Part shown: positions 1 through 64,000 of the stretch, in pieces
Layout of the letters: each line of letters opens with the position of its first letter
Numbering within the stretch: position 1 is the stretch's first letter
Origin: Pyrinomonadaceae bacterium
Lineage (GTDB): Bacteria; Acidobacteriota; Blastocatellia; Pyrinomonadales; Pyrinomonadaceae
Reading direction: 5' to 3'
Length of the DNA: 64,000 bases
NCBI GenBank assembly: GCA_041747575.1
Contig: JBGTEX010000034.1
Span: 1,560 to 65,559 of the forward strand
Notes under the pieces: generated by a model
Databases searched by the model: none
The model's input: the letters and a program-made list of their open reading frames with translations, nothing else
What the model was told of the DNA's origin: nothing
Translations under genes and position numbers: made by a program

Positions 1-300
1 GCGGGCGTCCGTGTTGGCCGCCAGACCCTTACGGACAGTATCGCCGGAAATGTCGGCCGGTGAGGCGCTCGATTTTGTTTCGCGGACAGGGACGTCTGCG
101 TCCCATCTGAATTTGGCGATCCAGCCGGGGCCGCGTCCGCGTCCGGTCTTGCGTGCGTAGAGATTTCGGCGCGAAAATCGCGGCCAGCCCTTCGCACGCA
201 TCTCCCGCTCGATCAGATCGTGCCGCCGGCCTCCGTATTTTACATATAACGCACGACACACGTCGATTTTTTCTTGCTCTGAAAGGTTTTTTGATAACAT
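1..300 (-). CDS. hypothetical basic protein, N-terminal 100 aa only (ORF runs off the left edge)
   Basis: Absent from the ORF track because there is no stop in the window. My reverse-complement translation from the ATG at 300..298 reads MLSKNLSEQEKIDVCRALYVKYGGRRHDLIEREMRAKGWPRFSRRNLYARKTGRGRGPGWIAKFRWDADVPVRETKSS... and stays open to position 1. Family not recognised. Confidence 0.35.
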   Translation of the reverse strand, partial: MLSKNLSEQEKIDVCRALYVKYGGRRHDLIEREMRAKGWPRFSRRNLYARKTGRGRGPGWIAKFRWDADVPVRETKSSASPADISGDTVRKGLAANTDAR

Positions 301-405
301 TTTTAATCTCATGATCCCGCGATAGGAAAAATTCGGCCCGAAGATCAAATGAATGCGTCGCGGCGGTCTTTCAACCGTCTCTTTCGCGGCTCGCCGCTCT
401 ATTTG

Positions 406-425
406 CGGAGAAGCTTGCTTCTCCG
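406..425. promoter_or_regulatory. inverted repeat CGGAGAAGC-TT-GCTTCTCCG in a divergent intergenic spacer
   Basis: Perfect 9-bp arms read directly from the sequence. It lies in the 467-bp ORF-free spacer between the leftward ORF (1..300) and the rightward ORF (768..1019). An operator or hairpin role is inferred only. Confidence 0.3.
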
Positions 426-767
426 TAGTGGTGCAAATTAAATCTCCGCGGCTTGCCGCCGCTTCAACGGAAATCGCCTTGACGTTTCACGGATTTTTTT
501 TTCGCCTTCGTTTATGAGAACTTGCATCTGCGATAATCATATGATATATTCCAACAGTCGGATGATATGTTTTTATTTTCATCCGTCACATATCGACACT
601 AAACCATATAGACGGCAAAGGGAATGGCAAAATGCGTAGAATAAATGAAAATGCACTTAACTGCATACTTTTCGCAAAAATGCACAGTTTGCACACTCCT
701 GCGTCCGGTAACCATTTTTTCCCGCAAATCGCGGCCTTAAATTCAACAAAACTTACACATAACACAA

Positions 768-1019
768 ATGACCACCATACAACGAACATTGGATTTAATA
801 GCGCGGCCCAAACTCCGCATCTCTGAGGTAGAACGCCTTATTCGCATCAACCGCATCATCGTCCCGCCGCTTTCGCGCCGCACTCTGCTTGGCATGTGCG
901 AAGACGGCACGCTCGCACACGCACCCCGCCGCTCCGCAAAAGCGACATATTTGATCTACGAAGATTCATTCCTCGATTGGGTCAGAGACCTCGACGGCAA
1001 AGTAGAACCCAACACATAA
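768..1019 (+). CDS. small DNA-binding protein, excisionase/MerR-like HTH (putative)
   Basis: 83-aa ORF. The central segment ISEVERLIRINRIIVPPLSRRTLLGMCEDGTL resembles HTH_17/excisionase-type helix-turn-helix proteins (compare ...VSRRTLYRLIRSGEL...). Weak, pattern-level similarity only. Confidence 0.35.
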   Translation: MTTIQRTLDLIARPKLRISEVERLIRINRIIVPPLSRRTLLGMCEDGTLAHAPRRSAKATYLIYEDSFLDWVRDLDGKVEPNT

Positions 1020-1208
1020 GCCACAAACCCGCATCGAGCAAGTTTTTTGACGAGGATGTCTTCAAAAGTCAGGATTTTTGATTTTAGCACCGGAGGGGCG
1101 AAATATTTGTAGAACCCGACTCAAAAAAAGTTAAGTAGAGGCGAAGACTGGCGCGGAACGGGAGGCTCCGTTTCCAGTCTCCGACTCTACTAAAGTTCCG
1201 TATGAGCG

Positions 1209-1329
1209 ATTTCTACAGAGAAATGCTAAGTTTTCCGATAGTCGCAGCCCGTAGGATGTCTGTAGAAATATTTGACAAAAACACGCTCGTGCGGCGTTAC
1301 AGCCGGTATCAGCCTCGCAAAAACGATTG
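1209..1329. repeat. intergenic repeat, copy A (downstream of the S41 peptidase gene)
   Basis: ATTTCTACAGAGAAATGCTAAGTTTTCCGATAGTCGCAG-CCCGTAGGATGTCTGTAGAAATATTTGACAAAAACACGCTCGTGC...GCAAAAACGATTG aligns with 2764..2880. It has an internal inverted repeat, ATTTCTACAGA / TCTGTAGAAAT. Confidence 0.7.
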
Positions 1330-1344
1330 TTTAATTCGATCTTT

Positions 1345-2712
1345 TTAGTTGTCCCCGTCGTCAACGACTGGTTCGTCATCTTCGTCCTCGGCTCTTTTTG
1401 CCAGAAAGTGAAGTTTTCCAGCTGCTTCTTCAGTCATATTAGCACCTAACATTCGAACCGAATAAGCCAAAACCGGATCGGTTGCTTGAAAAATGGCAGC
1501 GGCTGCCGGCCCGATCGGATAATCAGGAATTACACCGACATTCTCGAGTCTGTTTCCGTCGCTCATCACCAAATCAGCGACCGTAACATTTAAGGCGAAA
1601 AATGAAAGTGTCTCATAGCCGGGAACGCCGCGGGTGTTTGCCATCGAGATATAGTTGCTGGTCATCACCGCTCCGGCGCTAACATCACCTACGATCTTTC
1701 CGCGTTTTTCAATCTGTATAACCCGAGCAAAAACTTCGGACGCCGATGCTGAATTGCTGTCGATCAAAACGACAAGTTCACCATTGAACACCTTTTTCTT
1801 TTGCGTTTTAGCGATTACTTCCCTGGTTTTACCCCGCGTTATAAAATCACCAATTTTAACGTCGCGGTCAAAAAAGTGTCCTGTCAGATATTCTTCGATT
1901 TTGACGTAGCCGCCGCCGTTTCCACGAAGGTCAAGTACAAGCTTTTTATAATTATTGGCCTCCTTCATCATTTGATCAATAAATTTCTTGTCAATCGAGA
2001 AGGTCTCCAGCCGACACGCTATCACGTCCGCATTGGCCTGCTGGCATTTGTACGGATTTTCAACTTTTTGCTTCCGATTTTTTTCGGCTTCTTTTTCGCG
2101 TTCTTTAATAGACTTAAACTTTGATTTGACCTCAATCTCGCGTTCAGCCTGACCGGGATTTTGGATATAGAGCTTCACGCTCGCCTGCGGATCGAGAGCG
2201 TAGAGTATGTAATTCATCTTCCATAAGTTGTCGCGGGTGGGTGCAAAGTTGCCGATACCAGTAATCAGGTCTCCGGCTTTTAAGCCTTTAACCTCGGCAT
2301 CGCTTCCCTTTTTGACATCGACCACGAAGCAATTATTGCCGATCATCTGGGTTGAAAATCCGTATTCAACCCGATTTGCCCGGCCTGGCGGATAAAATCT
2401 GGTGTGCGAATCATTAAATTCGGTCACGACCTGTGCGATCGTTCTAAAAATCTGCCAGTTCGTATCCTGCGTTTTGATTCGCTCCTCGGCAATTTTGAAC
2501 CGCGCATTCAAATCAATTCCGCGGAAATTCTTGTCATAATATCTCTCCTTGATCACACTCTTGATCTCGTTAAGCATATTGCGGCCATTCTGCCGTTTTA
2601 ACTTGATGCTTGTCGAACCTTCGACTGCATCAATTCTTATCTGGGCATTTATTGAAATACCCAAGAAAATTGATAAAAATAGTAAAATGAAAAACTTTCT
2701 TTTGTAACTCAT
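1345..2712 (-). CDS. S41 family C-terminal processing (tail-specific) peptidase with PDZ domain
   Basis: 455-aa ORF with signal-like N-terminus MSYKRKFFILLFLSIFLGISINA, PDZ-like VKGLKAGDLITGIGNF, and an S41 catalytic-Ser region ELVVLIDSNSASASEVFARVIQ. Confidence 0.85.
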   Translation of the reverse strand: MSYKRKFFILLFLSIFLGISINAQIRIDAVEGSTSIKLKRQNGRNMLNEIKSVIKERYYDKNFRGIDLNARFKIAEERIKTQDTNWQIFRTIAQVVTEFNDSHTRFYPPGRANRVEYGFSTQMIGNNCFVVDVKKGSDAEVKGLKAGDLITGIGNFAPTRDNLWKMNYILYALDPQASVKLYIQNPGQAEREIEVKSKFKSIKEREKEAEKNRKQKVENPYKCQQANADVIACRLETFSIDKKFIDQMMKEANNYKKLVLDLRGNGGGYVKIEEYLTGHFFDRDVKIGDFITRGKTREVIAKTQKKKVFNGELVVLIDSNSASASEVFARVIQIEKRGKIVGDVSAGAVMTSNYISMANTRGVPGYETLSFFALNVTVADLVMSDGNRLENVGVIPDYPIGPAAAAIFQATDPVLAYSVRMLGANMTEEAAGKLHFLAKRAEDEDDEPVVDDGDN

Positions 2713-2763
2713 CTTTAAAGCTCCTGATTTTTTCTTGCAAATAAAGTCAAAATATCCTAACGT

Positions 2764-2880
2764 ATTTCTACAGCAAAATGCAAAGTTTTCCGATAGTCGC
2801 AGAACGTCGCAACCCGTAGGATATTTCTAGAAAAATGGACAAAAACACGCTCGTGCCAACCATTGCAAAAAAAGCGATTG
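2764..2880. repeat. intergenic repeat, copy B (between the BNR-protein gene and the S41 peptidase gene)
   Basis: ATTTCTACAGCAAAATGCAAAGTTTTCCGATAGTCGCAGAACGTCGCAACCCGTAGGATATTTCTAGAAAAATGGACAAAAACACGCTCGTGCC...GCAAAAAAAGCGATTG. Collinear with copy A, with an 11-nt insertion and a deletion. Confidence 0.7.
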
Positions 2881-2913
2881 CGTTTTAGGACGTTACCGCG
2901 GCGCGGCCTAATA

Positions 2914-5900
2914 TCATTTTAGAGGCTCGATACTCTTTCCCGGGAAGATGGGAGCGAGGCCGTTTTTTTGCAGCATCTTATTAAATTCGGCGGTTTCATT
3001 CGAGACAAATCTGTTGATCAATGCGATCTTATTTGGAAATTCCATTCGCAGTAACTCGTAATTTTCCTTCATCGTCGGGGTCGGGGCAAAATTTCCGCCA
3101 TTGATGGTCGAGTATAAACCGCTTAGCTGATCGGCGAATTTGCTTGGCGAGCGGATGCCGTCTTCGGGGTTTGTCGCAAGTTCGTCGAGCAGATCACTGA
3201 GGCGTTTTTTATAATCCGCGATCGCCTTTGTCAGATCGGCCGGGACTTCCGCAAGGCGTTCTTTGGCAACCTGTTCAGACTGATCGGTTTGCAGTTTGAG
3301 GCTGTCTAGCTGACGAAGCCCGTCATTCATAATAGATTGCAAATCCCGAAGTTTCAGGGCCAGGTCGAACTGTGCCTGAAGATCGGCTGGCGAAATCTGC
3401 ACGGTCGGGTCGATCAACACTTCGACCTTGTTTTCCGCCAACATTTTGTCGCCAACAAATAATTTTACGGTGTAAACACCCGGCAGCACCTGGGGCCCGC
3501 GCGGCGGGCCCTGGAATTCGAGCTGCTCCGGTGTCGGCGGACGACGCGGACGGGCACCGTCCTGGCTGAGGTTCCAGGCCGTTCGGTTCAGGCCTTTTTC
3601 CTTTGGCAGATTTTTTAGTTCGACAATCAACTTGTTTCCGGTATCAAATATCTGCATTTTGACCGTCGTTTTTTCGTCCGGTTTGGCTTTTAAGAAATAA
3701 GTCAGAAGGGCGCCGCCAGCCGGATTTGTTCCGCGAAAAGGTTTGTCACCGATCCCGTAGCGGGTCATTCGGGTTGCGAAACGATATGACGGGCGAGCTT
3801 CAAATAATGCCGCGTCCTGCTGCATAATATTTGAGTTTAATTTCTGTATCGACGTCGCATCGTCAAAAACCCAAATGCTGCGCCCGTGTGTGCCGAGTAT
3901 CAGATCATTGTCACGCGGGTGGATCAGGATATCGTGAATCGCGACCCGCGGCAGATTTTTCATATTCAATTCCATCCAAACCTTTCCTCCGTCATGGCTG
4001 GCGTAAAGGCCAAGCTCGGTTCCGGCATACAGCAGATTTGGATTTTTCGGGTCTTCGCGAACAACGTGGACATAGGATTTTTCAGGCAGATTTCCGGTTA
4101 TGTTTGTAAAATTCTTACCGCCGTCGGTGGTTTTGAAAACGTAGGGTTTGTAGTCGTCAAACTTATGACGGTCAAATGCGACGTATGCCGTATCAGCCCC
4201 GGTCCGTGAAAGCTCGATATGTGAAATGGACGAATCAACGGGAACGCCTTTAAAATTCTTTATAATATTGGTCCAGTTTTTGCCGCCGTCGGATGTTGTT
4301 TGCAGATGACCGTCATCGGTGCCGACCCAGATCATATCGCGTTTTATCGGCGATTCCGCAAGGCTGATGATCGTTTCAAAGTATTCGGCCGATGTGTTTT
4401 CGGTAAAGACCGGGCCGCCGGCGGTTTTTAGACGTTCGGGATTTTTGGTAGTCAGATCATCGCTTATCCGCGTCCACGTGCGGCCAAAATCGGTCGATTT
4501 GAATACCGAGCTGCCGGCCAGATAGACGGTGTTTTTGTCGTGCGGCGACAGGATCAGGGGAGCATTCCAGTTAAAACGCTCTTTATCATTCTCGGCCGCA
4601 CCGCCGACGCCAAAAAACGGTACAACGAGCTGCTGCTCACGGTTTTTCATATCCGTACGAACGACATTTCCGCCCTGCGATTCGGTCAGAAACACATCTG
4701 AATTGTCCGGATGTGCGATAGCGAAAAACCCGTCACCAAAGCTGATCATCCGCCAATCGTCATTCAGAATGCCGGACGGCTCACGATTGCGTGACGGCCC
4801 GACCCACGTTCCATTGTCCTGCAGCCCGCCCGAGATGTTGTAAAAAGGCGTAGCGTTATCAACAAAGATCTGATAAAACTGGCCGGCCGCAAAATTATTG
4901 ACATACTCCCAACTGTCACCCTCGTCGGTCGAGACGCCGACGCCGCCATCCTGTCCGTGCCACATCCGTTTCGGATTTAAGGGATCGATCCAGAGAGCGT
5001 GAAAATCTATATGCGCCGTTGGCGCTATGCGGGCAAAATTTCGCCCGCCGTCCAGTGACTTAAATAACGGTGAGGCGACCGCATAAACCTTGTTTTCATC
5101 GGTCGGATCGACCTTGATCGTTGTGTAATAAAATCCGCGCCCAACGATATTCTGGTTTTTATAAACCTGCCGGAAAGTTTCGCCCTTGTCGTCGGAGCGG
5201 TAAAGTGTGCCTTCTTTCGCCTCAAGGATCGCATAGACGACATTCGGATTGCTCGCCGCCACCGACAAACCTATTCGTCCGATCAATTTTGGCAACCCCT
5301 TTTCGATCTTGTTCCAGGTGCGTCCGCCGTCGATCGAGCGAAAAATACCGCCCTTTTCCGAACCGCTTGTAAACGTCCAGGGCTTTCGTTCAAACCGCCA
5401 CACACCGGCATACAAAATATTCGGATTTTGCGGGTCGATCTCGAGATCGGAAATGCCGTGCAGATTATCGATATACAAGGTTTTCTGCCATGTCTTGCCG
5501 CCGTCCGTGGTCATAAAGACGCCGCGTTCCTCATTAGGCCCCCAGGCGTGGCCGACCGCCGCAACATAGACGATATCCGGATCTTTTGAGCTGATGACGA
5601 TCTTTGAGATGGTGTTCGTGTCGCGTAACCCGAGATTTTTCCAAGTCTTGCCGCCGTCGGTCGATCGGTAAACGCCGTCGCCAAATGAAACCGAATTTCG
5701 CACATTCGATTCGCCCGTCCCGACCCAGATTACGTCCGGATTGCCTGGTTCGAGGGCAATGTCGCCGACCGAGATCGTCGTCTGCCGGTCAAATATCGGC
5801 GTCCAGCTTATACCGCCGTTAACCGTCTTAAAAATGCCGCCCGAGCCGGTCGCAACGTAAACGATATTCGGATTTCCCGGTACGCCTTCGACGTCCGCAA

Positions 5901-6057
5901 CGCGCCCGCCCATATTGGCCGGCCCTATGCTCCGCCACGATAAATTGGCCATAGCCGACTCCATCGGCGAAAGCGCGGGCTGCGCTGCAGCAAACGCACT
6001 AAAAACAAACACCAACAGGCACACGCCTAACGAAACTCTAAATCGATTATTTATCAT
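2914..6057 (-). CDS. secreted BNR/Asp-box repeat protein (sortilin/VPS10-type glycosyl-hydrolase-like beta-propellers)
   Basis: 1047-aa ORF with a signal peptide and about 10 Asp-box motifs (STDGGKTW, TTDGGKTW, SIDGGRTW, SDDKGETF, SLDGGRNF, STDEGDSW, STDFGRTW, TSDGGKNW, TTDGGKNF, SHDGGKVW). Confidence 0.8.
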   Translation of the reverse strand: MINNRFRVSLGVCLLVFVFSAFAAAQPALSPMESAMANLSWRSIGPANMGGRVADVEGVPGNPNIVYVATGSGGIFKTVNGGISWTPIFDRQTTISVGDIALEPGNPDVIWVGTGESNVRNSVSFGDGVYRSTDGGKTWKNLGLRDTNTISKIVISSKDPDIVYVAAVGHAWGPNEERGVFMTTDGGKTWQKTLYIDNLHGISDLEIDPQNPNILYAGVWRFERKPWTFTSGSEKGGIFRSIDGGRTWNKIEKGLPKLIGRIGLSVAASNPNVVYAILEAKEGTLYRSDDKGETFRQVYKNQNIVGRGFYYTTIKVDPTDENKVYAVASPLFKSLDGGRNFARIAPTAHIDFHALWIDPLNPKRMWHGQDGGVGVSTDEGDSWEYVNNFAAGQFYQIFVDNATPFYNISGGLQDNGTWVGPSRNREPSGILNDDWRMISFGDGFFAIAHPDNSDVFLTESQGGNVVRTDMKNREQQLVVPFFGVGGAAENDKERFNWNAPLILSPHDKNTVYLAGSSVFKSTDFGRTWTRISDDLTTKNPERLKTAGGPVFTENTSAEYFETIISLAESPIKRDMIWVGTDDGHLQTTSDGGKNWTNIIKNFKGVPVDSSISHIELSRTGADTAYVAFDRHKFDDYKPYVFKTTDGGKNFTNITGNLPEKSYVHVVREDPKNPNLLYAGTELGLYASHDGGKVWMELNMKNLPRVAIHDILIHPRDNDLILGTHGRSIWVFDDATSIQKLNSNIMQQDAALFEARPSYRFATRMTRYGIGDKPFRGTNPAGGALLTYFLKAKPDEKTTVKMQIFDTGNKLIVELKNLPKEKGLNRTAWNLSQDGARPRRPPTPEQLEFQGPPRGPQVLPGVYTVKLFVGDKMLAENKVEVLIDPTVQISPADLQAQFDLALKLRDLQSIMNDGLRQLDSLKLQTDQSEQVAKERLAEVPADLTKAIADYKKRLSDLLDELATNPEDGIRSPSKFADQLSGLYSTINGGNFAPTPTMKENYELLRMEFPNKIALINRFVSNETAEFNKMLQKNGLAPIFPGKSIEPLK

Positions 6058-6643
6058 TCGGATTCCTCAAGAGAGATAAGATTTGAAATGCTTTAGTTTA
6101 ATAATACGCTAAAAACCCGAAAAGGTTACAGGCTAAAAATCAAAAAATGCCGATAAAAGCCGATTCCACAAAGTATATCCGGAATTCTCTGACGGTTCGC
6201 CCATTGGAACAAATGCTGATAGTACGAGATTGATAAGAGGATATCGAGAAGGTGCGGTCTTGTTTAAAGCTGTGATGCGAGATGAGTACCTGCAAAACGG
6301 GAAGACCATTATAACCGTCGTTACTCGCTTGCAGGACAACGTCACCAGCGACGACCAGAGTTCCTGGACCTTCAGTCAACGACAAGGAGCAGATGCTTAT
6401 CGCAGATTCCTCCTGGAGCAATCCCAGAAAGTTGGTCCACGAGATGGGGTTGTGTGGGCAGCCGCTTGTTTTGACGTGAGTAAAATAAAATAACCTTGAC
6501 AACGTTTAATTTTAGGCAGAAAATAGGAGATGAATTTATAATAGGACGCAAGCTGGCGTATGAACAACGACGACGGATAGTAACTGACTCGATTCTCACA
6601 TTTGTGTCACGGATAGTCGTAGACAAATAGAAGCGGAAATATT

Positions 6644-7315
6644 ATGTCTAAGAATAAAAGAGAGTGGCTTCTGGTTGGAGCTGTAGCTGTATTTACCGGG
6701 GTGTTTGTCTTCATCACATCGCTAAATCAAAACGTCCAAAGCCAGTCGGATAACAAACAAGCCCGAGACGTTTCGGAACATGAATCCCAGTTTCCGGTTG
6801 CGGAATAAAACGCACCTCTCGAAAGAGATGCAGCAGAGCTCGCGAAAAGAACCTTAAAAAGCGCCCGTTATGAAAATTTGCGTCTTGTTGTCGCCGTGCC
6901 TCAGCCCGATGCCTATTCGGATATTCTCCACGAACACAGTGTCACCCCACCCATACCGGTCGAGGAAAGTCTCGCGATCGTTCGAGGGAAAGTCTCCGAT
7001 ACAGTGGCACATTTATCGACCGACAAGCGTGCCGTCTATTCGGAATTCTCGGTAGATGTTGAAGAGGTTTTTAAGGGTTCAGAGATTTCTAAGCGAGCTA
7101 AGATTAAATGCGACCGGCTAGGAGGCTTTGTATTGTGTCCTGGTGGGAAGAAAGTTCTCTATGAGGTCGCGGGAAAAGGGATGCCGCGTTCCGGCAAAAG
7201 CTATTTCCTATTTCTGGCAAAGCCGGACAATAGCACTAACTATAAAATTCTCACGGGATATGAGATTTCAAGCGAAAATATAATTCCTCTTGATGTGACA
7301 GGACAGGAATATTAA
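6644..7315 (+). pseudogene. secreted hypothetical protein, paralog 1, interrupted by an in-frame TAA (6806..6808)
   Basis: A short ORF at 6644..6808 (MSKNKREWLLVGAVAVFTGVFVFITSL..., signal/TM-like) is in the same frame as track ORF 6878..7315. Only the TAA separates them. The downstream part is paralogous to 7583..8374 (ESLAIVRGKVSDTVAHLSTDKRAVYSEFSVDV vs SDLVLIGKVTTVVANLSPDGTTIYSEFGLDI). It could instead be an intact shorter CDS at 6878..7315. Confidence 0.5.
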
Positions 7316-7382
7316 GGGAATAGCGTCACGGATTTTATCCGAATGTTAAAGGCCGGCTTTCGTGATCGGAATCCATGAAACC

Positions 7383-7535
7383 ATGTTGAAGACAAGTAAA
7401 AAGTTCGCGAAAAAGAAAATGACTGATCTTAATACGAGCAATCTCGAAGCAGCCATGAAAACGATCGAGGGAACGGCAAAGAGCATGGGAGTTAACCGTA
7501 GAATAGTAATCGCGAGCCGGGCTTACATTCGTTAA
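7383..7535 (+). pseudogene. ribosomal protein L11 (RplK) C-terminal fragment
   Basis: 50-codon ORF, too short for the track: [42 protein letters not shown]... This matches the conserved L11 C-terminus pattern ...IAKxKMPDLNxxDLEAAxxMIxGTARSMGVxV. Full-length L11 is about 140 aa. Confidence 0.55.
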
Positions 7536-7582
7536 AGCTAAACGAATTTGTGCTGGCGATACTATCGGCGTTGGAGAAATTT

Positions 7583-8374
7583 ATGATAGTTAAAACATCA
7601 CTCGAATTCTTATTGACGTTGCTATTTCTAGGTATTTCAATTCCAGACTCGGTATTTTCAAGTCTCGACCAGAACTCTTATCCATCTCAACATGATAAAT
7701 CTTTTCAGGATATCGATGTGGGACATTGGCCGGTTCTTGACCTGAGTAGTGAGGAGAGTCTGAGCCGTTCGAATGCTGCAAGAGATAAACAAGGGCTCAA
7801 ATATAACGTATCGGCATCTGGGATGGAGGTCTCAGATCTTGTCCTGAGTGAAGAGAGTCGATCCGTGCTTTTCGCGTTGCCAAGCTCCCACGAAATGATC
7901 GCCCAGGCCTTTCCTGTTTCTGAGAGCGATCTCGTCCTTATTGGAAAGGTTACAACTGTCGTAGCTAATCTTTCACCAGACGGGACGACGATTTATTCTG
8001 AATTTGGTTTGGATATAGGTAGGATATTAAAGGCTCCCACGAGCAAATCTATTAGGAAGATCATCATTGAACGCCGTGGAGGAGTACTACTGTTACTATC
8101 CGGTAAAACGGTATTTCGTCCGGATGTTTTGGGCCGTAATCCGCTTAGGATTGGAAATTCGTACCTATGCTTTCTGCGAATCGACCATCGGGATGGCAGT
8201 CATTACCTTATTACGGCATATAGATTAGAAAATGAAGCTCTTTTTCCGGTAGATCGTTCTCCGAAAGATCATAACTTCAAAGTCTATAGCGAATACGAAC
8301 GTAATAACGGTAAGGAATTGAAAGTGTTTATCAAAGAGTTTGGCTCTGCTCTCCGCAATGACTTGGGGGTATAA
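7583..8374 (+). CDS. secreted hypothetical protein, paralog 2
   Basis: Track ORF 7550..8374. I prefer the ATG at 7583 (MIVKTSLEFLLTLLFLGISIP, signal-like), which follows GGAG. Paralogous to 6878..7315. Visibly AT-rich. Confidence 0.6.
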   Translation: MIVKTSLEFLLTLLFLGISIPDSVFSSLDQNSYPSQHDKSFQDIDVGHWPVLDLSSEESLSRSNAARDKQGLKYNVSASGMEVSDLVLSEESRSVLFALPSSHEMIAQAFPVSESDLVLIGKVTTVVANLSPDGTTIYSEFGLDIGRILKAPTSKSIRKIIIERRGGVLLLLSGKTVFRPDVLGRNPLRIGNSYLCFLRIDHRDGSHYLITAYRLENEALFPVDRSPKDHNFKVYSEYERNNGKELKVFIKEFGSALRNDLGV

Positions 8375-8375
8375 G

Positions 8376-9887
8376 ATGAAACTCTTTTCGAATCTCAAGA
8401 TTTGGTTAATTTGCTTAAGCTGCATGATGTTTTTTGTCGTGGGGCAGCTCTCTTCGAAACTATCAAGCAAGGCGGAAGTGATTGCGGAGACAGCCGTCGC
8501 CGTTCCTTCACCTACTCCCTGTCCAGCCCCTAACGTTCAGGCAGCTGGGGAAGGATAGCGAGGGGCACGTCATCCGTTGTTGTCCACATCAATAGTAATC
8601 AAGGTCAGTTTAGCTCTGCTCAATTCAGTTGTCTAAACGCTGCGTTTAGTAATTGGAATTCGGCAAATCAATCAAATGGCTCGGGAATACAGTTCACCGT
8701 AACACACAGCATGCAGATCGTCGCTCAACTTAATCCTCCAGGCGTTACCGGACAAGGCGTTCGCGTACAGGTTAATTATGCCACTCCTCCAAACCCTCAG
8801 GCTGGCCGGTGACACTAGTCCTCTAAACGATCCATCGACTCCGGGATGGGATGGAGCTGTAATACGGGTCAACCCGGGAACTACGAAGTGCACCACTCTC
8901 ACGCAGACGATGGCGCATGAAATAGGACATCTTATGGGTCTTGACGAGTGTCCGAACTGCCCTGCTGGTACGACGGCGATGGGTGTTGTGCCCTGTGATT
9001 CAAGAGGAAATTGTAATCTGAACGACACTGTGTGGGGGAGAAGCAGTCCTTCGACTTGCGACAACTCAACGGTTCAGCAACGGTACGCTACGCCGACGCC
9101 GACGCCAACTCCGACGCCAACGCCGCCGCCTACACCCGACCCGACATTCGATTGTGAGCCTCCGTTTGGCGAGATGAATTCTTGTTCGTTCGGCAAGAGT
9201 TTTGATCCTAACACCGGTCTTTGCTGTACCGGCGGGGGTGGATGCATTGATCCGCCGTTGGAGTCCACAGCATGTTATCAGGGCGCCTGGGATTTTTGTA
9301 AGGGATGTTGTCTCGATAGTGCGGGAAATTGCAGTTACTCACCGATTGTGATTGAAATAGAGGGAGATGGTTTTGCGTTGACCGATGCGGCGGGCGGCGT
9401 CAGTTTCGACATTCACCCGAACGGAGTTGCGGAAAGAATTTCATGGACAGCCGTCGGGGCGGACGACGCCTGGCTTGTTCTTGATCGTAACGACAATGGA
9501 ACGATTGATGATGGAACTGAGTTGTTTGGCAACTTTACAGACCAGCCAAACCCGCCGATGGGTGAAGAGAGACACGGTTTTTTGGCTCTGGCTGTTTTTG
9601 ATAAGTTTGAAAATTTAGGCAATGGCGACGGGGTTATCACCAGAAGGGATGCGGTTTTTGGGAGTCTGCGGTTGTGGCAGGACGGTAATCATAACGGAAT
9701 TTCGGAACCAGGCGAGCTGAAAACGCTTGACGAATTGGGCCTCGCCGAGATCGACCTCAAGTACAAAGAATCGAAGAAAACCGACCAGCACGGCAATCAA
9801 TTTAAATACCGCTCAAAGGTAAAAGACGCCCGCGGCGCCCAACTCGGCCGCTGGGCCTGGGATGTTTTTCTTAAGACAGCCCCGTAA
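8376..9887 (+). pseudogene. secreted metzincin-like zinc metalloprotease with Cys-rich and EF-hand/dockerin-like Ca-binding C-terminal region, split by two frameshifts
   Basis: Signal peptide MKLFSNLKIWLICLSCMMFFVVG in frame 0, ending at TAG 8556..8558. The middle part is in frame 2 (...VVVHINSNQGQFSSAQFSCLNAAFSNWNSANQSNGSGIQFTV...[13 protein letters not shown], stop 8810..8812). The remainder is back in frame 0 (track ORF 8778..9887) and carries [17 protein letters not shown] (HExxH), a (TP)n linker, and [13 protein letters not shown] / [10 protein letters not shown] / [12 protein letters not shown] loops. Confidence 0.6.
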
Positions 9888-10034
9888 ATTATAGCCTGAA
9901 CCCGTATTAACGTAAGCGTTGTGATCGGCATGCTTTCGAGGTTTACTACCCGGCTTCGCGCTCAGAAATCTGCACGCGCGGCATTGTCTGATTTCATCTC
10001 CGAACCAAGTTAAAATTTCATATCTTTGTGCCGC

Positions 10035-11156
10035 TTAATTTTTTACGTAATAGCCCTGTCGCGAACGAACGCGGAGATTGGTGCGGGTTGGCAGGCCGAC
10101 GTCAAGCCTGACAAATTTATTGACCGGAAAATCTGATTCCGAGTAATACTGGATCAGATATTGAGAGCGAAGCTCACTCGTCAGCTGGCCAAAGATGCGG
10201 TCAAGAATTTCGGCGTTTTTGCGAACATTGTTGGTGTTTTGATACCCGTCTTTGGTATCGATGGGCTGAAATTTTGGCAGAAATGCGGTGCCGCCGGTGT
10301 CACCGGCAAAATTCTGCATGTTCTGCTGTCCAAAAACGCTGATCTTGTTCAGTTTGAAAGAGCTTCCGGCCGGATTTATCGAGTAAAAAACAGTATCGGC
10401 ATTTTGCAGGAGACGCAAAACGCGCATTCGTTCCCCAACGCTCGCTTCGTTTCTGGCGGCGACGGTCAAACGGTATAAGCTCTTGTTATCAATGGTATTT
10501 ATATTTTCACCGGCTTTGCGGTAACCGTCCTGGATTGCCTTTGCGATACGCGAGCTGTTTGTATCTTCGCCGTCCGAGATAACGACGATCACGCGGCGCG
10601 TACCCTCGGGTGCGTTTGTGCGAAGATATTCAGCCGCAGCCGCAACCGTGTCATAAAAGGCCGTAAACTGCTTCGTAGGCACTATCGACATTATGGCCGC
10701 GGTTGATCTTTCGGCTGTATTTCTCGGTTCTATGAGTATCGGTTTTTCTCCGATAGTAAAGATCGTGGCCCTATCATTTGACCGTAAAACGTCACGCAAA
10801 AACTTCGCCGCCGTTTCCTGCTGAAACTTAAACATCGGGCTCGTCGTCGCCGAAATGTCAAAGAGCAGGGCAATCTCGAGCGGAACGCTTTCGGCGGAGG
10901 CTATATTCTCGATCGTCTGCGGCCGGCCCTCTTCCGAAATACGAAAATTCTGAGCCGTAAGGCCGGTAACGGCACGGCCATCAGCGTCCGTTACCGAAAC
11001 GGGGACGACGACGAGCCGCGATTCGACCTTTATTATCTCGTCCTCTCCGTTTGGTTTTGGCGTCGGCGTTTGAGCGGCAGCGGCAAAAACAACGGCGAAA
11101 GTAAAAACAGAGGTTAGTAACAAATATTGGTATTTAATGCGAAACATCCTGATCAC
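10035..11156 (-). CDS. VWA domain-containing secreted protein (type common in Acidobacteria)
   Basis: 373 aa with a signal peptide. VWA-like LLFDISATTSPMF ... RRVIVVISDGEDTNS. Confidence 0.75.
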   Translation of the reverse strand: MIRMFRIKYQYLLLTSVFTFAVVFAAAAQTPTPKPNGEDEIIKVESRLVVVPVSVTDADGRAVTGLTAQNFRISEEGRPQTIENIASAESVPLEIALLFDISATTSPMFKFQQETAAKFLRDVLRSNDRATIFTIGEKPILIEPRNTAERSTAAIMSIVPTKQFTAFYDTVAAAAEYLRTNAPEGTRRVIVVISDGEDTNSSRIAKAIQDGYRKAGENINTIDNKSLYRLTVAARNEASVGERMRVLRLLQNADTVFYSINPAGSSFKLNKISVFGQQNMQNFAGDTGGTAFLPKFQPIDTKDGYQNTNNVRKNAEILDRIFGQLTSELRSQYLIQYYSESDFPVNKFVRLDVGLPTRTNLRVRSRQGYYVKN

Positions 11157-11235
11157 CTCTTAGATAGTATTAGAGGGCATCGAGGCCGGTGGATATAGAA
11201 CACACGACCTCAAAAATGCCCTCTTTTGAATGGAA

Positions 11236-12195
11236 TTACCTGTCGTCGTTGACCTGTCTGACCTCGACATTTTGGTTAAGGCCGCGGCTTACGAGAAGTT
11301 TAACCTCGACACGCCGATTCTGTTCACGACCCTCGAGGGTCGAATTATCGGCAACCGCCTGAAGCTCACCAAAGCCGTAAGAAGTGCTCATTCGGCGAAG
11401 CGGAATATTGTGAGTTTCGATCAAATATTCCTTGACGGCCTGTGCGCGCCGGTCGCTTAAAACTTTATTCTTTTTGGCGTCACCGTCGGATGAGGCAAAA
11501 CCTGTGACCTCGATTGCGTAACCTTTCAAAGTCATCGCAGCGATCGCAACCTCGTCAAGCGAAGCCCTGGCTTCGGGCGAAAGAACCGCGCTGTTTACGC
11601 GGAAATTAACCGTCGCCGATGACTGAACGAGATATTCGTCAATATCGCCGATCCGCTTATTGGTGGCGTTTACACCCTCGACCGCGGCGTCAGCCGTGTC
11701 CTGAGCGGCTTTCGCGCCGCCCTTTGCGGCATTTGAGATCGCCATTAGCTCATCGATCTGACCGGAAACGCGTTCGGCGTTCTGCTCGGCAGCCGTAAGC
11801 CGGTCTTCGGTCGGAGCGACGCGAGCGTCGATCGACTGGGCGGTCAGCAGATTGCTCTTTTCAAACCTGACCTTATTAACGGTTACGGCCCCGGTGCTGT
11901 CTCCGCGACCCTCGACCTCCATATTCAAACCACGAACAAGAGCCGTTACCGGATATCTGTCACCGCCAAAAAATGCATTATTCTTGATGCTTGCGTTTGG
12001 TTCGATGACGATCTTAGTGTCGATTCCTACTGCATCGCGGACGATAAAGGTATTGCTGTCATCTTTTGAGACGACAACGCCTTTGATCTTATACTTTTGC
12101 CCGGCTACCGCCGTTCGCAATTGGGCATCCTGTGCAAAAACTCCCACAACCCCGATGGCCAGGGATAGAACTATAACTGAAACTCGTTTAAACAT
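11236..12195 (-). CDS. OmpA family protein
   Basis: 319 aa with a signal peptide. C-terminal OmpA-like domain: NFRVNSAVLSPEARASLDEVA...EVTGFASSDGDAKKNKVLSDRRAQAVKEYL...NRRVEVKLL. Confidence 0.8.
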   Translation of the reverse strand: MFKRVSVIVLSLAIGVVGVFAQDAQLRTAVAGQKYKIKGVVVSKDDSNTFIVRDAVGIDTKIVIEPNASIKNNAFFGGDRYPVTALVRGLNMEVEGRGDSTGAVTVNKVRFEKSNLLTAQSIDARVAPTEDRLTAAEQNAERVSGQIDELMAISNAAKGGAKAAQDTADAAVEGVNATNKRIGDIDEYLVQSSATVNFRVNSAVLSPEARASLDEVAIAAMTLKGYAIEVTGFASSDGDAKKNKVLSDRRAQAVKEYLIETHNIPLRRMSTSYGFGELQAVADNSTLEGREQNRRVEVKLLVSRGLNQNVEVRQVNDDR

Positions 12196-12614
12196 AATTT
12201 TCTCCTCAAAATTGAAAAAGTCGATGATTTCAAATATTCCGGGATTTTAGACGCGAAAACGTCAACGCGGGTTGTCGGTAAAACTGTGAATCTAATTAGA
12301 AACAGGCAACTCACTACTGAAACTCCCGGAAGCGGACAGTTTGCCGATCAAAACGACAAACCAGAAAGGAAGAGCAAGCGAAAAGGCAAGACCAATGACA
12401 TCAAAACCATCATACACGAAACCGGCCAAAATGCAAACAACAGATTTGCCACCCGGTACGGAAACGATAGCGACCGGGTAGAACCTTACGCTTCCGGTTC
12501 TGAACCGGAGTAATCACGGGGCAAGGACCCAGTCGCTATCGCCCGCAAAAAGGCGTTTTTGTTTGAAGTCCCGCGAGGGACGGATGAACATAGTTTGAAG
12601 GAGACGGCATCCTG

Positions 12615-13142
12615 TCAGGCGGTGTTTGTAGTTCGCCACTTTGCCGCCTTATCGTCGATCTCATTGATGAGGCCATCTTTGCCATCCATATATCCGTCAG
12701 GGTTTTGCGAGTGTTCTGCAGCCAGCGTTCGTTTTAATTCGCTATATTTTTGTGCGTCGTCGGGGTGCGCGATCATGTAGTCGCGAAATGCCAGGTGGCG
12801 TTCAATCTCCGGCGAACCGGCCGCAAATGTATGTATCTGATGAGTTCTGATCCCTTTCCGATCATCTTTACGAAAGTATCGGCGACCGGATATGCCGAAT
12901 TCGCCCATTACTTCATAGCCTAACGACTCCATTGACGAACTTTGCGCTTCCACCTCAACAATGTTTCTGACCACGACTAACATATCGATAACGGGCTTTG
13001 CATAAATGTTTGGAATAGCCGTGCTGCCGATGTGGTGGATGGCGACGATATTTTCTGAGAAAGCGGCGGCGATATGCTTCGCTTCTGTCACGAAAATATC
13101 CCGCCACCGGGGGTTGTGTCGGACAACTTCCAGGATTTGCAT
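12615..13142 (-). CDS. GrpB family protein (UPF0157)
   Basis: 175 aa with HHIGSTAIPNIYAKPVIDMLVVV and C-terminal DPDGYMDGKD, typical of GrpB. Confidence 0.75.
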   Translation of the reverse strand: MQILEVVRHNPRWRDIFVTEAKHIAAAFSENIVAIHHIGSTAIPNIYAKPVIDMLVVVRNIVEVEAQSSSMESLGYEVMGEFGISGRRYFRKDDRKGIRTHQIHTFAAGSPEIERHLAFRDYMIAHPDDAQKYSELKRTLAAEHSQNPDGYMDGKDGLINEIDDKAAKWRTTNTA

Positions 13143-13227
13143 ATATTGACATTTTAAACGTAACGCCCTTAACGCAAAAATAGGCGGCCGAAGCCCTTCG
13201 TTACAAGCGGTCTAAAATGGCCGGCGC

Positions 13228-15348
13228 TTATTGGCCGATCCCATAAATATAAGGAGCGATGACCAGAGACACGATAGACATCAGCTTGATAAGGATGTTC
13301 ATCGACGGGCCGGACGTATCTTTGAACGGGTCGCCGACCGTGTCACCGGTTACTGATGCCTTGTGCGCCTCAGATCCTTTGAAAACCATCTCACCGTTGA
13401 TCTCAACGCCTTTTTCAAAGGATTTTTTTGCATTGTCCCAGGCGCCACCCGCGTTTGACTGAAATATGCCCATCAGAACGCCGGAAACGGTCACGCCCGC
13501 GAGGAGGCCGCCTAAAACTTCAGGCCCCATCGTAAAACCAACGATCACCGGGGTTATCAGAGCGATAGCCCCCGGCATCATCATTTCCCTCAAGGAAGCT
13601 TTGGTCGATATTGCTACACATTTTTCGTATTCCGGCTTAGCCTTGTATTCCATAATGCCCGGGATCTCCCGGAACTGCCGGCGGACTTCCTGCACCATAT
13701 CCATCGCTGCTCTGCCCACGGCCTGAATACATAAAGCCGAAAATATAAACGGAATCATTCCGCCAATAAATAAACCGGCTAAAACCGGCGCCTTATAAAT
13801 ATCGATCCTGTCGATACCGGCAATACCCACAAATGCCGCGAACAGCGCGAGCGAGGTCAGCGCGGCCGAGGCAATAGCAAAACCTTTGCCGGTCGCCGCG
13901 GTTGTATTGCCAACGGCATCCAGATTATCTGTACGCTCACGCACTTCGGGCGGCAGCTGGCTCATTTCGGCAATGCCGCCGGCGTTATCGGCGATCGGGC
14001 CAAATGCGTCGATCGCAAGCTGCATCGCCGTCGTGGCCATCATGCCCGCCGCCGCGATCGCTACGCCGTACAATCCGGCAAAATAGTAAGACGCCATGAT
14101 ACCGCCGGCCAGTGTCAGAATCGGAATAACGGTCGATTTCATACCGACGGCCAGACCGGCAATGATGTTGGTAGCGTGTCCGGTTGATGATTGTTGAATG
14201 ATCGAATTTACGGGCTTTTTACCCATCGCCGTGTAATATTCGGTAACGATGCTCATGATCGCCCCGACAACCGTTCCGACAACGATGGCGGCAAAAACGC
14301 CATTCTTATTAAAAGTCGTTGTACGCAAAGCTATCTGACCTTCGGGCAGCATCCACATTACGACGAAGTATGAGGCGGCCACCGTCAGGATCATCGACGC
14401 CCAGTTTCCAATGTTCAGTGCATTCTGAACGCTTGATCTGTCGTCCTTGATCGTAACAAACCAGAATCCAACGATAGAGAAAACAATTCCGAGCCCGCAG
14501 ATCACCATCGGCAGCAAGATCGCCGACATTCCGCCAAAAGCGTCGGTCACGACGATCTCCTGTCCCAAAACCATTGTTGCCAGGATAGTCGCCACATACG
14601 AACCAAAAAGATCGGCACCCATACCCGCGACATCGCCCACATTATCGCCGACGTTGTCTGCGATGGTAGCCGGATTGCGAACATCGTCTTCCGGAATTCC
14701 CGCTTCGACCTTGCCGACCAGGTCTGCACCGACGTCGGCCGCTTTTGTATAGATGCCGCCGCCCACTCGTGCAAAAAGTGCTATCGATTCGGCCCCCAAT
14801 GAGAAGCCGGTCAAGACCTCGATCGCCGTCCGAACCTGATTTGCCCCTAAGCCCGCAAACACCGCAAGAAACACAATGAACAAACCGCCCAGGCCCAAAA
14901 CCGCCAAACCCGCGACACCAAGCCCCATAACGGTGCCGCCCGTGAAAGACACTTTCAGCGCCTGCTTCAAACTTGTACGCGCCGCCTGTGTTGTGCGAAC
15001 GTTCGCCTTGGTCGCGACCCGCATCCCGATATATCCAGCTGTAGCGGAAAACACGGCACCTATAATAAATGCGATAGAGATCAACCAGCTTGAGTGTATC
15101 TCCCTGCCATTTACCTCGTGGATCGTTCCTGAATAGGCAAGTAAAGCCGCCGTAAATAAAGCGAATATGCTGAGAACCTTCCACTCCGCTTTCAAAAACG
15201 CCATTGCTCCGTCGGCAATATAACCAGCAAGTTCCTGCATGTTCGGGTCACCCGCATCCTGCTTCGAAACCCAAGCCGACTTAAAAGCCATTACCAGCAA
15301 TCCTAAAACCCCTAAAGCGGGTACCAAATAAATTACGTAACTGTTCAT
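13228..15348 (-). CDS. hppA: membrane-bound proton/sodium-translocating pyrophosphatase
   Basis: 706 aa and polytopic. Hallmark motifs [37 protein letters not shown] and [15 protein letters not shown]. Confidence 0.95.
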
Positions 15349-15642
15349 ATTGTTTCTATTCTTTGTTTCGCCAATCGCTCAAATACAAATTTAATATTTC
15401 TATCTCGTCGAATTCGGGCACAAACTTAGATAAAGCCCAGCAGATGTCCAAAACTATTGATTATCGAATACTTACATCTATTTAACAAATAACGCGGAGC
15501 AGATTGTCATTTACTGTAATTTTTTCTTTTAGTTCGGGTGAGGATTAGAAATGCGGTTGACACGGATAACGCGGATTTGTCGCCGGTCATCCGCGAAATC
15601 CGCTTCATCTTTGTTCTACTATTTTTGCGCTAAAATAACGGC

Positions 15643-16029
15643 ATGCGAAATTTAAGCGTTAAATCGTCTCAGCGGGAAGAAATGGTCGAAATCACTTCCG
15701 AAGCCGAGCGGCTTTTACCCGAAACAGGCAGCGGGATTTGCGTGCTTTTTACGCAGCATACAACGTGCGGCCTGACGATAAACGAGAATGCCGACCCGGA
15801 CGTTAAATCGGACATGCTCGGTTTTCTGAGCAGGCTAATCGCGCAATACGACGAGAATTTTAAACATTTCGAGCATAATTCGGACGCTCACATTAAATCA
15901 TCGCTCGTAGGTTCGAGCGTGACGGTCCCCTTTACCGACGGCAAATTTTTACTCGGAAGGTGGCAGGGAATCTATCTCTGCGAATTCGACGGGGCGAGAG
16001 AAAGAAATGTTTTGATGATCATGAGGTAA
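15643..16029 (+). CDS. yjbQ: YjbQ family protein (UPF0047, secondary thiamine-phosphate synthase-like)
   Basis: 128 aa with HTTCGLTINENADPDVKSDM and HNSDAHIKSSLVGSS. Confidence 0.8.
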   Translation: MRNLSVKSSQREEMVEITSEAERLLPETGSGICVLFTQHTTCGLTINENADPDVKSDMLGFLSRLIAQYDENFKHFEHNSDAHIKSSLVGSSVTVPFTDGKFLLGRWQGIYLCEFDGARERNVLMIMR

Positions 16030-16033
16030 TATT

Positions 16034-16444
16034 ATGACCGTCGGATATTCCGGCAGACCGCTGGCAAAGAAGCTTGGTATTAAAGAGGATTTTTCGATAG
16101 TCACCGTAAATGCTCCCGATTATTTCGAAGAGCTATTGCGGCCATTACCGAACAATGTTTCATTGAGCACTCAGCTAATAGCCGAAGCCGATGTCATTCA
16201 CTTTTTTACCAACAGCCGCGACGAGCTTTTTCGCGGCCTCGCCGAATACAGAAACCTTATAAAACAAAATGGCATGATATGGTTGTCCTGGTATAAAAAA
16301 GCCGCAAAACTTCCGACAGAGATAACGGAAGACACCGTTCGCGAAGCCGCTTTCCCGTTAGGATTGGTCGATATAAAGGTCTGTGCGGTGGATGAAAAAT
16401 GGTCGGGTTTGAAATTGGTAATTCGCAGGGAAAATCGTGTATAA
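16034..16444 (+). CDS. DUF3052 domain-containing protein
   Basis: 136 aa. The N-terminus MTVGYSGRPLAKKLGIKEDF is characteristic of DUF3052. Confidence 0.65.
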   Translation: MTVGYSGRPLAKKLGIKEDFSIVTVNAPDYFEELLRPLPNNVSLSTQLIAEADVIHFFTNSRDELFRGLAEYRNLIKQNGMIWLSWYKKAAKLPTEITEDTVREAAFPLGLVDIKVCAVDEKWSGLKLVIRRENRV

Positions 16445-16594
16445 TCGCAAAACGCAGGGAGCCCGCATAAATTGTTAAGATTTCGCAGATCAGCCTGCGT
16501 AATGCTGATCGGTAAGGAAAAGCCGCCGATAACCGGTTGAAACACTTTTCAGTCAGCACCGGATTCGAATACTTTCAATACAAGGAGAAAAAAT

Positions 16595-17026
16595 ATGATC
16601 GCAGTAAACCCATACATTTCGTTAAAGGGCAATTGCAAAGAGGCAATTGATTTTTATAAGGATGCGCTCGGAGCAGAAGTTTTATTCACTCAGACTTACG
16701 GCGAATCGCCTATGTCGGACATGGGGCCGGCAGACGCGATTATGCACTCGACGATAAAGATCGGGGGTTCGGAGATAATGTTTTCCGACGATATGCGGCC
16801 CGAAGCGGCGGGGTCGTCGGGCAACATCTCTCTTGCCATCGGTCTAAATGACGTGGAGAAAGCCAAAACATATTTTAATAATCTGGCTGACGGCGGGAAG
16901 ATTACGATGCCTCTCGAAAAAACCTTTTGGGCCGAGGCCTTCGGTATGCTGACCGATAAATTCGGTATAAACTGGATGGTGAATTGCGACGCCCCGCAGG
17001 ATGCGGACAGATCGGCGGCAGCATAA
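16595..17026 (+). CDS. VOC/glyoxalase superfamily protein, PhnB-like
   Basis: 143 aa with NPYISLKGNCKEAIDFYKDALGAEV ... TFWAEAFGMLTDKFGINWMVN. Confidence 0.75.
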   Translation: MIAVNPYISLKGNCKEAIDFYKDALGAEVLFTQTYGESPMSDMGPADAIMHSTIKIGGSEIMFSDDMRPEAAGSSGNISLAIGLNDVEKAKTYFNNLADGGKITMPLEKTFWAEAFGMLTDKFGINWMVNCDAPQDADRSAAA

Positions 17027-17139
17027 CATCGAGTCAAAACAAAAAGTAAACGGAAAACCATCAACACTAAGTCCCGACTTGAGACGGCTTTTTAGCGGGC
17101 GGGAAGATCGCCGAAAGGCGGGACTTCGACTGAACTTGT

Positions 17140-18663
17140 ATGAGCGAACCGATTTTAATAGCAAAAAAAGACGGAAATGAATTCAGCCTTTTACCACAAA
17201 TGGCAAACCGTCACGGCGTCATCACCGGTGCAACCGGGACAGGTAAGACCGTGACCCTACAGCGGATCGCCGAAGGATTCAGCACGCGCGGTGTGCCGGT
17301 TTTTATGGCGGATATTAAGGGCGACCTGACTGGCGTAACTCAGGCCGGCGGCGGAAATGCAAAGGTTGACGACCGTTATAAGCTGCTCGGTATCGAGCCC
17401 GTGTTTGCGGGATTTCCCGCGACCTTGTGGGATGTGTTTGGCAAACAGGGTCATCCGCTGCGTGCGACGGTTTCAGAAATGGGGCCGTTGCTGCTGGCCC
17501 GGCTTCTCGATCTAAACGACACGCAGGAAGGCGTTTTATCCATCGCATTCAAATATGCCGATGAAAACGGCCTCTTGCTGCTTGATCTAAAAGATCTTCA
17601 GTCCCTGATGCAGTATGTCGGGCAAAATGCCAACGAACTGACGCTTCAATACGGCAATGTTTCGGCCGCTTCCGTTGGTGCGATCCAGCGGGGGCTTCTC
17701 CAGATTGACGAACAGGGCGGCGATCTTTTTTTTAGCGAACCGGCCGTAAAGCTGGACGATTTTATGCAGACGGCCGGCGGCAAAGGCGTTCTCAACCTGC
17801 TCGCCGCCGACCAGCTTATCAATGCGCCAAAGCTCTATTCGACATTTCTGTTATGGCTTTTGAGCGAGCTTTTTGAATCGCTGCCCGAGGCCGGCGATCT
17901 CGAAAAGCCAAAACTCGTTTTCTTTTTTGACGAAGCTCACTTGCTGTTTGCCGGCGCTCCGCAAGCCCTGATCGATAAGGTCGAACAGGTCGTGCGGCTG
18001 ATCCGTTCAAAAGGCGTAGGTGTTTATTTTGTGACGCAAAACCCGGCTGACATACCGGAAAAGGTTTTGGCTCAATGCGGCAACCGCGTGCAGCACGCCC
18101 TTCGGGCCTACACGCCGCAGGAGCAAAAAGGCGTCCGTGCGGCCGCGTCATCGTTTCGTGTCAACCCAAAACTCGACACCGAAACCGTCATCACCGAACT
18201 CGGCGTCGGCGAAGTTTTGATCTCGACACTCGATGAAAAAGGCGTTCCGTCTATCGTTGAACGAGCCTTCGTCGTTCCGCCAGGCGGCCGTCTCGGACCG
18301 ATCACATCGGAACAACGCTCCGCATTGATCGCAAATTCGCTTGTCGCCGGGGTCTATGAAAACGCGGTTGACCGCGAATCCGCCTTCGAACTGCTGACCG
18401 CAAAAGCCGAAGCCAAAGCCGCCGAACAGCAGCAAATGCAGGAAGCCGAAGCAGCCGCAAAAGAAGCCGAAAAGCAGGCAAAAGAAGAGGCCAGAGCATC
18501 GCGAAGTTCCAGCCGAAACGATACGCTTGTCGAATCAGTAACAAAAAGCGTGGCCCGCTCGGCAAGCTCATCAATCGGCCGACAGATCGGCAACACCATA
18601 GTCCGCGGCATTCTTGGCAGTATTTTTGGCGGGAAAAGTAAAAGTAAAAGCAGCTGGTTTTGA
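17140..18663 (+). CDS. HerA-like ATPase, DUF853 (YjgR) family
   Basis: 507 aa. [25 protein letters not shown] (Walker A), [10 protein letters not shown] (Walker B) and a K/E/A-rich C-terminal tail. Confidence 0.85.
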
Positions 18664-18748
18664 CATTTAATTTATTTATTCGCAGCTTTACGGGCGTTTT
18701 TTGCCGCAAATGTACGAATAAGATCTTTTGAATTTTGAGGTAATCGTT

Positions 18749-19816
18749 ATGGCGGACAATGACACAATGCTTCTGGTCGGCACCGCAAAAGGGCTGTTCA
18801 TCCTGCGCGGCGCCAACGGTAAATGGAAAATCGACGGGCCGCATTTTGCCGGACGGGCGGTGTATTCGGCTTTTTTTGATCAGCGAACGGGGCGAAGCGA
18901 GATGTGGGCCGCACCGACAAGCTGGCATTTTGGAGCCGAACTCTCAAAAAGCACGGATATGGGCAAGACTTGGGACGCACCCGAACGCATGCGCATCAAA
19001 ATGCCCGTTAATACAAAAAAATCGCTCGAGAATATTTGGCAGATCGCTCCTGGCGCCGGTGATGATTCGCTTTATATAGGCGTCGCTCCGGCGGCTTTGT
19101 TCGAATCGCATGACCGCGGCGAGACCTGGAATCTAAACAAAGGCCTGTGGAAACATCCGCACCGCAAAAAATGGACGCCCGGTTTTGGCGGGCTCTGTCT
19201 TCACACGATCGTGACGGATACAAAAGATAAGAATGACATCAAGATCGCGATCTCGACCGGCGGCGTTTATCAAACCAAAGACGGCGGCGAAAATTGGCAG
19301 GTGACGAACACGGGCGTAAAAGCTTATTTTCTGCCCGATCCGTTTCCCGAATTTGGCCAATGCGTTCACAAGATCGCGCGTCACCCTTCGAAGAAAAAGC
19401 TATTCTTTTTGCAAAACCATCACGGCGTGTATAAAAGCCGCGACGGAGCGGCGACCTGGAAGGAAATTGAAAGTGGATTACCGTCGAATTTCGGATTCGG
19501 GTTGACGGTGAGCGATGCGGGTTCAGTCTTTATCGTTCCATTGAAGGCGGATGGTGAGCGTTTCACCTGCGAAGGAAAACTTCGCGTCTATCGCAGCCGC
19601 GACGAAGGCAAAACGTGGCAGCCGCTGACTAAAGGTTTGCCGCAAAAAAATGCGTACGAAGTTATCTTGCGCGATGCGGTCGCCTCGGTCGGCGATAATA
19701 TATTTTTTGGCACAAAAAACGGAAAACTCTTCGGCTCGAATGACGACGGCGATTCGTGGAAGATGATCGAAGGTTCGCTACCCGAAATCTGCTGTGTGAA
19801 ATCTTATACGATCTAG
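18749..19816 (+). CDS. six-bladed BNR/Asp-box (sialidase-fold) repeat protein
   Basis: Track ORF 18728..19816 starts at TTG. I prefer ATG 18749 (MADNDT), which follows GAGG. Six Asp-boxes: STDMGKTW, SHDRGETW, TKDGGENW, SRDGAATW, SRDEGKTW, SNDDGDSW. Confidence 0.7.
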   Translation: MADNDTMLLVGTAKGLFILRGANGKWKIDGPHFAGRAVYSAFFDQRTGRSEMWAAPTSWHFGAELSKSTDMGKTWDAPERMRIKMPVNTKKSLENIWQIAPGAGDDSLYIGVAPAALFESHDRGETWNLNKGLWKHPHRKKWTPGFGGLCLHTIVTDTKDKNDIKIAISTGGVYQTKDGGENWQVTNTGVKAYFLPDPFPEFGQCVHKIARHPSKKKLFFLQNHHGVYKSRDGAATWKEIESGLPSNFGFGLTVSDAGSVFIVPLKADGERFTCEGKLRVYRSRDEGKTWQPLTKGLPQKNAYEVILRDAVASVGDNIFFGTKNGKLFGSNDDGDSWKMIEGSLPEICCVKSYTI

Positions 19817-19950
19817 ATGTGCATAAATTGCCTGCACTTTTACGTGGATGTTAACGACAAAAGGACCATCCGGGCTTTAGCCAAAACTTATTTTGAATTC
19901 TGCAGAAATTTTGTCGAAAGCCAGTGCTCCAACTGGAGGCAATTAATAAG

Positions 19951-20232
19951 ATGTCGCTAACAATCTTTTTTTCAGGACATTTAAAGAGCTTTACCGGGGG
20001 CGAACTAAAGTCTCAGCTCGATGAGAATTTTCTTACCGTTGGCGAGGCTCTCGATTCGCTTTGGATACTTCATCCTGCGCTTCGCGACCGAGTTTTGAAC
20101 GAACAAGGTGAGATACGAACGCACGTGAACATCTTTGCCGGCAGCGACGATGTAAAAAGGCGGAAAGGCTTAGAAACCCGCATTGACTCAAACACCGAAC
20201 TGCATATTTTCAATGCCGTCAGCGGCGGCTGA
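19951..20232 (+). CDS. MoaD/ThiS-family ubiquitin-like small protein (C-terminal Gly-Gly)
   Basis: Track ORF 19924..20232. I prefer ATG 19951 (MSLTIFFSGHLK), which follows GGAGG. 93 aa ending ...IFNAVSGG. Confidence 0.65.
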   Translation: MSLTIFFSGHLKSFTGGELKSQLDENFLTVGEALDSLWILHPALRDRVLNEQGEIRTHVNIFAGSDDVKRRKGLETRIDSNTELHIFNAVSGG

Positions 20233-20267
20233 CGGAGCGACGACACTCTTGTCCTCATGAGTGCAAA
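20233..20267. repeat. degenerate copy of the GCGGAC-hairpin REP-like element
   Basis: CGGAGCGACGACACTCTTGTCCTCATGAGTGCAAA compared with 27387.. CGGAGCGCGGACACTCTTGTCCGCATGAGCACAAA. Confidence 0.6.
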
Positions 20268-20276
20268 CTTCACCGA

Positions 20277-20692
20277 AAATAGAGCGGCAAGCCTCGAGCG
20301 CCGCCTTTGACCGGCGGGTCAGAACCGGAAGCGATACGACTGGTTCTTTTGACAGGTGGCATTGTTTGCGGCTATGCGGCCGCGACCGGCAGAAATTCGC
20401 ATAAATCTAATGGCCAGAATAATTAACAAAAACCTGTCGCCCGCTACGCGGGCTTCGATCATCCTGTGCATCTGACCCCAGGTTCCGCCGAAACGGCTCC
20501 ACCTGGGGCTACATGCTTTCGCTGCTCCGCAGCTTCTGGGCACTTTTGACAAAGTCCCCAAATCACAGACCGCTTCTGAGCGCTTTTGACAAAAGCCCTA
20601 AATCACCAGACCGCTTCACACTTTCCCTTGCGCAATTTCGTCAGCTAAAGCAGACGGCATTGATCTTTGCACCGCGGCTTGCCGCTCTATTT
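20277..20692. other. ~415-bp non-coding segment bounded by perfect 17-bp inverted repeats
   Basis: AAATAGAGCGGCAAGCC (20277..20293) is the exact reverse complement of GGCTTGCCGCTCTATTT (20676..20692). No flanking target duplication was seen. Confidence 0.5.
20541..20621. repeat. two tandem 40/41-bp units, each containing TTGACAAA
   Basis: CACTTTTGACAAAGTCCCCAAATCACAGACCGCTTCTGAG followed by CGCTTTTGACAAAAGCCCTAAATCACCAGACCGCTTCACAC. Confidence 0.7.
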
Positions 20693-21154
20693 CCCTTGCG
20701 GCACAATCTTTCTCAGCCAGCATCTACATCTCCCGTATCGAATCCGTTACCGCTCTAGTGCTAAACATATACTTATTGCTTGTCTAAGTTACTTTAAACA
20801 GATAAAGTAATCTTACGGAAAGCTAAGTTTACTTTCCTGCCAATATGTCTCGGGCCTCAGGCTGTCACGGTTTTTTGGTATGTCTGAAAATTTTTGGATC
20901 GGGCTTCAATTGGATTTCGACTCCGCAAAAGCGAAAGATTTGATGGCAAAAACACTCACTCTGATAAAGCCATGGAAATCTCTGGAAACAAATCCGGCCT
21001 GACTAAGGGCTATTGTCCGGGCTAACACCTATCGGAGCAAGTTGAAAATGTGCTTTCAGAATCGCGTGAGCGATTAACGAATTGGAAAATCTTTCAATCC
21101 AGAAACCACAATTCTCCGATATTTTTTCGGATACTTTGCGCACAGCTAATTTTT

Positions 21155-21559
21155 TCACGGTGCAATGAGTTCGACGGATGGAAAATATCTTTTGAAACGT
21201 CGCGTATCACGCGTAAGAATGCGAAACCCTGCAACGTCGGCGTGTGCACCGATGTAAAAATCCGGCATTGGGGAAGTTCGAGAGCCGCCCTGCCGACGAT
21301 ATTTCACAAAGGCCCGCCCCGCGATAAAGGCTGCTGCATATGGAAGATCGTCTCTTCGACAAAGAGAAGGAGGAATAACTTTGTTCAAATCATCCATTGA
21401 CCGATATCGTATGGAAACCTCAGCGTAAATGACAGGATTGATTACAACCGCCGCCTCGTCACCCGCGGCAGCCAGAGCCGATGATGACCACTCGAACCAA
21501 TTCTTATCGCGGAGCAAAACGTCGATCAGGACGCTGCTGTCAACAAGTACGTCTTTCAA
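21155..21559 (-). CDS. vapC: type II toxin, PIN-domain ribonuclease VapC
   Basis: 134 aa with MKDVLVDSSVLIDVL (first acidic residue) ... PDFYIGAHA ... ILTRDTRRF. Overlaps the upstream antitoxin gene by 4 nt. Confidence 0.8.
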   Translation of the reverse strand: MKDVLVDSSVLIDVLLRDKNWFEWSSSALAAAGDEAAVVINPVIYAEVSIRYRSMDDLNKVIPPSLCRRDDLPYAAAFIAGRAFVKYRRQGGSRTSPMPDFYIGAHADVAGFRILTRDTRRFKRYFPSVELIAP

Positions 21560-21804
21560 TCGTCACCTCTGGTTAGAAGCAGGATTTCATCCGTGGTCAT
21601 ACCCAGGCTCCGATCGGTCGCGGAGCCGGAGAGAAGTGCGACAAGACGTTCGCCGCGGCCTGGACGACCGGAATTATTCTTCGATTTTACGATGCTCGCC
21701 ACGTTGCCGTTTTGCACGATTTCTACCTCGGTGCCCGGGAGCATCCCGAGATTCTTTCGCACGGAGAGCGGTATCGTCACCTGACCTTTTGTAGTAATTC
21801 TCAT
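21556..21804 (-). CDS. vapB: type II antitoxin, AbrB/MazE/SpoVT-type VapB
   Basis: 82 aa. MRITTKGQVTIPLSVRKNLGMLPGTEVEIV is a typical SpoVT/AbrB swapped-hairpin motif. Confidence 0.8.
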   Translation of the reverse strand: MRITTKGQVTIPLSVRKNLGMLPGTEVEIVQNGNVASIVKSKNNSGRPGRGERLVALLSGSATDRSLGMTTDEILLLTRGDD

Positions 21805-21805
21805 G

Positions 21806-21827
21806 GTATTACTCCCATAAGTAATAC
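21806..21827 (-). promoter_or_regulatory. 8-bp-arm palindrome GTATTACT-N6-AGTAATAC abutting the vapB start codon
   Basis: Read directly from the sequence. On the minus strand it reads GTATTACT-TATGGG-AGTAATAC-C-ATG, so the likely RBS (GGGAG) straddles the spacer and the 3' arm. Confidence 0.4.
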
Positions 21828-21986
21828 TAGCACGATAGGAATTCTCAATACAACAGGATCTTCTGACTCTTGCTGTTCCTTGGGGTTGTTGGCTTACCGC
21901 ACAGGACTGTAACCTCCCAACCTATAATTCCACCAGTGCAATTGCAAAGCGTTTTCTTAGATACATGGCGTGGAACTTAGATACAT

Positions 21987-23237
21987 TTAGTAAAGCAAAT
22001 AGTTTGACCGGTTATTGCCGAATTGCTTTATTCCGTCGGCCCACAAGTTTTCGATCTCTTTGAGGGAAACACTCGCTTCAATAGCTTTACGGATCTTGTC
22101 GGTGCCGCAGACGACGTCGAACGGGTTTTTGTCGAAGACGTATTCATAGGCGTTTTGGCGCCATTGGAATTGCTCGGGATACATTTCGTATGCGGTCTTT
22201 ACCATGGCGATGCCGACGATGACGGGCGTAAAAATATCTCTGTCGGTGACGTGGATCTGGACGCCGCCGCAGGTTTGGCCGGCGAATTCGCAGAAGGTCG
22301 GTTCGAAGAAGGCGTGGCGGAATTTTACGCCGGGGAAGTCGAATCCGTTTAAGGCTTCGGCCCATCCGTACGGGTCGATATATGGCGCACCGTTCAGGAA
22401 AAATGGCAGCGTTGTGCCGCGGCCTTCGCTAAGTTCAGTGCCTTCGATGTGAACGGTTGCGGGGAAGACAGCGCAGGTTTCAACGGTCGGAATATTTGGC
22501 GACGGGATGATCCATGGCAGGCCCGTTTGGTCGCCCCACATTTCGCGGCTCCAGCCGGTCATCTCGACAACATCTAATTCGCAGCCGATGCCAAAATACT
22601 CGTTGAACATCAGAGCAAGTTCGCCGATCGTCATGCCGTGTCGCGTCGGCAGCTCAAATTGGCCAACGAAGGATTTGAATTCGTGTTCGGTAATATTGCC
22701 CTCAATGGCGTTGCCATTGATCGGGTTCGGCCGGTCGCAGACGATTACCTTTTTACCCCATTTTGCGGCGGCACGCATGCAGTTCGCCATTGTGTAGATA
22801 AAAGTATAAATGCGGCAGCCTACGTCCTGCAGATCGACGACGATCACATCCACATCACTTAGCATTTCCCTGGTCGGCTCGCGGGTTTCGCTGTAGAGCG
22901 AATAGGCCATGATGCCCGTTCGTTCGTCGCGGACGTGCGGCGTTTCGATCATGTTGTACTGAACATCGCCGCGAATGCCGTGCTGCGGGCCAAAGAGCGT
23001 GGTCAATTCAAATTCATTGCGCGCTCCAAAAACATCCGCCGCGTGGGCAAACGTATCCGGCATAACGGATGCCTGATTACAAACCAACCCGACACGCTTT
23101 CCACGAATCAGATCAATTTTTTCATCGAGAAGTCGTTCGACGCCAAGACGCGTTCGTGTATTTTGCATCGGGTTAAGTCCAGCCATCCTTTCTTGAAGCA
23201 ACAAAGCAGAAGACCATCCGTCCACTACAAAGACCAA
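21987..23237 (-). CDS. DUF1343 family protein (NamZ/YbbC-like exo-beta-N-acetylmuramidase)
   Basis: 416-aa ORF with KRVGLVCNQASV and the rest of the conserved DUF1343 pattern. The true start is probably internal (MAGLNPMQ at 23186 or MQNTRTRLG at 23168). Confidence 0.75.
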   Translation of the reverse strand: MVFVVDGWSSALLLQERMAGLNPMQNTRTRLGVERLLDEKIDLIRGKRVGLVCNQASVMPDTFAHAADVFGARNEFELTTLFGPQHGIRGDVQYNMIETPHVRDERTGIMAYSLYSETREPTREMLSDVDVIVVDLQDVGCRIYTFIYTMANCMRAAAKWGKKVIVCDRPNPINGNAIEGNITEHEFKSFVGQFELPTRHGMTIGELALMFNEYFGIGCELDVVEMTGWSREMWGDQTGLPWIIPSPNIPTVETCAVFPATVHIEGTELSEGRGTTLPFFLNGAPYIDPYGWAEALNGFDFPGVKFRHAFFEPTFCEFAGQTCGGVQIHVTDRDIFTPVIVGIAMVKTAYEMYPEQFQWRQNAYEYVFDKNPFDVVCGTDKIRKAIEASVSLKEIENLWADGIKQFGNNRSNYLLY

Positions 23238-23245
23238 AGTATTTC

Positions 23246-23279
23246 AGCGGATAGTGATAGTTGATTAGCGGATAGTGAT
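23246..23279. promoter_or_regulatory. two direct 13-bp repeats AGCGGATAGTGAT spaced 21 bp apart, upstream of the DUF1343 gene
   Basis: Copies at 23246..23258 and 23267..23279 are identical. They lie 60-110 bp upstream of the likely start codons. Confidence 0.35.
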
Positions 23280-23290
23280 TTTCAGAAAAG

Positions 23291-23620
23291 CTACGCCTCG
23301 ACGGTCTGAGCCCCCGGGCCGTTTTTCTTTACAGATTCTATACCGTTTTCCATCGACGCGGTTGATTTATACATTTCGCTTTGGCCGATAACCTGTCCGT
23401 TTCCGGCTTTCAGCCTAAAATACGGATCGCCGCTCTTTGACGTCGCGCGCTCGTAACGGCCGTCATCGCCCGCGTTCTTCGCAACGGAAGCAATGCCGTT
23501 CACGGCCGCCGATTTTGACTCGTACATTTCGCTTGTTAGGATGATCTGTCCGTTTCCGGCCAAAAGATTAAAGTGATATTTGCCATTCCTGGCAACCTTT
23601 AATTCGAATTTTCCCGCCAT
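23291..23620 (-). CDS. yegP: YegP family protein (two DUF1508 repeats)
   Basis: 109 aa. Two repeats of the ...NGQIILTSEMYESKSAAVNGIASV... / ...NGQVIGQSEMYKSTASMENGIESV... pattern. Confidence 0.85.
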   Translation of the reverse strand: MAGKFELKVARNGKYHFNLLAGNGQIILTSEMYESKSAAVNGIASVAKNAGDDGRYERATSKSGDPYFRLKAGNGQVIGQSEMYKSTASMENGIESVKKNGPGAQTVEA

Positions 23621-23713
23621 TTTTATTTTTCTCCTTTAGGTGATGCTGTCAGGTAAAAGTTTTATTTTATCAGCGAATAGAATATCGCACAGGTGATCCC
23701 GCTTTATCAACCG

Positions 23714-24193
23714 CTAAGCAATAAAATCGTGGTGCAGATCGCGCGGGCCCAGATTGTTTCGGATAATGATGCGTGCACAGCCGTTCCAACGCAAAATTGC
23801 GTCGTCTATCCCCTGCGGCCTCATCGCTTCGGCAGTTTCAAAACAGTCCATCGCCTGGCAGAATAGCTCATACGCTCCGGCGGCGCCCCGGTTGAGAACA
23901 GCCTTTGCCCGCCGCTCATACATGATGCCGGTGTAGTATGAGCGTTCATAATCGCTTTTGATCCGCGTCACAAATTCGGCGATACGTGCGTCACCGATGG
24001 CGTAATCTTTACCAAAGCGGTCGCTCATTGCGAGGACGATATTTTTAAGCGCCTCCTGATTATCAGGCTCGACAGCGAGAATATCCAGATAAATGCTCTC
24101 TGCGGCGCCCGGCTCATTCAGCAGACGGTAGCGGTTTGCCTTTTCTAACGCGGCCGGGATCGCTTCTTCGGATAATGATTTTAATTCAAACAT
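23714..24193 (-). CDS. hypothetical protein, TPR-like helical
   Basis: Track ORF 23714..24226. Starting at MFELKSLSEEAIPAALEKANRYRLLNEPGAAESIYLDIL (24193) avoids overlap with the upstream gene. Confidence 0.5.
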   Translation of the reverse strand: MFELKSLSEEAIPAALEKANRYRLLNEPGAAESIYLDILAVEPDNQEALKNIVLAMSDRFGKDYAIGDARIAEFVTRIKSDYERSYYTGIMYERRAKAVLNRGAAGAYELFCQAMDCFETAEAMRPQGIDDAILRWNGCARIIIRNNLGPRDLHHDFIA

Positions 24194-24197
24194 AGGC

Positions 24198-24485
24198 TCA
24201 GGTTTTTGTATTTTTTTGCAAGGCAAATGCCCCCTCGTTTCGCCGCCAATTAATAAAACCCATTATAAGCCCAAACAGCGTACCGTGCAGAATAAATCTT
24301 ACCCACGTCGTCGAATCGCTGAAATATTGCCCAAACGACTGAGCTTCGCCCGGAAAAAGAAAATACCCAACCACCTGCAGCACGACCGCAAACGGCCCGC
24401 CGGTTATCAGGATGCCGTCGAAAAGCAAATACCGCCAGATGCCCTTGTCGCGTTTTTCGTTCCAGATTTCGGGCGAATATTTCAT
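24198..24485 (-). CDS. small membrane protein (2 predicted TM helices), hypothetical
   Basis: Track ORF 24198..24506 starts at TTG. The ATG at 24485 gives MKYSPEIWNEKRDKGIWRYLLFDGILITGGPFAVVLQVVGYFLF... Confidence 0.45.
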   Translation of the reverse strand: MKYSPEIWNEKRDKGIWRYLLFDGILITGGPFAVVLQVVGYFLFPGEAQSFGQYFSDSTTWVRFILHGTLFGLIMGFINWRRNEGAFALQKNTKT

Positions 24486-24506
24486 AAATGTATCGTTAGC
24501 AGACAA

Positions 24507-24606
24507 GTGTCAGCAGCCCACACGTAAGTAAGGGCTAATTGTACCCTGTCACGCCGTTTTCAAGGCCGTAATTCCTGGCACTTACTCACGTGCGGGCTAC
24601 TGACAC
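24507..24606 (-). other. long RNA hairpin (26-bp stem, 48-nt loop) between sdhB and the downstream small gene
   Basis: Arms 24507..24532 and 24581..24606 pair at 23 Watson-Crick positions. The other 3 positions are C-A mismatches on the plus strand and become G-U wobbles in the minus-strand transcript. Confidence 0.6.
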
Positions 24607-24619
24607 ATCGTGACTGATC

Positions 24620-25363
24620 TCACTTCTTCCTAAACAGTTTTACCAACTTCACGAGCGGGTCATAATGCTCATCGACCACACGCTCTTTTAGAGGAATAAT
24701 AGCATTGTCCGTTATGGTAATGTTTTCGGGGCAAACCTTTGAGCAGCACTTTGTGATGTTGCAATAGCCTATGCCGTGGGCGTCCTTTAGTTCCTGCGTT
24801 CTGTTTTCGGTGTCGAGCGGGTGCATTTCGAGGGCTGCGACGTGGACTAAAAAGCGAGGGCCGATGAATTCGTCGTGTTTCTGGTGGTCGCGGAGAACGT
24901 GGCAGACGTCCTGACACAAAAAACACTCGATACATTTACGAAATTCCTGTACGCGGTCGATGTCTTCCTGCTGCATCCGCCATGTGCCGTCCGCGGCGTC
25001 GGGACTTCGCGGTTTGAATTTCTTGATTCGTTTTTTAACTTCGTAATTCCATTTTACATCCGTGATCAGATCTTTCATCACGGGAAAAGCCCGCATCGGC
25101 TCGATCGTCACCGGCTCGTCCAGCGGGATAGTGTCGAGGCGCGTCATGCACATAAGCTTTGGCTTGCCGTTGATCTCAGCCGAGCATGAACCGCATTTCC
25201 CGGCTTTACAGTTCCAGCGACAGGCAAGGTCGCCCGCCGATTCCGCCTGTATCTGATGCACCGCATCAAGCACGACCATCCCTTCGGAAACTTCGGTTTG
25301 GTAGTCAATCATCTCACCACCCGTCGCCCCGCCGCGTCTTATACTAAATGTTGCTTGTGTCAT
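24620..25363 (-). CDS. sdhB: succinate dehydrogenase/fumarate reductase iron-sulfur subunit
   Basis: 247 aa. Cys clusters CRWNCKAGKCGSCSAEING, CIECFLCQDVC and CNITKCCSKVCP. Confidence 0.9.
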   Translation of the reverse strand: MTQATFSIRRGGATGGEMIDYQTEVSEGMVVLDAVHQIQAESAGDLACRWNCKAGKCGSCSAEINGKPKLMCMTRLDTIPLDEPVTIEPMRAFPVMKDLITDVKWNYEVKKRIKKFKPRSPDAADGTWRMQQEDIDRVQEFRKCIECFLCQDVCHVLRDHQKHDEFIGPRFLVHVAALEMHPLDTENRTQELKDAHGIGYCNITKCCSKVCPENITITDNAIIPLKERVVDEHYDPLVKLVKLFRKK

Positions 25364-25560
25364 TTCTCTTGTGGATCTAATGCTCCAGGTTCGAGGAGTT
25401 TTACGATCTGCTCCCGCTTTACTGACGGAAAGTCTTCCAGGAACTCGTTGATGGTTTCGCCTGTTTCCAGATAATCGAACAAATTACTGATCGGAACTCG
25501 CGTTCCGTTAAACACCGGAGTGCCGCCAAGGATATCTCTGTCTATGTTGATGACCTTCAT
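25360..25560 (-). CDS. DUF433 domain-containing protein (antitoxin-type HTH), embedded in the sdh operon
   Basis: 66 aa. The sequence DRDILGGTPVFNGTRVPISNLFDYLETGETINEFLEDFPSVKREQIVKLLE matches the DUF433 pattern (dP.i..GkPvi.GTRipV..vl..l..G.s.eeil.dyP.lt.e.i). Its TGA overlaps the sdhB ATG (ATGA). Confidence 0.75.
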   Translation of the reverse strand: MKVINIDRDILGGTPVFNGTRVPISNLFDYLETGETINEFLEDFPSVKREQIVKLLEPGALDPQEK

Positions 25561-25569
25561 AAGATCATT

Positions 25570-27381
25570 TTACCCCATTTCTTCAATGACTTTCTTTAAC
25601 TCCGCCGGCATTTCCGGAATCGGAACACGCTCGATCTTCATCGCACCGTCGTCGGTTTTCTTTAATGAAAAATTAAACTTGCCGTATTCAGGATCTTTAT
25701 CGGGAAAATCATCGCGAAATTGCCCGCCGCGGCTTTCTTTTCGTTCGAGCGCAGCTCTTGTGACCGCTTCGGAAACGGTCAGTAAATTATGCAGATCAAG
25801 CGCGGTGTGCCAGCCGGGGTTGAAGTCGATGTTACCGTACGCGAAGGCGTTTGCGGCCCGGTTTCGCAGGACGTCGATGCCGTTGAGGGCCTCGATCATT
25901 TCATCATGAGTGCGTACGATGCCGACGTTTGCCTGCATCATTTCCTGCAGATCGGTTTGGATCGCATATGGATTTTCGCCGCCTTCGCGTTCAAAAGGTT
26001 CGAGCGCCGACTTGGTTTTTTTAGCGATCTCATCGTTATTTATGACGCCGTGACCGTTTTCTTTTGCAAATGCGGCGGCGTATTCGCCGGCGCGTTTCCC
26101 AAAAACAATGAGGTCGGACAGCGAATTCCCGCCGAGCCGATTTGCCCCGTTAATGCCGGCCGCGCATTCGCCCGCGGCAAATAGACCAGGGACGGTCGAT
26201 GCCTGCGTATCCGCGTCAACCCGGATGCCGCCCATGACATAATGCGTTGTCGGCCCCACCTCCATCGGCGTCGTGGTGATGTCGAGATTAGCAAGCTGCT
26301 TAAACTGGTGATACATCGATGGCAGCTTTTTCTTGATGTGTTCGGGTGCGTTGTCGAGCTTTTCTTTTATCCAGGCAATATCGAGAAAAACGCCGCCGTG
26401 CGGCGAACCGCGGCCGGCTTTTACTTCGCGGACGATGCAGCGGGCGACGTGGTCACGGGTTAAAAGTTCCGGCGGCCGGCGGGCCTGTTTATCGCCGACG
26501 ACGTATCGCCATCCTTCGTCCGGCGTATCGGCGGTCTGATCTTTATACGGGCCCGGTATGTCGTCAAACATAAACCGGCTGCCTTCACTGTTTTTGAGAA
26601 TCCCGCCTTCGCCGCGAACGCCCTCAGTCACCAGAATTCCGCGTACGCTGGGCGGCCAAACCATACCGGTCGGATGAAACTGGATAAATTCCATATCGAT
26701 CAGCTCAGCACCCGCGTCATAAGCGAGCGTATGCCCGTCGCCCGTTCCTTCCCAACTGTTCGACGTGATCTTATAAGCGCGGCCAATACCGCCCGTCGCA
26801 AGAATAACGGCTTTAGCCTTAAAAACACGAAAACGGCCGTGCTCGCGCTCATACGCCAGGCAGCCTGTCACACGTTCGCCGTCTTTCAAAAGCGAGATGA
26901 CCGTTACCTCCATATAGACCTCGACGCCCTGATGGATGCCGTGATCCTGGAGCGTGCGAATGAGTTCGAGGCCGGTACGGTCGCCGACGTGTGCGAGCCG
27001 AGGGTAGCGGTGGCCGCCAAAATTTCGCTGCAAAATCCTGCCGTCTTTTGTCCGGTCAAAAACGGCTCCCCACGCTTCTAATTCGCGAACCCGATCAGGT
27101 GCTTCTTTGGCATGCAATTCGGCCATTCGCCAATTATTTATGTATTGGCCGCCACGCATCGTGTCGGTAAAATGCACCTTCCAATTATCGCGGTCATCGA
27201 CATTAGCCATCGCCGCCGCCATGCCACCTTCAGCCATCACGGTGTGGGCCTTGCCAAGCAGCGACTTACAGACAAGGCCAACCGAAACGCCGGCCGCCGA
27301 AGCCTCGATCGCAGCACGCAATCCCGCGCCGCCGGCGCCGATAACAAGAACGTCGTGTTCAAATGTAGTGAGATCTGTCAT
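25570..27381 (-). CDS. sdhA: succinate dehydrogenase/fumarate reductase flavoprotein subunit
   Basis: 603 aa. FAD-binding DVLVIGAGGAGLRAA, then HTVMAEGG, FHPTG and RLGGNSL. Confidence 0.95.
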   Translation of the reverse strand: MTDLTTFEHDVLVIGAGGAGLRAAIEASAAGVSVGLVCKSLLGKAHTVMAEGGMAAAMANVDDRDNWKVHFTDTMRGGQYINNWRMAELHAKEAPDRVRELEAWGAVFDRTKDGRILQRNFGGHRYPRLAHVGDRTGLELIRTLQDHGIHQGVEVYMEVTVISLLKDGERVTGCLAYEREHGRFRVFKAKAVILATGGIGRAYKITSNSWEGTGDGHTLAYDAGAELIDMEFIQFHPTGMVWPPSVRGILVTEGVRGEGGILKNSEGSRFMFDDIPGPYKDQTADTPDEGWRYVVGDKQARRPPELLTRDHVARCIVREVKAGRGSPHGGVFLDIAWIKEKLDNAPEHIKKKLPSMYHQFKQLANLDITTTPMEVGPTTHYVMGGIRVDADTQASTVPGLFAAGECAAGINGANRLGGNSLSDLIVFGKRAGEYAAAFAKENGHGVINNDEIAKKTKSALEPFEREGGENPYAIQTDLQEMMQANVGIVRTHDEMIEALNGIDVLRNRAANAFAYGNIDFNPGWHTALDLHNLLTVSEAVTRAALERKESRGGQFRDDFPDKDPEYGKFNFSLKKTDDGAMKIERVPIPEMPAELKKVIEEMG

Positions 27382-27385
27382 TCAG

Positions 27386-27535
27386 TCGGAGCGCGGACAC
27401 TCTTGTCCGCATGAGCACAAAGTGCGAAAAAACATTAACCTGAGAAACAACGCCGCCGCAAGATCGGAGCGCGGACGCTCTTGTCCGCATGAGCACCAAA
27501 GTGCGAAAAAAACATTAACCTGATAAACAACGCCG
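27386..27535. repeat. two tandem 78-bp REP-like units, each with a GCGGAC(A/G)-CTCT-TGTCCGC hairpin
   Basis: Unit 1 starts at 27386 and unit 2 at 27464: TCGGAGCGCGGAC(A/G)CTCTTGTCCGCATGAGCAC(C)AAAGTGCGAAAAAA(A)CATTAACCTGA(G/T)AAACAACGCCG. Hairpins at 27393..27410 and 27471..27488. Confidence 0.8.
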
Positions 27536-27602
27536 GACAACAAGAGCGCAAAACACAAAAAAGATTACGACCGAAAGATCAGAGCGCTCGTCAGCGTTCC
27601 GT

Positions 27603-28427
27603 TCAAAAAAACCTGTAATCCGTCCACACGCCCATCGAGAGCATTCGTACATAGACATCCGAAAATCCGACGACAAACAGGCTGATCCAGGCATACAGCA
27701 TGTGGCGTTTGTTCAAACCGCTGACACATCCGTAAGCGGCTTTTCTTACCGGCTTGTTCGACAGGACGTCCCATGCCCCGCCAACCAAATGCCGGAGGCT
27801 ATGGCAGCTAAAGGTGTAAAGCCCGAGACAAACTACGTTTGCCGTCAAAACCAACGTGCCTACACCGACACCGAAACGCTCTGTGCCGTCGGCACCGAGA
27901 AACCACATTGCGTTCCACGCGTCATAGGCCAGAAAAAAAAGGAACGCTATTGCCAGATATAGAAAATAGCGATGCACGTTTTGCAGGATCAGCGGAAATT
28001 TTCGCTCGCCGCGGTAGTTATGACGCGGCTCCCCGACGGCGCATGCGGGCGGGTCAGCCCACATTGATTTGTAATATGCTCCGCGATAGTAATAGCAGGT
28101 GAAGCGAAATCCGCCGGGTGCCCAAAGGATCAAAAGCGCAGGCGAAAACGGAAGCCACGACGGGATCCAACTCGGTGGCGGGCCAAAAACCGAATGGCTC
28201 GAATTGCCAAATATTTCCGGAGAATAAAACGGCGACAAATAATTGCCAAAACTGTAATGATCGCCCTGAAAAGCAGCCCATGTCGAATACACGACGAACG
28301 CTCCAAGTCCTATAAACGTAAGGACCGGTGCGATCCACCAGCCATCTTTCCGCATTGTCTGGCCAAACCCGCGCCGTGTGATAGAAACCAAATTTGATGC
28401 CATAAAAACCAGTAGGCCAAACGCCAA
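27603..28427 (-). CDS. sdhC: succinate dehydrogenase membrane anchor / cytochrome b-type subunit (~270-aa polytopic type)
   Basis: 274-aa polytopic membrane ORF directly upstream of sdhA. The anchor-flavoprotein-FeS order resembles actinobacterial Sdh1-type operons (from memory). The assignment rests mainly on context. Confidence 0.55.
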   Translation of the reverse strand: MAFGLLVFMASNLVSITRRGFGQTMRKDGWWIAPVLTFIGLGAFVVYSTWAAFQGDHYSFGNYLSPFYSPEIFGNSSHSVFGPPPSWIPSWLPFSPALLILWAPGGFRFTCYYYRGAYYKSMWADPPACAVGEPRHNYRGERKFPLILQNVHRYFLYLAIAFLFFLAYDAWNAMWFLGADGTERFGVGVGTLVLTANVVCLGLYTFSCHSLRHLVGGAWDVLSNKPVRKAAYGCVSGLNKRHMLYAWISLFVVGFSDVYVRMLSMGVWTDYRFF

Positions 28428-28773
28428 CTTGTCGAGAATTTATCTGATTAACACACCTTAAGTTTTACGTGAAATCGCTTGTTAAGTCAAACAAACAGAA
28501 TTGCTGATTACCTTTTAATTTTAGAGAATAAGCACGGGGCGGAACTCTTGCGGCTTCCGCGATGCGGTGGGTAATTTCTTCGGCCTTTTCGCTAAATATC
28601 GCATCGACGCCGAGTTTGCTGCGAAGGAATCGTGTCATAATCTATCTTGCCGTAAAATAACGACCGTTACTTCAACGCACTATTCCCAGATTTTACGCGG
28701 TTTAGGCTTTTAGCGTAGGTTTTTAAACTAACTCATTCACGCTTTCCGGAGTGCATACAGTAAAATTGACGAC

Positions 28774-29730
28774 GTGAATAAAAGCATATTAGTAACCGGC
28801 GGTGCCGGGTTTATCGGGTCGCATCTTATCGACCGGCTTCTTGGCGAGGGCGTCTGGGATATTACGGTCGTTGATGATTTTAATGATTTTTATCCGCCTG
28901 AGGTAAAGCGCGCGAATATTGCCAGGCATTTTGCGAATCCGCAATTTCGGCTTATCGAGGCTGATATTCGCGATACGGAAAAACTGGCGTCGATCTTTAA
29001 TGAAACCCGATTTAATGTAATCGTCCATCTCGCCGCCCGGGCCGGTGTCCGTCCGTCGCTTTCGGAGCCGAAGCTCTATGCCGAAACAAATATTAACGGC
29101 ACGCTAAACCTGCTTGAGCTTGCCAGAGAACACGGTGTAAAGCAGTTCGTTTTTGGATCTTCGTCTAGTGTTTACGGTATAAATAATAAGATTCCGTTTG
29201 CTGAACGCGACCGCATTCATCAACCGATCTCGCCGTACGCCGCGACCAAAGCGGCCGGCGAATTGCTCTGTCATGCTTACTCGCATCTTTACGACATCCG
29301 CACTGTCTGCCTGCGGTTTTTTACGGTTTACGGCGCACGTCAGAGACCCGATCTTGCCATACATAAGTTTTCAAAGCTGATCTCGGAAGGTAAATCCATA
29401 CAGGTATTTGGCGATGGCTCTTCACGACGCGACTACACGTACATAGACGATATTATTCAGGGCGTTCGGGCGGCGATCGACTATGACTCTACGATGCACG
29501 AAGTATTCAACCTCGGCGAATCGCAGACCGTCACACTCTCAGAATTAATAAGCCTGATCGAAAAAAGCCTCGACATCCGTGCCGTCATAGACCGACGGGA
29601 AATGCAGCCCGGCGACGTGCCGGCAACCTTTGCAGATATTACAAAATCGCGCGAGCTGCTGGGCTACAACCCAAAAACCAAAATACAAGACGGGATACCC
29701 AAGTTTGTTGAGTGGTTTCGGGCCATGTAG
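28774..29730 (+). CDS. NAD-dependent epimerase/dehydratase (UDP-glucuronate/UDP-sugar 4-epimerase-like)
   Basis: 318 aa with a GTG start. [12 protein letters not shown] Rossmann motif and YAATKAAGE (YxxxK). Confidence 0.85.
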
Positions 29731-29877
29731 GCACGCTTAATAACATAAAATAAAACACTTTTGATAAAGTGGTTGTATATTTTTGCCAACAAAACCCGTC
29801 GCGCGTTTACACGGCGCGGCATTATACTGTTATCATTTGGCTGACACGGCATTATTTAAATTTTCGGAGGCATATCT

Positions 29878-32121
29878 ATGCTTGGTAAAACCATCTCGCA
29901 CTATCACATAACGTCACAACTCGGCGAAGGCGGCATGGGAGTTGTGTATGAGGCGGAAGACACAAATCTGGGACGCAGCGTCGCCCTAAAATTCCTGACG
30001 CCGGCGATGGCCGGTGACGATAATCTTTTGCAGCGTTTCCAGCGCGAAGCGCGGGCGGCCTCTTCGCTTAATCATCCGAACATCTGTACCATTCACGGAT
30101 TTGAGCAGCACGATTCGGACCACTTCATTGTTATGGAGCTTCTGGACGGCGAACCGCTTGCCGACCGGATACGCACCGGGCCGCTTGATATTAATACGCT
30201 TTTGTCGCTCGGCGTCCAGATAGTGGACGCTCTCGAATCGGCGCATTCAAAAGGGATCGTCCATCGCGATCTAAAACCTGCAAACATTTTTGTGACTTCG
30301 CGCGGACAGGCAAAGATACTCGATTTCGGGCTGGCCAAGATCGACCGCCAGAAACCGGATGCGGCCTCAAATGTACCGACGGCAATTGCCGACGGCCTGA
30401 CCTCGGCCGGTGCAACGATGGGCACAATTGCCTATATGTCGCCCGAACAGGCTCGCGGCGAGATAACTGATACGCGTACCGATCTTTTTTCCTTTGGCAC
30501 GGTGTTGTATCAAATGGCAACCGGCGTTATGCCGTTTCAGGGTGAGACGTCGGCCGTGGTGTTCGACTCAATTTTAAACAAAAACCCGAAGTCGATTGTC
30601 GAACATAAATTTTCGCTGCCGCCGGAGCTCGACCGGATAATAGCGCAGGCACTCGAAAAAGATCGCGACCTGAGGTATCAGAACGCAGCCGATCTAAAAA
30701 CGGCGCTCAAGAGATTAAAACGCGACCTGACCTCTGGCCGGCATTCGGGCGAATCGAGCGGGATCCACAGCACGCGTGCTCCGCAAGCCGTGCACGAACA
30801 TTCGATCGCCGTTCTTTACTTCGAGAATTTGAGCGGAATGAAAGAGGACGAATACCTCCGCGACGGAATTACAGAGGACATCACGACAGAGCTCTCAAAG
30901 ATCAAACGGCTAAAGACATTTTCTCGGGCTATGGTGCTCAGCTATCGCGACAAACCGGTAACGGCGGGACAAGTCGGAAAAGAGCTGGGGGTGTCGTACG
31001 TGTTGACCGGCAGCTTGCGCCGTGCCGGTGTTCGTCTTCGGATCAACGCGCAGCTCATTGATGCGGCTACCGATTTCCCTCTGTGGTCGGAAAGATACGA
31101 CCGCGAAATGGAAGACGTTTTCGCCGTGCAGGACGAGATAGCGTCAAAGATCGCCGAAGCCCTGCGCATCACTTTGTCACCGCAGGAGCAGGAAGCTCTC
31201 AAGGCCAAGCCGACCGAAAATCTGCACGCTTACGACCTTTACCTGCGCGGCAGGAATTTTGCCCGCCGCGTTGGTCGGCATGATATGCAGTTTGCATTGC
31301 AGATGTATGAGAACGCAGTTGCGCTCGATCCGACTTTTGCCGTAGCCCATGCGGCTATAGCGAACGTGTGCGCCCAGTTCTATTACTACTTTGAGCGAAA
31401 GCAGGACTGGATCGACCGGGTTAACAGCGCAACCCAAAAGGCAATAGCTACGGGCCGCCGCGACGAGCCTGAGATCGGTTGTGCCGAGGCTTGGCTTGAT
31501 TTTGCGCAGGGTCATTATGATTCGGCCGTCGATAAGATACGTGCGGCCCTGAGTCGTGATCCTGATATAGACGGCGGCTATCATTTGCTCGGCCGGGCCC
31601 TTTTCGAAGGGGGCCGGTATCAAGAGGTCGTTGACATAATGGAGGACGCACTTGCTCACGCGGGTGAAAACTATAATACAACCGTCCCGATACACAACGC
31701 TCTGGGCGCCCTCGGCAAGAAAGAGGCCCTGAACAATTACACTTACCGCGAAATCGCGATCTTTGAAAGTCAGCTAAAGAAAACCCCTGAAGATGCTCGG
31801 GTGCGCGTTCTGCTCGCCGGGAACTATGCCGAACAGGGACGGTTTGAAGACGCCAAACGAGAAGTTGATCTCGCCATGGCTCTCAGGCCGGATGACACAA
31901 TGATCCTTTACAACATCGCCTGCACTCTTTGCTCGATGAATAATCCGAAAGATGCTATGATAGCCCTCAAAAAGGCTTGGGATGCGGGTTATAGAAATCC
32001 GGTTTGGACCCGACAGGACCCGGATCTCGCTGTACTGATCGGCGACCCCGAATTCGAACGGCTTTATCCTGACGGAACGCAGCTGCAACCCGATCAGGCT
32101 ATCTTTGTAGATAGCAAGTGA
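29878..32121 (+). CDS. serine/threonine protein kinase with C-terminal TPR repeats
   Basis: 747 aa. GEGGMGVVY, HRDLKPANI, DFGLAK and YMSPEQ, followed by TPR-like helical repeats. Confidence 0.9.
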   Translation: MLGKTISHYHITSQLGEGGMGVVYEAEDTNLGRSVALKFLTPAMAGDDNLLQRFQREARAASSLNHPNICTIHGFEQHDSDHFIVMELLDGEPLADRIRTGPLDINTLLSLGVQIVDALESAHSKGIVHRDLKPANIFVTSRGQAKILDFGLAKIDRQKPDAASNVPTAIADGLTSAGATMGTIAYMSPEQARGEITDTRTDLFSFGTVLYQMATGVMPFQGETSAVVFDSILNKNPKSIVEHKFSLPPELDRIIAQALEKDRDLRYQNAADLKTALKRLKRDLTSGRHSGESSGIHSTRAPQAVHEHSIAVLYFENLSGMKEDEYLRDGITEDITTELSKIKRLKTFSRAMVLSYRDKPVTAGQVGKELGVSYVLTGSLRRAGVRLRINAQLIDAATDFPLWSERYDREMEDVFAVQDEIASKIAEALRITLSPQEQEALKAKPTENLHAYDLYLRGRNFARRVGRHDMQFALQMYENAVALDPTFAVAHAAIANVCAQFYYYFERKQDWIDRVNSATQKAIATGRRDEPEIGCAEAWLDFAQGHYDSAVDKIRAALSRDPDIDGGYHLLGRALFEGGRYQEVVDIMEDALAHAGENYNTTVPIHNALGALGKKEALNNYTYREIAIFESQLKKTPEDARVRVLLAGNYAEQGRFEDAKREVDLAMALRPDDTMILYNIACTLCSMNNPKDAMIALKKAWDAGYRNPVWTRQDPDLAVLIGDPEFERLYPDGTQLQPDQAIFVDSK

Positions 32122-32159
32122 TCGAGGCCCGCAGGATGAGATTTAGCGTGATCGGGCAA

Positions 32160-32582
32160 TTAAGCAGGGCATACGATATGGGCATGGCGAACAGCCAGCT
32201 GCCATTTGCCGTTTCGTTTCATCCACATATTTGTATAACGGCGTTTGACGACCTTGCCTCCGTCAGCAATTGTTAGGGTCTCGTGCCCGATAACGACCAC
32301 CATATCCTTATAAAAAAGAAATTCCTCAGGTTCGCGGACAAACGATTCGTAATTGATCGTTCCGTTTCGAATCAGTTCAAAGATGCCTTCACGTTCTTTG
32401 ACGATCTTATTCGTAGGGTGATTTGTGACCGCCGCTGTGTCTTTTTTTAGTATCGCCTCGGCGTGGACAAGATCGAGCTTTCTGATCTGTTCTTTCAGTT
32501 TGTCATTTGTTTTTGTCATCTGCGCCGCTGTCAAAATCGCAGAAGCGAGCAGAATAAATACAAAAAACACGCATTTTCTCAT
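32160..32582 (-). CDS. DUF4440/SnoaL-like (NTF2 fold) secreted protein
   Basis: This is the C-terminal 140 aa of the 352-aa track ORF, starting MRKCVFFVFILLASAILTAAQ (ATG at 32582). ...RRYTNMWMKRNGKWQLAVRHAH is typical of DUF4440. Confidence 0.65.
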   Translation of the reverse strand: MRKCVFFVFILLASAILTAAQMTKTNDKLKEQIRKLDLVHAEAILKKDTAAVTNHPTNKIVKEREGIFELIRNGTINYESFVREPEEFLFYKDMVVVIGHETLTIADGGKVVKRRYTNMWMKRNGKWQLAVRHAHIVCPA

Positions 32583-32652
32583 TGCTGTTCTCCTTTTTAC
32601 GTCAACGTCGTGGGTTTTACATATAATAGACGTTTCAACGGAGAAAAAGAAA

Positions 32653-33078
32653 ATGAACAAAACCGGGAAATCTGAACAAACAAACAAAGCCGTACCGACG
32701 GCGCTCCGATACTGGTTCGTGTTGCATTTCGCGGTCGATATGATCGTCGCCGTCCCTTTGTTTTTTGCCCCTAACGAAGTGCTTGGGCTGTTTGGCTGGA
32801 TAGAGATCGATCCGTTCGCCGCCCGTTTGACCGCCGCCGCCCTCTTCGGCATCGGCCTCGAATCGCTCCTCGGCCGCAACGCGAAACGCGAATCATTCAA
32901 CGGAATGCTCCAATTAAAAATAATCTGGTCCGCCTTCGCCACCATCGGCCTGGCCTGGTCAACCCTCGAAGGCAACCTAAAATACCCAATAATCGGCTGG
33001 CTCCTAACCGGAGTCTTCGCCGCGTTCAATGCACTGTGGTGGTATTGCCTCCTACGGCTTAGGAGCGACCGAACTTGA
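32653..33078 (+). CDS. hypothetical membrane protein
   Basis: Internal ATG at 32653 of track ORF 32425..33078, following GGAG. MNKTGKSEQTNKAVPTALRYWFVLHFAVDMIVAVPLFF..., with about 4 hydrophobic helices. Confidence 0.5.
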   Translation: MNKTGKSEQTNKAVPTALRYWFVLHFAVDMIVAVPLFFAPNEVLGLFGWIEIDPFAARLTAAALFGIGLESLLGRNAKRESFNGMLQLKIIWSAFATIGLAWSTLEGNLKYPIIGWLLTGVFAAFNALWWYCLLRLRSDRT

Positions 33079-33304
33079 ACCCCGTGCCGCTGTCTTGCAC
33101 CCCATGAGGCGTTAAGGATTTGCTGAAACGGATGGATAAGCGTGAATAAATTCAAAAGTCTTTTTTTCAATTTTATAGTAACTTGAATGCAAGCAGTAAG
33201 TGCAACTCTTGAATTCAAGTAATTTCCGATTTCAGATGACTTGAAAATATAAAACTCGAATTTTATATGCAGTTACGAAAGTAAACCTGCCTTATGAGCA
33301 AAGT

Positions 33305-33636
33305 TCTGAAATTTGAAATTTGAAATTTGAAATCTGAAATTTGAAAATTCGAATCTGCAATCTGAAATCTGAAATTCAAAATCTGAAATCTTAAATCTGA
33401 AATTAGAAATCTTAAATTTGAAATTTGAAATCTGAAATTCGAATCTGCAATCTGAAATTCGAAATCTGAAATCTGAAATCTGAAATCTTAGATCTCAAAT
33501 CTCAAATCTCAAATCTCAAATCTGAAATCTGAACTCTGAACTCTGAAATCTGGAATCTTAAATCTTAAATTCAAAATCTGCAATCTGAAATCTGCAATCT
33601 GAAAATCTGAAATCTGAAATCTGAAATTCGAAATTA
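33305..33636. repeat. heptanucleotide tandem array, consensus GAAATCT (~47 units, degenerate)
   Basis: Read directly from the sequence. Units are GAAATCT, GAAATTT, GCAATCT, TAAATCT and CAAATCT (the last within a CTCAAAT run). The 7-nt period is out of codon phase, so track ORF 33509..33715 is an artefact. Confidence 0.9.
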
Positions 33637-33680
33637 TTGAACAGTAGAAAAAGAAATTAACAGTAGAAAAAAGGGACCAA

Positions 33681-33742
33681 TTAGTGAAGATCAATACAAA
33701 TTTAGTGAAGATCAATACAAATTAGTGAATATGAATACAAAT
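33681..33742. repeat. three tandem 20-21-bp iteron-like repeats TTAGTGAAGATCAATACAAAT
   Basis: Copies at 33681..33701 and 33702..33721 are identical apart from 1 nt of length. The third, at 33722..33742 (TTAGTGAATATGAATACAAAT), has 2 substitutions. They are preceded by a duplicated AACAGTAGAAAAA (33640 and 33659). Confidence 0.8.
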
Positions 33743-33876
33743 TTCAGAACAAATCGCTGAACTAAACTTAATTGAATTCAAAGTTATGATATGAGGCCGC
33801 TGACGCTGGGCGGATTCTGACTTTTTTGCAAAATAATATACACTCACACCGGATTTATTTTTCTCTTTAAATTTTT

Positions 33877-35442
33877 ATGCTATTTCTTTCGCAGTCGGCG
33901 ACCGTTTATGGGATTGATGCGTTGATCGTCGATATTGAGGTCAATTTGCAGCCGATACCAAACGAGGCTGACATAATACCGCCATTTACGATTGTCGGGC
34001 TGCCGGATACGGCGATTCGCGAATCGAAGGAGCGCGTCCGGGCGGCGATCACAAACAGCAAATATTTTTTTCCGTTTCACAAGACGACGATAAATCTGGC
34101 CCCGGCGGATGTACGAAAAGAGGGCGCGGCGTTTGATCTGCCGATCGCTCTTGGGATACTCGGTGCGGCCGGTGATCTGGGGATCGACGATGCGGGCGCT
34201 ACGCTGAGCGTCGGCGAATTATCGCTCGACGGGCGTGTGCGGCCCGTCCGCGGTGCGTTGTCGATAGCGCTAAAGGCACGCGAGATCGGGATAAAAAATG
34301 TTCTACTGCCCGAAGAAAATGCGACCGAGGCGGCGGTTGTAAACGACATTAACATCTTTCCGGTCAAGGATTTGCGGACGGCGGCGGAGCTCGTCTGCGA
34401 TCTGAAAACGGGTAACGCTACGCGCGTTCCGCCGCTCAGGCTCGATATTTCGGAGCTAAAATCGAGAGAGAATAAATACCGCGTCGATTTTAACGAGGTG
34501 CGCGGCCAGCGGACCGCCAAGCGGGCGCTCGAGGTGGCGAGCGCCGGCGGGCATAACATCCTGTTTATCGGGCCGCCGGGTTCGGGAAAGACGATGCTCG
34601 CCAAGCGTCTGCCGACGATCCTGCCGCCGCTCGAATTTGAAGAGGCCATCGACATAACAAAAATCCATTCGGTCGCCGGGCTGACCGGCAAGACCGGGTT
34701 GATCGTCGAACGCCCATTTAAATCGCCGCACCATACAGTATCGCAGGCGGGCTTGATCGGCGGAGGTTCGATGCCAAAACCGGGCGAGGTTTCGCTCGCA
34801 CATCTCGGCGTTTTGTTTCTGGATGAGCTGCCCGAATTTGACCGCAGCGTGCTCGAAGTCCTGCGGCAGCCGATGGAGGACAAGACGGTCACCATCTCAA
34901 GGGCGGCGACTTCGCTCACGTTTCCGTCAAATTTTACGCTTGTCGCGTCGATGAACCCGTGTCCGTGCGGATATTTTGGCAGCCAGCGCGAATGCAAATG
35001 CTCGCCGATGCAGATACAGCGGTATGTGGGCAAAATTTCGGGGCCGCTCATGGATCGGATCGACATCCACATCGATGTGCCGGCCGTAAAATTTAAGGAG
35101 CTGCGCGGGCGCGGCGTTGAAGAAAGTGACAGTTCGGAAACTATCCGCGAACGCGTTATAAGAGCACGCGCGATACAGATCGCTCGGCTGGGCGGCGAAG
35201 GCGTGTTTTCAAATTCTGCAATGTCGTCAAAAAATATCCGCGAATTCTGCGGCCTTGACGCCGAGAGCGAAGACCTGCTCGAAAAAGCGATGCAGCGCCA
35301 GGGCCTGTCGGCCCGCGCCCACGACCGCATTTTAAAGGTTTCGCGGACCATCGCCGATATGGCCGCCAGCCGCGATATTCAGCCATCCCACATCAGCGAA
35401 GCCATAAATTACCGCTCGCTCGACCGTAATTACTGGGCGTGA
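33877..35442 (+). CDS. comM: YifB/ComM family Mg-chelatase-like AAA+ ATPase
   Basis: 521 aa. Lon-like N-terminal domain, then [24 protein letters not shown] and a C-terminal ChlI-type region. Confidence 0.9.
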
Positions 35443-35689
35443 CGGCAACCGGCGGAAAGTCCGCTTTATTTCATCGTGCCCGATCTTTAACCGGCTCCGC
35501 AGGAGCTAAATATTTATAGGGGCAAGCGCCAGAAAATCATAAAGCCTCTTCAAGAACGACGGTAACTCGTTTAGATTCAACAATATGCCGTTCCTACGGA
35601 GATGCCATCCATCGTTCGGATCAATGCTGCAAACATAAGGCTCCGATGGAGCTTTTGCGTCGCGGAGAAATTCTTGTAAAATCGTGAGC

Positions 35690-37417
35690 ATGAAAATCGT
35701 TGATAAGATTGGTTTTGCATTCGCTTTGGCGGCTCTTTTTCTGACTGTGTTTCCGGTTCAGAGTCCGGTGTTTTCCCTTGACTTTCGGTCCGGAGCACAG
35801 ACGCCACGACCACGAACCCTTGAAAAAAATACGCCGACCCCGACGCCGGTTCCGTCCGCCACGCCGACCCCGGTTCCGTCCGCCACGCCGACCCCGGTGC
35901 CGGCCGTCACGCCGACGCAGGTTCCGTCCTTCACGCCGACACCTGTTCCGGTTCAGACGCTTGACGAATTGCGTTCAAAAATTCGGCAGCGGTTGTTTGC
36001 ACCCGAAGTTCGACGCGGGCGGGTCGGGATAAAGATCGTTTCGCTAAATTCGGGAAAGGTCGTTTTTGAGACCGATTCCGAAAAATACTTTATGCCGGCG
36101 TCGAATATGAAAAATTTTACGGTCGCAGCCGCGCTCGAACGGCTCGGCCCCGATTTTCGGTTTGTAACCGGTGTTTATGCCGATGCGCTGCCCGATTCGA
36201 CGGGTACGATAAAGGGCGATCTTCGAATTTTTGGCCGCGGCGACATTTCGATATCGACCGCTTTTTTTGGGACCTCGCCAACCGATCCTGAAACTTATTT
36301 CAAGGGCGTCGACCGGTTAGCCGAACGAATAATTGCGGCCGGGGTCAAACGAATCGACGGCAGCATAGTCGGCGACGAAAGTTATTTTAAGGGCTTTGCG
36401 ATTCCCGGTACGTGGGAATGGGACGACCTGCAATTCTATTACGGAGCCGAGATTTCGGCCTTGCCGATAAATGACAACGCGGTCGATATCGCCGTCTCGC
36501 CGGCCGGTCTGGGCGAGCCTTGCGTGGCCGGCATTTCGCCGGCAAATACGATCATCCGCGTCATAAATCTATGTACGACAACCGGTGCGTCGATTGCCCG
36601 GAATCTGAGCGTCGTAAAACAAATAGACAGGAATGTCGTTGAAATTTCTGGCACAATTCCGGTCGGCGGTTTAGCATTTAAAGGTACGGTGGCGGTCACA
36701 CGTCCGTCTGCTCTATTTGTCGCCCTTTTGAAACAGCGTTTGGAACAAAAAGGCGTGGCCATCACCGGCGGTTCGCGTGTGCTACCCGCAAATATAAAAG
36801 CCGAAGCGTCACAGATCGAAATTACAAAGCTCGAATCGCCGCCCCTCTCCCTGATTGCCGCCAAAACGATGAAACCGAGCCAGAATATGTACACCGAAAC
36901 GCTTCTCTGGACACTCGGCGAATACGCCCGCGCACGGCTTGACGTACCAACCGTCGGTCCGGATATGAGAGCAGTTCCGGACAGTTCACAACTGGGTATA
37001 AGCGAGGTGAAATATTTTCTGTCAAAGATCGGCGTACCCGAGGACGGTATAATCCAGTATGACGGCAGCGGCCTCTCGCGTCACGACCTGGTCACACCGG
37101 CGGCGGTGGTGACGCTCTACACCTATATGGCCACGCTCAGCCCGTATAAACAGGCCTGGCGTGACAGCCTTACTATCGGAGGTGTGGATGGCACATTAGC
37201 AAGAAGATTTACGGGAACGGCCGCCGCCGGCAATTTTCGCGGCAAAACGGGAACGATAGATCAGGTCTCGGCACTTTCCGGTTATATGACGACCGCCGCC
37301 GGCGAACAGCTTGTCGTCTCGATCCTGATAAACGGTGTCGCCCAGACCCGTACACGCGTCTCGCTCGCCGACGATATCGTCATCGCACTTGCAAATTTTA
37401 ACGGAAAGATCGATTAG
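35690..37417 (+). CDS. dacB: D-alanyl-D-alanine carboxypeptidase/endopeptidase (PBP4, peptidase S13)
   Basis: Track ORF 35684..37417 starts at GTG; ATG at 35690. Signal peptide, Pro/Thr-rich linker, SxxK motif PASNMKNFT and GKTGTI (KTG). Confidence 0.85.
   Translation: MKIVDKIGFAFALAALFLTVFPVQSPVFSLDFRSGAQTPRPRTLEKNTPTPTPVPSATPTPVPSATPTPVPAVTPTQVPSFTPTPVPVQTLDELRSKIRQRLFAPEVRRGRVGIKIVSLNSGKVVFETDSEKYFMPASNMKNFTVAAALERLGPDFRFVTGVYADALPDSTGTIKGDLRIFGRGDISISTAFFGTSPTDPETYFKGVDRLAERIIAAGVKRIDGSIVGDESYFKGFAIPGTWEWDDLQFYYGAEISALPINDNAVDIAVSPAGLGEPCVAGISPANTIIRVINLCTTTGASIARNLSVVKQIDRNVVEISGTIPVGGLAFKGTVAVTRPSALFVALLKQRLEQKGVAITGGSRVLPANIKAEASQIEITKLESPPLSLIAAKTMKPSQNMYTETLLWTLGEYARARLDVPTVGPDMRAVPDSSQLGISEVKYFLSKIGVPEDGIIQYDGSGLSRHDLVTPAAVVTLYTYMATLSPYKQAWRDSLTIGGVDGTLARRFTGTAAAGNFRGKTGTIDQVSALSGYMTTAAGEQLVVSILINGVAQTRTRVSLADDIVIALANFNGKID
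35831..35956 (+). repeat. five tandem ~24-bp coding repeats (TPTPVPSA-type linker) inside dacB
   Basis: ACGCCGACCCCGGTTCCGTCCGCC and variants, repeated head to tail. They encode TPTPTPVPSATPTPVPSATPTPVPAVTPTQVPSFTPTPVP. Confidence 0.8.
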
Positions 37418-39219
37418 ATCAGATCGAACGGTTCGATTTTTATCTGCGCACGCTTGAGCGTGACGTTGGCGTCGCGGCATATTTCGCGGATATTTTTTAA
37501 TTTTTCGGGCGTCATCTTGCGCACGGAAATCAAAATTTCGGCAATCTCCCTTTCGCGACATATATCCTCAAGGGTTCCGTTGCCGTCAAAAACCCTGAGG
37601 CCGTTTATGACCTTATCCTTTTTTAACGGATCGTCATCGACAAAACCGACGGGCAGATAGTTCCATTCGGGATTGTTGTTGAGTTCGCGTAAGACCATTT
37701 CGCCGCCGTCGCCCGCTCCGTAAATAAGTACTTTCCGGCCGTCACCCGAAATCGGCAGCGGCAAAATTTGCCGGATAACGCGAAAGGCCATCCGGCTGCC
37801 GACAATCGCCAGAAGCAAAAGCAGGCCGTCCAATATAAAGACCGTCCGTGAAAACCCCTGAAATCGATAGATCAGCAAAACGGCCAAAACGCTCAGCGCC
37901 GACCCCAGCAAAACGCCTTTAGTAAAGGTTATAAAATCAGCGATACTGGTATATCGCCACAGGCCTCGATAAACGCCGACAGCGAGAAATGAGCCTAATT
38001 TTATCAGTATCAAAAGCGGCAATGTCCTGAGAAACAGCGTCCAGCTGCTTGAGTCCTCAAACGAGCGGTACAACAGCGCCCATGCCGAATAATAGGAAAG
38101 CGTGATCAGAAATGCATCGAGAAAAACCTCAAACACGCGTCGTTTGTACGAAACGTTTACAAGGAATGCAAACACGGCGTTTTCCTGTTTTGCCTGTTCG
38201 TCTTCGCCGCCCTCGTAAACCCTGACCTTGGAAAGATAAACGCCGACAATGACCAATGCAAGAGTAAAAAAGCCGATCAGTCCAAAACTCTTTACCGGCC
38301 CGATCTGCCCAACCAGCAAAGCCAGCGTACCGGCGACAACCGCAAAGCCGTAAAGCATCAAAACAGCTGTCCGCTCAGTCAATCCCAGGGCGACAAGCCG
38401 GTGCGATGTGTGGTCGCGGCCGCCTTGAGACGCTTTCCGGCCCCATAGTTTGCGCAAGACCGTGACAAATGTCGTGTCAAATATCGGCACAAAAAGTATC
38501 AAAACCGGCACGGCCAAAATAGCCACGATCCCGCGCGAACGACCGCCGACCTGATTAAGCAAAACCGAACCGGAAAGCAAAAAGCCGACAAACATCGACC
38601 CGCAATCACCCATAAAAATAGATGCGGGGTTAAAATTAAAGACGAGAAAACCGACGAGTGCCCCGATAAAAGCGCTCGTCAAAAGCAATTCGTTTGTCAG
38701 CCCGTTCGCAGCAAAATTAACGGCCAGCGAAAAGGCGGCAATGGCCGAAATACCCGCAGCCAGGCCGTCCATATTATCAAGCAGATTTATGGCGTTTGTG
38801 ATGCCGATCACCCAAAAAACCGTGATCCAGATGTCAATGATCTCAAAACCGGTGAGCGGCAGCTTTAGACCCGAAAGCACCAGAATTCCGGCTCCGATCA
38901 ATTGCCCGATCAGCTTTTGATACGGACGTATGCTGACAAGATCGTCAATCAACCCGACAAGAAATAAAAATGCGCTGCCGCCGATAACGACCAGCGATTC
39001 GTGTGTGACCGGAACCAGGAGAAAATAAATTGCCGTCGTCGCGGCAAATATTGCTACGCCGCCGAGCATCGCCGTCGGCCGTTTGTGCCATCGGTCAGAT
39101 TTTGGTTTGGCGACGTAGCCGCCGCGCACGGCAAAAGCCCTCACGGCAAAGGTGCAAATTACCGAGAGCATCGCCGCAGCGGCGCCGACAAAAATCGGGT
39201 TTGAAGTCAAACCGGGCAT
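37414..39219 (-). CDS. MraY/WecA-like polyprenyl-phosphate sugar-1-phosphate transferase fused to a C-terminal TM + CoA-binding-like (WbpM/CapD N-terminal type) module
   Basis: 601 aa. TNAINLLDNMDGLAAG and FMGDCGSMFVGF are MraY/WecA family motifs. The C-terminal part, KVLIYGAGDGGEMVLRELNNNPEWNYLPVGFVDDDPLKKDKVINGLRV, resembles the N-terminal regulatory domain of polysaccharide biosynthesis proteins. Confidence 0.75.
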   Translation of the reverse strand: MPGLTSNPIFVGAAAAMLSVICTFAVRAFAVRGGYVAKPKSDRWHKRPTAMLGGVAIFAATTAIYFLLVPVTHESLVVIGGSAFLFLVGLIDDLVSIRPYQKLIGQLIGAGILVLSGLKLPLTGFEIIDIWITVFWVIGITNAINLLDNMDGLAAGISAIAAFSLAVNFAANGLTNELLLTSAFIGALVGFLVFNFNPASIFMGDCGSMFVGFLLSGSVLLNQVGGRSRGIVAILAVPVLILFVPIFDTTFVTVLRKLWGRKASQGGRDHTSHRLVALGLTERTAVLMLYGFAVVAGTLALLVGQIGPVKSFGLIGFFTLALVIVGVYLSKVRVYEGGEDEQAKQENAVFAFLVNVSYKRRVFEVFLDAFLITLSYYSAWALLYRSFEDSSSWTLFLRTLPLLILIKLGSFLAVGVYRGLWRYTSIADFITFTKGVLLGSALSVLAVLLIYRFQGFSRTVFILDGLLLLLAIVGSRMAFRVIRQILPLPISGDGRKVLIYGAGDGGEMVLRELNNNPEWNYLPVGFVDDDPLKKDKVINGLRVFDGNGTLEDICREREIAEILISVRKMTPEKLKNIREICRDANVTLKRAQIKIEPFDLI

Positions 39220-39247
39220 AAATCCAAATTCTGATTATCGCAAAAAA

Positions 39248-40531
39248 TCATCCGTTTTGCGTCTTTTTATCAAAGGCCTTGATGCGTTCGGCGTGGCGGT
39301 CGAGCAGCATTTGATAGACGCCGGAAATATCGGCTACCATTTTTTCCGTTCGGAAATCAGGATCGACGTGCCGTCTGCCGTTTTCGCCAAATTTCTTTCT
39401 GAGGCCCTCATCATCGAGCAGACGGACGACGCCATCCGCCAGCCCAACCGAGTCAAAAGCCTTGACGAGATAGCCCGTGTAATCATCGATCACGACTTCG
39501 CGGGCACCGTCAATGTCGAATGAAACGCACGGTTTGCCCATCGCCAGCGATTGCGGTAAAACACGGGCGAGCCCCTCACGAAGCGAGGTGTGGACGACGA
39601 CGTCCATCGCCGAGATCATTTCGGGAATCCGTGTCCGGTCGATCAGCCCCGCAAAAACAAAATTTTCGAGAATGCCGTATTTTTTTGCCCGATCCTGTAG
39701 ATGTCCGAGCAGCATACCGTCACCGATCAGAAAAAATCTGACATTTGGGACGCGTTTTACGATCTCAGGTGCGGCATCCATCAGCTGATCGTGACCCTTT
39801 AGCGGGAAGAGACGCGCGATCTTGCCGACAACCGGCGAATCGGGCGGTATGCCAAATTCCTGTTTTATACTGCCCGCGTCAAATCTTGCGTTTAAAAACC
39901 AATCAAGCTCCATGCCGCTGTAAACGGTGCGAAACTTTTCAGGTTTGTCGATGCCGGCGGCGATGGCCTTTTCTGAAATCACGCTCGAGACGCTGATAAA
40001 AAAATCGGTAACGCGAGCACAGATCTTTTTCGTGAGCCACCACGCGCGATTTACTAACCACGGCTGATAGTCGTGAAAAACAAGGCTGTGGAGCGTGTGT
40101 ACGATGAGCGGCGTTCCAACGGCCGACGCCGCAAGCCGGCCAAGGACACCGGCCTTTGACGAATGTGTATGAACGATGTGATAGCGGCCTTTTTTTATCA
40201 AACGGTAAAGTTTCCAAAACGCGGCAAGGTCAGAAAACGGGTTTATATTACGACCCATTTCGGGCAAAACAACCAGCTTCGCCGTCTCGCGCGCCTGCGA
40301 GAGCAATTCGCCTTCGCGGCCCTTGTCGATACCGCTGACCAGCGTCACATCATATTCGGCCATCGCGTCGAGACCGACGACCGACAGGAGCGTATTCTCC
40401 TGCGCACCCCCAACAATCATGCGGGTGATGATGTGGAGCACGCGAATAGGCGCTAATCTTGTATTATGGTCCATACTGTTATGAATAATCGGCTGCCCTG
40501 ACCTGGCTGCTTCAGCAAGCGCCGATTCCAT
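39248..40531 (-). CDS. glycosyltransferase (GT4-type, GT-B fold)
   Basis: 427-aa ORF with IRVLHIITRMIVGGAQ, HTHSSKAGVLGRLAA and HTSLREGLARVLPQSLAMGKPCVS. The true start may be internal (MDHNTRL, 40474). Confidence 0.8.
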   Translation of the reverse strand: MESALAEAARSGQPIIHNSMDHNTRLAPIRVLHIITRMIVGGAQENTLLSVVGLDAMAEYDVTLVSGIDKGREGELLSQARETAKLVVLPEMGRNINPFSDLAAFWKLYRLIKKGRYHIVHTHSSKAGVLGRLAASAVGTPLIVHTLHSLVFHDYQPWLVNRAWWLTKKICARVTDFFISVSSVISEKAIAAGIDKPEKFRTVYSGMELDWFLNARFDAGSIKQEFGIPPDSPVVGKIARLFPLKGHDQLMDAAPEIVKRVPNVRFFLIGDGMLLGHLQDRAKKYGILENFVFAGLIDRTRIPEMISAMDVVVHTSLREGLARVLPQSLAMGKPCVSFDIDGAREVVIDDYTGYLVKAFDSVGLADGVVRLLDDEGLRKKFGENGRRHVDPDFRTEKMVADISGVYQMLLDRHAERIKAFDKKTQNG

Positions 40532-40911
40532 CCCCCCGACGCAAATACCTCTGCTTTGTCCGGCCCGCCGTGGTCCGCCCCATACCCCAAAAACTCTGCA
40601 ATCTCAGATGCCTGCTTTCCCATATTTAGAAGCGACAGTGTATGCCCTGTCTATCTCCTTTAGTCTTCTTCATTGAAATCCTTCAGAAATTTCACCTGCT
40701 CCGGTGTAAGATCAATTGTAGCCTGCTTCATACAAGATAGACATATTACACGATCCTGCATATTATGCACCACAAATACTTTGGCTCTGATCCACACCGT
40801 GCAGTTCAATCCTGAGGTATCTCTTCCAACGGTTCGTAAAGAAAATCTCGAAAAATTTCATCTCCAGAACGCACCGGCGATAGCGGCTATATGCCGCTTC
40901 GCGGAAGGCCC

Positions 40912-40935
40912 CATAAATTAGGCTGATTTTCCCGG
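40912..40935. repeat. short copy of the CATAAAT(G/T)AGGCTGAT repeat (copy 1)
   Basis: CATAAATTAGGCTGATTTTCCCGG. It matches copies 2 and 3 but lacks their central ~12 nt. Confidence 0.5.
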
Positions 40936-40993
40936 TCTAATCTAGCAAATGCGGAGAATGACAGCTATAATCTCCGCAGGAGACGCGGAGATT

Positions 40994-41269
40994 ATGACCT
41001 ACATCCATGAGTTGAGTGACTGGCCTAAGTTTTATTGGCAGGATGATGTTTTGGCAAAGAATCTGGCAAGCGTTCGGCATCGACAAGGCAGGTTGATCGG
41101 TCGAATGGAATCGCCTGGATTTCAATTGCGCGAGGAATCGGTCCTTCGCACTCCTACCGAAGAGGTCGTCAAATCAAGCGACATTGAAGGCGAGATACTT
41201 GACAGGGATCAGGTTAGATCGTCGTTAAAACGGGCTGACAACCTTTCCCATTCTTACTCCACGCCCTAA
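40994..41269 (+). pseudogene. Fic-family protein, N-terminal (DUF4172-type) fragment only
   Basis: MTYIHELSDWPKFYWQDDVLAKNLASVRHRQGRLIGRMESPGFQLREESVLRTPTEEVVKSSDIEGEILDRDQVRSSL matches the conserved N-terminus of ~370-aa Fic/DOC proteins. It then diverges and stops, and no Fic core motif HxFx(D/E)GNGR is present. Confidence 0.7.
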
Positions 41270-41304
41270 AGGGGCGTGGCTATGTGCAGATTCCCGAAAA
41301 GCCT

Positions 41305-41352
41305 CATAAATGAGGCTGATTTTTCTAGTGCATAATCCCGGTTAAAGAAAAA
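41305..41352. repeat. CATAAATGAGGCTGAT repeat, copy 2 (includes terminator-like hairpin AGCCTCA-TAAA-TGAGGCT + T-run)
   Basis: CATAAATGAGGCTGATTTTTCTAGTGCATAATCCCGGTTAAAGAAAAA. About 85 percent identical to 47834..47880. Confidence 0.65.
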
Positions 41353-41388
41353 GGCGCCCATGTGGACCCTTAATTTATTGAAATAGAA

Positions 41389-41464
41389 TGGTGATCCGAC
41401 CAGGACTCGAACCTGGGACCCAATGGTTAAAAGCCATTTGCTCTACCGACTGAGCTATCGGACC
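41389..41464 (-). tRNA. tRNA-Lys (anticodon UUU)
   Basis: The reverse complement is GGTCCGATAGCTCAGTCGGTAGAGCAAATGGCTTTTAACCATTGGGTCCCAGGTTCGAGTCCTGGTCGGATCACCA. Acceptor stem GGTCCGA/TCGGATC, D arm GCTC/GAGC, anticodon stem AATGG/CCATT with loop CTTTTAA, T arm CCAGG-TTCGAGT-CCTGG, and an encoded CCA. Confidence 0.95.
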
Positions 41465-41574
41465 ACGGCGGCCTTTTGATAGCCCGCACCTGAGTGTAGG
41501 CATTTCCTGGCCGAACTGAAGATTCTACCGATTGCAGCCGCAATTGGCAAGTAAAGGCCAAAAAAAATGATCAG

Positions 41575-42885
41575 CTATTGGAACCACCCTTCCATAATGG
41601 AATTTTGGATAATAATAGTCTGATCTCTTTCAGGCCCGGTTGAAATCAGTCCGATCTCGACGCCGATTTGGGCGGAAAGGAATTTGACATAGCGTTGTGC
41701 GTTCTCCGGCAGGTTATCAAAACCGGTCGTCCCAACCGTATCGCTCATCCATCCCGGCAGCTTTTCATAGATCGGTTTTATCTGGCGCAGCTCTGATGAA
41801 ACGGCCGGAAATGTATCGACACGTTTCCCGCCTATCTCATAGCCGACGCATACATTGATGGTTTCGAGGGCGTCGAGCACGTCCAGCTTGGTCAGAGCCA
41901 CCGAATCAAATCCGTTCAGCTCCGCAGCATATCGTGTCGCGACGGCGTCAAACCAGCCGCAGCGTCGCGGGCGTTTTGTCACCGATCCATATTCGTTTCC
42001 GCGCTCGCGGATGAGATTTGCGATAGCCTCTTCCGTATCGACCATTTCCGTCGGAAAGGGGCCTTCGCCGACGCGGGTGGCGTAGGTGCGGACGATGCCG
42101 AGCACGCCGGTGATGTGATGCGGCGGTATTCCCGCTCCAACAGAAGCTCCGCCGGCGGTCGGGTTTGACGATGTGACATACGGATATGTTCCGTGATCGA
42201 CGTCAAGCAGCGTTGCCTGAGCACCTTCGAGCAATATTTTTTTATCAGATTTTCGCGCCTCGGCGAGAAAATGCGACGTTTCGCAAACAAAAGGCCTGAG
42301 ACGTTCGACGAGCGGGCCGATCTCTTCTAAAATTTCGTCGGCGCGCAGCGGTTGATTGCCATAGAGAGCAATTATTCTATTCGCCTCTTCCAGGTTACGT
42401 TCGATTCGCAGCTTTAACAGTTCCGGTGACAACGCATCCGCAACCCGAATTCCGCGCCGGCCCGCCTTGTCCTCATACGCCGGCCCGATGCCACGAAGAG
42501 TTGTGCCGATCTTTTCGTTGCCGAGCCTTTCCTCAGACGTGTGATCGAGTGCCCGGTGATAGGGCATTATCAGATGCGCTCGGCTCGAAACCTTGAGCCT
42601 TTCAGGCGTTACCAAAATCCCTTTCTCAGCGATCTGATCGATCTCCTCGAAAAAGGCTTTCGGATCGATCACCATGCCGTTGCCAAGCACACAGGTTTTG
42701 TCCGCGTGAATTATGCCTGACGGTAAAAGCCTCAAAACAAAGGCTTTGTCGCCGACATAAACGCTATGGCCGGCATTATGCCCGCCTTGATAGCGCGACA
42801 CTATGTCGAACCGGTCAGCAAGCAAATCGACGACCTTGCCTTTTCCTTCGTCACCCCATTGGGCTCCGATTATTACAATTATCAT
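41575..42885 (-). CDS. purA: adenylosuccinate synthase
   Basis: Track ORF 41575..43032. The conserved N-terminus MIIVIIGAQWGDEGKGK begins at ATG 42885, and the longer form would overlap glgA. Confidence 0.95.
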   Translation of the reverse strand: MIIVIIGAQWGDEGKGKVVDLLADRFDIVSRYQGGHNAGHSVYVGDKAFVLRLLPSGIIHADKTCVLGNGMVIDPKAFFEEIDQIAEKGILVTPERLKVSSRAHLIMPYHRALDHTSEERLGNEKIGTTLRGIGPAYEDKAGRRGIRVADALSPELLKLRIERNLEEANRIIALYGNQPLRADEILEEIGPLVERLRPFVCETSHFLAEARKSDKKILLEGAQATLLDVDHGTYPYVTSSNPTAGGASVGAGIPPHHITGVLGIVRTYATRVGEGPFPTEMVDTEEAIANLIRERGNEYGSVTKRPRRCGWFDAVATRYAAELNGFDSVALTKLDVLDALETINVCVGYEIGGKRVDTFPAVSSELRQIKPIYEKLPGWMSDTVGTTGFDNLPENAQRYVKFLSAQIGVEIGLISTGPERDQTIIIQNSIMEGWFQ

Positions 42886-42910
42886 AAAAGAATAACTTCC
42901 GTACGTCTTA

Positions 42911-44335
42911 CTATCGTCCAAGCGTCCATCGATAAAGTTCGACGTAATTTCTCGCTGCGTTCTCCCAGGAATTATCGATAGCCATGCCGTTTTGCCGGAT
43001 TTTCGCCCAAGACTCTTTATCAGCGTAGGCAAAACGTGCTTCGTAAATCTTTTCGAGCAGTTTAACGCTGCTGAAATCGGTAAATTTGAAGCCGTTTCCC
43101 GTGCCGCTCACGGCGTCCCAATTCTGTACCGTATCGTCAAGACCGCCGACCGCACGGACTATCGGAACGGTGCCGTATCTCAATGAATACATTTGGTTTA
43201 ACCCGCACGGCTCAAACTTTGAAGGCATCAGGAACATATCGGCTCCGGCTTCGATCAGATGTGCCAGCGACTCATTATAACCAATATAAACGCCGACACG
43301 CGAAGGTGCATAATCGCGAAGAGCCTGAAGGAAGCTTTCCGAATCTTTTTCACCCGAACCGAGCGCAATAAAAAAACCGCCCGAGGCCAAAATCTCGCTC
43401 GCACCCTGCCTTATCAGTTCGACGCCTTTCTGAGAAGTAAGCCGTGTGACGCTGGCAAAAACAGGACGGTCAAGTTCGGGCGGCAGGCTGAAATTCTCGA
43501 GTAAAACGCGCTTACATTCCCGCTTTCCCGACAGATCATCAATGGAAAAATGGGCCGGCAGCTCGCGGTCAGTTTCCGGATTCCAAACTTCATAATCGAC
43601 GCCGTTGGTTATGCCGATCAGGTGATCGGAGCGCATCCGCGTAAGCCAATCGAGGCCATAGCCGAATTCGCTGGTTTGTATCTCGTAGGCATAGCGTTTT
43701 GAAACGGTCGAGAGCGTATCCGAAACTTCGAGTCCCGCCTTTAGCGCCGATGCGTAACCGTTGAAATTAAAACTATTGCGGGCAAAATCGCTGATAAATC
43801 CGAGCGACGGCAGTTCATCCATAGCAAAACCGCCCTGGTAGGCCATGTTGTGAAGTGAGAAAACCGTCCGCGTATTTTGCCAATACGGTTCGCAAACGCG
43901 GCGGGCGGCAAGTTCTACTGCGGCAAATCCGCAATGCCAATCGTTAAGATGAACAATATCCGGTGCCGGACCGATCCGCTCGATCAGGGCCAGCGCCGCG
44001 TGGTTAAAGAATGCAAACCGCTCGTAATCTTCGGTATAACCGTAGATCGAATCTCGGTGAAAGAACGACGGCGCGTCGATCAAAAATGTCGGCGAACCGT
44101 TCGCCTCGCTATAAAATGCCTTTGCATGATATTGTCGTCCACGCCACGATACATAGAGATCGTCTATCGCGGTACTCCATAAATATTCGCTTTTCGTTTG
44201 CCAATAACAAGGCGTTATCAAGAGCGAATCAACACCGATCTGCCGCAGAGCTTTTGGCAACGCCCCCGCGACGTCGCCAAGACCACCGGTTTTGGAATAG
44301 GGAACTGCTTCTGATGAAATGACAGCAACGCGCAC
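42911..44335 (-). CDS. glgA: glycogen synthase (GT5)
   Basis: 474 aa. MRVAVISSEAVPYSKTGGLGDVAGALPKAL, plus C-terminal PSKFEPCGLNQMY. Confidence 0.9.
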   Translation of the reverse strand: MRVAVISSEAVPYSKTGGLGDVAGALPKALRQIGVDSLLITPCYWQTKSEYLWSTAIDDLYVSWRGRQYHAKAFYSEANGSPTFLIDAPSFFHRDSIYGYTEDYERFAFFNHAALALIERIGPAPDIVHLNDWHCGFAAVELAARRVCEPYWQNTRTVFSLHNMAYQGGFAMDELPSLGFISDFARNSFNFNGYASALKAGLEVSDTLSTVSKRYAYEIQTSEFGYGLDWLTRMRSDHLIGITNGVDYEVWNPETDRELPAHFSIDDLSGKRECKRVLLENFSLPPELDRPVFASVTRLTSQKGVELIRQGASEILASGGFFIALGSGEKDSESFLQALRDYAPSRVGVYIGYNESLAHLIEAGADMFLMPSKFEPCGLNQMYSLRYGTVPIVRAVGGLDDTVQNWDAVSGTGNGFKFTDFSSVKLLEKIYEARFAYADKESWAKIRQNGMAIDNSWENAARNYVELYRWTLGR

Positions 44336-44462
44336 GGTAGTATTCGTCTTCTAAATGATTTGAATTGAAAATCGTTAATCTTTCTTATATAGTGTATCCG
44401 TCAGCTCATTATTCGTCCATCAGTTACGGCACCCATTCGTATCACTACCGGCTACCAATCTT

Positions 44463-45341
44463 ATGAGAATCTTACTAAGCCTCAATATCGCGATTTTATT
44501 TCTAGGTTTCTTCGCCACGGCCACTGCTCGCGCTCAGGACTGGGTAGCCTACGTCGATTCCGGAAATAACATTTGGTTTCAAGCACCGAAGGATGGGATT
44601 GTCAACCAAATTGAAAACAACTCAATCCTAAGTACGTTTTACGACGGCACCAGCATTACCATAACCAAAAGCGACGTGAACATTGATTCAAAAAAGATGG
44701 TAAAAAATGACCGGCCGCGAACTAGGCCTGGAGGAACTGCAAATGTTTACGAGACTAAAGATGCGTTTGTGAGGCGAATCGAAGAAAGCCTGCATGATGA
44801 AAAGTACGTAACAGTATATGCGGGATTGAAGAATGCCTATTTTGTGATTGCGGTAAAAGGACGAAAGGAAAGTCCCGTTATTGATCGGTTCTTAAACTCA
44901 ATCAGATTCAAGGGCGGTAATCCATTTCCGACTTTAAACGAATCGATAACGGCGTTTAACAAGCTGCCAAACAGTCCCGAAACTGAAAAATGGCTCAAGA
45001 ACAATCATCAAGGAAACGAAAAGCCGAGATTTGAAAAGATCAATAATTTCTTGCCTCTTGGCCTTCATTTGCTAACCCGTGATCTCATCATCATTAGAAA
45101 ACCTCGGCCGGGTTATACGGACGAAGCAAGAACCAGGGATGTTCAAGGAACTTTCAAGGCGAACGTTGAGTTTTTGAAGACGGGCATCATAGGAAGTGTC
45201 GTCGTTGACACCGCTGCGACTCACGGTTTAGGAGGGCAAATAGCACGAGCCATTAAGCGTATCAAGTTCATTCCGGCACAGGCTAACGGCGTCAATGTTG
45301 ATGTCATACGAACGATCGAGTATTCATTTACAATATATTGA
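44463..45341 (+). CDS. secreted protein with TonB C-terminal-like domain
   Basis: 292 aa with a signal peptide. C-terminal PRPGYTDEARTRDVQGTFKANVEFLKTGIIGSVVV...AIKRIKFIPAQANGVNVDV. Visibly AT-rich. Confidence 0.55.
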   Translation: MRILLSLNIAILFLGFFATATARAQDWVAYVDSGNNIWFQAPKDGIVNQIENNSILSTFYDGTSITITKSDVNIDSKKMVKNDRPRTRPGGTANVYETKDAFVRRIEESLHDEKYVTVYAGLKNAYFVIAVKGRKESPVIDRFLNSIRFKGGNPFPTLNESITAFNKLPNSPETEKWLKNNHQGNEKPRFEKINNFLPLGLHLLTRDLIIIRKPRPGYTDEARTRDVQGTFKANVEFLKTGIIGSVVVDTAATHGLGGQIARAIKRIKFIPAQANGVNVDVIRTIEYSFTIY

Positions 45342-45370
45342 GCTAACTCGACAACTAACCCTTGATTTAA

Positions 45371-45399
45371 CCAAAAACTCAGTCCAGTTTTTTACTGAG
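45371..45399 (-). terminator. candidate intrinsic terminator downstream of rho
   Basis: On the minus strand: CTCAGT-AAAAAACTGG-ACTGAG followed by TTTTTGG. The stem is only 6 bp. Confidence 0.4.
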
Positions 45400-45543
45400 G
45401 AATCCTTACAATCGCTATCACCCTTGCGAATCGCGGGCATCATCGTGCCTCGATTTGTGAAATATAATGAAACGTCTTCACCAAAGTCGCGTTTACATCA
45501 AAAACGTTCGCACGGCTTGAGGAGAAAACAATACTAGGCAGAA

Positions 45544-46950
45544 CTACGTCTGCATCGACGCCAGGAATTCGGCGTTTGTCTTGGTTTTTGAAAGGCGTTC
45601 GAGGACGACCTCCATCTGCTCGACGGGCGAGAGCGGATTTAGAACTCGGCGCATGACCCAGATACGGGCGAGATTTTCTTTGTCGATCAGCAATTCCTCT
45701 TTTCTTGTACCGGAACGCTGCAGATCGATCGCCGGGAAAAGACGTTTGTCCGAAAGTTTTCGGTCGAGGATAATTTCCGAGTTGCCGGTTCCCTTAAACT
45801 CCTCAAAAATAACGTCATCCATACGCGAACCCGTGTCGATCAGCGCCGTTGCAATGATGGTCAGGCTGCCGCCTTCTTCGATATTTCGTGCCGCACCAAA
45901 AAAACGCTTTGGCCTTTGCAGCGCATTCGAATCGATACCTCCCGACAGAATTTTCCCCGACGGCGGAACGACCGCATTGTGTGCGCGGGCGAGACGCGTG
46001 ATCGAGTCGAGCAAGATGACGACGTCGCGTTTGTGCTCGACCAGCCGTTTGGCTTTTTCGATGACCATGTCGGCGACCTGTACGTGGCGGGTCGGCGGCT
46101 CGTCAAAGGTTGACGAAATCACCTCGCCCTTGACCGAGCGCTGCATATCGGTGACTTCCTCGGGGCGTTCATCTATGAGCAGGACGATCAGTGTGACCTC
46201 GGGGTGATTTTCAGTGATCGAATTTGCGATCGTCTGCAAAAGCATTGTTTTGCCCGTTCGCGGCGGTGCGACGATCAGAGCTCGTTGGCCTTTGCCGATC
46301 GGCGTCACCAAATCCATGACACGTGCCGATATCTTGCTCGGGTCGGTCTCTATCTCGAGATTTAACTGCTCATCCGGGTAAAGCGGCGTCAGATTGTCAA
46401 AAAATATTTTTTCGCGCGACTGTTCCGGCGCCTCAAAATTGATCGCCTCTACCTTAATCAGGGCAAAGTATCGCTCGCCTTCCTTCGGCGGTCTGATCTG
46501 GCCTGAGACCGTATCACCGGTACGAAGATCAAACTTGCGAATCTGCGAAGGGCTGACGTAAATATCATCGGGACCGGGCAGATAATTGTATTCGGGTGCA
46601 CGCAGAAATCCGAATCCGTCGGGCAGCGTTTCAAGAACGCCCTCTGAAAATATCAGGCCGCTTTTTTCGGTTTGGGCGGCCAGCACCTTAAAGATAAGTT
46701 CCTGTTTGCGCAAGCCGGTCGCGCCTTCGATACCCATTTCCTTGCCGATATGTGTCAGTTCGCTAATCGACATGTCCTTGAGACCGGCGAGATTCAGCAT
46801 CACTTCTTCAGATTTTGAACTATTGCCTTCGGGTTCCTTCTCCTTGGCGGTACCATTTAGAGATTCTATCTCTTCGACAGGAGTTTCGACGGTTTCAACT
46901 GAGGATTTTGAGCTCTTAGGCTTACGGGTTTGTGTGGTTTTAGTGGCCAT
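45544..46950 (-). CDS. rho: transcription termination factor Rho
   Basis: 468 aa. GFGFLR, RNA-binding domain, [18 protein letters not shown] and a conserved C-terminus. Confidence 0.95.
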
Positions 46951-47171
46951 TTGTGTGTGTGTGAATCAGAACGTATGAAAAATTAGAAGTAGTCAAAGTG
47001 AGTTTTTAGCAATTTTCCCGCGCATAGACGCGTAGAAGAACTGAAGAGTAATAGAAGCGGAGAAAATCTTAAGGATTGTATGTAGTAAGGCTTAAGAAAC
47101 AAGCCGTATAGCTTCTTCAAAGAATCCTGAATAAAAGGTATTTACATTATTACAGTAAACGATGACAAAAA

Positions 47172-47765
47172 TCAACTAAAATTTAAAGATTTTTTTAGGG
47201 CAGCGTTAATTTCGGTCCAGACGGCTTCGCGGCCGTGTTTCGTCTGAGATGAAAATGTAAGGATTTTAGCACCCGGAAGGGCTTTTTCCGCCGCGCCAAT
47301 AGATTTCTTCACCTCGTTATTAGATATTTTGTCAGCCTTTGTCGCAACTATCAAATGCGGTTTGTCATTAAAAACAAGCCATTCGTTAAGCTGAACATCA
47401 AGAGGCGTGGGTTTGTGGCGAGCATCTATGAGCTGAATACAAAGCGCAAGTTCGGCTCGTTCGGCTAAATATTCCTCAGCCATTTTACCCCAATCCGCCC
47501 GCATCGTTTTTGACACGCGGGCATAACCGTAGCCTGGCAGATCGGTAAAATAAAACCTCTCATTAATCAAAAAAAAATTAATACTTTGTGTGCGTCCCGG
47601 CGTGTTTGACGTTCGTGCAAGGCCCTTTCTGAGCAGCAGCGAATTTATAAGCGAAGATTTGCCGACATTTGAACGCCCCAAAAAAGCGATTTCGCTCAGG
47701 CCGTCCGTCGTCCAATGCCTCTTCTCAAAAGCACTCTTAACAAATTCGGCCGAGGTGATCTTCAT
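47172..47765 (-). CDS. engB: ribosome biogenesis GTPase YsxC/EngB
   Basis: 197 aa. GRSNVGKSSLIN (G1), DLPGYG (G3) and TKADK (G4). Confidence 0.9.
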   Translation of the reverse strand: MKITSAEFVKSAFEKRHWTTDGLSEIAFLGRSNVGKSSLINSLLLRKGLARTSNTPGRTQSINFFLINERFYFTDLPGYGYARVSKTMRADWGKMAEEYLAERAELALCIQLIDARHKPTPLDVQLNEWLVFNDKPHLIVATKADKISNNEVKKSIGAAEKALPGAKILTFSSQTKHGREAVWTEINAALKKSLNFS

Positions 47766-47833
47766 CTAAAGTTTCGAAGGTAAAATATTCGATCGGGATT
47801 CCGCATTAAAGGAAAATGCGGCGAGTGCCAACG

Positions 47834-47880
47834 CATAAATGAGGCTGATCTTTCTGATGATAATCCCGGTTCAACAAAAA
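47834..47880. repeat. CATAAATGAGGCTGAT repeat, copy 3 (between lon and engB)
   Basis: CATAAATGAGGCTGATCTTTCTGATGATAATCCCGGTTCAACAAAAA. Confidence 0.65.
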
Positions 47881-47962
47881 TCAGGTTCCTTTCCCGGCCG
47901 AGCTTCGATATTCGGATCAAGAGTGAAAGGATCAAAATAAAGTTTGTCCGATCGTTGGGCTT

Positions 47963-50386
47963 TTATTCAACATTTGCCGTAATCTCCGGCACTAATGTAT
48001 CAGCCGACCATATTTGCGGCGTCAGGAGTTTTTCACTAACCATTCCGTCCTCGAGGGCAAATTTTAATACTTCGTCAATGTAATCGACAATGTGAATCGT
48101 CAGATCGTCACGCACTTCGTCAGGAATATCGACAAGGTCTTTTTCATTTTCCTTTGACAGAATGATCGTCCGCAGCCCGAACCGGTGTGCTGCAAGCAAT
48201 TTCTCCTTTACACCGCCGATCGGCAAAATCTTGCCGCGAAGCGTTATTTCGCCGGTCATCGCCACGTCGTGACGGGCCGGTTTTCGCGTCAGCGCCGACA
48301 CCATAGCCGTCGCCATAGTGATCCCGGCGCTCGGGCCGTCTTTTGGTATGGCACCTTCGGGAACGTGTATATGAAGATCTTTCTCACGAAAATCCGTCGG
48401 ATCGATGCCTAAATCTTCCGCACGTGAGCGAATACATGTCAATGCCGCGCGCGCCGATTCCTGCATAACCTCACCGAGTTTTCCGGTCAGGGTCACTTCG
48501 CCCTTACCCTTGACAAGCGTCGCCTCGATCTGCAAAACATCGCCGCCGACCTCTGTCCAGGCTAAACCGTTGACCAGGCCGATCTCGCTTTTGCGGGCAA
48601 TATCCTGTTTTCGATAGCGGATGACGCCAAGTAATTCCTGCACCTTTTCGGCGTCGATGACAACGCGAAAGTCTTCTTTATCATCGGATGCGACAAATTT
48701 ACGGGCGATCTTTCTGAGACACGAACCGATCTCGCGTTCGAGGTTTCGAACACCGGCCTCACGGGTGTAATGTCTGATCGTTTCCAAAATTCCGTCGTCG
48801 GTAAAAACAATGCGTTCGTACTCGATACCGCTGTTCTCGCATTGTTTTTCGATCAGATGCTGTTTTGCGATCTCGAGCTTTTCGCGTTCGGTGTAGCCCG
48901 ACAAACTCAAAATCTCCAGCCGATCCTGTAAGGCAGGCGGTATCGTGTGCAATACGTTTGCGGTTGCGATAAAGAAAACGTGCGACAGGTCGTAATCAAC
49001 GTCCAAATAATGATCACGAAACGTATTATTCTGCTCCGGGTCAAGGACCTCTAACAACGCCGCGCTTGGGTCGCCGCGGTAATCGCGTCCGAGCTTGTCC
49101 ACTTCGTCGAGCAGAATCACCGGATTTGTTGTCCCGGCTCGTTTCATTAACTGAATTATCTGTCCGGGCATCGAACCGATATACGTTCGTCTGTGTCCGC
49201 GAATTTCCGCCTCGTCATGCACGCCGCCGAGAGCAAGCCGCACAAATTTGCGGCCCGTTGCATTTGCGATCGATTTGCCAAGCGAGGTTTTACCGACACC
49301 CGGAGCACCGACAAAACACAAAATCGTACCCTTCGGGTTTTTTACAAGCTGCCGCACGGCTAAAAATTCGAGAATGCGTTCCTTTATTTTCTCGAGTCCG
49401 TAATGGTCTTCATTTAAGGTCTTTTCCGCCTCGTTGAGGTCTTCGATCTCATCGGAATGCTTGTGCCACGGCACATTTACGAGCCAGTCAAGATAAGTTC
49501 TCGCGACGGTTCCCTCGGCCGACATCGGCGGCATCGTCTCGAGCCTTGAAAATTCCTGCATCGCCTTATCGGTCGCCTCGTCGGTCATACCCGCTTCGAT
49601 GATCTTCTTTTTCAGGTCTTCAAGCTCTGCCTTATCGTCTTTGCGGCCAAGTTCCTTGTGGATGGCCTTTATCTGCTCGTTTAGATAATATTCCCGTTGA
49701 TGTTTATCCATCGCTTTTTTGGTCTGCGAATGGATGTTGCGGTCAAGGTGCCGTTTCTCGATCTCACCTTCAAGCACCTCGACCAGCTTTTGCAAACGCT
49801 CAGAAACCGAAACAGTTTCAAGCAGCAGCTGTTTTTCTTCGACTCCGATCCGCAGATGCGACGACATCGAATCGGCGATCTGTGCACCTGACACGCCGCG
49901 CAAAGACGCATGCAAAGCGTCCGTATAAGCATCCGGTGAAACCCGCAAAAACTGCTCGACAAGCGAGTGTATCTTTTGCAGCAATCCATCGGTACGATAC
50001 CCCGACTCATCCGTCGAGGCCACCCGCCGCACGTGTGCAAAAAACATACCGTCGGCATCCTGATCGATCCGCACCGAACGCCCGCGTTCGCGCCCCTCGA
50101 CGACAACCTTTATCTGGCCGTTGTCCTGCCGCTGCGCCTGTAAAATGCGCCCGAGCGTTCCGACCGGATATATCTGGTTCGCAGCCGGCTCATCGACGGT
50201 CGCGTCATGCTGCGTCGCCAGAAAAATCTGCCGCTCACCAACCATCGCCTGCTCAAGAGCCCTCACGGACGACGGCCGCCCGATCTTAAACGCCACTTTC
50301 GTATAGGGGAAAATAACTACGTCACGAATTGGCACCATCGGAAAACGTTCTATATCCGAAGGCATTTGGTCGGTAAATTCTTGCAT
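47963..50386 (-). CDS. lon: ATP-dependent Lon protease (endopeptidase La)
   Basis: 807 aa. [22 protein letters not shown] and the protease-domain motif [12 protein letters not shown]. Confidence 0.95.
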
Positions 50387-50561
50387 ACGTTCTGGGAAAA
50401 ACCTCTTATTAATTAAGCATCTACATTTTTTGAGTGGTTTGAATAATTCTATTTACGCAAAAAGCAGACGCAAAAGCAATAGCTGGCCTCATCAATTTAT
50501 TTAGAAAATCATATCTATAAAATTTTATGGTTTTATAAAGGGCGATTACCCTGCGGATTTT

Positions 50562-50587
50562 ACAAAAATAAACCCGGACTCGGGTTT
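50562..50587 (-). terminator. intrinsic terminator downstream of tmk
   Basis: On the minus strand: AAACCCG-AGTC-CGGGTTT followed by ATTTTTG. Confidence 0.6.
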
Positions 50588-50626
50588 AAGGAATTTTAGC
50601 AGAGAAAAAGCACGTAAAAGAGAAAA

Positions 50627-51289
50627 TCAGATTATCGCGGCTTCTTTCTTGTTCGTTTCACTTTCGAGTTTCGCGGTAGCTATCTCGACGACGCGGGCAT
50701 GGATATTTTCGATTGTGTCTGATGCGTCGATTATACGAAATCGATTTGGTTCGCTATTGGCAATGCCGAGATATGCACGGCGGACCCGATCGTAAAACTC
50801 GACCGTTTCCTCATCCATCCTATTTCTTATTGTCTGTGACGGGTCGCGCTCCGACATTCTTTTTATAGCTTCTTTGACGGAAATGTCAAAAAACAATGTA
50901 AGATCGGGCTTAAGGCCGCCGGTTGCGAGGTCGATCACAGCATTTACTATTTCTACGGCGAAACCGCGTCCGGCTCCTTGATAAGCAAATGTTGCGTCGG
51001 CATAACGGTCGGATATAACAACCTTTCCGTCACGGAGTGAGGGTACGATCAGATGCTCAACATTCTGAGCCCGGTCGGCGGCAAAAGCAAGCAATTCGGC
51101 CATCGGCGCGACAAGTTCGTCGGTTTCAAGAAAAGCTTCGCGCAGACGGCGTCCGAGCGGTGTTCCGCCCGGTTCGCAGGTCGTGACAACATCGACGCCG
51201 CGAGAACGCAAATCATCGACAAGCATCCTCAGTTGGGTCGATTTGCCGCTGCCGTCGACGCCTTCGAATGTGATGAACGTTCCCTTCAA
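50627..51289 (-). CDS. tmk: dTMP (thymidylate) kinase
   Basis: 220 aa. GTFITFEGVDGSGKST P-loop. TTG start that overlaps the hfq stop codon. Confidence 0.9.
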   Translation of the reverse strand: MKGTFITFEGVDGSGKSTQLRMLVDDLRSRGVDVVTTCEPGGTPLGRRLREAFLETDELVAPMAELLAFAADRAQNVEHLIVPSLRDGKVVISDRYADATFAYQGAGRGFAVEIVNAVIDLATGGLKPDLTLFFDISVKEAIKRMSERDPSQTIRNRMDEETVEFYDRVRRAYLGIANSEPNRFRIIDASDTIENIHARVVEIATAKLESETNKKEAAII

Positions 51290-51519
51290 GACGGTTCTGA
51301 TGTGTGCGGGCGCCGGTCCTGAGAGATCGATGAAATTGCGTGCTTGAAGATCAAAGTATCTGGACCGCCAACGTCGAGCAGCACCGAAAATTTATCAAAA
51401 CTCTTTATGCGCCCCGAGAGTGTTGCCCCCTGTAAAAGATGGATTACCACACCGGCCCTTTCGCGTCGAGCCGAGTTTAAAAAAGCATCCTGAATGTTTT
51501 GAGCAGCCTGTTTTTCCAT
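51286..51519 (-). CDS. hfq: RNA chaperone Hfq
   Basis: 77 aa. QDAFLNSARRERAGVVIHLLQGATLSGRIKSFDKFSVLLDVGG...IFKHAISSI (Sm1/Sm2). Confidence 0.9.
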   Translation of the reverse strand: MEKQAAQNIQDAFLNSARRERAGVVIHLLQGATLSGRIKSFDKFSVLLDVGGPDTLIFKHAISSISQDRRPHTSEPS

Positions 51520-51632
51520 AACGAATCCTCGATTCTAATAAAATACAATGGGACAGCGTCCCGAATATAAGAAGTTACAATGGAAGCTAATTCCAATTAT
51601 ACCTAATTTTGGCTGTACGACAATGATTTATA

Positions 51633-52574
51633 TCAACTCTCGGAAATCAGTTTAAAAAGCTCGCCTCTGACGGCCTCATCGTCGCCAAAACCGTTCAGCC
51701 AGGTCACAGCCGCCTCACGTCGAAACCATGTCAACTGGCGTTTTGCGTAATTGCGAACATCCTGTTTTGACTGTTCGATCGCGGAATCGAGCTTGCGTTC
51801 GCCGCGTAAATATTCGCAGACCCGTCGATATGCGTGTGCTCCAAGAGCGTTCCCGTTTTCGTCTGTGCCGGCCGCGAGCAAATATTTAACCTCTTCGACA
51901 AGCCCGGACGCGAAATGATTTTCGGTTCTGAGATTTATCTTTTCGTAAAGTTTGTCACGCGGCGGATTAAGGACGAAAAGACGTATTCGCTCAGCAAATT
52001 CGGGCGGCTTAGCCCGGTTTGGCTGTTGCTCCGAAAGCCGCTCGCCGGTCTGAAAATAGACCTCAAGTGCCCGCATAACCCTAACATAGTCGCGGGGCGG
52101 CAATCGCAAAGCCGCGTCAGGGTCAAAACGGCCGAGCATGGCGTACAGGTATTCGGTGCCTCGTTTTTTTTTAATGGAACGAAGCCGTTCGCGCAGCGAT
52201 TTATCAGTTTTAGGGCTGTCGAAAAGTGGCTGCCGGAGAGTTCGAAGGTAAAATCCCGTCCCTCCGACAAAGATCGGGATATGACCGCGGGATTCTATCT
52301 CGGCTATTTTTTCCGCTGCGTCCGCCGCCCAATCAGCCGCTGTGTAATCCACGTTTGGATCGACATAATCGATCAGATGATGCGGTACGCCGCGTTTTTC
52401 TTCGTCGGCCGGTTTTGCGGTGGCGATCTGAATCCCTCTGTAAATCTGAACCGAATCACAATTGATGATCTCGCCGCCCACACGCAAAGCAAGCTCGACT
52501 CCAAGTGCGGTCTTCCCAGACGCGGTCGGGCCGGCGATAGCGTAAATCGGTTTCTCGTTTTTTTTAACACTCAC
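51633..52574 (-). CDS. miaA: tRNA dimethylallyltransferase
   Basis: 313 aa. IAGPTASGKTALGVELA, and DSVQIYRGIQIATAKP. Confidence 0.9.
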   Translation of the reverse strand: MSVKKNEKPIYAIAGPTASGKTALGVELALRVGGEIINCDSVQIYRGIQIATAKPADEEKRGVPHHLIDYVDPNVDYTAADWAADAAEKIAEIESRGHIPIFVGGTGFYLRTLRQPLFDSPKTDKSLRERLRSIKKKRGTEYLYAMLGRFDPDAALRLPPRDYVRVMRALEVYFQTGERLSEQQPNRAKPPEFAERIRLFVLNPPRDKLYEKINLRTENHFASGLVEEVKYLLAAGTDENGNALGAHAYRRVCEYLRGERKLDSAIEQSKQDVRNYAKRQLTWFRREAAVTWLNGFGDDEAVRGELFKLISES

Positions 52575-52831
52575 TTTTCAAGAAGTAGAAATAATACAGA
52601 CAAAACACAGACATTTTGGTATCAGAATGGTGCTGATTAATTTAACAACATCCCTCTGAGCTAATCCCCGGCTAAATATGCTTTTAATAGTCCCGCGGCT
52701 ATTATTAAGACAAGTACGATGATCGAGCCGATGATCTGTTTGCGGGAAAATTTCATCCTGATGGGCCGCCCAGACGTCAACTATCGCAATCACGCCGTTC
52801 GCCGTCCTTCGACCTTAACCAGAATATTGTC

Positions 52832-52839
52832 ACAAGCGA
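52832..52839. repeat. target-site duplication, left copy (ACAAGCGA)
   Basis: An 8-bp direct repeat immediately outside the left terminal inverted repeat, identical to 56145..56152. Confidence 0.8.
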
Positions 52840-52864
52840 GGTAGTGTCTTAAAGTTGTGGTGCT
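52840..52864 (+). repeat. left terminal inverted repeat (IRL)
   Basis: GGTAGTGTCTTAAAGTTGTGGTGCT. It begins GGTAGTG, reminiscent of the GGT(A/G)ATG termini of IS1 (from memory). Confidence 0.85.
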
Positions 52865-52915
52865 GGCCTCGAATAAGTTCTAGCCTTTCGTTTCGGCCTA
52901 TGTTAGCTTTTAACT

Positions 52916-53113
52916 ATGCCATATCGTAAACCCGAATATGACGAAGACGGTGAAGTTTTTTCGATAGCGAAGAGTATTTTTGACGAGATAGTCGAAGAAA
53001 CTGAAAGGGAAGGTTTTGGAGTGATCGTCGCGCCGGAATATTCGGACAACTCTGAAAGTTGCGAATCGGATACCGACCAACGCCCGCCTCTCAATAATTA
53101 CGCAAATCTATAA
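52916..53113 (+). CDS. small, highly acidic hypothetical protein inside the transposon
   Basis: 65 aa: MPYRKPEYDEDGEVFSIAKSIFDEIVEETEREGFGVIVAPEYSDNSESCESDTDQRPPLNNYANL. 17 Asp/Glu against 5 Arg/Lys. It is convergent with the 3' end of the methyltransferase-fusion gene and overlaps it by 16 nt. Confidence 0.4.
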   Translation: MPYRKPEYDEDGEVFSIAKSIFDEIVEETEREGFGVIVAPEYSDNSESCESDTDQRPPLNNYANL

Positions 53114-55677
53114 TCATCGGCGTGAATCATCGCGCGTAAATGAATCTGAAATCCTACCGAATCGGCGATGGCTTTACTTCGCTTATCTCCAAGCGGAAAC
53201 GGTATCTGAAAATGCTGTCTCCACGCGGCTAATTTCAATTCAGGCTGGCTAGCAGTTTGGGCGAGATAATAGATTTGCTTACGGCAATGCTCACTCCGTA
53301 ATGCGTACCACAGTAAATGCCCTTCTTCTTCCGTTCTAGGCTTAATCACGATGAAACCGGACGTGCAGATTGCTCCCGAAAATTCTTCGGGAACCAAAAC
53401 CACCGTTCCGCGCGAGCTGTTGTTGATCGCGACCAAAATATCGCCCGTTTCAACTTGGTACTCGCCTCTTGACGGCAATTCATCGAACCAACCTTCAATA
53501 AAGCTGGTTATAAGACCGTATCGTGTTACATCGCTTATCTCGACATACCGTAACTTTCGGTCGGAATCTCTCAGTTCCTGCTTCGTTTTCGCGCTAATTT
53601 TATTTCGTAAGACAAACGCGGAACCCAGCTTAATTTCAATATCGCTGGCGGCTAAGGCGTCCAACTTCTGCCAGACACCTAACAGTTCCGGCGCATAGAA
53701 AAAGGCGTCCAGCCGTTCGACAGATAGCTTATCCGGTGCGGTCAACCAGACCTGTTCCGGGCATTCGAGATTTTCATCGGGGTCTTGGTTTGCTTTTACC
53801 AACGGAACAAGGACGCCGGTTCGCTTCCATTCGAAATAATAGTTCAATATTTCGGTGAGGTTGTTACGTTCCGGCGTGTCTTTTAGTGCGTTATCATGCC
53901 CGATATTATTACTTATCGACATGAAAACATGGCCTTGCGACTCGGAATCATTTACTTTCTTTCGTAAATGGACAACGGACGTCTTAATATTAGCTTTCGC
54001 CTTAAAAAATGCGTTAAACGGCATCGAATGGACGCCTAAAAGGACAAACTTATTCATTAGCCATTGCCGGATATTAACTTGCCGGGAACCATTCAAAACC
54101 GTATCGTCGATAACGATCAGCATTTCACCGCCCGGAGCTAACAAGTTGTAATACCGTTGCAGAAAAAGCACGTTTGATTTCACCGAAGCCATTCCGTCGG
54201 CAATCGACAATTGCTTTAATATCGCCTTTTCATCTTCATTTTCGGCGCTGTACGTCATGCTAAAAGGCGGGTTGGTCAGAACCAGTTGAAAGGTATTCGG
54301 CTTGATTTTATCGGCGTGATCTAAGACTTCGGCTTGTCGCTCATTGGACATATCGTCAGTTTTTGCCGGAACCGCATCCAATCCGTCACCTTGGAAAATA
54401 TGACTTCCGCCGTCGCCGTGAAGATACATATTTATGCGCGCGATGCGGCTCACCCGCTCGTTTGCTTCGATGCCAAATAAACAAGAATTTTTTATATCCT
54501 CTTCGATTTGTGCCTTTTCGACATTGGTAAATCGGGAATCATTCCGAAGTTTAGCTAACAAATACGCCATTATTTCAATCAAGAATCCGGCGGTTCCGCA
54601 GCAGCCATCAATTGCCCGTGGCGGGTGAGCCGTGTCTTGATATTTATGCAAGGCGATCCGCGTCATAAAATCGACCAAAGGACGCGGCGTAAAGTATTGC
54701 CCTAACTCTCTACCGCGAACCGCCGCATTAAGAAACACCTCAAACATGCGACCGTTCAAGTCTTCATCTATTGAGCTTAGATTTATATGCTCGAACCGTT
54801 TTATCAGTTCTCGCGTTGTCGCGGCACTTAGGTTAAAGGTTTCGTTTTTCTCGAAAATTCGTTTCTTTCGTTGAGAAGGAATATCAGCAGTAATAGCCGT
54901 TTCGAGATCGTCGCGAAGTTTTGTAAACAATACGTCGCGAACTGGATGTTTAGAGGTTTCGGCGCTGGCATCGAGCCAAGCAACCGTGAGCGGTAACTGG
55001 TATGGCTGTAGAATTTGGTACGATTCTTCCCGCCGTTTGTCCTCTCGAATTTTTATAAAAATGAATTTACAAAACTCAAAGAAGGCATCCGCCGGGGCCA
55101 GCTTTTCTTTCTTCCAAATTAATTGATGGCACGTCGAAAAAAGTGTGTTTAACCTGTCAGGGGTGATCGTTTCAAAAGCCAATCCGCCGCCGACCAATTC
55201 AACGCTGGTAACGTGCTTAATGTATGTCCGTAAGGACACGTAAGGCGGCGCCCCGCTCACAAAATCCGACAGTTGAAGGGTGAGCACCGGATTATCGCTA
55301 TCGTGCTTATACAGCGATGTTACGTGCCCATTGGTTATCAGTAGCCACTGAATTTTTTCATTATCACGTTTATCTCGATTGTAACTAAGCGCGTAACTAG
55401 CGGCTTGTCCCCAAGCATTCGGAACGGATTCGTCGGGACGTTTCGTCTCGACTACGACCTTTGCGGTCTTTATTTGACTTAACAGCAAAAAGTCAACTTC
55501 AATTGTTGTTGTTTTTCGACCGGAATTAACGATCAGAGCGGGAAGCTGTCCTTTAGGAATAACTGCGGTCGCGGGATAACCCAGATCGTGAAACAGAGGC
55601 GCGAGTAATCGGGTTTCCACCTCAGCTTCGGAAGCTAAATCTCTACTATCTAGTCCGAAAAGAGTGCTATACGCCAT
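53098..55677 (-). CDS. single-chain restriction-modification enzyme candidate (Type IIG-like): N-terminal HsdR_N/PD-(D/E)xK nuclease + gamma-class N6-adenine DNA methyltransferase + HsdS-like target recognition domain
   Basis: Track ORF 53098..55713; I prefer ATG 55677 (MAYSTLFGLD). Nuclease-like IEVDFLLL...VVVETKRPDE...QAASYAL. Methyltransferase motifs GQYFTPRPLVDFM, AIDGCCGTAGFLIE (motif I) and LVLTNPPFSM (motif IV, NPPF). TRD-like RYVEISDV...GDILVAINNS...ICTSGFIVIKP...LLWYALRSE...QPELK. Confidence 0.75.
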   Translation of the reverse strand: MAYSTLFGLDSRDLASEAEVETRLLAPLFHDLGYPATAVIPKGQLPALIVNSGRKTTTIEVDFLLLSQIKTAKVVVETKRPDESVPNAWGQAASYALSYNRDKRDNEKIQWLLITNGHVTSLYKHDSDNPVLTLQLSDFVSGAPPYVSLRTYIKHVTSVELVGGGLAFETITPDRLNTLFSTCHQLIWKKEKLAPADAFFEFCKFIFIKIREDKRREESYQILQPYQLPLTVAWLDASAETSKHPVRDVLFTKLRDDLETAITADIPSQRKKRIFEKNETFNLSAATTRELIKRFEHINLSSIDEDLNGRMFEVFLNAAVRGRELGQYFTPRPLVDFMTRIALHKYQDTAHPPRAIDGCCGTAGFLIEIMAYLLAKLRNDSRFTNVEKAQIEEDIKNSCLFGIEANERVSRIARINMYLHGDGGSHIFQGDGLDAVPAKTDDMSNERQAEVLDHADKIKPNTFQLVLTNPPFSMTYSAENEDEKAILKQLSIADGMASVKSNVLFLQRYYNLLAPGGEMLIVIDDTVLNGSRQVNIRQWLMNKFVLLGVHSMPFNAFFKAKANIKTSVVHLRKKVNDSESQGHVFMSISNNIGHDNALKDTPERNNLTEILNYYFEWKRTGVLVPLVKANQDPDENLECPEQVWLTAPDKLSVERLDAFFYAPELLGVWQKLDALAASDIEIKLGSAFVLRNKISAKTKQELRDSDRKLRYVEISDVTRYGLITSFIEGWFDELPSRGEYQVETGDILVAINNSSRGTVVLVPEEFSGAICTSGFIVIKPRTEEEGHLLWYALRSEHCRKQIYYLAQTASQPELKLAAWRQHFQIPFPLGDKRSKAIADSVGFQIHLRAMIHADDYRFA

Positions 55678-55787
55678 AGCACAATTTATACAGAGAACCA
55701 AAAGAAAACACAAACCTGAAATTTACTTTTCCTTTGGGGTCTTTGGAAGCTGTCTAGGCTTGTTCCAATTACGGACAAGTCATTAAG

Positions 55788-56135
55788 ATGTACGGAACGC
55801 CTACCCCGAATGACGTTCGTTATTCCCCAGCGGAATGTGTCGGCGCTAAAAAGCGAACAGTTTCCGGTAAGCCGGTTGTAGAAATGATCTCGACTTCACA
55901 CGTTGAAAGACAAAATCTCACGATGCGTATGTCCATGCGTCGTTTCACCCGTTTGACCAATGGTTTTTCGAAAAAGTGGGAAAATCTGAATTACATGCTC
56001 GCGATCTATTTCGTTTACTATAACTTTTGCCGCTCGCACAAAACGTTGCATGATGCGACCCCAGCTATGGCCGCGAACCTAACAAAGACGATTTGGAGCC
56101 TGAAAGACATTTTGGGAGTAGCACCACAACTTTAA
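55788..56135 (+). pseudogene. IS1-family-like DDE transposase, C-terminal 115-aa fragment
   Basis: ...ISTSHVERQNLTMRMSMRRFTRLTNGFSKKWENLNYMLAIYFVYYNFCRSHKTLHDATPAMAA... matches the IS1-type C-terminal pattern (E of DDE in ERxNL, then R..RL...FSKK). The frame is closed by TAG at 55755. No zinc-finger/HTH or first two catalytic Asp regions are present. The stop codon at 56133..56135 lies inside IRR. Confidence 0.6.
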
Positions 56136-56144
56136 GACACTACC
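56120..56144 (-). repeat. right terminal inverted repeat (IRR)
   Basis: AGCACCACAACTTTAAGACACTACC is the exact reverse complement of IRL. Confidence 0.85.
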
Positions 56145-56152
56145 ACAAGCGA
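56145..56152. repeat. target-site duplication, right copy (ACAAGCGA)
   Basis: Immediately outside IRR and identical to 52832..52839. Confidence 0.8.
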
Positions 56153-56328
56153 AACGCGGTTGAAAATTAACTGACGAATAAGTAAAATATTACACATTCG
56201 AAAAACCTTGATTCGAAGAATTATAGTAAAGACGGTATGAGATTAGACATAGACGGTCTTAATGAGGCAGAGCTGATCGACCTGAATATATTCGTGAACC
56301 ATACCAACCCGGCATACGTTAGAATGAA

Positions 56329-56631
56329 ATGACGAATACAGACATCACAACGCCGGCGTGGCTGCTCGAAGGCATTACAGGCAGCACTCCGGGTACTCTC
56401 CAATTAACAAATGGCCGTTTGCGATTTGCCATTGACGGACAGACTGTTTTTGATGTTCCGCTTGAGCAAATATCTGACATAAATTTTCCCTGGTATTATT
56501 TTTTGGGCGGCGTTAAATTTAGAATCAGTGCAACGCCTTACCGATTATCATTTTCTGAAGCAGGGGAAAATGGTAATTTTATCGAAGCGCGGCGGGCGGG
56601 CAAACAATGGAAAGCCATTTTGAAGCCTTGA
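56329..56631 (+). CDS. hypothetical protein
   Basis: 100-aa ORF, MTNTDITTPAWLLEGITGSTPGTLQLTNGRLRFAIDGQTVFDVPLEQISDINF... Family not recognised. Confidence 0.45.
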   Translation: MTNTDITTPAWLLEGITGSTPGTLQLTNGRLRFAIDGQTVFDVPLEQISDINFPWYYFLGGVKFRISATPYRLSFSEAGENGNFIEARRAGKQWKAILKP

Positions 56632-56677
56632 AAAGGGGAATTTTTGCCCGAACAAAGCCCTTTGGCTCAGGCTAATT

Positions 56678-57046
56678 ATGAGGGCATTCAAGAAAGTAAC
56701 AAGATTGATCTTTGCGATATTACTCACAGCGGCCGGGATAAATCACTTTGTTGATCCGGCGTTTTATGTCTCAATTGTCCCTCCGTATCTGCCGTGGCCA
56801 AAAATAATGGTCGTAGTCAGCGGACTTGCCGAAATTATTCTTGGTATCGCATTGGCTATTCCGGTGCTGACCCGGGCTGCTGCATGGGGCGTGATCGCGC
56901 TGCTGATCGCGGTGCTTCCCGCAAACATCCACATGGCGGCCAATCCTGAGCTATACCCGTCTATCCCGGCTGCCGCGCTTTGGATCAGGCTTCCCATACA
57001 GGGCATTTTAATCATTTGGGCTTTGTGGTACACGCGGGGAAATTGA
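56678..57046 (+). CDS. DoxX-like family membrane protein
   Basis: 122 aa with 4 hydrophobic helices. LLTAAGINHFVDPAFYVSIVPPYLPWP...LLIAVLPANIHMA is a pattern seen in DoxX-like small membrane proteins. Confidence 0.55.
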   Translation: MRAFKKVTRLIFAILLTAAGINHFVDPAFYVSIVPPYLPWPKIMVVVSGLAEIILGIALAIPVLTRAAAWGVIALLIAVLPANIHMAANPELYPSIPAAALWIRLPIQGILIIWALWYTRGN

Positions 57047-57205
57047 TCGTTAACCGCAAATGAGTCCCAGCGTCCAGCACCGGCCGGCACTAAAACGCGG
57101 GGGCTTATTTTTAGGTTGAAGAAGTTTGGCAAATGGTATATTTTTAAAGCATTCCGCAGAGGTCAGTTGAAAAAAATGCCTGGGTTCGGATGAGGTAATT
57201 AAGTT

Positions 57206-58987
57206 ATGAGTTTTATTAAGAAAAAGTCGATATTGGCCGGTTTTATAGTTTTGCTTCTTTCGAACGTCCCATTTGCAACTGAAAAAACGGATAAGACAGG
57301 CAAACGGGTACGCGGGCCGCTTCAGATAAGCGCCGCTGCATGGGGACCGACGCAAACCGACGTCGATGCCGCGAAAATTCGTGTTGAGCAAAGCAAAGCG
57401 GTCCAAAATATGTTGGCGGGCGTAAAATACCGGTTAGTCGCGTTCGAATATATTGAGCCGTCAACGACGGATAAAAGCCAGCCGACCCCAACCCCGACGC
57501 ACTTTCGCGTTATTTTTTATGATTATACAAACGATAAGGCTGTCCTTGCCGACAGCGACTTTGCGGGCCGGGAACCCGTTATTGTGCAGGAAGCATTTTA
57601 TGATCCCAATGTCGATAGCGAAGAGATTACCGCCGCCGGCAATATAATTAAAGGCGACAACCTGTTTCGTAATCAGAATGCCGAAAAACAGATCGAACTT
57701 TACGAGGCAATGCCGCCGATTTCAAATCAAGACGGCGTCAGGCTCATAAATATCGGCGTCAGAAATCTGGTTACGGGCGAAAATCAGATCGTCGGCGTCA
57801 GTTTGAAGAATGATTCGGTTGTCCGTTACAAGGATAATGCGCCTCCATCGGTTAGGGCAGCACCTGAAGGGTGCGGCATCTCAAGCTCCGGCGGCAGCAC
57901 CGGCCCGGGCGTCGCCGGTCAATATCAAATGGTGGTCAACGAAACCGGGAGTGCAAACCCCCTGTGGGAGATGTTAATCGTCCGCCCTTCGTCCTCGACC
58001 GGTGGTGAGGGTTCGGGCATCGAGATCCGCGACGTCAAATACAGAGGTAAAACCGTCCTGAAACGCGGCCACGCCCCCGTTCTGAATGTAAAATATTTGC
58101 CCGGCGGCGGCTGTGATAACTTTCGTGACTGGCAATATGCCGAAGGCTTTTTTAACGCTCCGGCCGCCGGGGCCAACAATACGGGGCCCGGTTTTAGAGT
58201 TTTAGCGGACGGCCAAATTGCAACGACCTCTGTCGAATCAGGCGTTGACGCCGGAAACTTTCAGGGCGTCGCCGTCTATCGCGAGGACGTCGGAAACGGC
58301 ACGGAGGTCGTCCTCGTAACCGAAATGAACGCCGGTTGGTATAGATATATCATGGAATGGCGGTTTGCTCCCGATGGCACCATCAGGCCGCGGTACGGTT
58401 TTGGCTCGACGGTCAATTCGTGTACTTGTTCGCCAAGGAATCACCATGTTTACTGGCGTTTTGATTTTGACATTGTTCAGCCGAACAACAGCATTTTTCA
58501 ATTCGAAAAACCCGTCGCACGCGGTGGAAAATCACTGGTTCCGTTTACAACCGAATCGGCAATTTTTCGCAATTACGACACTGAGCGGGGATTTTTTATA
58601 AGAAACTCAAACGGCCCCGAAGCTTATCGCGTTATCGCTAACAAAACCGACGAAGAGGCCTATTATACAAATCCGGGCGGCGGCGTCGAAACGTACGGCA
58701 AAGGGGATTTCTGGCTTCTTAAATTTCAAGGCACCGGTTCGTCTGCGAGTGAGGTAAATGATCCGAATTCGACCGGCCCCAACTGTCCGAATTCGACAAA
58801 TGCGTCGGCCATCTGTCTCGAGCCGTGGCTCAATAACGAATCGCTTGTCAACACGGATGTTGTGCTTTGGTACGCTGCGCATCAATTACGCATCGATGAT
58901 GCGAGCCGTCCGGTTCGCTCAGAGCGGCCGCAGGTAATCAGCGGCATCCACGTCGTCGGCCCGGATCTTGTCCCTGTTCGCTGGTAA
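57206..58987 (+). CDS. secreted copper-amine-oxidase-like catalytic-domain protein (divergent)
   Basis: 593 aa with a signal peptide. Segments follow the order of CuAO catalytic-domain blocks: GIEIRDVKYRGKTVLKRGHAPVLNVKY...FRDWQYAEG; VTEMNAGWYRYIMEWRFAPDGTIRPRYGFGS; RNHHVYWRFDFDIV; NTDVVLWYAAHQLRIDD. Pattern-level similarity only. Confidence 0.4.
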   Translation: MSFIKKKSILAGFIVLLLSNVPFATEKTDKTGKRVRGPLQISAAAWGPTQTDVDAAKIRVEQSKAVQNMLAGVKYRLVAFEYIEPSTTDKSQPTPTPTHFRVIFYDYTNDKAVLADSDFAGREPVIVQEAFYDPNVDSEEITAAGNIIKGDNLFRNQNAEKQIELYEAMPPISNQDGVRLINIGVRNLVTGENQIVGVSLKNDSVVRYKDNAPPSVRAAPEGCGISSSGGSTGPGVAGQYQMVVNETGSANPLWEMLIVRPSSSTGGEGSGIEIRDVKYRGKTVLKRGHAPVLNVKYLPGGGCDNFRDWQYAEGFFNAPAAGANNTGPGFRVLADGQIATTSVESGVDAGNFQGVAVYREDVGNGTEVVLVTEMNAGWYRYIMEWRFAPDGTIRPRYGFGSTVNSCTCSPRNHHVYWRFDFDIVQPNNSIFQFEKPVARGGKSLVPFTTESAIFRNYDTERGFFIRNSNGPEAYRVIANKTDEEAYYTNPGGGVETYGKGDFWLLKFQGTGSSASEVNDPNSTGPNCPNSTNASAICLEPWLNNESLVNTDVVLWYAAHQLRIDDASRPVRSERPQVISGIHVVGPDLVPVRW

Positions 58988-59003
58988 ATGGCCAAGCCGG
59001 AAC

Positions 59004-59022
59004 GCGGACGATCCGCGTCCGC
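59004..59022. terminator. GC-rich hairpin GCGGACG-ATCCG-CGTCCGC between convergent genes
   Basis: 7-bp perfect stem located between the stop of 57206..58987 (+) and the stop of 59069..61402 (-). It shares the GCGGAC/GTCCGC arms of the 27.4-kb REP-like units. Confidence 0.4.
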
Positions 59023-59068
59023 GCCCGTTTGTCCGACTGAGTATAGCGCATTGTCCGCGTTCGAATTT

Positions 59069-61402
59069 TTAGTACAGCTTTGTCACCTCGACGCCCGTGT
59101 AATAATGTTTGATGATTTCGTCGTATTTAACGCCCATTTTGGCAAGGCCGTAGGCTCCGTACTGGCACATGCCGACTCCGTGGCCCCAGCCGCGGCCGGT
59201 GAAGGTGTAGCTTGTTACGGTTGAGCCGGAGAATCGTTTGTTGATGACAAAAAGTTGTTCGTTCAGCCGTAAGGCGGAGCGGATCTTGCCGCCTTTGAGA
59301 ATTTTTATCCCGTTTGAGCCTATTATCTCCAGTTCTACGGCGCGGCGGGAAAACCCTTGTTTCTTTATATTTAGATCATAAAGGGTCCCGATACCGCGAA
59401 CATAACGCGAGAGCCGCGAATTCACCGCTGACGCCGAGAGTGATTTGTTCCAATTGGTAAAAGGCGACATGCTTTCCGCCGTTGTCGGCGTGTCGATCGG
59501 TTTTATCTCAAGATATATGACGGCACCGGCCTGATCGAGACGATAATTTATTTGCTCACCGCCCATCAGTGCCGCCTCGCGCACCGGATACATAGTAGTG
59601 CCAAATTCTCGAAAGAGAAACACATCCGGCCGCACCGCCAACTGCTTCTCAGTCTTACCGGTTTTTAGTATCAGCTTACCGTCGGCCGTCGGTTTGGCAA
59701 TGCCGCCGGACAGCTCCGGCATCCATTTCTTTTTTTCGTAGATCTGGCGTATCAGACGCAGCATTCGGGATCGCGAAAATGGGCGGTTTGGTTTTAGCGT
59801 TAGATCGGGATGAATAGAAAAATAACCGTCGCGCAGCAAAATGGCGACGTCTGCGCGTCTTTCTTTTGCGATCTCAGCCGCATCATCAAACGAAAGGTGA
59901 TAATTTATGTCTGATGCGCTGAGCAAGGTGTCGGCGGTTCCCGCAGTATAGATAAAACCGCTGAGAATGCGGGCGAGTTCCACAGGTTTTGGGGTTTCTT
60001 TATTTACATTTGGAAAAGTTTTGCCAAATTTGGCTGCGATATGGTTGAGCCAGTTGGACGTCTCGCTCTCGTTTGGCACATCCTCAAACCAATCATCTGT
60101 CATCTCGCCGGTCGAGAGTTGAAAGCCGTCGGAGGCAAAGAGAGACATGAGGCGGACGAGCTCGAGATTGCCTTCGTCACGCATTTTTGCACTTTGGCGA
60201 ACGGTCTTTATCAGAAACGGCTCGAAGTGCCGGCGCCCTTCGAGTGAGCATTCGACGCCGCGGAGATACGGCTCGGCATGATCAAAAATATTTTCAGAAT
60301 TCTCGGTTCTGCCCCCGCAAGTTGATGTGTAATAAGCGGTTATCGGCTTGCCGTTAAATGTGGCAACGAGGCCGCGTGTCTGCCGGACGGCCTGCGTTCC
60401 CATCTTTGATTCGATCGAGACACCCTTGTAAACCTGTGACGAAACGGTCGGGACCATGTCAAAACCCTTTTTGTCATAACCCCCGATGTTGGCAACGGCA
60501 TACGTTCGGGCGGCGACGGCCTGCGCCTTTTGCGCCTCCAGATTTGGCAGGCTTAATTCGCTGGGAACGACGCCGAGCAGATAATCTTCGAGCGGGACGA
60601 CATTTACAACCGTGAGCGACCCGCGCGAGTTTACAAAAACTTCAATTTTACCGCGGTACGCCTTACCGTTGAGCCGAACCGGATTTGCGCGTTCGTCGAG
60701 CGACCCGAAGGCGACTGATTTGAGCGACGAAAATCTGGCGGGTTCGCTCGGGCCATTGACAATTACTTCGCGCAGATTCGGATCGACAGCGCCGATCACA
60801 TTGGACGCGGCAGAGCCGGTCGTTTTTATCAGGCTGCGCACTTCGCTTTTTCCCGATTTTTTCAGCTGGTTGGACAGGGCCACCGCATCGCCCGACGGCA
60901 CCGCGTTTTTCTCCGAAACCGTAACCGCATCGTCAAACCCCTTATCTGCCAATTTTAGCTTTAGTTCGTCGGCGTCCTCGCTCGTTTCTTTTACGGTTCC
61001 GACCCAAACTTTCCATGTGTTGGCGGCGGGATCGATGCTTGCCAACGCCGTCTCGCCCGTTGAGGCACGGATATCTTTTGCAAGGTCCATTGCAACCGTC
61101 TGCGACGGCAGATTTTGAAACTCGATACGAAAAGTTTCAACCTCCGGCGGCCGGTAGGCGCGAGCCGAAACCGTCACTTTTGTCGCACCAAGTAACACTG
61201 CAGGCTCATCCGGGCTGGCCGCCACGAGAGACGAATCACCCGTCGTTATCGAAACCGAGCTCGCATTTGTCGATAGGCCGATACGGATCAACGGTTCGGG
61301 TCCGAGCCGATAAAATTCGTAACCACCCGCAAAAACGAAACGGGCCAACAGTATAAAAAGGCAAATAAAAACGGCGTGACGCAGATACATCTTTACCATC
61401 AT
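59069..61402 (-). CDS. SpoIID/LytB domain-containing protein
   Basis: 777 aa with a signal peptide. SpoIID signatures YYTSTCGGRTENSENIF and GRGWGHGVGMCQYGAYGLAKMG. Confidence 0.85.
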   Translation of the reverse strand: MMVKMYLRHAVFICLFILLARFVFAGGYEFYRLGPEPLIRIGLSTNASSVSITTGDSSLVAASPDEPAVLLGATKVTVSARAYRPPEVETFRIEFQNLPSQTVAMDLAKDIRASTGETALASIDPAANTWKVWVGTVKETSEDADELKLKLADKGFDDAVTVSEKNAVPSGDAVALSNQLKKSGKSEVRSLIKTTGSAASNVIGAVDPNLREVIVNGPSEPARFSSLKSVAFGSLDERANPVRLNGKAYRGKIEVFVNSRGSLTVVNVVPLEDYLLGVVPSELSLPNLEAQKAQAVAARTYAVANIGGYDKKGFDMVPTVSSQVYKGVSIESKMGTQAVRQTRGLVATFNGKPITAYYTSTCGGRTENSENIFDHAEPYLRGVECSLEGRRHFEPFLIKTVRQSAKMRDEGNLELVRLMSLFASDGFQLSTGEMTDDWFEDVPNESETSNWLNHIAAKFGKTFPNVNKETPKPVELARILSGFIYTAGTADTLLSASDINYHLSFDDAAEIAKERRADVAILLRDGYFSIHPDLTLKPNRPFSRSRMLRLIRQIYEKKKWMPELSGGIAKPTADGKLILKTGKTEKQLAVRPDVFLFREFGTTMYPVREAALMGGEQINYRLDQAGAVIYLEIKPIDTPTTAESMSPFTNWNKSLSASAVNSRLSRYVRGIGTLYDLNIKKQGFSRRAVELEIIGSNGIKILKGGKIRSALRLNEQLFVINKRFSGSTVTSYTFTGRGWGHGVGMCQYGAYGLAKMGVKYDEIIKHYYTGVEVTKLY

Positions 61403-61513
61403 AAAACTATCCGCCGAAAAACGGAAACTGATTTATTTTGTCCGGATGCTTGAAGGGCCTTGAAAAAACCGTGAATCAGGCATATTTTGACTTTATGAAG
61501 GGAAAAAAACGGC

Positions 61514-63934
61514 CTATTTTTCGAGCGAATGAAAAATAAACGGAAATGTTCCCCAGCTTTGGCCCCGATGCTGCGGGCGGAAGGCGAAGAGTATGATCTT
61601 GCCTTTGCCGTAGGCGGTTTCGACGATTGCCGCTTTTCCGTTGAGTTGCTTTTCGCCAAGCATCCAGCCGGACATCAGAGCATCGTTCCATGGATATCTA
61701 GCGATCAATTTTGTGTCCTTGTCATCCGAAATCGCGAAGGCAGAGCTATTCGAAAAATAAGCGGGTGTTGTATCGTGCATACCCTTTGCTATCGGGTGCC
61801 GTGTATCAACCTCGAGCTTTACGACCGATCCCGGATTGTAAAATTCGCTTCGTTTAAGCCCTTTTAGTACATTTTTTATCGGCAGCTTAAACCGTCTGGA
61901 TACCATCTCGCACGAATCGTCAAAACAGATCAGCTTACCGCCGTTTAATACAAATTTTTTGAGGTTTTCGACGCCTGCTTCGCCGATACCGCCTGTATAT
62001 TCGTCCGCGTAACGCTCGTCGCTGAGGCCGTTTACGATAGTATTTTCACTATCGGCCGGCAAAATGATCGCGTCCACATTTAACTTATCCGTCCGTAGAT
62101 CATTGTCCGAAACCGAACTAAACGGTATCTGAAACGTATCGAGAACGAGACGTGTCCAACCTTCGTCCATCGAACCTGTGAAACCCTTGTATAGCCCGAT
62201 TCGCGGATTTGTCTTTAACGGATTCGGCTGTTTTGCAAAGGGCGCTGCTTGCGGGGCGAGATTCATCACGGCACGTGCCTGATCGATATTTTCGACCCGA
62301 TGCAAGGTCGGGCGTTCCTTGCTGAGATCCCTAATCTGCCAGATGGTTTCGTATTCGACGCCCATCTGCAGCGGCAGTGTCCAGCCGGCGACGTCGTAGG
62401 GAACCTCGGCTTCGCCGTTTGCATTTCTGCGGTCGGGATAGGCCTGTTTTTCAAAGAGGCTCAGGACATTATTTTTTTGCGGCTGATTTACAAAAACCAG
62501 AAAGCTGCCAAGAGGGAATTCGTGAAAATCGGCGGCACCCTTTTCGTGTTTTACAAAAAGCTCCTTTGTCATTTGATGAACTTCCATTCCCTGAGTCATC
62601 AGAATTTCCAGAAAACGTGAGATCGTACCGGCTTTGGGCTGTCCGGCGGGGACGATAAACGCAACCGGTTCATCGGTGACGGGGATGAGGTTTGCCCGGC
62701 TGATCTCGTAGAAATTCCGCAGGTATTGCGGGCGGAATTTTGCCGCCATCTGCAGCAAAGCGCGCGACGCCGTCATCTCGAGTTCCGCAATATCGGCTGG
62801 CCGCCACAGACCGCCGTCCCACGGGTCGGGAAAATTTGTTGCGTTTTCTGTCACGGAAGCCAGTCCGCGGGCGCCGCGATTTCGTTTTAGCTCATCGACG
62901 GTGACCGTGTGGGGCGACATAAGAGCGGCGCTTGCTGCCTCAGACAGGATGCCGATCGAATTATGATAATACGGAGCCGACCGAAACCCGCCGTGCCACC
63001 AGGTGTCATAACTCGCATTTGTCGCTACACCGGCGATATTTTTTGCCTGTATATCGGCCGCCATCTTGTATCCGATAAGACCGACCTCACGCAGGATCGA
63101 CGGAGGGATCCGCGGATTAGGCGGGTCAAAAAACGGCGGTATGGTAAAGCGCGATCCGCTTTGCCCCTGCTGATGAACGTCGTAAACGATCTGCGGAAAC
63201 CACTGCTGCCAATAGAGTTTTGTGATCGCCTGCGTTTCGGCAAGATTGAGCATAAACCAATCGCGGTTGTTGTCATGACCGGCGTAATGATGATAAAGCT
63301 CGGGCGGCGATGTGCCTTCGCTCTTTGTGCCAAGCGTTTTGCGATACCAATTGGCGACGATGTCGATGCCGTCGGGATTTGATGACGGGATGAGAAGAAG
63401 AATTGTATTATCAAGTATTTCGGCGGTTTGCGCGTCGTCTGCGGTCGCGAGCTCGAAAGCCAGATTCATCGACATTTGCGAAGCGACGATCTCGGTCGAG
63501 TGAATCGAACACGAGATCGAAACTATTGTCTTGCCATTGCTGACGAGATCGGCGAGGTCGGTTTGGTCCTTCACCGTACGCGGATCAGCCAGTTTTGCGG
63601 ATATTTGGCGATATTTTTCAAGATTCTGAATATTATCCGCCGATGAGATAAATGCAGCGATAAGCGGTTTTCCGTTGGTCGTCTTGCCGATCTCTCGGAC
63701 CGTGACCTTATTACTGGCGGCGTCTAATTTTGCAAAATAATCGCTGATCTGACGCCAGTCGGCGATGGTTTTGTCATCGGTCGGATTAAAGCCGAGAACC
63801 GACTGCGGACTCGGAATCTGGGCGGCAATCGCAAACGCAAAAAAGAGGATTGCAGCACCGAGACGCAGGGTCGCGGAGATATTTGTTGTAAAATTCGGGT
63901 GTGTTGATTTACGAAATCGGGCGAAATTCTTCAT
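61514..63934 (-). CDS. M14 family zinc carboxypeptidase-like metallopeptidase (large, multidomain)
   Basis: 806 aa with a signal peptide. CSIHSTEIVASQM (HxxE zinc ligands) and YAGHDNNRDWF. Confidence 0.75.
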   Translation of the reverse strand: MKNFARFRKSTHPNFTTNISATLRLGAAILFFAFAIAAQIPSPQSVLGFNPTDDKTIADWRQISDYFAKLDAASNKVTVREIGKTTNGKPLIAAFISSADNIQNLEKYRQISAKLADPRTVKDQTDLADLVSNGKTIVSISCSIHSTEIVASQMSMNLAFELATADDAQTAEILDNTILLLIPSSNPDGIDIVANWYRKTLGTKSEGTSPPELYHHYAGHDNNRDWFMLNLAETQAITKLYWQQWFPQIVYDVHQQGQSGSRFTIPPFFDPPNPRIPPSILREVGLIGYKMAADIQAKNIAGVATNASYDTWWHGGFRSAPYYHNSIGILSEAASAALMSPHTVTVDELKRNRGARGLASVTENATNFPDPWDGGLWRPADIAELEMTASRALLQMAAKFRPQYLRNFYEISRANLIPVTDEPVAFIVPAGQPKAGTISRFLEILMTQGMEVHQMTKELFVKHEKGAADFHEFPLGSFLVFVNQPQKNNVLSLFEKQAYPDRRNANGEAEVPYDVAGWTLPLQMGVEYETIWQIRDLSKERPTLHRVENIDQARAVMNLAPQAAPFAKQPNPLKTNPRIGLYKGFTGSMDEGWTRLVLDTFQIPFSSVSDNDLRTDKLNVDAIILPADSENTIVNGLSDERYADEYTGGIGEAGVENLKKFVLNGGKLICFDDSCEMVSRRFKLPIKNVLKGLKRSEFYNPGSVVKLEVDTRHPIAKGMHDTTPAYFSNSSAFAISDDKDTKLIARYPWNDALMSGWMLGEKQLNGKAAIVETAYGKGKIILFAFRPQHRGQSWGTFPFIFHSLEK

Positions 63935-64000
63935 AATCTGTACAAATGTTTTCTTAGTGCCAACCGCGATTCTGCGGTTATTATCCTATGACAGAAAAAA

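Follow-up and report, generated by a model that had tools for sequence, protein, structure and literature searches.

The hairpin considered here lies in the sdh operon of an acidobacterial genome, at the junction between sdhB and a conserved 95-aa ORF, within a stretch of 64,000 nucleotides that is referred to below as the window (Table 1). The 274-aa ORF upstream of sdhA had no match in Pfam and is presumed to be the membrane anchor, while the 95-aa ORF looks, judging by its sequence, like a small membrane protein, and is possibly an uncharacterised protein linked to succinate dehydrogenase. No obvious Shine-Dalgarno sequence was found in the 21 nt before the ATG of this small ORF. The two tandem units on the other side of sdhA represent a repeat type other than the REP sequences described below, and the sdh operon thus carries at least two different repeat insertions.

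Table 1. Features of the sdhB locus in the window, and copies of the REP unit in frame within genes elsewhere in the genome (positions preceded by C and a number refer to contigs).
Feature	Position	Strand	Evidence or remarks
Conserved 95-aa ORF	24198..24485	-	Pfam and NCBIfam: no match
REPIN (two inverted REP units and spacer; ~100-nt hairpin)	24507..24606	.	Inverted repeat, folding, arms match dispersed family
sdhB-distal REP unit (3' arm in the sdh transcript)	24507..24537	+	Relative to consensus: position 8 T>C, position 14 G>A
Spacer between the 31-nt units	24538..24575	.	48 nt when measured between the 26-nt cores
sdhB-proximal REP unit (5' arm in the sdh transcript)	24576..24606	-	26-nt core identical to the consensus; G at the variable position 20
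sdhB, succinate dehydrogenase/fumarate reductase Fe-S subunit	24620..25363	-	Pfam Fer2_3 and Fer4_8; stop TGA 24620-24622
sdhA, flavoprotein subunit	25570..27381	-	Pfam FAD_binding_2 and Succ_DH_flav_C
Two tandem ~78-bp units, each with a GCGGAC...GTCCGC hairpin	27386..27535	.	Between sdhA and the 274-aa ORF upstream of sdhA
In-frame REP copies	C5:40157-40187, C16:13470-13644, C62:35135-35165 and 36395-36425, C62:16759-16789
In-frame REP copies	C2:6453-6483, C2:11769-11835, C10:40751-40862, C23:3272-3371
In-frame REP copies	C25:288-318, C29:6879-6909, C63:6119-6149

The geometry of the hairpin was as an earlier note on this DNA, made from the letters alone, had described it, with two 26-nt arms forming 23 Watson-Crick pairs and three exceptions. 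The arms differ at exactly three sites, arm positions 8, 14 and 20 (24514/24599, 24520/24593 and 24526/24587), each of them a transition. In RNA of the minus strand these sites become G·U pairs and in RNA of the plus strand C·A mismatches, which is the strand asymmetry on which that note had remarked. An inverted-repeat search extended the arms to 24507-24535 and 24578-24606 (29 nt, 86% complementary), and the stem of 26-29 bp has its base 4-13 nt from the sdhB stop codon. Its distances also agreed with those given before (stem 14 nt past the sdhB stop and 21 nt before the next ATG): the stop and the stem are 13 nt apart, and the ATG at 24485 follows the stem end at 24507 after 21 nt, the order on the minus strand after the stop being GATCAGTCACGAT-GTGTCAGTAGCCCGCACGTGAGTAAG-(48 nt)-CTTACTTACGTGTGGGCTGCTGACAC-TTGTCTGCTAACGATACATTT-ATG.

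Folding of both strands, which the note had proposed as a check, favoured the minus strand. The minus-strand (sdh) RNA reached -61.7 kcal/mol (z = -7.7), a value equalled by 0 of 200 shuffles, compared with -48.8 kcal/mol (z = -4.3) for the plus-strand RNA (about -49 in the cross-genome comparison below). The missing U tract, from which a classic terminator had been doubted, was indeed absent after the stem on both strands, and a scan with a consensus terminator returned nothing at the hairpin. An Rfam scan of 23500-25500 at permissive E-values gave three chance-level matches elsewhere in that region and none on the hairpin.

A dispersed REP family and its RAYT-like gene

When the 126-nt hairpin region was used as a BLAST query against the genome of the window (G000; 3.5 Mb in 67 contigs), 88 matches were obtained, nearly all of them to arm sequence. 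Pattern searches resolved these into 64-69 units of ~31 nt, the count depending on the mismatch threshold, arranged in 38 clusters, while the number of arm repeats expected by chance in the window is 0. The unit, with the consensus GTGTCAGTAGCCCGCACGTNAGTAAGGGCTC, therefore has the size (20-40 nt) and the many dispersed copies that characterise REP sequences and REPINs. Position 20 of the consensus varies throughout the family (A, C, T or G), and thus one of the three G·U sites of the sdhB hairpin is polymorphic in the family as a whole.

Canonical REPs are defined by a unit hairpin that has GTAG at its foot (PMC6006769; PMC3733652). In the present family GTAG is found at the foot of, and overlapping, an AGCCC...GGGCT stem, and because this stem is short (5 bp, -4.9 kcal/mol as single-stranded DNA, z = -2.1) the unit displays that anatomy only weakly. 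At sdhB the distal unit retains the AGCCC/GGGCT hairpin, and the proximal unit, whose inner 5 nt read TGCCA, has lost its own.

Neighbouring units in the genome formed 11 '+-' doublets, 0 '-+' doublets and 14 tandem pairs, and so '+-' is the sole inverted configuration, as has been described for REPINs (PMC3337134). Inverted doublets that fold into a long hairpin, with one preferred configuration, are characteristic of REPINs. Some of the doublets have spacer segments in common. The spacer of the sdhB doublet is unique, with no second copy in the genome or the genus, so that transposition of this exact element as a unit is a conjecture. The tandem copies on contig C37, which have a 37-nt period, were considered as a possible CRISPR-like array; this was rejected, as the 31-nt units lie only about 6-8 nt apart and the same unit is dispersed elsewhere singly and in inverted pairs.

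A scan for the 23-nt core with up to 2 mismatches located the family in 23 of the 24 same-genus genomes first sampled, at 1-168 copies each, whereas among 16 genomes from other families of the class it was lacking in 15; a reversed-pattern control gave 0 everywhere.

The densest clusters of units, 3 on one side and 7 on the other, flank a candidate gene on C37 (about 90766-91296) with a product of 176-190 aa, the real start, judged against its orthologues, probably being the ATG that gives MPKRDYIEFQ... and a protein of about 176 aa. The gene is single copy in G000, and members of the protein family are present in 37 of 41 congeners. Alone, the candidate scored 22.7 bits against Pfam Y1_Tnp, just under the cut-off of 23, and 21 bits against the NCBIfam model REP_Tyr_transpos (NF047646), for which the cut-off is 80; given that it did not pass this curated model, and by so wide a gap, we regard it as a divergent subfamily and refer to it as RAYT-like. 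A PDB search with the single sequence returned only noise.

The family as a whole was more informative. In an alignment of 25 members the residues H117/H119 (NHxHxVV) and Y177 were invariant, 24 of the 25 matched Pfam Y1_Tnp, and a PDB profile search gave weak but consistent matches, with IS200 transposases first and aligned on the HUH motif. An AlphaFold model (pLDDT 77.6, core above 90) was used for Foldseek, and its top 30 matches comprised nothing but IS200/IS605 TnpA structures and 4er8, the RAYT of E. coli (rank 5, probability 1.0). Sequence and predicted structure both point, then, to an IS200-like fold that carries the HUH motif and the catalytic Tyr, as in RAYTs.

In the closest orthologues, those of G019 (67% identity), G046 (60%) and G006 (55%), units with the same REP core lie immediately beside the gene; this is not so for more distant paralogues, as would be expected if each REP family has one RAYT. 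A single-copy gene flanked by its own REPs is a REPtron in the sense of PMC6006769. This REPtron, together with a hicB/hicA toxin-antitoxin pair, has a nuoE-like gene on one side and a nuoF-like gene on the other, both belonging to a complex I operon (C37:88500-93500, L009).

The sdhB junction in congeners

Relatives matched through SdhB were Acidobacteriota MAGs labelled Chloracidobacterium sp. or Pyrinomonadaceae, and sdhB 3' regions were recovered from 29 congeners, with the small ORF downstream in 18 genomes counting G000. A look-up with the exact SdhB protein gave no record. In 12 congeners the start of the small ORF overlaps the sdhB stop (..AGGAAGAA-ATGA-AATATT.., or GTGA) and there is no hairpin; in one more the ORF begins 12 nt past the stop, again with no hairpin, to give 13 hairpin-free junctions in all. 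Absence of the hairpin from related genomes was what the earlier note had named as refuting its interpretation, and these 13 congeners have none.

A doublet of the REP family was present at this junction only in G000 (spacer region of 134 nt), G052 (103 nt) and G005 (93 nt), with quite different spacers, and G023 and G015 have palindromes there that are unrelated to the family. The presence or absence of the element at orthologous sites is that expected of a mobile REP. On a tree of 1.48 kb of sdhA/B, a single locus, G052 was sister to G015 (100/100) and G005 to the empty-site genome G011 (97/92), with G000 unplaced. Since the occupied genomes do not form a clade on this single-locus tree, the junction appears to have undergone repeated insertion or replacement. 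Metagenome contigs were scanned for exact matches to the arm/spacer junction and to the sdhB 3' end, with 0 matches for either pattern and hence no occupied or empty alleles at the level of a population.

At every one of the five occupied junctions xTGA borders the insert at either end (..AAG-TGA-[insert]-ATGA-AATATT; window 24483-24622, and L019, L020, L021 and L041). This is either a target-site duplication or the outcome of a stop and a start that both had to survive; to our knowledge, target duplication is not made by HUH-Y1 transposition. In two further genomes (G019 and G042; L036 and L037) a small palindrome just downstream of sdhB is followed by an ORF beginning MYNWRKLSEDDREYV...PWHAPPHF, which looks by its sequence like another tyrosine-transposase-type gene.

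Copies within genes and the gltX hot spot

The copy at sdhB is intergenic, yet 18 of the 38 REP clusters in G000 are spanned by an open frame (63% for random positions). This open-frame test was used in place of a dicodon coding-potential scan, which failed to separate tight intergenic from intragenic positions. At least 12 clusters lie in frame in long ORFs (Table 1), and are always read ..VSSPHVSKGS.. or, in the opposite orientation, ..ALTDVRATD... Four of these ORFs were scanned against Pfam, and in GltX, MutS2, HPPD and MetG real domains were found on both sides of the insert, MutS2 having two REP inserts and MetG three 24-aa tandem copies. The sequences of the other interrupted ORFs suggest ThiC, an E2 acyltransferase, homogentisate dioxygenase, restriction-modification enzymes and a 2-oxoacid oxidoreductase. 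Intragenic copies are a known exception to the extragenic location of GTAG REPs, and in-frame examples are known from other phyla, tRNA synthetase genes included (PMC3733652); thus the acidobacterial case is a new instance and not a new phenomenon.

The C-terminal region of gltX was compared across 30 genomes (L158-L187). One codon position in it holds 0-3 nt in at least 9 congeners, the present REP family in four genomes (G000, G015, G023 and G044), and other palindromic families in others, for example SSPPYEGGVDAALGGRGGS in G004, G024, G045 and G048 and AETRPVGSVP in G002, G010 and G042. This codon position is an insertion hot spot common to several repeat families.

Two other repeats were noticed. 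A second dispersed palindromic family with the core CTCCTTACGAAGGAGG has 8-23 copies per genome in G004, G014, G024, G045 and G048 and 1 in G000, often occurs as inverted pairs 100-120 nt apart, and is among the families that occupy the gltX site. An in-frame repeat, GARTLLSAS(P/A)..., is present as three tandem ~31-aa copies in the homogentisate dioxygenase-like ORF at C2:11769, and also in the ORFs at C23:3272 and C25:288; it is probably a further REP-type family that is translated inside genes.

Origin and possible consequences of the hairpin

Taken together, these data lead us to conclude, with a probability of roughly 85%, that the hairpin is a REPIN, that is, an inverted doublet of GTAG-type REP units from a genus-specific family most likely spread by a RAYT, inserted at the sdhB junction. 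The hairpin is an ordinary mobile-DNA insertion and not a purpose-built RNA signal, and the stem is long because both arms are copies of one mobile sequence. We base this on the family to which the arms belong, the distribution of that family across the genus, the way its doublets are built, the REP units around the RAYT-like gene, the empty sites and the non-monophyletic occupied sites, and from these we infer RAYT-mediated mobilisation of the family. The single-copy RAYT-like enzyme encoded on C37 would spread the units by recognising the hairpin in single-stranded DNA, as RAYTs that mobilise REPINs are described as doing (PMC3116915, PMC3337134, PMC6006769), and the sdhB doublet would have been inserted into an ancestral 4-nt overlap (ATGA) of the sdhB stop and the small-ORF start. 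There are findings that count the other way, among them the sub-cut-off scores of the putative RAYT (22.7 vs 23 and 21 vs 80), the weak unit hairpin with its 5-bp stem and -4.9 kcal/mol, the location of about half of the REP clusters outside extragenic sequence, the unique spacer of the sdhB doublet, the xTGA flanks that resemble a target duplication, and a strand gap at sdhB that is the largest in G000.

The last of these bears on the proposal of the earlier note, that the strand asymmetry reflects selection on RNA structure. A version of this proposal compatible with the family data is that the element is a REPIN by origin which has since been co-opted and is now under selection for a role in the sdh mRNA (as an RNase III site, a 3' stabiliser, or an insulator between the sdh genes and the small ORF), and this we consider unlikely, although a number of observations speak for it. 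The hairpin is more stable by 12 kcal/mol in sense than in antisense RNA (-61.7 vs -49.3 kcal/mol), the largest such gap among the G000 doublets, and all three core mismatches are G·U in sense; the stem of 26-29 bp is long enough for RNase III, and rnc is encoded in the genome; the stem is within 15 nt of the stop, the range in which REPs of E. coli affect translation according to Liang 2015, as it is related in PMC12306157; and several unrelated palindrome families occupy the sdhB junction in other congeners. On the other hand, 13 congeners do without any hairpin, and the other two doublets at the junction show either no sense advantage or the opposite, both having A·C mismatches in sense RNA: G052, whose single core mismatch is of this kind, gave -81.0 kcal/mol in sense and -84.7 in antisense, and G005 -60.5 and -61.0. 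The unrelated palindromes of G023 (-20.9 and -24.9) and G015 (-43.6 and -51.2) likewise fold better in antisense. Nor is there a family-wide strand bias, G·U-type mismatches in the G000 doublets numbering about 16 in sense and 12 in antisense by rough gene orientations. Three transitions in the same direction have a chance of 1 in 8, and one of the three sites is the family polymorphism. Moreover, as single-stranded DNA the G·T wobble stabilises the same strand equally (-28.0 vs -24.9), and thus the asymmetry cannot separate an RNA-level from a DNA-level constraint; and given that the arms are copies of one repeat, apparent covariation in the stem would not indicate RNA selection either. We therefore do not retain selection on RNA structure as the explanation of the asymmetry, while noting weak evidence for some local tuning of the G000 doublet. 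A striking hairpin that seems strand-selected is here fully explicable by the architecture of a mobile repeat, and consequently a G·U asymmetry in a single copy is weak evidence for selection at the RNA level.

It was also reasonable to consider a MITE-like element moved by some means other than a RAYT (a DDE transposase, recombination or gene conversion), with the REP units around the RAYT-like gene being incidental. The xTGA on both sides of all occupied junctions looks like a target-site duplication, the RAYT candidate scores weakly as a single sequence, and some RAYT paralogues at 58-60% identity are not flanked by the REP core. Nevertheless, 10 units lie directly around a single-copy gene, the same arrangement recurs in three other genomes, the unit has the GTAG-plus-hairpin anatomy, and the xTGA is equally explicable by selection for a stop and a start that must both survive, so that we find such an origin quite improbable. 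A Rho-independent terminator of the sdh operon, possibly bidirectional, would account for a strong GC-containing hairpin immediately past a gene, and yet is scarcely credible given the lack of a U tract on either strand, the blank consensus scan, and a conserved co-oriented ORF 21 nt on that is translationally coupled to sdhB in relatives. Somewhat speculative, and in our judgement rather doubtful, is the notion that the sdhB/small-ORF overlap and the gltX loop codon are recurrent landing pads for unrelated REP families, with the G000 doublet tuned, by changes that preserve G·U pairs, to work as RNA and uncouple the small ORF from sdhB; if true, it would imply site-directed insertion or the exchange of one REP for another, with xTGA duplicated at the sdhB junction.

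On the preferred reading of an inserted REPIN, the hairpin would nonetheless have effects in RNA, plausibly as by-products and not as the reason for the structure. With co-oriented genes on either side and no terminator, the hairpin would be co-transcribed, and it may then block 3'-5' exonucleases and so protect the upstream sdh genes, the classical REP effect according to the account of Newbury 1987 and Higgins 1988 given in PMC12306157. The insertion would abolish the ancestral coupling of termination and reinitiation at the overlapping stop and start, and hence the coupled translation of the small ORF. As the hairpin starts 4-13 nt past the stop codon, terminating ribosomes may also be hindered, E. 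coli REPs within 15 nt of a stop being described in PMC12306157 (after Liang 2015) as stalling them. Cleavage of the 26-29-bp stem by RNase III, whose sites call for about 20 bp or more of dsRNA, would be possible too, there being an rnc gene. A role for the sdhB hairpin as a 3' stabiliser, an insulator or a processing site is therefore conceivable, and effects of these types are documented for REP elements of other bacteria (PMC12306157, PMC3733652).

These results document a REP/RAYT system in an uncultured acidobacterial genus. Natural alleles with and without the insert, both at an operon junction and within essential genes, provide ready-made comparisons with which the effects of REPINs on mRNA stability, on translational coupling and on the tolerance of proteins to insertions could be tested.

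The closest parallel is the REPIN/RAYT system of Pseudomonas fluorescens SBW25 (Bertels & Rainey 2011; PMC3116915, PMC3337134), in which inverted units with a variable, non-conserved spacer form a hairpin of ~90-100 nt, one doublet configuration dominates, clusters surround a ~500-bp single-copy HUH-Y1 gene, and the family is lineage-specific with a variable copy number. The present system differs in that its host is an acidobacterium and not a gammaproteobacterium, its copies are fewer (~65), its units form a much weaker palindrome, its RAYT has diverged strongly, with a Pfam score at the cut-off, and many copies are in frame in genes. With the REP/BIME elements and TnpA-REP of E. coli (PDB 4ER8; PMC6006769) it shares a GTAG tetranucleotide at the hairpin base of each unit, the arrangement as a REPtron, a predicted fold that matches TnpA-REP (Foldseek probability 1.0), and the placement of elements just past stop codons, where they are able to affect mRNA stability and translation; in contrast, its units have no detectable similarity in sequence to the REPs of E. 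coli, the NCBIfam TnpA-REP model scores 21 vs 80 bits, and the biochemical activity of the protein is a prediction. Finally, the intragenic GTAG/CGTC REPs and the Rickettsia palindromic elements (Di Nocera et al. 2013, PMC3733652) resemble the present family in that one family is found both between genes and in frame, genes of conserved proteins such as tRNA synthetases and repair proteins are hit, and the inserts amount to 10-30 residues, mostly between domains, whereas here the host is an acidobacterial genus and a single gltX codon position has received at least three repeat families across species.

Follow-up and report, generated by a model that had tools for sequence, protein, structure and literature searches.

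The STRR sequences of heterocystous cyanobacteria, reportedly described by Mazel et al. in 1990, are tandem heptanucleotides with the units CCCCAGT (STRR1), TTGGTCA (STRR2) and CAACAGT (STRR3). An over-representation of heptamers has been described in many bacteria (Rehm 2015, PMC4692102, citing Mrazek 2007; MacGregor 2015, PMC4679880), and a slippage that favors period 7 was proposed by Mrazek et al. 2007, as relayed in PMC4692102. The GGGAATC repeats of Xanthomonas and the GGGGAYT repeats of Nostoc PCC 7120 are enriched between aligned ORFs, depleted between divergent ones and located near stop codons (PMC4692102). They often form convergent inverted pairs and are mostly transcribed (PMC4692102). 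TAACTGA direct repeats are known from Beggiatoaceae, Cyanobacteria and Bacteroidetes (MacGregor 2015, PMC4679880), and heptanucleotide SSRs are found at the phase-variable contingency loci of Haemophilus influenzae, in the hmw promoters (PMC8262952). In Coxiella burnetii, the intervening sequence (IVS) has inverted terminal repeats that enclose an S23p/PF05635 ORF (Warrier et al. 2016, PMC4990558); (GACAGAT)3-4 heptamers, whose number varies between strains, precede the ORF, and the first repeat is a site of RNase III cleavage (PMC4990558). Moreover, PF05635 shares homology with the DGR protein Avd (PMC10053308).

Here, we followed up a preliminary description of a heptamer array upstream of comM in a 64-kb window, which is the whole stretch of DNA analyzed (64,000 nucleotides). 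The host is a soil acidobacterium, a Pyrinomonadaceae MAG of 3.52 Mb in 67 contigs with 49.5% GC, assigned to this family of the Blastocatellia on the basis of its ComM orthologues. In the literature searched, we found no published report of heptamer arrays in Acidobacteriota. The kind of repeat (STRR, or heptameric long SSR) is already known; what is new is the Acidobacteriota setting and the length of 46 units.

The array and the gap upstream of comM

The array at 33305-33636 is made of 46 degenerate heptamers with the consensus GAAATCT, which occurs in 14 exact copies. It lies between an ORF and comM, in a gap with the following elements and bounds:

32425..33078, + strand: upstream co-directional ORF of 217 aa with a modest coding score (ORF list, codon-score gene call)
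33181..33220, + strand: orphan terminal repeat of a multi-copy IS-like element, with its core TGCAAGCAGTAAGTGCAACTCTT at 33188-33210, inside a small palindrome
33221..33237, + strand: inverse-oriented mini-arm ATTTCCG ATTTCAG AT, ~2.4 units (inverted-repeat scan)
33247..33268, no strand assigned: AT palindrome with perfect arms ATATAAAACTC/GAATTTTATAT, between the mini-arm and the array (inverted-repeat scan)
33305..33636, + strand: heptamer tandem array, 46 units, consensus GAAATCT (Tandem Repeats Finder, TRF; unit parse)
33640..33672, + strand: duplicated AACAGTAGAAAAA motif directly after the array (sequence reading)
33681..33744, + strand: three tandem 21-bp units (TTAGTGAAGATCAATACAAAT) (TRF: period 21, 3.1 copies, 90% match)
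33817..33844, + strand: promoter-like block CTGACT, 16 nt, TACACT, 33 nt before the comM ATG (alignment with relatives; putative promoter)
33877..35442, + strand: comM, Mg-chelatase-like AAA+ ATPase of the YifB/ComM family with Mg_chelatase, ChlI and Mg_chelatase_C domains (PF01078 2e-96, PF13541 6.5e-42, PF13335 1.8e-32)

TRF placed the array at 33305-33627, with period 7, 46.1 copies, 81% matches, 1% indels and a score of 357, and an indel-aware parse from 33308 gave 46 units (44 of 7 nt, one of 6 nt and one of 8 nt), in agreement with the about 47 units announced in the preliminary description. The unit tally of the parse was GAAATCT x14, GAAATTT x5, GCAATCT x4, CAAATCT x4 and GAAATTC x3. 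The units listed earlier were also right, except for the register of one of them, CTCAAAT being CAAATCT in another phase. The AAT core of the unit (positions 3-5) is almost constant, in 43, 42 and 43 of 44 units, and positions 1 and 6 are variable; the chi-square p value for this uneven conservation across positions (2e-4) is inflated by duplicated units. With at most one mismatch, the two-unit probe GAAATCTGAAATCT matched the window 17 times, all of them (17/17) within the array, when 0.1 matches were expected from shuffles.

The internal structure of the array is not uniform. Its longest pure tract is 4 units, adjacent units resemble each other (mean lag-1 edit distance 1.36 vs 1.56 when permuted, p 0.02), identical units are clustered (GAAATTT x3, GAAATCT x4, CAAATCT x4, GAACTCT x2) and a segment of ~26-30 nt is repeated ~98 nt apart. 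Local homogeneity, unit blocks and the ~98-nt duplication thus point to slippage or unequal exchange followed by point mutation. Since no pure tract exceeds 4 units, present-day slippage in the array is expected to be modest.

The array-bearing gap measures ~800 bp (798 bp), and both bounding genes are on the + strand. GC content is 25-30% in the gap and array, against ~57% in the bounding genes. The array had been claimed to be non-coding, which holds, as it is intergenic, between the ORF end at 33078 and the comM start at 33877. The 217-aa upstream ORF had no domain match in a Pfam search, and in a synteny check it was found adjoining comM in no relative. No terminator was predicted between this ORF and comM, promoter-like sites found by scanning the gap were at chance level, and an Rfam search gave no match at gathering score, the sub-threshold matches being eukaryotic miRNA models on low-complexity sequence. 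The IS-like terminal-repeat motif TGCAAGCAGTAAGTGCAACTCTT has 8 further sites in the genome, 6 of which are ~141 nt from contig ends and run into common repeat sequence. The mini-arm at 33221-33237 (17 nt, 67 nt upstream of the array) is 88-94% complementary to several array registers and may be a vestige of an inverted-pair architecture. On the other side of the array, the AACAGTAGAAAAA motif had no other copy in the genome or in the relatives searched; the 21-bp unit TTAGTGAAGATCAATACAAAT is unique in the genome and its region fails to align with relatives.

We compared 160 orthologous comM loci (80 genome and 80 metagenome) with 62-92% identity, and none of the 160, whether from genomes or metagenomes, has an array upstream of comM. 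Some of these loci have short heptamer arrays elsewhere than upstream of comM; at one of them (L179), a 184-bp GAAATTT/GAAATCA array directly follows comM. The neighbors of comM vary on both sides among relatives. No other contig encodes the exact ComM or upstream-ORF protein, and the closest metagenome relative has 89% ComM identity. In an alignment of 12 comM upstream regions (A1), the nearly invariant columns are confined to ~60 nt before the ATG, and neither the array nor the region of the three 21-bp repeats aligns. The distance from the end of the array is ~180 nt to the conserved promoter-like block downstream and 240 nt to the comM ATG. Judging from this alignment, comM is most likely served by a proximal promoter of its own, located ~180 nt past the array, with a transcription start predicted near 33850. 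No sign of a comM-specific role of the array was found: its site is lineage-specific and upstream of the conserved promoter region, and the genes adjoining the long arrays of the genome have no functional theme, which suggests that the array has no such role.

Heptamer arrays in the genome and its lineage

A period scan of the genome detected 94 period-7 arrays, which together cover 4.7 kb, vs 52 of period 6, 7 of period 8, 6 of period 9 and 1 of period 10; genome TRF gave 87 rows with period 7 and 56 rows with period 14. The window array is the third largest of the heptamer arrays of the genome. The other large arrays are the following:

C63:6682-7050, 51 copies
C51:125467-125789, 46 copies
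C63:7598-7896, 42 copies
C33:14652-14883, 33 copies

Two unit super-families are present, NAAATYN (AAAATCC in 21 arrays, AAATTTC in 11, AAAATCT in 5, etc.) and a family with a CAGT core (CAGTGGT, GGGCAGT). Gene calls based on codon scores place 58 of 90 arrays in intergenic DNA. When clustered arrays were collapsed, 32 of 38 array-bearing gaps lay between co-directional genes, with 67-69% expected (p 0.014-0.027), so that this bias is only moderately significant. The array is within 20 nt of the upstream stop in 9 gaps and within 20 nt of the downstream start in 13. Relative to transcription, the arrays show no strand bias (29 vs 21). About 7 array pairs are inverted hairpins, including one located between two tRNA genes. 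Among sequences beside the arrays of the genome, only more heptamer units were enriched, with no conserved motif; the core TTAAATTTGCAACCA of another genome of the class (G016) has no occurrence in the genome.

The same preference for period 7 was seen in relatives:

80 comM loci from 80 species, 668 kb: 34 period-7 arrays vs 3 of period 8
80 metagenome comM loci: 12 period-7 arrays vs 0 of period 8
G064 (same family): 7 period-7 arrays per 100 kb
G016 (same class): 11 period-7 arrays per 80 kb vs 0 of period 8
G101 (same class): 27 period-7 arrays per 80 kb vs 0 of period 8
20 other families of the phylum: 16 period-7 arrays per 400 kb vs 5 of period 8

The preferred heptamer units differ species by species. 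Nevertheless, (GAAATCT)3 with at most 2 mismatches was found in 102 of 151 Pyrinomonadaceae genomes and in 45 of 60 genera, with up to ~130 matches per genome, when the reversed-pattern control for this search was mostly zero. The GAAATCT (NAAATYT) unit family thus recurs across the family at non-homologous sites, and never at conserved positions. The genome and its relatives had been proposed as places to look for further arrays, and there are many: 94 of period 7 in the genome, and the GAAATCT family in the 102 family genomes given above. The idea that long heptamer arrays are uncommon outside cyanobacteria was therefore wrong, as period 7 dominates short repeats in the genome, in Pyrinomonadaceae and in Blastocatellia. 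The window array has the properties of a heptameric long SSR, namely exact 7-nt units, a genome-wide excess of period 7, a preference for aligned genes and no conservation of position or length, and it extends the dense heptamer-repeat architecture to Pyrinomonadaceae and Blastocatellia.

PF05635 genes bracketed by heptamer arms

The two largest arrays of the genome, both on C63, flank a small gene that belongs to PF05635, the Pfam family of 23S-rRNA intervening-sequence proteins, which are four-helix bundles. Nine PF05635 genes or remnants are present in the genome, and at 7 of the 9 loci a heptamer array lies within 45 nt, when this was the case for 1.5% of random intervals and 2% of other small genes (P 6e-12). 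An eighth locus, on C20, has inverted octamer arms. The arms are inverse-complementary at C20, C35, C39 and C56, and at C63 long direct arrays, of 51 and 42 units, lie on either side of the gene. At C44, a deletion derivative keeps only codons ~130-175 and the arrays, and is heading towards bare arrays. The junction of this deletion is at about codon 130, and an end at the in-gene heptamer stretch (codons 89-101) was ruled out. RNase III is encoded at C43. A PF00078 search of the genome for reverse transcriptase gave no match, and a reverse-transcriptase origin of the arrays was ruled out on this basis. About 85% of the arrays of the genome do not adjoin a PF05635 gene, and most GAAATCT-unit arrays are gene-less.

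PF05635 is multi-copy in 39 of 41 family genomes. In a sample of 29 loci from different genomes of relatives, period-7 arrays numbered 33 in 15.1 kb within 200 nt of the PF05635 ORF and 15 in 53.7 kb in the outer flanks, a 7.8-fold difference in density (P 5e-12). An arm was present on at least one side at 22 of these 29 loci and on both sides at 10 (e.g. GGAGTCT...AGACTCC), and the two-sided pairs that were inspected are inverse complements. The C63-type subfamily, of ~181 aa, has arms of the unit family of the window array in at least five genera; in other words, one subfamily of PF05635 cassettes has arms of the unit family to which the array belongs. Orthologues of the C63-type gene in G158, G136 and G154 (56-64% aa identity) have AGATTTC/GAAATCT/CAAATTT arrays on both sides. 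Another orthologue, in G077 (78% nt identity), is found in another context, after guaA, with AGATTTC/GAAATCT/CAAATTT units as well, but only 4+3 of them. Between congeneric cassettes, the arms thus range from 7 units in one to 93 in the other, a roughly 10-fold difference.

At the comM array itself, a tblastn search of the gap (33079-33876) with the C63 protein for a PF05635 remnant gave only low-complexity matches (E >=0.04), and the only inverse arm is the 17-nt partner at 33221-33237, with a whole-gap fold z of +0.39. The tie to PF05635 concerns the repeat class rather than the comM locus, and it is foreshadowed by the Coxiella IVS work. Nevertheless, this genome provides a clean test of the physical tie between heptamers and PF05635, with a unit family common to five genera. 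If the tie is causal, it would offer an explanation for the heptamer repeats of cyanobacteria, Xanthomonas and many other phyla.

Origin of the array and likeness to known repeats

In our opinion, the array is probably a slippage-expanded, gene-less member of the family of STRR-like heptamer-repeat elements of this lineage, with no comM-specific role. Its sub-blocks, its higher-order duplications and the ~10-fold difference in arm length are consistent with growth by replication slippage or unequal exchange. It might be a solitary or expanded arm left by a PF05635 cassette, or an empty array of the kind that is occupied at C63; this descent we infer from the unit family and size class alone, as the comM gap contains no PF05635 remnant. 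No function specific to comM would be expected, and the array would likely act as an AT-rich spacer of 330 bp that is straight and melts easily. If it were transcribed through from the upstream gene, its RNA would be unstructured and A/U-rich. Against a descent from a cassette, heptamers rich in A/T could expand on their own, most arrays of this unit lack a gene and the inverse mini-arm has only 17 nt. Likewise, against an absence of function, the conservation of the AAT core and the presence of the unit family in 45 genera could reflect selection for a sequence-specific function.

Among the other explanations, a collapsed, expanded or chimeric low-complexity tract produced by the assembly is very improbable. 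The genome is a short-read MAG whose contigs break ~141 nt into a multi-copy IS, which indicates a de Bruijn assembly with k=141; however, no exact repeat within 33250-33700 is longer than 26 bp, so that any k >26 suffices for a unique path through the array. No contig of the MAG ends in a heptamer array or has a 7-periodic end, and GAAATCT-unit arrays (4-23 copies) are present in independent assemblies of relatives, including a 3.84-Mb contig, with comparable heptamer arrays in an independent 853-kb contig. The duplex stability and curvature of the array were predicted with nearest-neighbor and wedge parameters. The array is the least stable ~300-bp duplex of the 64-kb window (-1.16 vs -1.43 kcal/mol per step), and three tandem 21-bp repeats adjoin it, as in a replication origin or plasmid-type iteron region in which an AT-rich unwinding element would lie next to iterons. 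We give this reading almost no credence, given that dnaA is on a different contig (C14), DnaA boxes are absent from the gap and at chance level window-wide, there is no GC-skew switch at 33 kb, no rep or par gene is nearby, and the 21-bp repeat, unique in the genome, lacks conservation in relatives. Thus, of the unwinding element proposed in the preliminary description, the low stability is found but the signs of an origin are not. A curved element had also been proposed, and this was not borne out: the wedge model gave the array an end-to-end/contour ratio of 0.93, when pure repeats reached 1.0 and a control with phased A-tracts (A6) only 0.34. The array is predicted to be straight, and bends phased at 7 bp cancel each other over 21 bp. 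The sense transcript (GAAAUCU)n is predicted to be unstructured (z -0.57), the antisense strand is predicted to fold via G-U-rich pairing between sub-blocks (z -5.0), and the whole-gap fold is unremarkable (z about +0.4).

A plain neutral long SSR, in which a chance AT-rich heptamer seed in a non-essential spacer was expanded by slippage without any relation to PF05635, is conceivable but rather unlikely. It would agree with the heptamer over-representation described in many bacteria (PMC4692102), with an array that is degenerate and locally homogenized, with the lack of a PF05635 remnant in the comM gap, with the ~85% of arrays away from PF05635 genes and with a genome without reverse transcriptase. 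Nevertheless, the unit family is not arbitrary, since it recurs in 102 of 151 family genomes and, in at least five genera, specifically forms the arms of one PF05635 subfamily, and both arrays that bracket the C63 gene are among the three largest of this unit family outside the window. At the other extreme, long direct (NAAATYT)n arrays might be the propagation substrate of a mobile PF05635 cassette (Avd-like four-helix bundle) that moves between arrays of its own unit by recombination; the cassette or its protein would promote heptamer expansion, and empty arrays such as that of comM would be landing pads or footprints. Such recombination between arrays, if it occurs, would explain why the C63 copy is inside a split 93-unit array, and the reading as a whole would provide a mechanistic origin for the decades-old puzzle of STRR and heptamer repeats, but we regard it as speculative and doubtful. 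Slightly less credible still is a cis-acting function for comM or the upstream gene, as a DNA or RNA binding lattice (S1, Csp, Hfq, nucleoid protein) or as a phase-variable spacer. Such roles have been suggested for TAACTGA repeats (MacGregor 2015, PMC4679880), the AAT core hardly varies when positions 1 and 6 do, the predicted sense RNA is as unstructured as a single-strand binding platform would require, and the array is between co-directional genes with no terminator predicted between them. In contrast, the array is missing from all 160 comM loci of relatives and is ~180 nt upstream of the conserved promoter-like block, arrays genome-wide have no strand bias, genes flanking the other long arrays have no common theme, and a pure run of at most 4 units would slip poorly. 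The probable reading thus remains that of a slippage-expanded, gene-less array. By itself, it is an ordinary, if very long, case of a repeat class known since 1990, and its value is that of a data point. In practice, short-read MAGs break or are mis-assembled at heptamer arrays and adjacent IS ends, and non-coding repeats are to be expected there when intergenic regions are annotated.

The contingency loci of Haemophilus influenzae share with our locus 7-nt tandem units upstream of a gene. However, their repeats are near-perfect and located inside the promoter or 5'-UTR, whereas the array is 81% matched and upstream of the promoter-like block. The slippage-prone contingency tract envisaged earlier is therefore unlikely, with a pure run of at most 4 units ~180 nt upstream of that block. 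The S23p/PF05635 IVSs of Coxiella burnetii and Leptospira are closer to the PF05635 genes reported here, which are bracketed by heptamer arms, in one subfamily with the unit of the array. The window array differs from them in that it has no PF05635 ORF or remnant, is outside an rRNA gene and has only a 17-nt inverse partner. The TAACTGA repeats are also intergenic direct heptamers with occasional very long arrays (up to 43), absent at the site in close relatives, and the unit of the array in the register AATCTGA matches TAACTGA at 5 of 7 positions; in contrast, the 'Maribeggiatoa' copies are mostly forward and just upstream of starts, whereas 240 nt separate the array from the ATG and the arrays of this genome show no strand bias.

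The Xanthomonas and Nostoc repeats resemble the arrays of this genome in the strong over-representation of period 7, the dispersed and mostly intergenic location, the preference for aligned ORFs with depletion between divergent ones, the frequent proximity to stops or starts, the convergent inverted pairs and a length that varies between relatives. They differ in their phylum, Acidobacteriota in our case, in their length (a preferred number of 4 units and a maximum of 26, vs 46 here) and in their unit, GAAATCT being AT-rich, which makes a G-quadruplex impossible. Finally, the comparison with STRR-type arrays made at the outset named the right class, given the period-7 unit, the dispersed copies and the class properties described above. 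Like STRR, the arrays are tandem heptanucleotides in many dispersed copies, whose unit families are common to several genera but whose positions are not, and other arrays of the genome with a CAGT core (CAGTGGT, GGGCAGT) resemble STRR1 and STRR3. Nevertheless, the phylum differs and GAAATCT is not among STRR1-3; the array is thus STRR-like, and not STRR in the strict sense.

Duplications and IS-like ends in the comM gap

The 46-unit heptamer array (consensus GAAATCT, 33305-33636) shares the gap upstream of comM with an orphan copy of a 30-nt motif, CTTGAATTCAAGCAGTAAGTGCAACTCTT, which is found at the ends of two or more multi-copy IS-like elements in the window's genome. The bodies of the elements ending in this motif are missing from the bin, and the motif is some 141 nt away from a contig end in six of its copies.

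Copies of the CTTGAATTCAAGCAGTAAGTGCAACTCTT motif in the window's genome
window 33181-33220, orphan copy in the comM gap
C8:112-151
C62:112-150
C25:54729
C63:41731
C11:32288
C10:118966
C67:24528
C44:17533

To the right of the array lie two more local duplications, a 21-bp unit present three times (33681-33744) and AACAGTAGAAAAA present twice (33640-33672), for neither of which was another copy found in the window's genome or conservation in relatives. An iteron reading of this right flank was unsupported by DnaA-box, dnaA and skew checks. The window holds another tandem repeat at 35832-35950, where a GC-rich 24-bp unit is repeated 4.9 times in frame within a D-Ala-D-Ala carboxypeptidase (Peptidase_S13) gene and presumably encodes a Pro/Thr-rich linker.

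Heptamer arms at PF05635 genes and in hairpins

On contig C63 (4288-10580), a gene of the PF05635 family (23S-rRNA intervening-sequence/four-helix-bundle proteins) lies between mod (methylase) and res (ResIII) in a Type III-like restriction-modification operon, flanked by heptamer arrays of 51 units on one side and 42 on the other. At C44:46400-47700 lies a decayed duplicate made up of the 3' end of mod, arrays, codons ~130-175 of PF05635 and a 5' end resembling that of res. The C63 gene also carries about four units of its own arm heptamer in frame (C63:7346-7385, codons 89-101); this stretch, AAATTTCAGATCTGAAATTTCAAATTTG, encodes FSNFRSEISNL and gave rise to spurious tblastn matches to the window's array. 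The orthologue in the relative G077 has own-arm units at the same place (locus L268, 1980-2011). At C20:20088-20520, a PF05635 gene lies between octamer arms in inverted orientation, (GCGAAGTT)3 on one side and (AACTTCGT)3(AACTCCGA)2 on the other, so that arms do not always have a period of 7.

Heptamer arms also build hairpins elsewhere in this genome. One of them, (GGATTTT)n-loop-(AAAATCC)n, takes up the spacer that separates a pair of tRNA genes (C39:27469-27553), which indicates that such hairpins are tolerated within a transcribed, processed spacer. Another forms a module of about 89 bp that is tandemly repeated ~2.5 times at C62:125996-126259, that is, a higher-order repeat of hairpins.

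Arrays in relatives

In G016, a relative of the same class (Blastocatellia), heptamer arrays are the arms of a repeated composite element (loci L227-L237, e.g. L231 1350-1650), which reads (AGTAGAA)4-12, ~20 nt, the invariant core TTAAATTTGCAACCA, ~22 nt that include a small GC hairpin, and (CTTTCTA)4-13. The core has 20 matches in the G016 genome at no more than one mismatch, and all 11 exact copies retrieved have both arms; a search of the window's genome for this core found none.

Further sites of the G016 composite element
L108 14435-14627
L108 16958-17170
L109 18908-19091

Directly downstream of comM in a metagenome relative (77% ComM identity), a 184-bp GAAATTT/GAAATCA array (L179 4104-4336) belongs to the same unit family as the window's array, at a non-homologous position.

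Follow-up and report, generated by a model that had tools for sequence, protein, structure and literature searches.

The 64,000-nucleotide stretch of Pyrinomonadaceae DNA analysed here (the window) carries, upstream of miaA, a 3305-bp insert that is best explained, with a probability of about 0.8, as a decayed IS1-family transporter insertion sequence (IS) bearing a passenger restriction gene. The insert is bounded by perfect 25-bp inverted repeats, with the 8-bp duplication ACAAGCGA outside both ends, and its parts are arranged as follows.

52827..52855, + strand: promoter-like site over the left junction, reading into the element (consensus scan, 9/12 matches)
52832..52839, no strand: left target-site duplication ACAAGCGA (direct read; same as 56145-56152)
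52840..52864, + strand: left inverted repeat (IRL) GGTAGTGTCTTAAAGTTGTGGTGCT, a perfect 25-nt inverted repeat with 56120-56144
52916..53113, + strand: truncated, chimeric remnant of a conserved small ORF, 65 aa, pI 4.05 (motif alignment)
53098..55677, - strand: cargo, a predicted 859-aa single-chain restriction-modification enzyme (Pfam, S-subunit model, structure matches, homologues)
55678..55733, no strand: spacer from the restriction gene start to the transposase remnant, holding the deletion junction (colinear DNA alignment with the L202 element)
55734..56135, + strand: IS1-family transposase C-terminal remnant (tblastn against the L055 and L202 transposases)
56120..56144, - strand: right inverted repeat (IRR), exact reverse complement of IRL, with the stop codon of the transposase remnant inside
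56145..56152, no strand: right target-site duplication ACAAGCGA (direct read)

The Insertion Footprint

The two repeat arms are complementary over 25/25 nt (100%), open with GGTAGTG and enclose 3255 nt. With up to three mismatches allowed, the repeat GGTAGTGTCTTAAAGTTGTGGTGCT matched the 64-kb window twice, at the two ends alone, and none of 100 dinucleotide-preserving shuffles produced a repeat match, while the chance of 8-bp identity at fixed positions is 4^-8. Direct reading, repeat search and shuffles thus confirm the perfect terminal repeats and target-site duplication described in an earlier note on this DNA. The same note had placed the element about 260 bp upstream of miaA and in a region more AT-rich than that gene, and both statements agree with the measured values: 266 bp separate IRL from the start codon of miaA (52574), and the G+C content is 45.8% in the element and 52.9% in miaA (window mean 50.1%, sd 2.0%, in windows of the same size). 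A 9-bp duplication (CACAAGCGA) is formally possible, but it would make the repeats asymmetric, and 33 other members of the repeat family are exact at 8 bp. The promoter-like site at the left junction has its -35 box (TTGTCA) in the flanking DNA and its -10 box (TAAAGT) within IRL; such sites are no more numerous in the region than expected from shuffles, and this one is a lead only.

The Transposase Remnant and the Deletion

Homology to IS1 transposases begins at about 55734 and is crossed by an in-frame stop at 55755-55757, after which an open frame of 115 aa runs from an ATG at 55788 to a TAA at 56133-56135, inside IRR, with no frameshift. In tblastn, residues 198-317 of the transposase of the related element L055 align with this stub at 78% identity over 120 aa; for the L202 transposase the identity is 60% (residues 144-269) to 64%. 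Its score against Pfam DDE_Tnp_IS1 (PF03400) is 21.4 bits, under the 24.1 cut-off, and its homologues number more than 8000, some of them named IS1 family transposase. Coordinates and homology to full-length transposases therefore agree with the 115-aa IS1-type C-terminus, with its stop inside IRR, that had been proposed, and the IS1 identity of the shell is upheld by the match of the stub to transposases passing NF033558 and PF03400, with which the ends and the 8-bp duplication are in accord.

What is retained corresponds to residues ~186-325 in L055 numbering, about the last 130 codons. The Zn ribbon, the helix-turn-helix, most of the catalytic core and the part matching NF033558 (residues 3-192) are absent, and the window copy thus has no complete transposase of the kind carried by an autonomous element. 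The earlier conclusion that the element is unable to transpose alone stands: it is non-autonomous because only the transposase C-terminus remains.

The extent of the loss can be read from L202, an autonomous element with cargo of the same family (positions 3968-7861; ends GGTAGTGGGTCAGTTTGAAATT, starting GGTAGTG; duplication CATGCGGG). Its genes are a small ORF of 81 aa, a restriction gene of 855 aa that shares 69% identity with that of the window, and an IS1 transposase of 292 aa (PF03400, 35.3 bits) that has its stop codon right next to the repeat. The two elements are colinear, with 66-73% DNA identity and the restriction gene antisense in both, and the window element is ~520 bp shorter, exactly from the restriction gene start to the transposase C-terminus. 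In L202 the counterpart of the spacer comprises 145 bp plus about 143 transposase codons, and the junction region measures 150 bp in the window versus 671 bp in L202.

A Family of IS1 Elements with a Cargo Slot

The ends of the window element place it in an IS1-family lineage that is prolific in Pyrinomonadaceae. In genomes the repeat family of GGTAGTGTCTTAAAGTTGTGGTGCT recurs in 62 stretches and in metagenomes in more than 120, with 8-bp duplications; repeats of the window's own clade begin GGTAGTGTCYTAA, and one stretch (L111) has a 25-mer identical to the window repeat. Further repeat pairs with at least 7/8 matching 8-bp flanks amount to 45 (33 of them exact), which divide into 12 MITEs, 27 transposase-less gene cassettes, four elements with transposase C-terminal remnants and two autonomous elements. 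The other remnants are nested truncations anchored at the right repeat, starting at transposase residues 154, 247, 267 and 284. One 161-bp MITE is found at four sites (L126, L138, L141, L143; 94-97% identical) and one cassette at two (L108/L192), in each case with differing duplications.

The autonomous relatives share a common plan, namely inverted repeat, small conserved ORF, cargo slot, IS1 transposase and inverted repeat. In both L055 (3487 bp, duplication CACTTTTC) and L018 (3544 bp, duplication GTCTGAGA) the order is small ORF, cargo, transposase, with the first and last of these conserved and the cargo unrelated; interiors are thus exchanged in some way between otherwise similar elements. 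The full-length relatives have a single continuous transposase ORF of 325-347 aa with an N-terminal IS1/IS1595 Zn-binding domain (NF050000). Against the NCBIfam IS1 equivalog NF033558 (cut-off 100), L055 scores 101.9, L047 103.5 and L018 97.2, just below, and the L055 transposase also passes PF03400 (27.9 versus 24.1). The stop codon lies inside IRR in the full-length transposases of L047 and L037 as well. Other cargo ferried by related IS1 elements includes RosmerTA-, PD-Lambda-2-like and type I-like restriction genes.

The small acidic ORF pointed out previously is indeed present (52916-53113), but it is a truncated copy of the small ORF of the IS and not cargo. Its motif SIAKSIFDEIVEETERE aligns with the IRL-adjoining small ORFs of L055, L018, L030, L052, L136 and L202; the homology is confined to about the first 32 codons (to ~53011) and gives way to unrelated sequence, and the basic C-terminal tail of the intact small ORFs (RGGxARAxKL...RW) was not found in any of the three frames at the window locus.

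L202 represents a different IS1 clade: its repeats diverge from those of the window after GGTAGTG, the window stub is closer to L055 (78%), and the transposases of its clade have no Zn ribbon. Among the relatives found, none in the window's own clade was an autonomous element carrying a restriction gene, and the gene may have been captured independently in the two clades. The proposal that the restriction gene had taken the place of the transposase does not hold, as passenger and transposase coexist in the ancestral plan (L055, L018, L202).

The sibling copies and autonomous master IS that the earlier note envisaged were found in part. There is no second copy of the window element in public data (5.8 billion proteins), where neither the restriction protein nor the stub is found on more than two contigs, from one sample; the autonomous restriction-carrying counterpart, L202, exists but in the other clade. 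Identity to the nearest homologue is 71% for the restriction protein (78% counting a fragment) and 81% for the stub, across about 90% of the stub; shorter fragments reach 91%. The empty site expected in relatives was not found either: the best MiaA match has 81% identity, and those relatives show no synteny upstream of miaA. No further repeat or helper transposase occurs in the 64-kb window. Mobilisation of the window copy in trans is nevertheless plausible, as far as the family survey can tell, because transposase-less MITEs and cassettes with the same ends occupy several sites.

The Restriction-Modification Passenger

The oppositely oriented 859-aa nuclease-methyltransferase-specificity fusion reported before was recovered as the ORF 53098-55677, with start codon ATG at 55677, and both its methyltransferase and specificity parts have matches. 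The predicted layout is an N-terminal PD-(D/E)xK nuclease, a gamma-class N6-adenine methyltransferase and one specificity domain. The methyltransferase scores 118.3 bits against PF02384 (N6_Mtase; cut-off 20.4) and 38.4 against PF07669 (Eco57I; cut-off 25.3), with invariant columns in motif I (G373/T374/G376/F377) and in NPPF (N481-F484). Residues 662-853 match the S-subunit model NF047740 (8e-6), and residues 707-803 match the solved S subunits 5ybb_D and 3okg_A (1.5e-5). The top solved-structure match is RM.BsaXI (8w0p; 2e-23, residues 176-581), and the PADLOC REase_MTase_IIG models match at 1e-24.

In the nuclease region the HSDR_N score is 19.7 bits, below the 25.1 cut-off; many homologues have precomputed PF04313 or PF13588 matches, the putative nuclease residues D74, E89 and K91 do not vary across 10 sequences, and the AlphaFold model of the domain (pLDDT 50-67) is too poor to confirm the fold. 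Full-length homologues have 855-859 aa and are 60-71% identical. The restriction ORF looks intact, being full length and retaining all family-invariant columns, and a consensus scan upstream of the gene found no sigma-70-like promoter. An assignment as the MAD2 methyltransferase of the MADS system was rejected (NF047738, 163.9 bits versus a 720 cut-off; no other MADS gene in the element). An IS5-like element (L009) carries a gene of the restriction family as well, and beyond IS shells the family occurs beside an integrase (L200), in a type I-like cluster (L203) and beside PPK2 (L074).

Origin of the Element

In the favoured reading, the element would have entered the region upstream of miaA by IS1-type transposition, generating the 8-bp duplication, as its footprint suggests. 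About 0.5 kb has been lost, comprising the transposase promoter region with part of the intergenic region and roughly the first 140-190 codons, and the 3' half of the small ORF has been lost too; the element is therefore immobile by itself. The deletion may have preceded the insertion, the element then being moved in trans by a related transposase, or have followed it as decay in place. The passenger is predicted to use its NPPF methyltransferase, together with its own specificity domain, to methylate host DNA at its recognition sites, and its putative N-terminal PD-(D/E)xK nuclease to cut incoming DNA that is unmodified, which would provide phage defence; post-segregational killing by the cargo would penalise loss of the element. 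Against this explanation stand the absence of a second copy from public data and of an empty site from the relatives, the membership of L202 in another clade, and the damage at two places, the 5' part of the transposase and the 3' half of the small ORF, which requires two events or a complex one.

A serious contender, at somewhat less than even odds, is that the element moved as it now stands, as a mobile insertion cassette whose transposase was truncated before insertion and which was served in trans by a related IS1 transposase. The repeats are perfect, the duplication shows no decay and the stub of 115 codons is free of frameshifts, but a recent deletion in place predicts all the supporting features equally well. 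Transposase-less elements with the same ends do move (the 161-bp MITEs and L108/L192), 27 of the 45 bounded elements are cargo without transposase, and in the L202 clade one element (L226) keeps an 8/8 duplication with transposase residues 1-71 only and a defence-like cargo pair; however, the cassette itself has no second copy in public data, and the window offers neither a helper transposase nor a further repeat.

It is unlikely that a plain or differently loaded IS1 element already stood upstream of miaA and had its interior, between mid-small-ORF and transposase residue ~190, exchanged in place, by illegitimate or homologous recombination, for a restriction gene that never travelled in the shell. 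Both borders of the restriction segment do fall within IS-derived genes, the cargo of L055 and L018 is unrelated, and the restriction family is also known outside IS shells (L200, L203, L074). In L202, however, the genes are ordered and oriented alike, the transposase is complete, and the element, colinear with that of the window, has a duplication of its own; arrival inside the shell is more economical, and neither repeats nor microhomology were seen at the borders. Hardly credible is an origin without transposition, through chance inverted repeats or a mis-assembly joining two IS ends around an unrelated gene. The contig is metagenome-assembled, and repeats so numerous in related genomes are able to break or mis-join assemblies, but chance is countered by the shuffles (0/100), and mis-joining would not create an exact 8-bp duplication. 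Moreover, a second assembler yields the identical 7.6-kb structure, since the Logan assembly of run SRR28170472 (L001) matches the window at 100% identity across 7625 bp spanning all of that structure, both probably being built from one set of reads, and the interior is colinear with the independent L202 element.

Relation to Known Systems

Elements of the IS1 family (ISfinder) are marked by ends of the form GGnnnTG, terminal repeats of about 20-25 bp and target duplications of 8-9 bp. The group described here resembles them in the transposase models matched by the relatives, the GGTAGTG ends and the 8-bp duplication. It differs in size, the relatives measuring 3.5-4.8 kb against about 0.8 kb because they carry the small extra ORF and passenger genes, and in having no insA/insB' pair with a -1 frameshift; the relatives fit the single-ORF subgroup.

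Transporter IS (tIS) are IS copies with passenger genes unrelated to transposition (PMC3129680, PMC9330008). L055, L018, L202, L225 and others conform to this definition, with one IS-type transposase and inverted repeats enclosing passenger genes, so that each unit moves as a whole, whereas the window copy has no working transposase. Unlike tIS in general, the group has a fixed slot between the conserved small ORF and the transposase, with cargo that is mostly defence or toxin-antitoxin-like, an arrangement of which no description for IS1 was found in the literature searched. Mobile insertion cassettes (MIC) and MITEs, in turn, are transposase-less derivatives activated by a cognate transposase (PMC3129680). 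The window element is like a MIC in its IS repeats, target duplication, passenger gene and want of a functional transposase, but it retains the transposase C-terminus and the small-ORF N-terminus, which makes it intermediate between tIS and cassette, and is single-copy in public data.

Restriction units of comparable build were reported by Furuta, Abe and Kobayashi in 2010 (PMC2853133): in Neisseria gonorrhoeae, a restriction gene flanked by inverted repeats of 26 bp and direct repeats of 8 bp, which their Table 3 classes as Type IIG and the legend to Figure 11b as Type II; in Xanthomonas oryzae, a Type II system whose repeats measure 65 bp and whose duplication is 8 bp long. These authors had empty sites, and they proposed DNA-transposon-like movement of restriction units. 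The window element shares with these units the compact restriction unit, the short inverted repeats, the 8-bp duplication and the lack of a (complete) transposase; it differs in that its parent IS family is identified, from internal remnants and autonomous relatives with the same gene family, and in that it is known without an empty site. The passenger resembles Type IIB/IIG enzymes such as RM.BsaXI in its predicted combination of nuclease and gamma-class N6-adenine methyltransferase in one chain; BsaXI has a separate S subunit, whereas the window cargo has one fused specificity domain (residues ~660-859).

As a kind, the element is not unusual, contrary to the earlier note, given that transposase-less cassettes with these ends are common and comparable restriction units have been on record since 2010 (PMC2853133). 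In summary, the kind is already known from transporter IS, mobile insertion cassettes and transposon-like restriction units, of which the window element is a further member: a decayed representative, in a soil acidobacterium, of an IS1 group that ferries defence genes.

The element beside miaA and its structure

The foreign 3.3-kb block beside miaA-hfq is accounted for by an insertion whose structure, 25-bp inverted repeats within an 8-bp duplication, was reported in the earlier note and is confirmed here by direct reading and by a second assembly, the Logan assembly of run SRR28170472 being identical to the window over 7625 bp spanning the structure. The left repeat, GGTAGTGTCTTAAAGTTGTGGTGCT, has its exact reverse complement at the right end, and ACAAGCGA abuts each repeat on its outer side. 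With up to 3 mismatches allowed the repeat matches only these two places in the window, and it was absent from 100 of 100 dinucleotide-preserving shuffles. The insert between the repeats, inclusive, measures 3305 bp and has 45.8% G+C, against a window mean of 50.1% (sd 2.0%, equal-size windows). The features are:

52840-52864, left repeat
52916-53113, plus strand, 65-aa acidic ORF without family match
53098-55677, minus strand, 859-aa protein, N-6 DNA methylase (PF02384, 118 bits)
55788-56135, plus strand, 115-aa ORF, stop codon within the right repeat
56120-56144, right repeat

A 9-bp duplication was considered and dropped, since the repeat family consistently gives 8 bp, as was a composite transposon of two full insertion sequences (ISs), because internal repeats are lacking and L202, described below and made of a single unit, is colinear with it. 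Integration targeted to a tRNA gene is excluded, as no RNA genes turned up in 48-60 kb with either Rfam (gathering thresholds) or ARAGORN. A promoter-like candidate (52827-52855) spans the left junction and is directed into the element, with its -35 (TTGTCA) in the flanking DNA and its -10 (TAAAGT) in the left repeat.

The 115-aa ORF has more than 8000 homologues, some of them named IS1 family transposase. Alone it scores 21.4 bits with the Pfam IS1 model, just under the cut-off of 24.1; its proposed identity as the C-terminus of an IS1-type transposase is borne out by its 78% identity to residues 198-317 of the transposase of L055, an autonomous relative that passes the IS1 models. The L055 transposase and that of another locus, L047, both pass the NCBIfam IS1 equivalog (101.9 and 103.5 bits, cut-off 100) and possess an IS1/IS1595 zinc-binding domain, the former also passing Pfam PF03400. 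The transposases of L047 and L037, like the stub in the window, have their stop codon within the right repeat. The nearest relatives of this stub, in L002-L006 (e.g. L002:4001-4735) and L007:1326-2234, are N-terminally truncated remnants too, with a small extra ORF between remnant and right repeat in each case; those of L002-L006 adjoin a phage terminase small-subunit gene.

Ground plan and history of the element

In the autonomous relatives L055 and L018 (the latter flipped) the order is repeat, small ORF (72-77 aa), oppositely oriented cargo, transposase, further small ORFs and repeat. At the DNA level, the small ORF and the transposase (with about 75 bp upstream) are 71-76% identical between the two, and the cargo in between is unrelated: a Schlafen/AlbA_2 plus HATPase_c_4 protein in L055 and an AAA/STAND-like ATPase in L018. 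The small ORF combines an acidic N-terminal segment (consensus ...DRDEITVAxSIFDEIVE...) with a basic tail (RGGxARAxKL...RW). The 65-aa acidic ORF of the window has its first ~32 codons (SIAKSIFDEIVEETERE) in common with it and then diverges, the basic tail being found in no frame. Given these shared codons, the acidic ORF is a truncated IS gene and not cargo; its earlier listing as separate content is thus not upheld, and its candidacy as an anti-restriction protein or DNA mimic was dropped.

A close counterpart carrying the same family of restriction gene is found in L202, a 67.8-kb Logan contig holding P0130, a restriction homologue 69% identical to that of the window. Its element has 22-nt inverted repeats (GGTAGTGGGTCAGTTTGAAATT, at 3968 and 7861) and an exact 8-bp duplication, CATGCGGG, and its interior comprises a small ORF of 81 aa that has the basic tail, the restriction gene (855 aa, opposite strand) and, after a spacer of 145 bp, an IS1 transposase of 292 aa (PF03400, 35.3 bits) whose stop abuts the repeat. 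When flipped, L202 has the gene order and orientation of the window element, and the two are colinear, with 66-73% DNA identity, through the restriction gene and the transposase C-terminus. Between these two blocks the window has 150 bp versus 671 bp in L202. Homology to the L202 transposase starts at 55734 of the window and runs through an in-frame stop (55755-55757) into the 115-aa ORF. Because the stub is nearer to L055 (78% identity, versus 64% for L202) and the repeats of L202 and the window differ after GGTAGTG, L202 is a cousin of the window element and not its parent.

In the simplest history, a transporter IS carrying the restriction gene would have lost about 0.5 kb, that is, the 5' part of the transposase and its upstream region. 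The truncation could have occurred before insertion, which would imply mobilisation in trans, or afterwards by decay in place. The view of the element as an insertion-sequence shell is therefore supported, with three corrections: the cargo did not take the place of the transposase, since both coexisted originally, as in L202, L055 and L018; the acidic ORF is a remnant of the IS; and elements of this kind are not unusual.

The IS1 lineage sharing these ends

One genome per species was scanned with the degenerate end GGTAGTGTCYTAANNTTGTGGTG, and metagenome stretches were scanned as well. The genomes gave 62 stretches, almost all from Pyrinomonadaceae, Chloracidobacterium and other Acidobacteriota MAGs, and the metagenomes at least 120. 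Judged by the taxonomy of these hits and by the nearest MiaA homologues, the window most likely comes from a Pyrinomonadaceae host. Pairing of plus and minus ends gave, among the matches listed, 45 pairs whose 8-bp flanks agree at 7/8 or 8/8 positions, 33 of them exactly.

Content of the 45 end pairs
Cargo ORFs without transposase similarity: 27
MITEs (140-252 bp): 12
Only a transposase C-terminal remnant beside the right repeat (beginning at residues 154, 247, 267 and 284): 4
Full transposase (L018, 3544 bp; L055, 3487 bp): 2

Among the proteins encoded as cargo in the transposase-less elements are secreted proteins and lipoproteins, a histidine kinase, an AraC regulator, B12-binding proteins, DUF7668 and a vWA protein. 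Transposase-less members do move, since one 161-bp MITE occupies four sites with differing duplications and one cassette (L108/L192) occupies two. The window-type repeat was not found on viral contigs, where relatives of the L055 transposase are only 43-49% identical.

Eleven transposase-less cassettes with unrelated cargo (L081, L092, L108, L120, L140, L156, L175, L185, L186, L189 and L192) have a common end module of about 190 bp, 93-97% identical (e.g. L081:9244-9442) and usually located 3' of the cargo ORF; it includes a terminator-like hairpin, CAAAAACGCTCGTTTTTG, which recurs near cassette ends. In L185, two 831-bp cassettes (440-1270 and 5482-6312) are 100% identical, lie 5 kb apart and have GAATTTTG at all four flanks, which points to segmental duplication or faulty assembly more than to two separate insertions. 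Ends also occur in tandem (L034:4977-5027, two right repeats 1 bp apart) and head to head (L047:2173-2224, 6 bp apart), hinting at insertion beside or into existing ends.

Cargo of related elements on viral contigs

The L202-type end, GGTAGTGGGTCAGTTTGAA, was found in 109 stretches of IMG/VR viral contigs (L205-L313), many of the elements being 1-4.8 kb long with 8-bp duplications. Twenty-five of these loci have a transposase, and 13 have the small ORF and the transposase with an occupied slot between them.

Slot cargo of L202-type elements on viral contigs
L225, 1262-6058: 700-aa HSDR_N_2 plus N6_Mtase protein and 473-aa HsdS-like protein; duplication 8/8
L209, 1865-4890: RosmerTA RmrA-like XRE-M78 protein (8e-65)
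L289 (324-3312) and L260: PD-Lambda-2_B-like XRE-M78 proteins (1e-41 to 6e-46) with a partner of ~170 aa
L211 and L286: the same pair, by similarity
L308, 1657-5247: HipA-like kinase with DUF3037
L257 and L299: P63C proteins

Decayed derivatives with cargo and intact duplications, such as L226, are also present. In this small and unsystematic sample, the slot cargo is rich in defence and toxin-antitoxin-type genes. The P63C proteins bear an N-terminal basic motif, GxKARAxALSPxxRKEIAxKAAxARWG (residues ~10-37 in L257, 1130-2092; ~65-92 in the 371-aa protein of L299), which also makes up the tail of the small IS ORF, giving the impression of a fusion between that ORF and the cargo.

The restriction gene

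The 859-aa protein presents an Eco57I-type methylase signature, an HSDR_N nuclease match that stays below threshold and an S-subunit-like C-terminal region, and among solved structures its closest match in sequence is RM.BsaXI, a Type IIB enzyme (8w0p, 2e-23). It belongs to a large family whose members, of 855-859 aa, come from very different bacteria and share 60-71% identity along their whole length. In an alignment of 10 sequences, which also set the start codon of the ORF (ATG 55677), the window protein keeps all invariant columns: motif I and NPPF of the methylase, and D74, E89 and K91, which form a putative D...ExK nuclease motif. With every such column kept and the start fixed, the protein looks intact; enzyme activity, expression and specificity we infer from conservation. 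The system is probably active, an addition to the host defences delivered by an insertion sequence. An AlphaFold2 model built from a 10-sequence alignment was of poor quality, with a mean pLDDT of 59 (50-67 in the nuclease domain, below 40 in the linker). Membership in MADS was dropped, the MAD2 score being far under the cut-off and the partner genes absent. Specificity domains of such enzymes usually vary; the family's 60-71% identity across distant phyla includes the C-terminal specificity domain, as seen in alignment A1, which sets the minus strand of window 53098-55713 beside nine homologues.

Other copies and other vehicles

The sibling copies envisaged in the earlier note were sought in the protein collection with the stub and the restriction protein as queries, and no second copy of the element was found. 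The empty site expected in relatives was not found either: no sample but the source has the exact MiaA protein, and around its nearest homologues (76-81% identical) synteny extends over the miaA-hfq-tmk-holB side and is lost upstream. In L075-L077 (293-3398), which encode an 81%-identical MiaA, an IS1595-family transposase gene lies about 3 kb upstream of miaA, with an R.HinP1I-like endonuclease gene on one flank and Bro-N and N6_N4 methylase genes on the other; here, too, restriction genes and an IS are associated close to this housekeeping cluster.

The closest restriction homologues (L008, L010, L074) are on short contigs without IS1 repeat, stub or small ORF, and a plasmid search gave only "N-6 DNA methylase" genes, 29-31% identical. 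A 70%-identical homologue is carried in L009 by a 4.2-kb IS5-family-like transporter IS (4390-8583), which has a 414-aa transposase (NF033579, 113 bits, below the cut-off of 140), imperfect 30-nt repeats starting with GGCTTTG and a 9-bp duplication, CAATTTAAT. The restriction family is, accordingly, a habitual passenger on at least two IS families (IS1 and IS5-like). Elsewhere the gene adjoins a tyrosine integrase (L200, a viral contig) or, in L203, has a second methylase gene on one side and an HsdR-like gene on the other. No recurrent partner gene was seen in the contexts examined, which fits a self-sufficient single-gene system.

Relation to described elements and meaning

The literature already recognises mobile insertion cassettes, MITEs and transporter ISs as categories (PMC3129680, PMC9330008). 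Restriction genes with short inverted repeats and 8-bp duplications, and no transposase, were described by Furuta et al. in 2010, who proposed transposon-like movement (PMC2853133); their Neisseria gonorrhoeae case has 26-bp repeats, and it is called Type IIG in Table 3 and Type II in the Figure 11b legend. A restriction unit with 16-bp terminal direct repeats identical to part of insertion sequences is also on record (PMC2875022). The window element belongs to these named kinds (transporter IS, mobile insertion cassette, the 2010 restriction units), so that its presentation as unusual in kind does not stand. What appears to be less described is the wider pattern of IS1 end lineage, slot plan and viral-contig cargo, for which the literature covered (incompletely, with ISfinder and TnPedia outside the scope) held no account for IS1; no paper was found under "ISMhu11".

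We therefore advance, tentatively and with a probability of about 0.4, that the window element is the tip of an undescribed IS1 habit, in which widespread transporter ISs swap compact anti-phage and toxin-antitoxin-type systems in a fixed slot that separates a conserved small ORF from the transposase. The cargo seen in that slot spans single-chain and two-gene restriction-modification, RosmerTA-like and PD-Lambda-2-like XRE-M78 proteins, a HipA-like kinase, a Schlafen/ATPase protein and a STAND-like ATPase. The clade with the L202-type end is abundant on viral contigs, and the Pyrinomonadaceae clade may, in addition, give rise to dozens of trans-mobilised single-gene cassettes.

If this reading is true, ISs of about 3-5 kb would shuttle defence genes from bacteria to phages and back, on a scale below that of Tn7-like elements and integrons. 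Elements of the IS1 family, both in soil Acidobacteriota and on viral contigs, routinely bear cargo, much of it defence-related, and they decay into cassettes retaining usable ends. The two IS vehicles, IS1 and IS5-like, offer a simple means for the spread of the ~855-aa restriction family across phyla, and the lineage provides a tractable system for how very small transposons gain and swap passenger genes.
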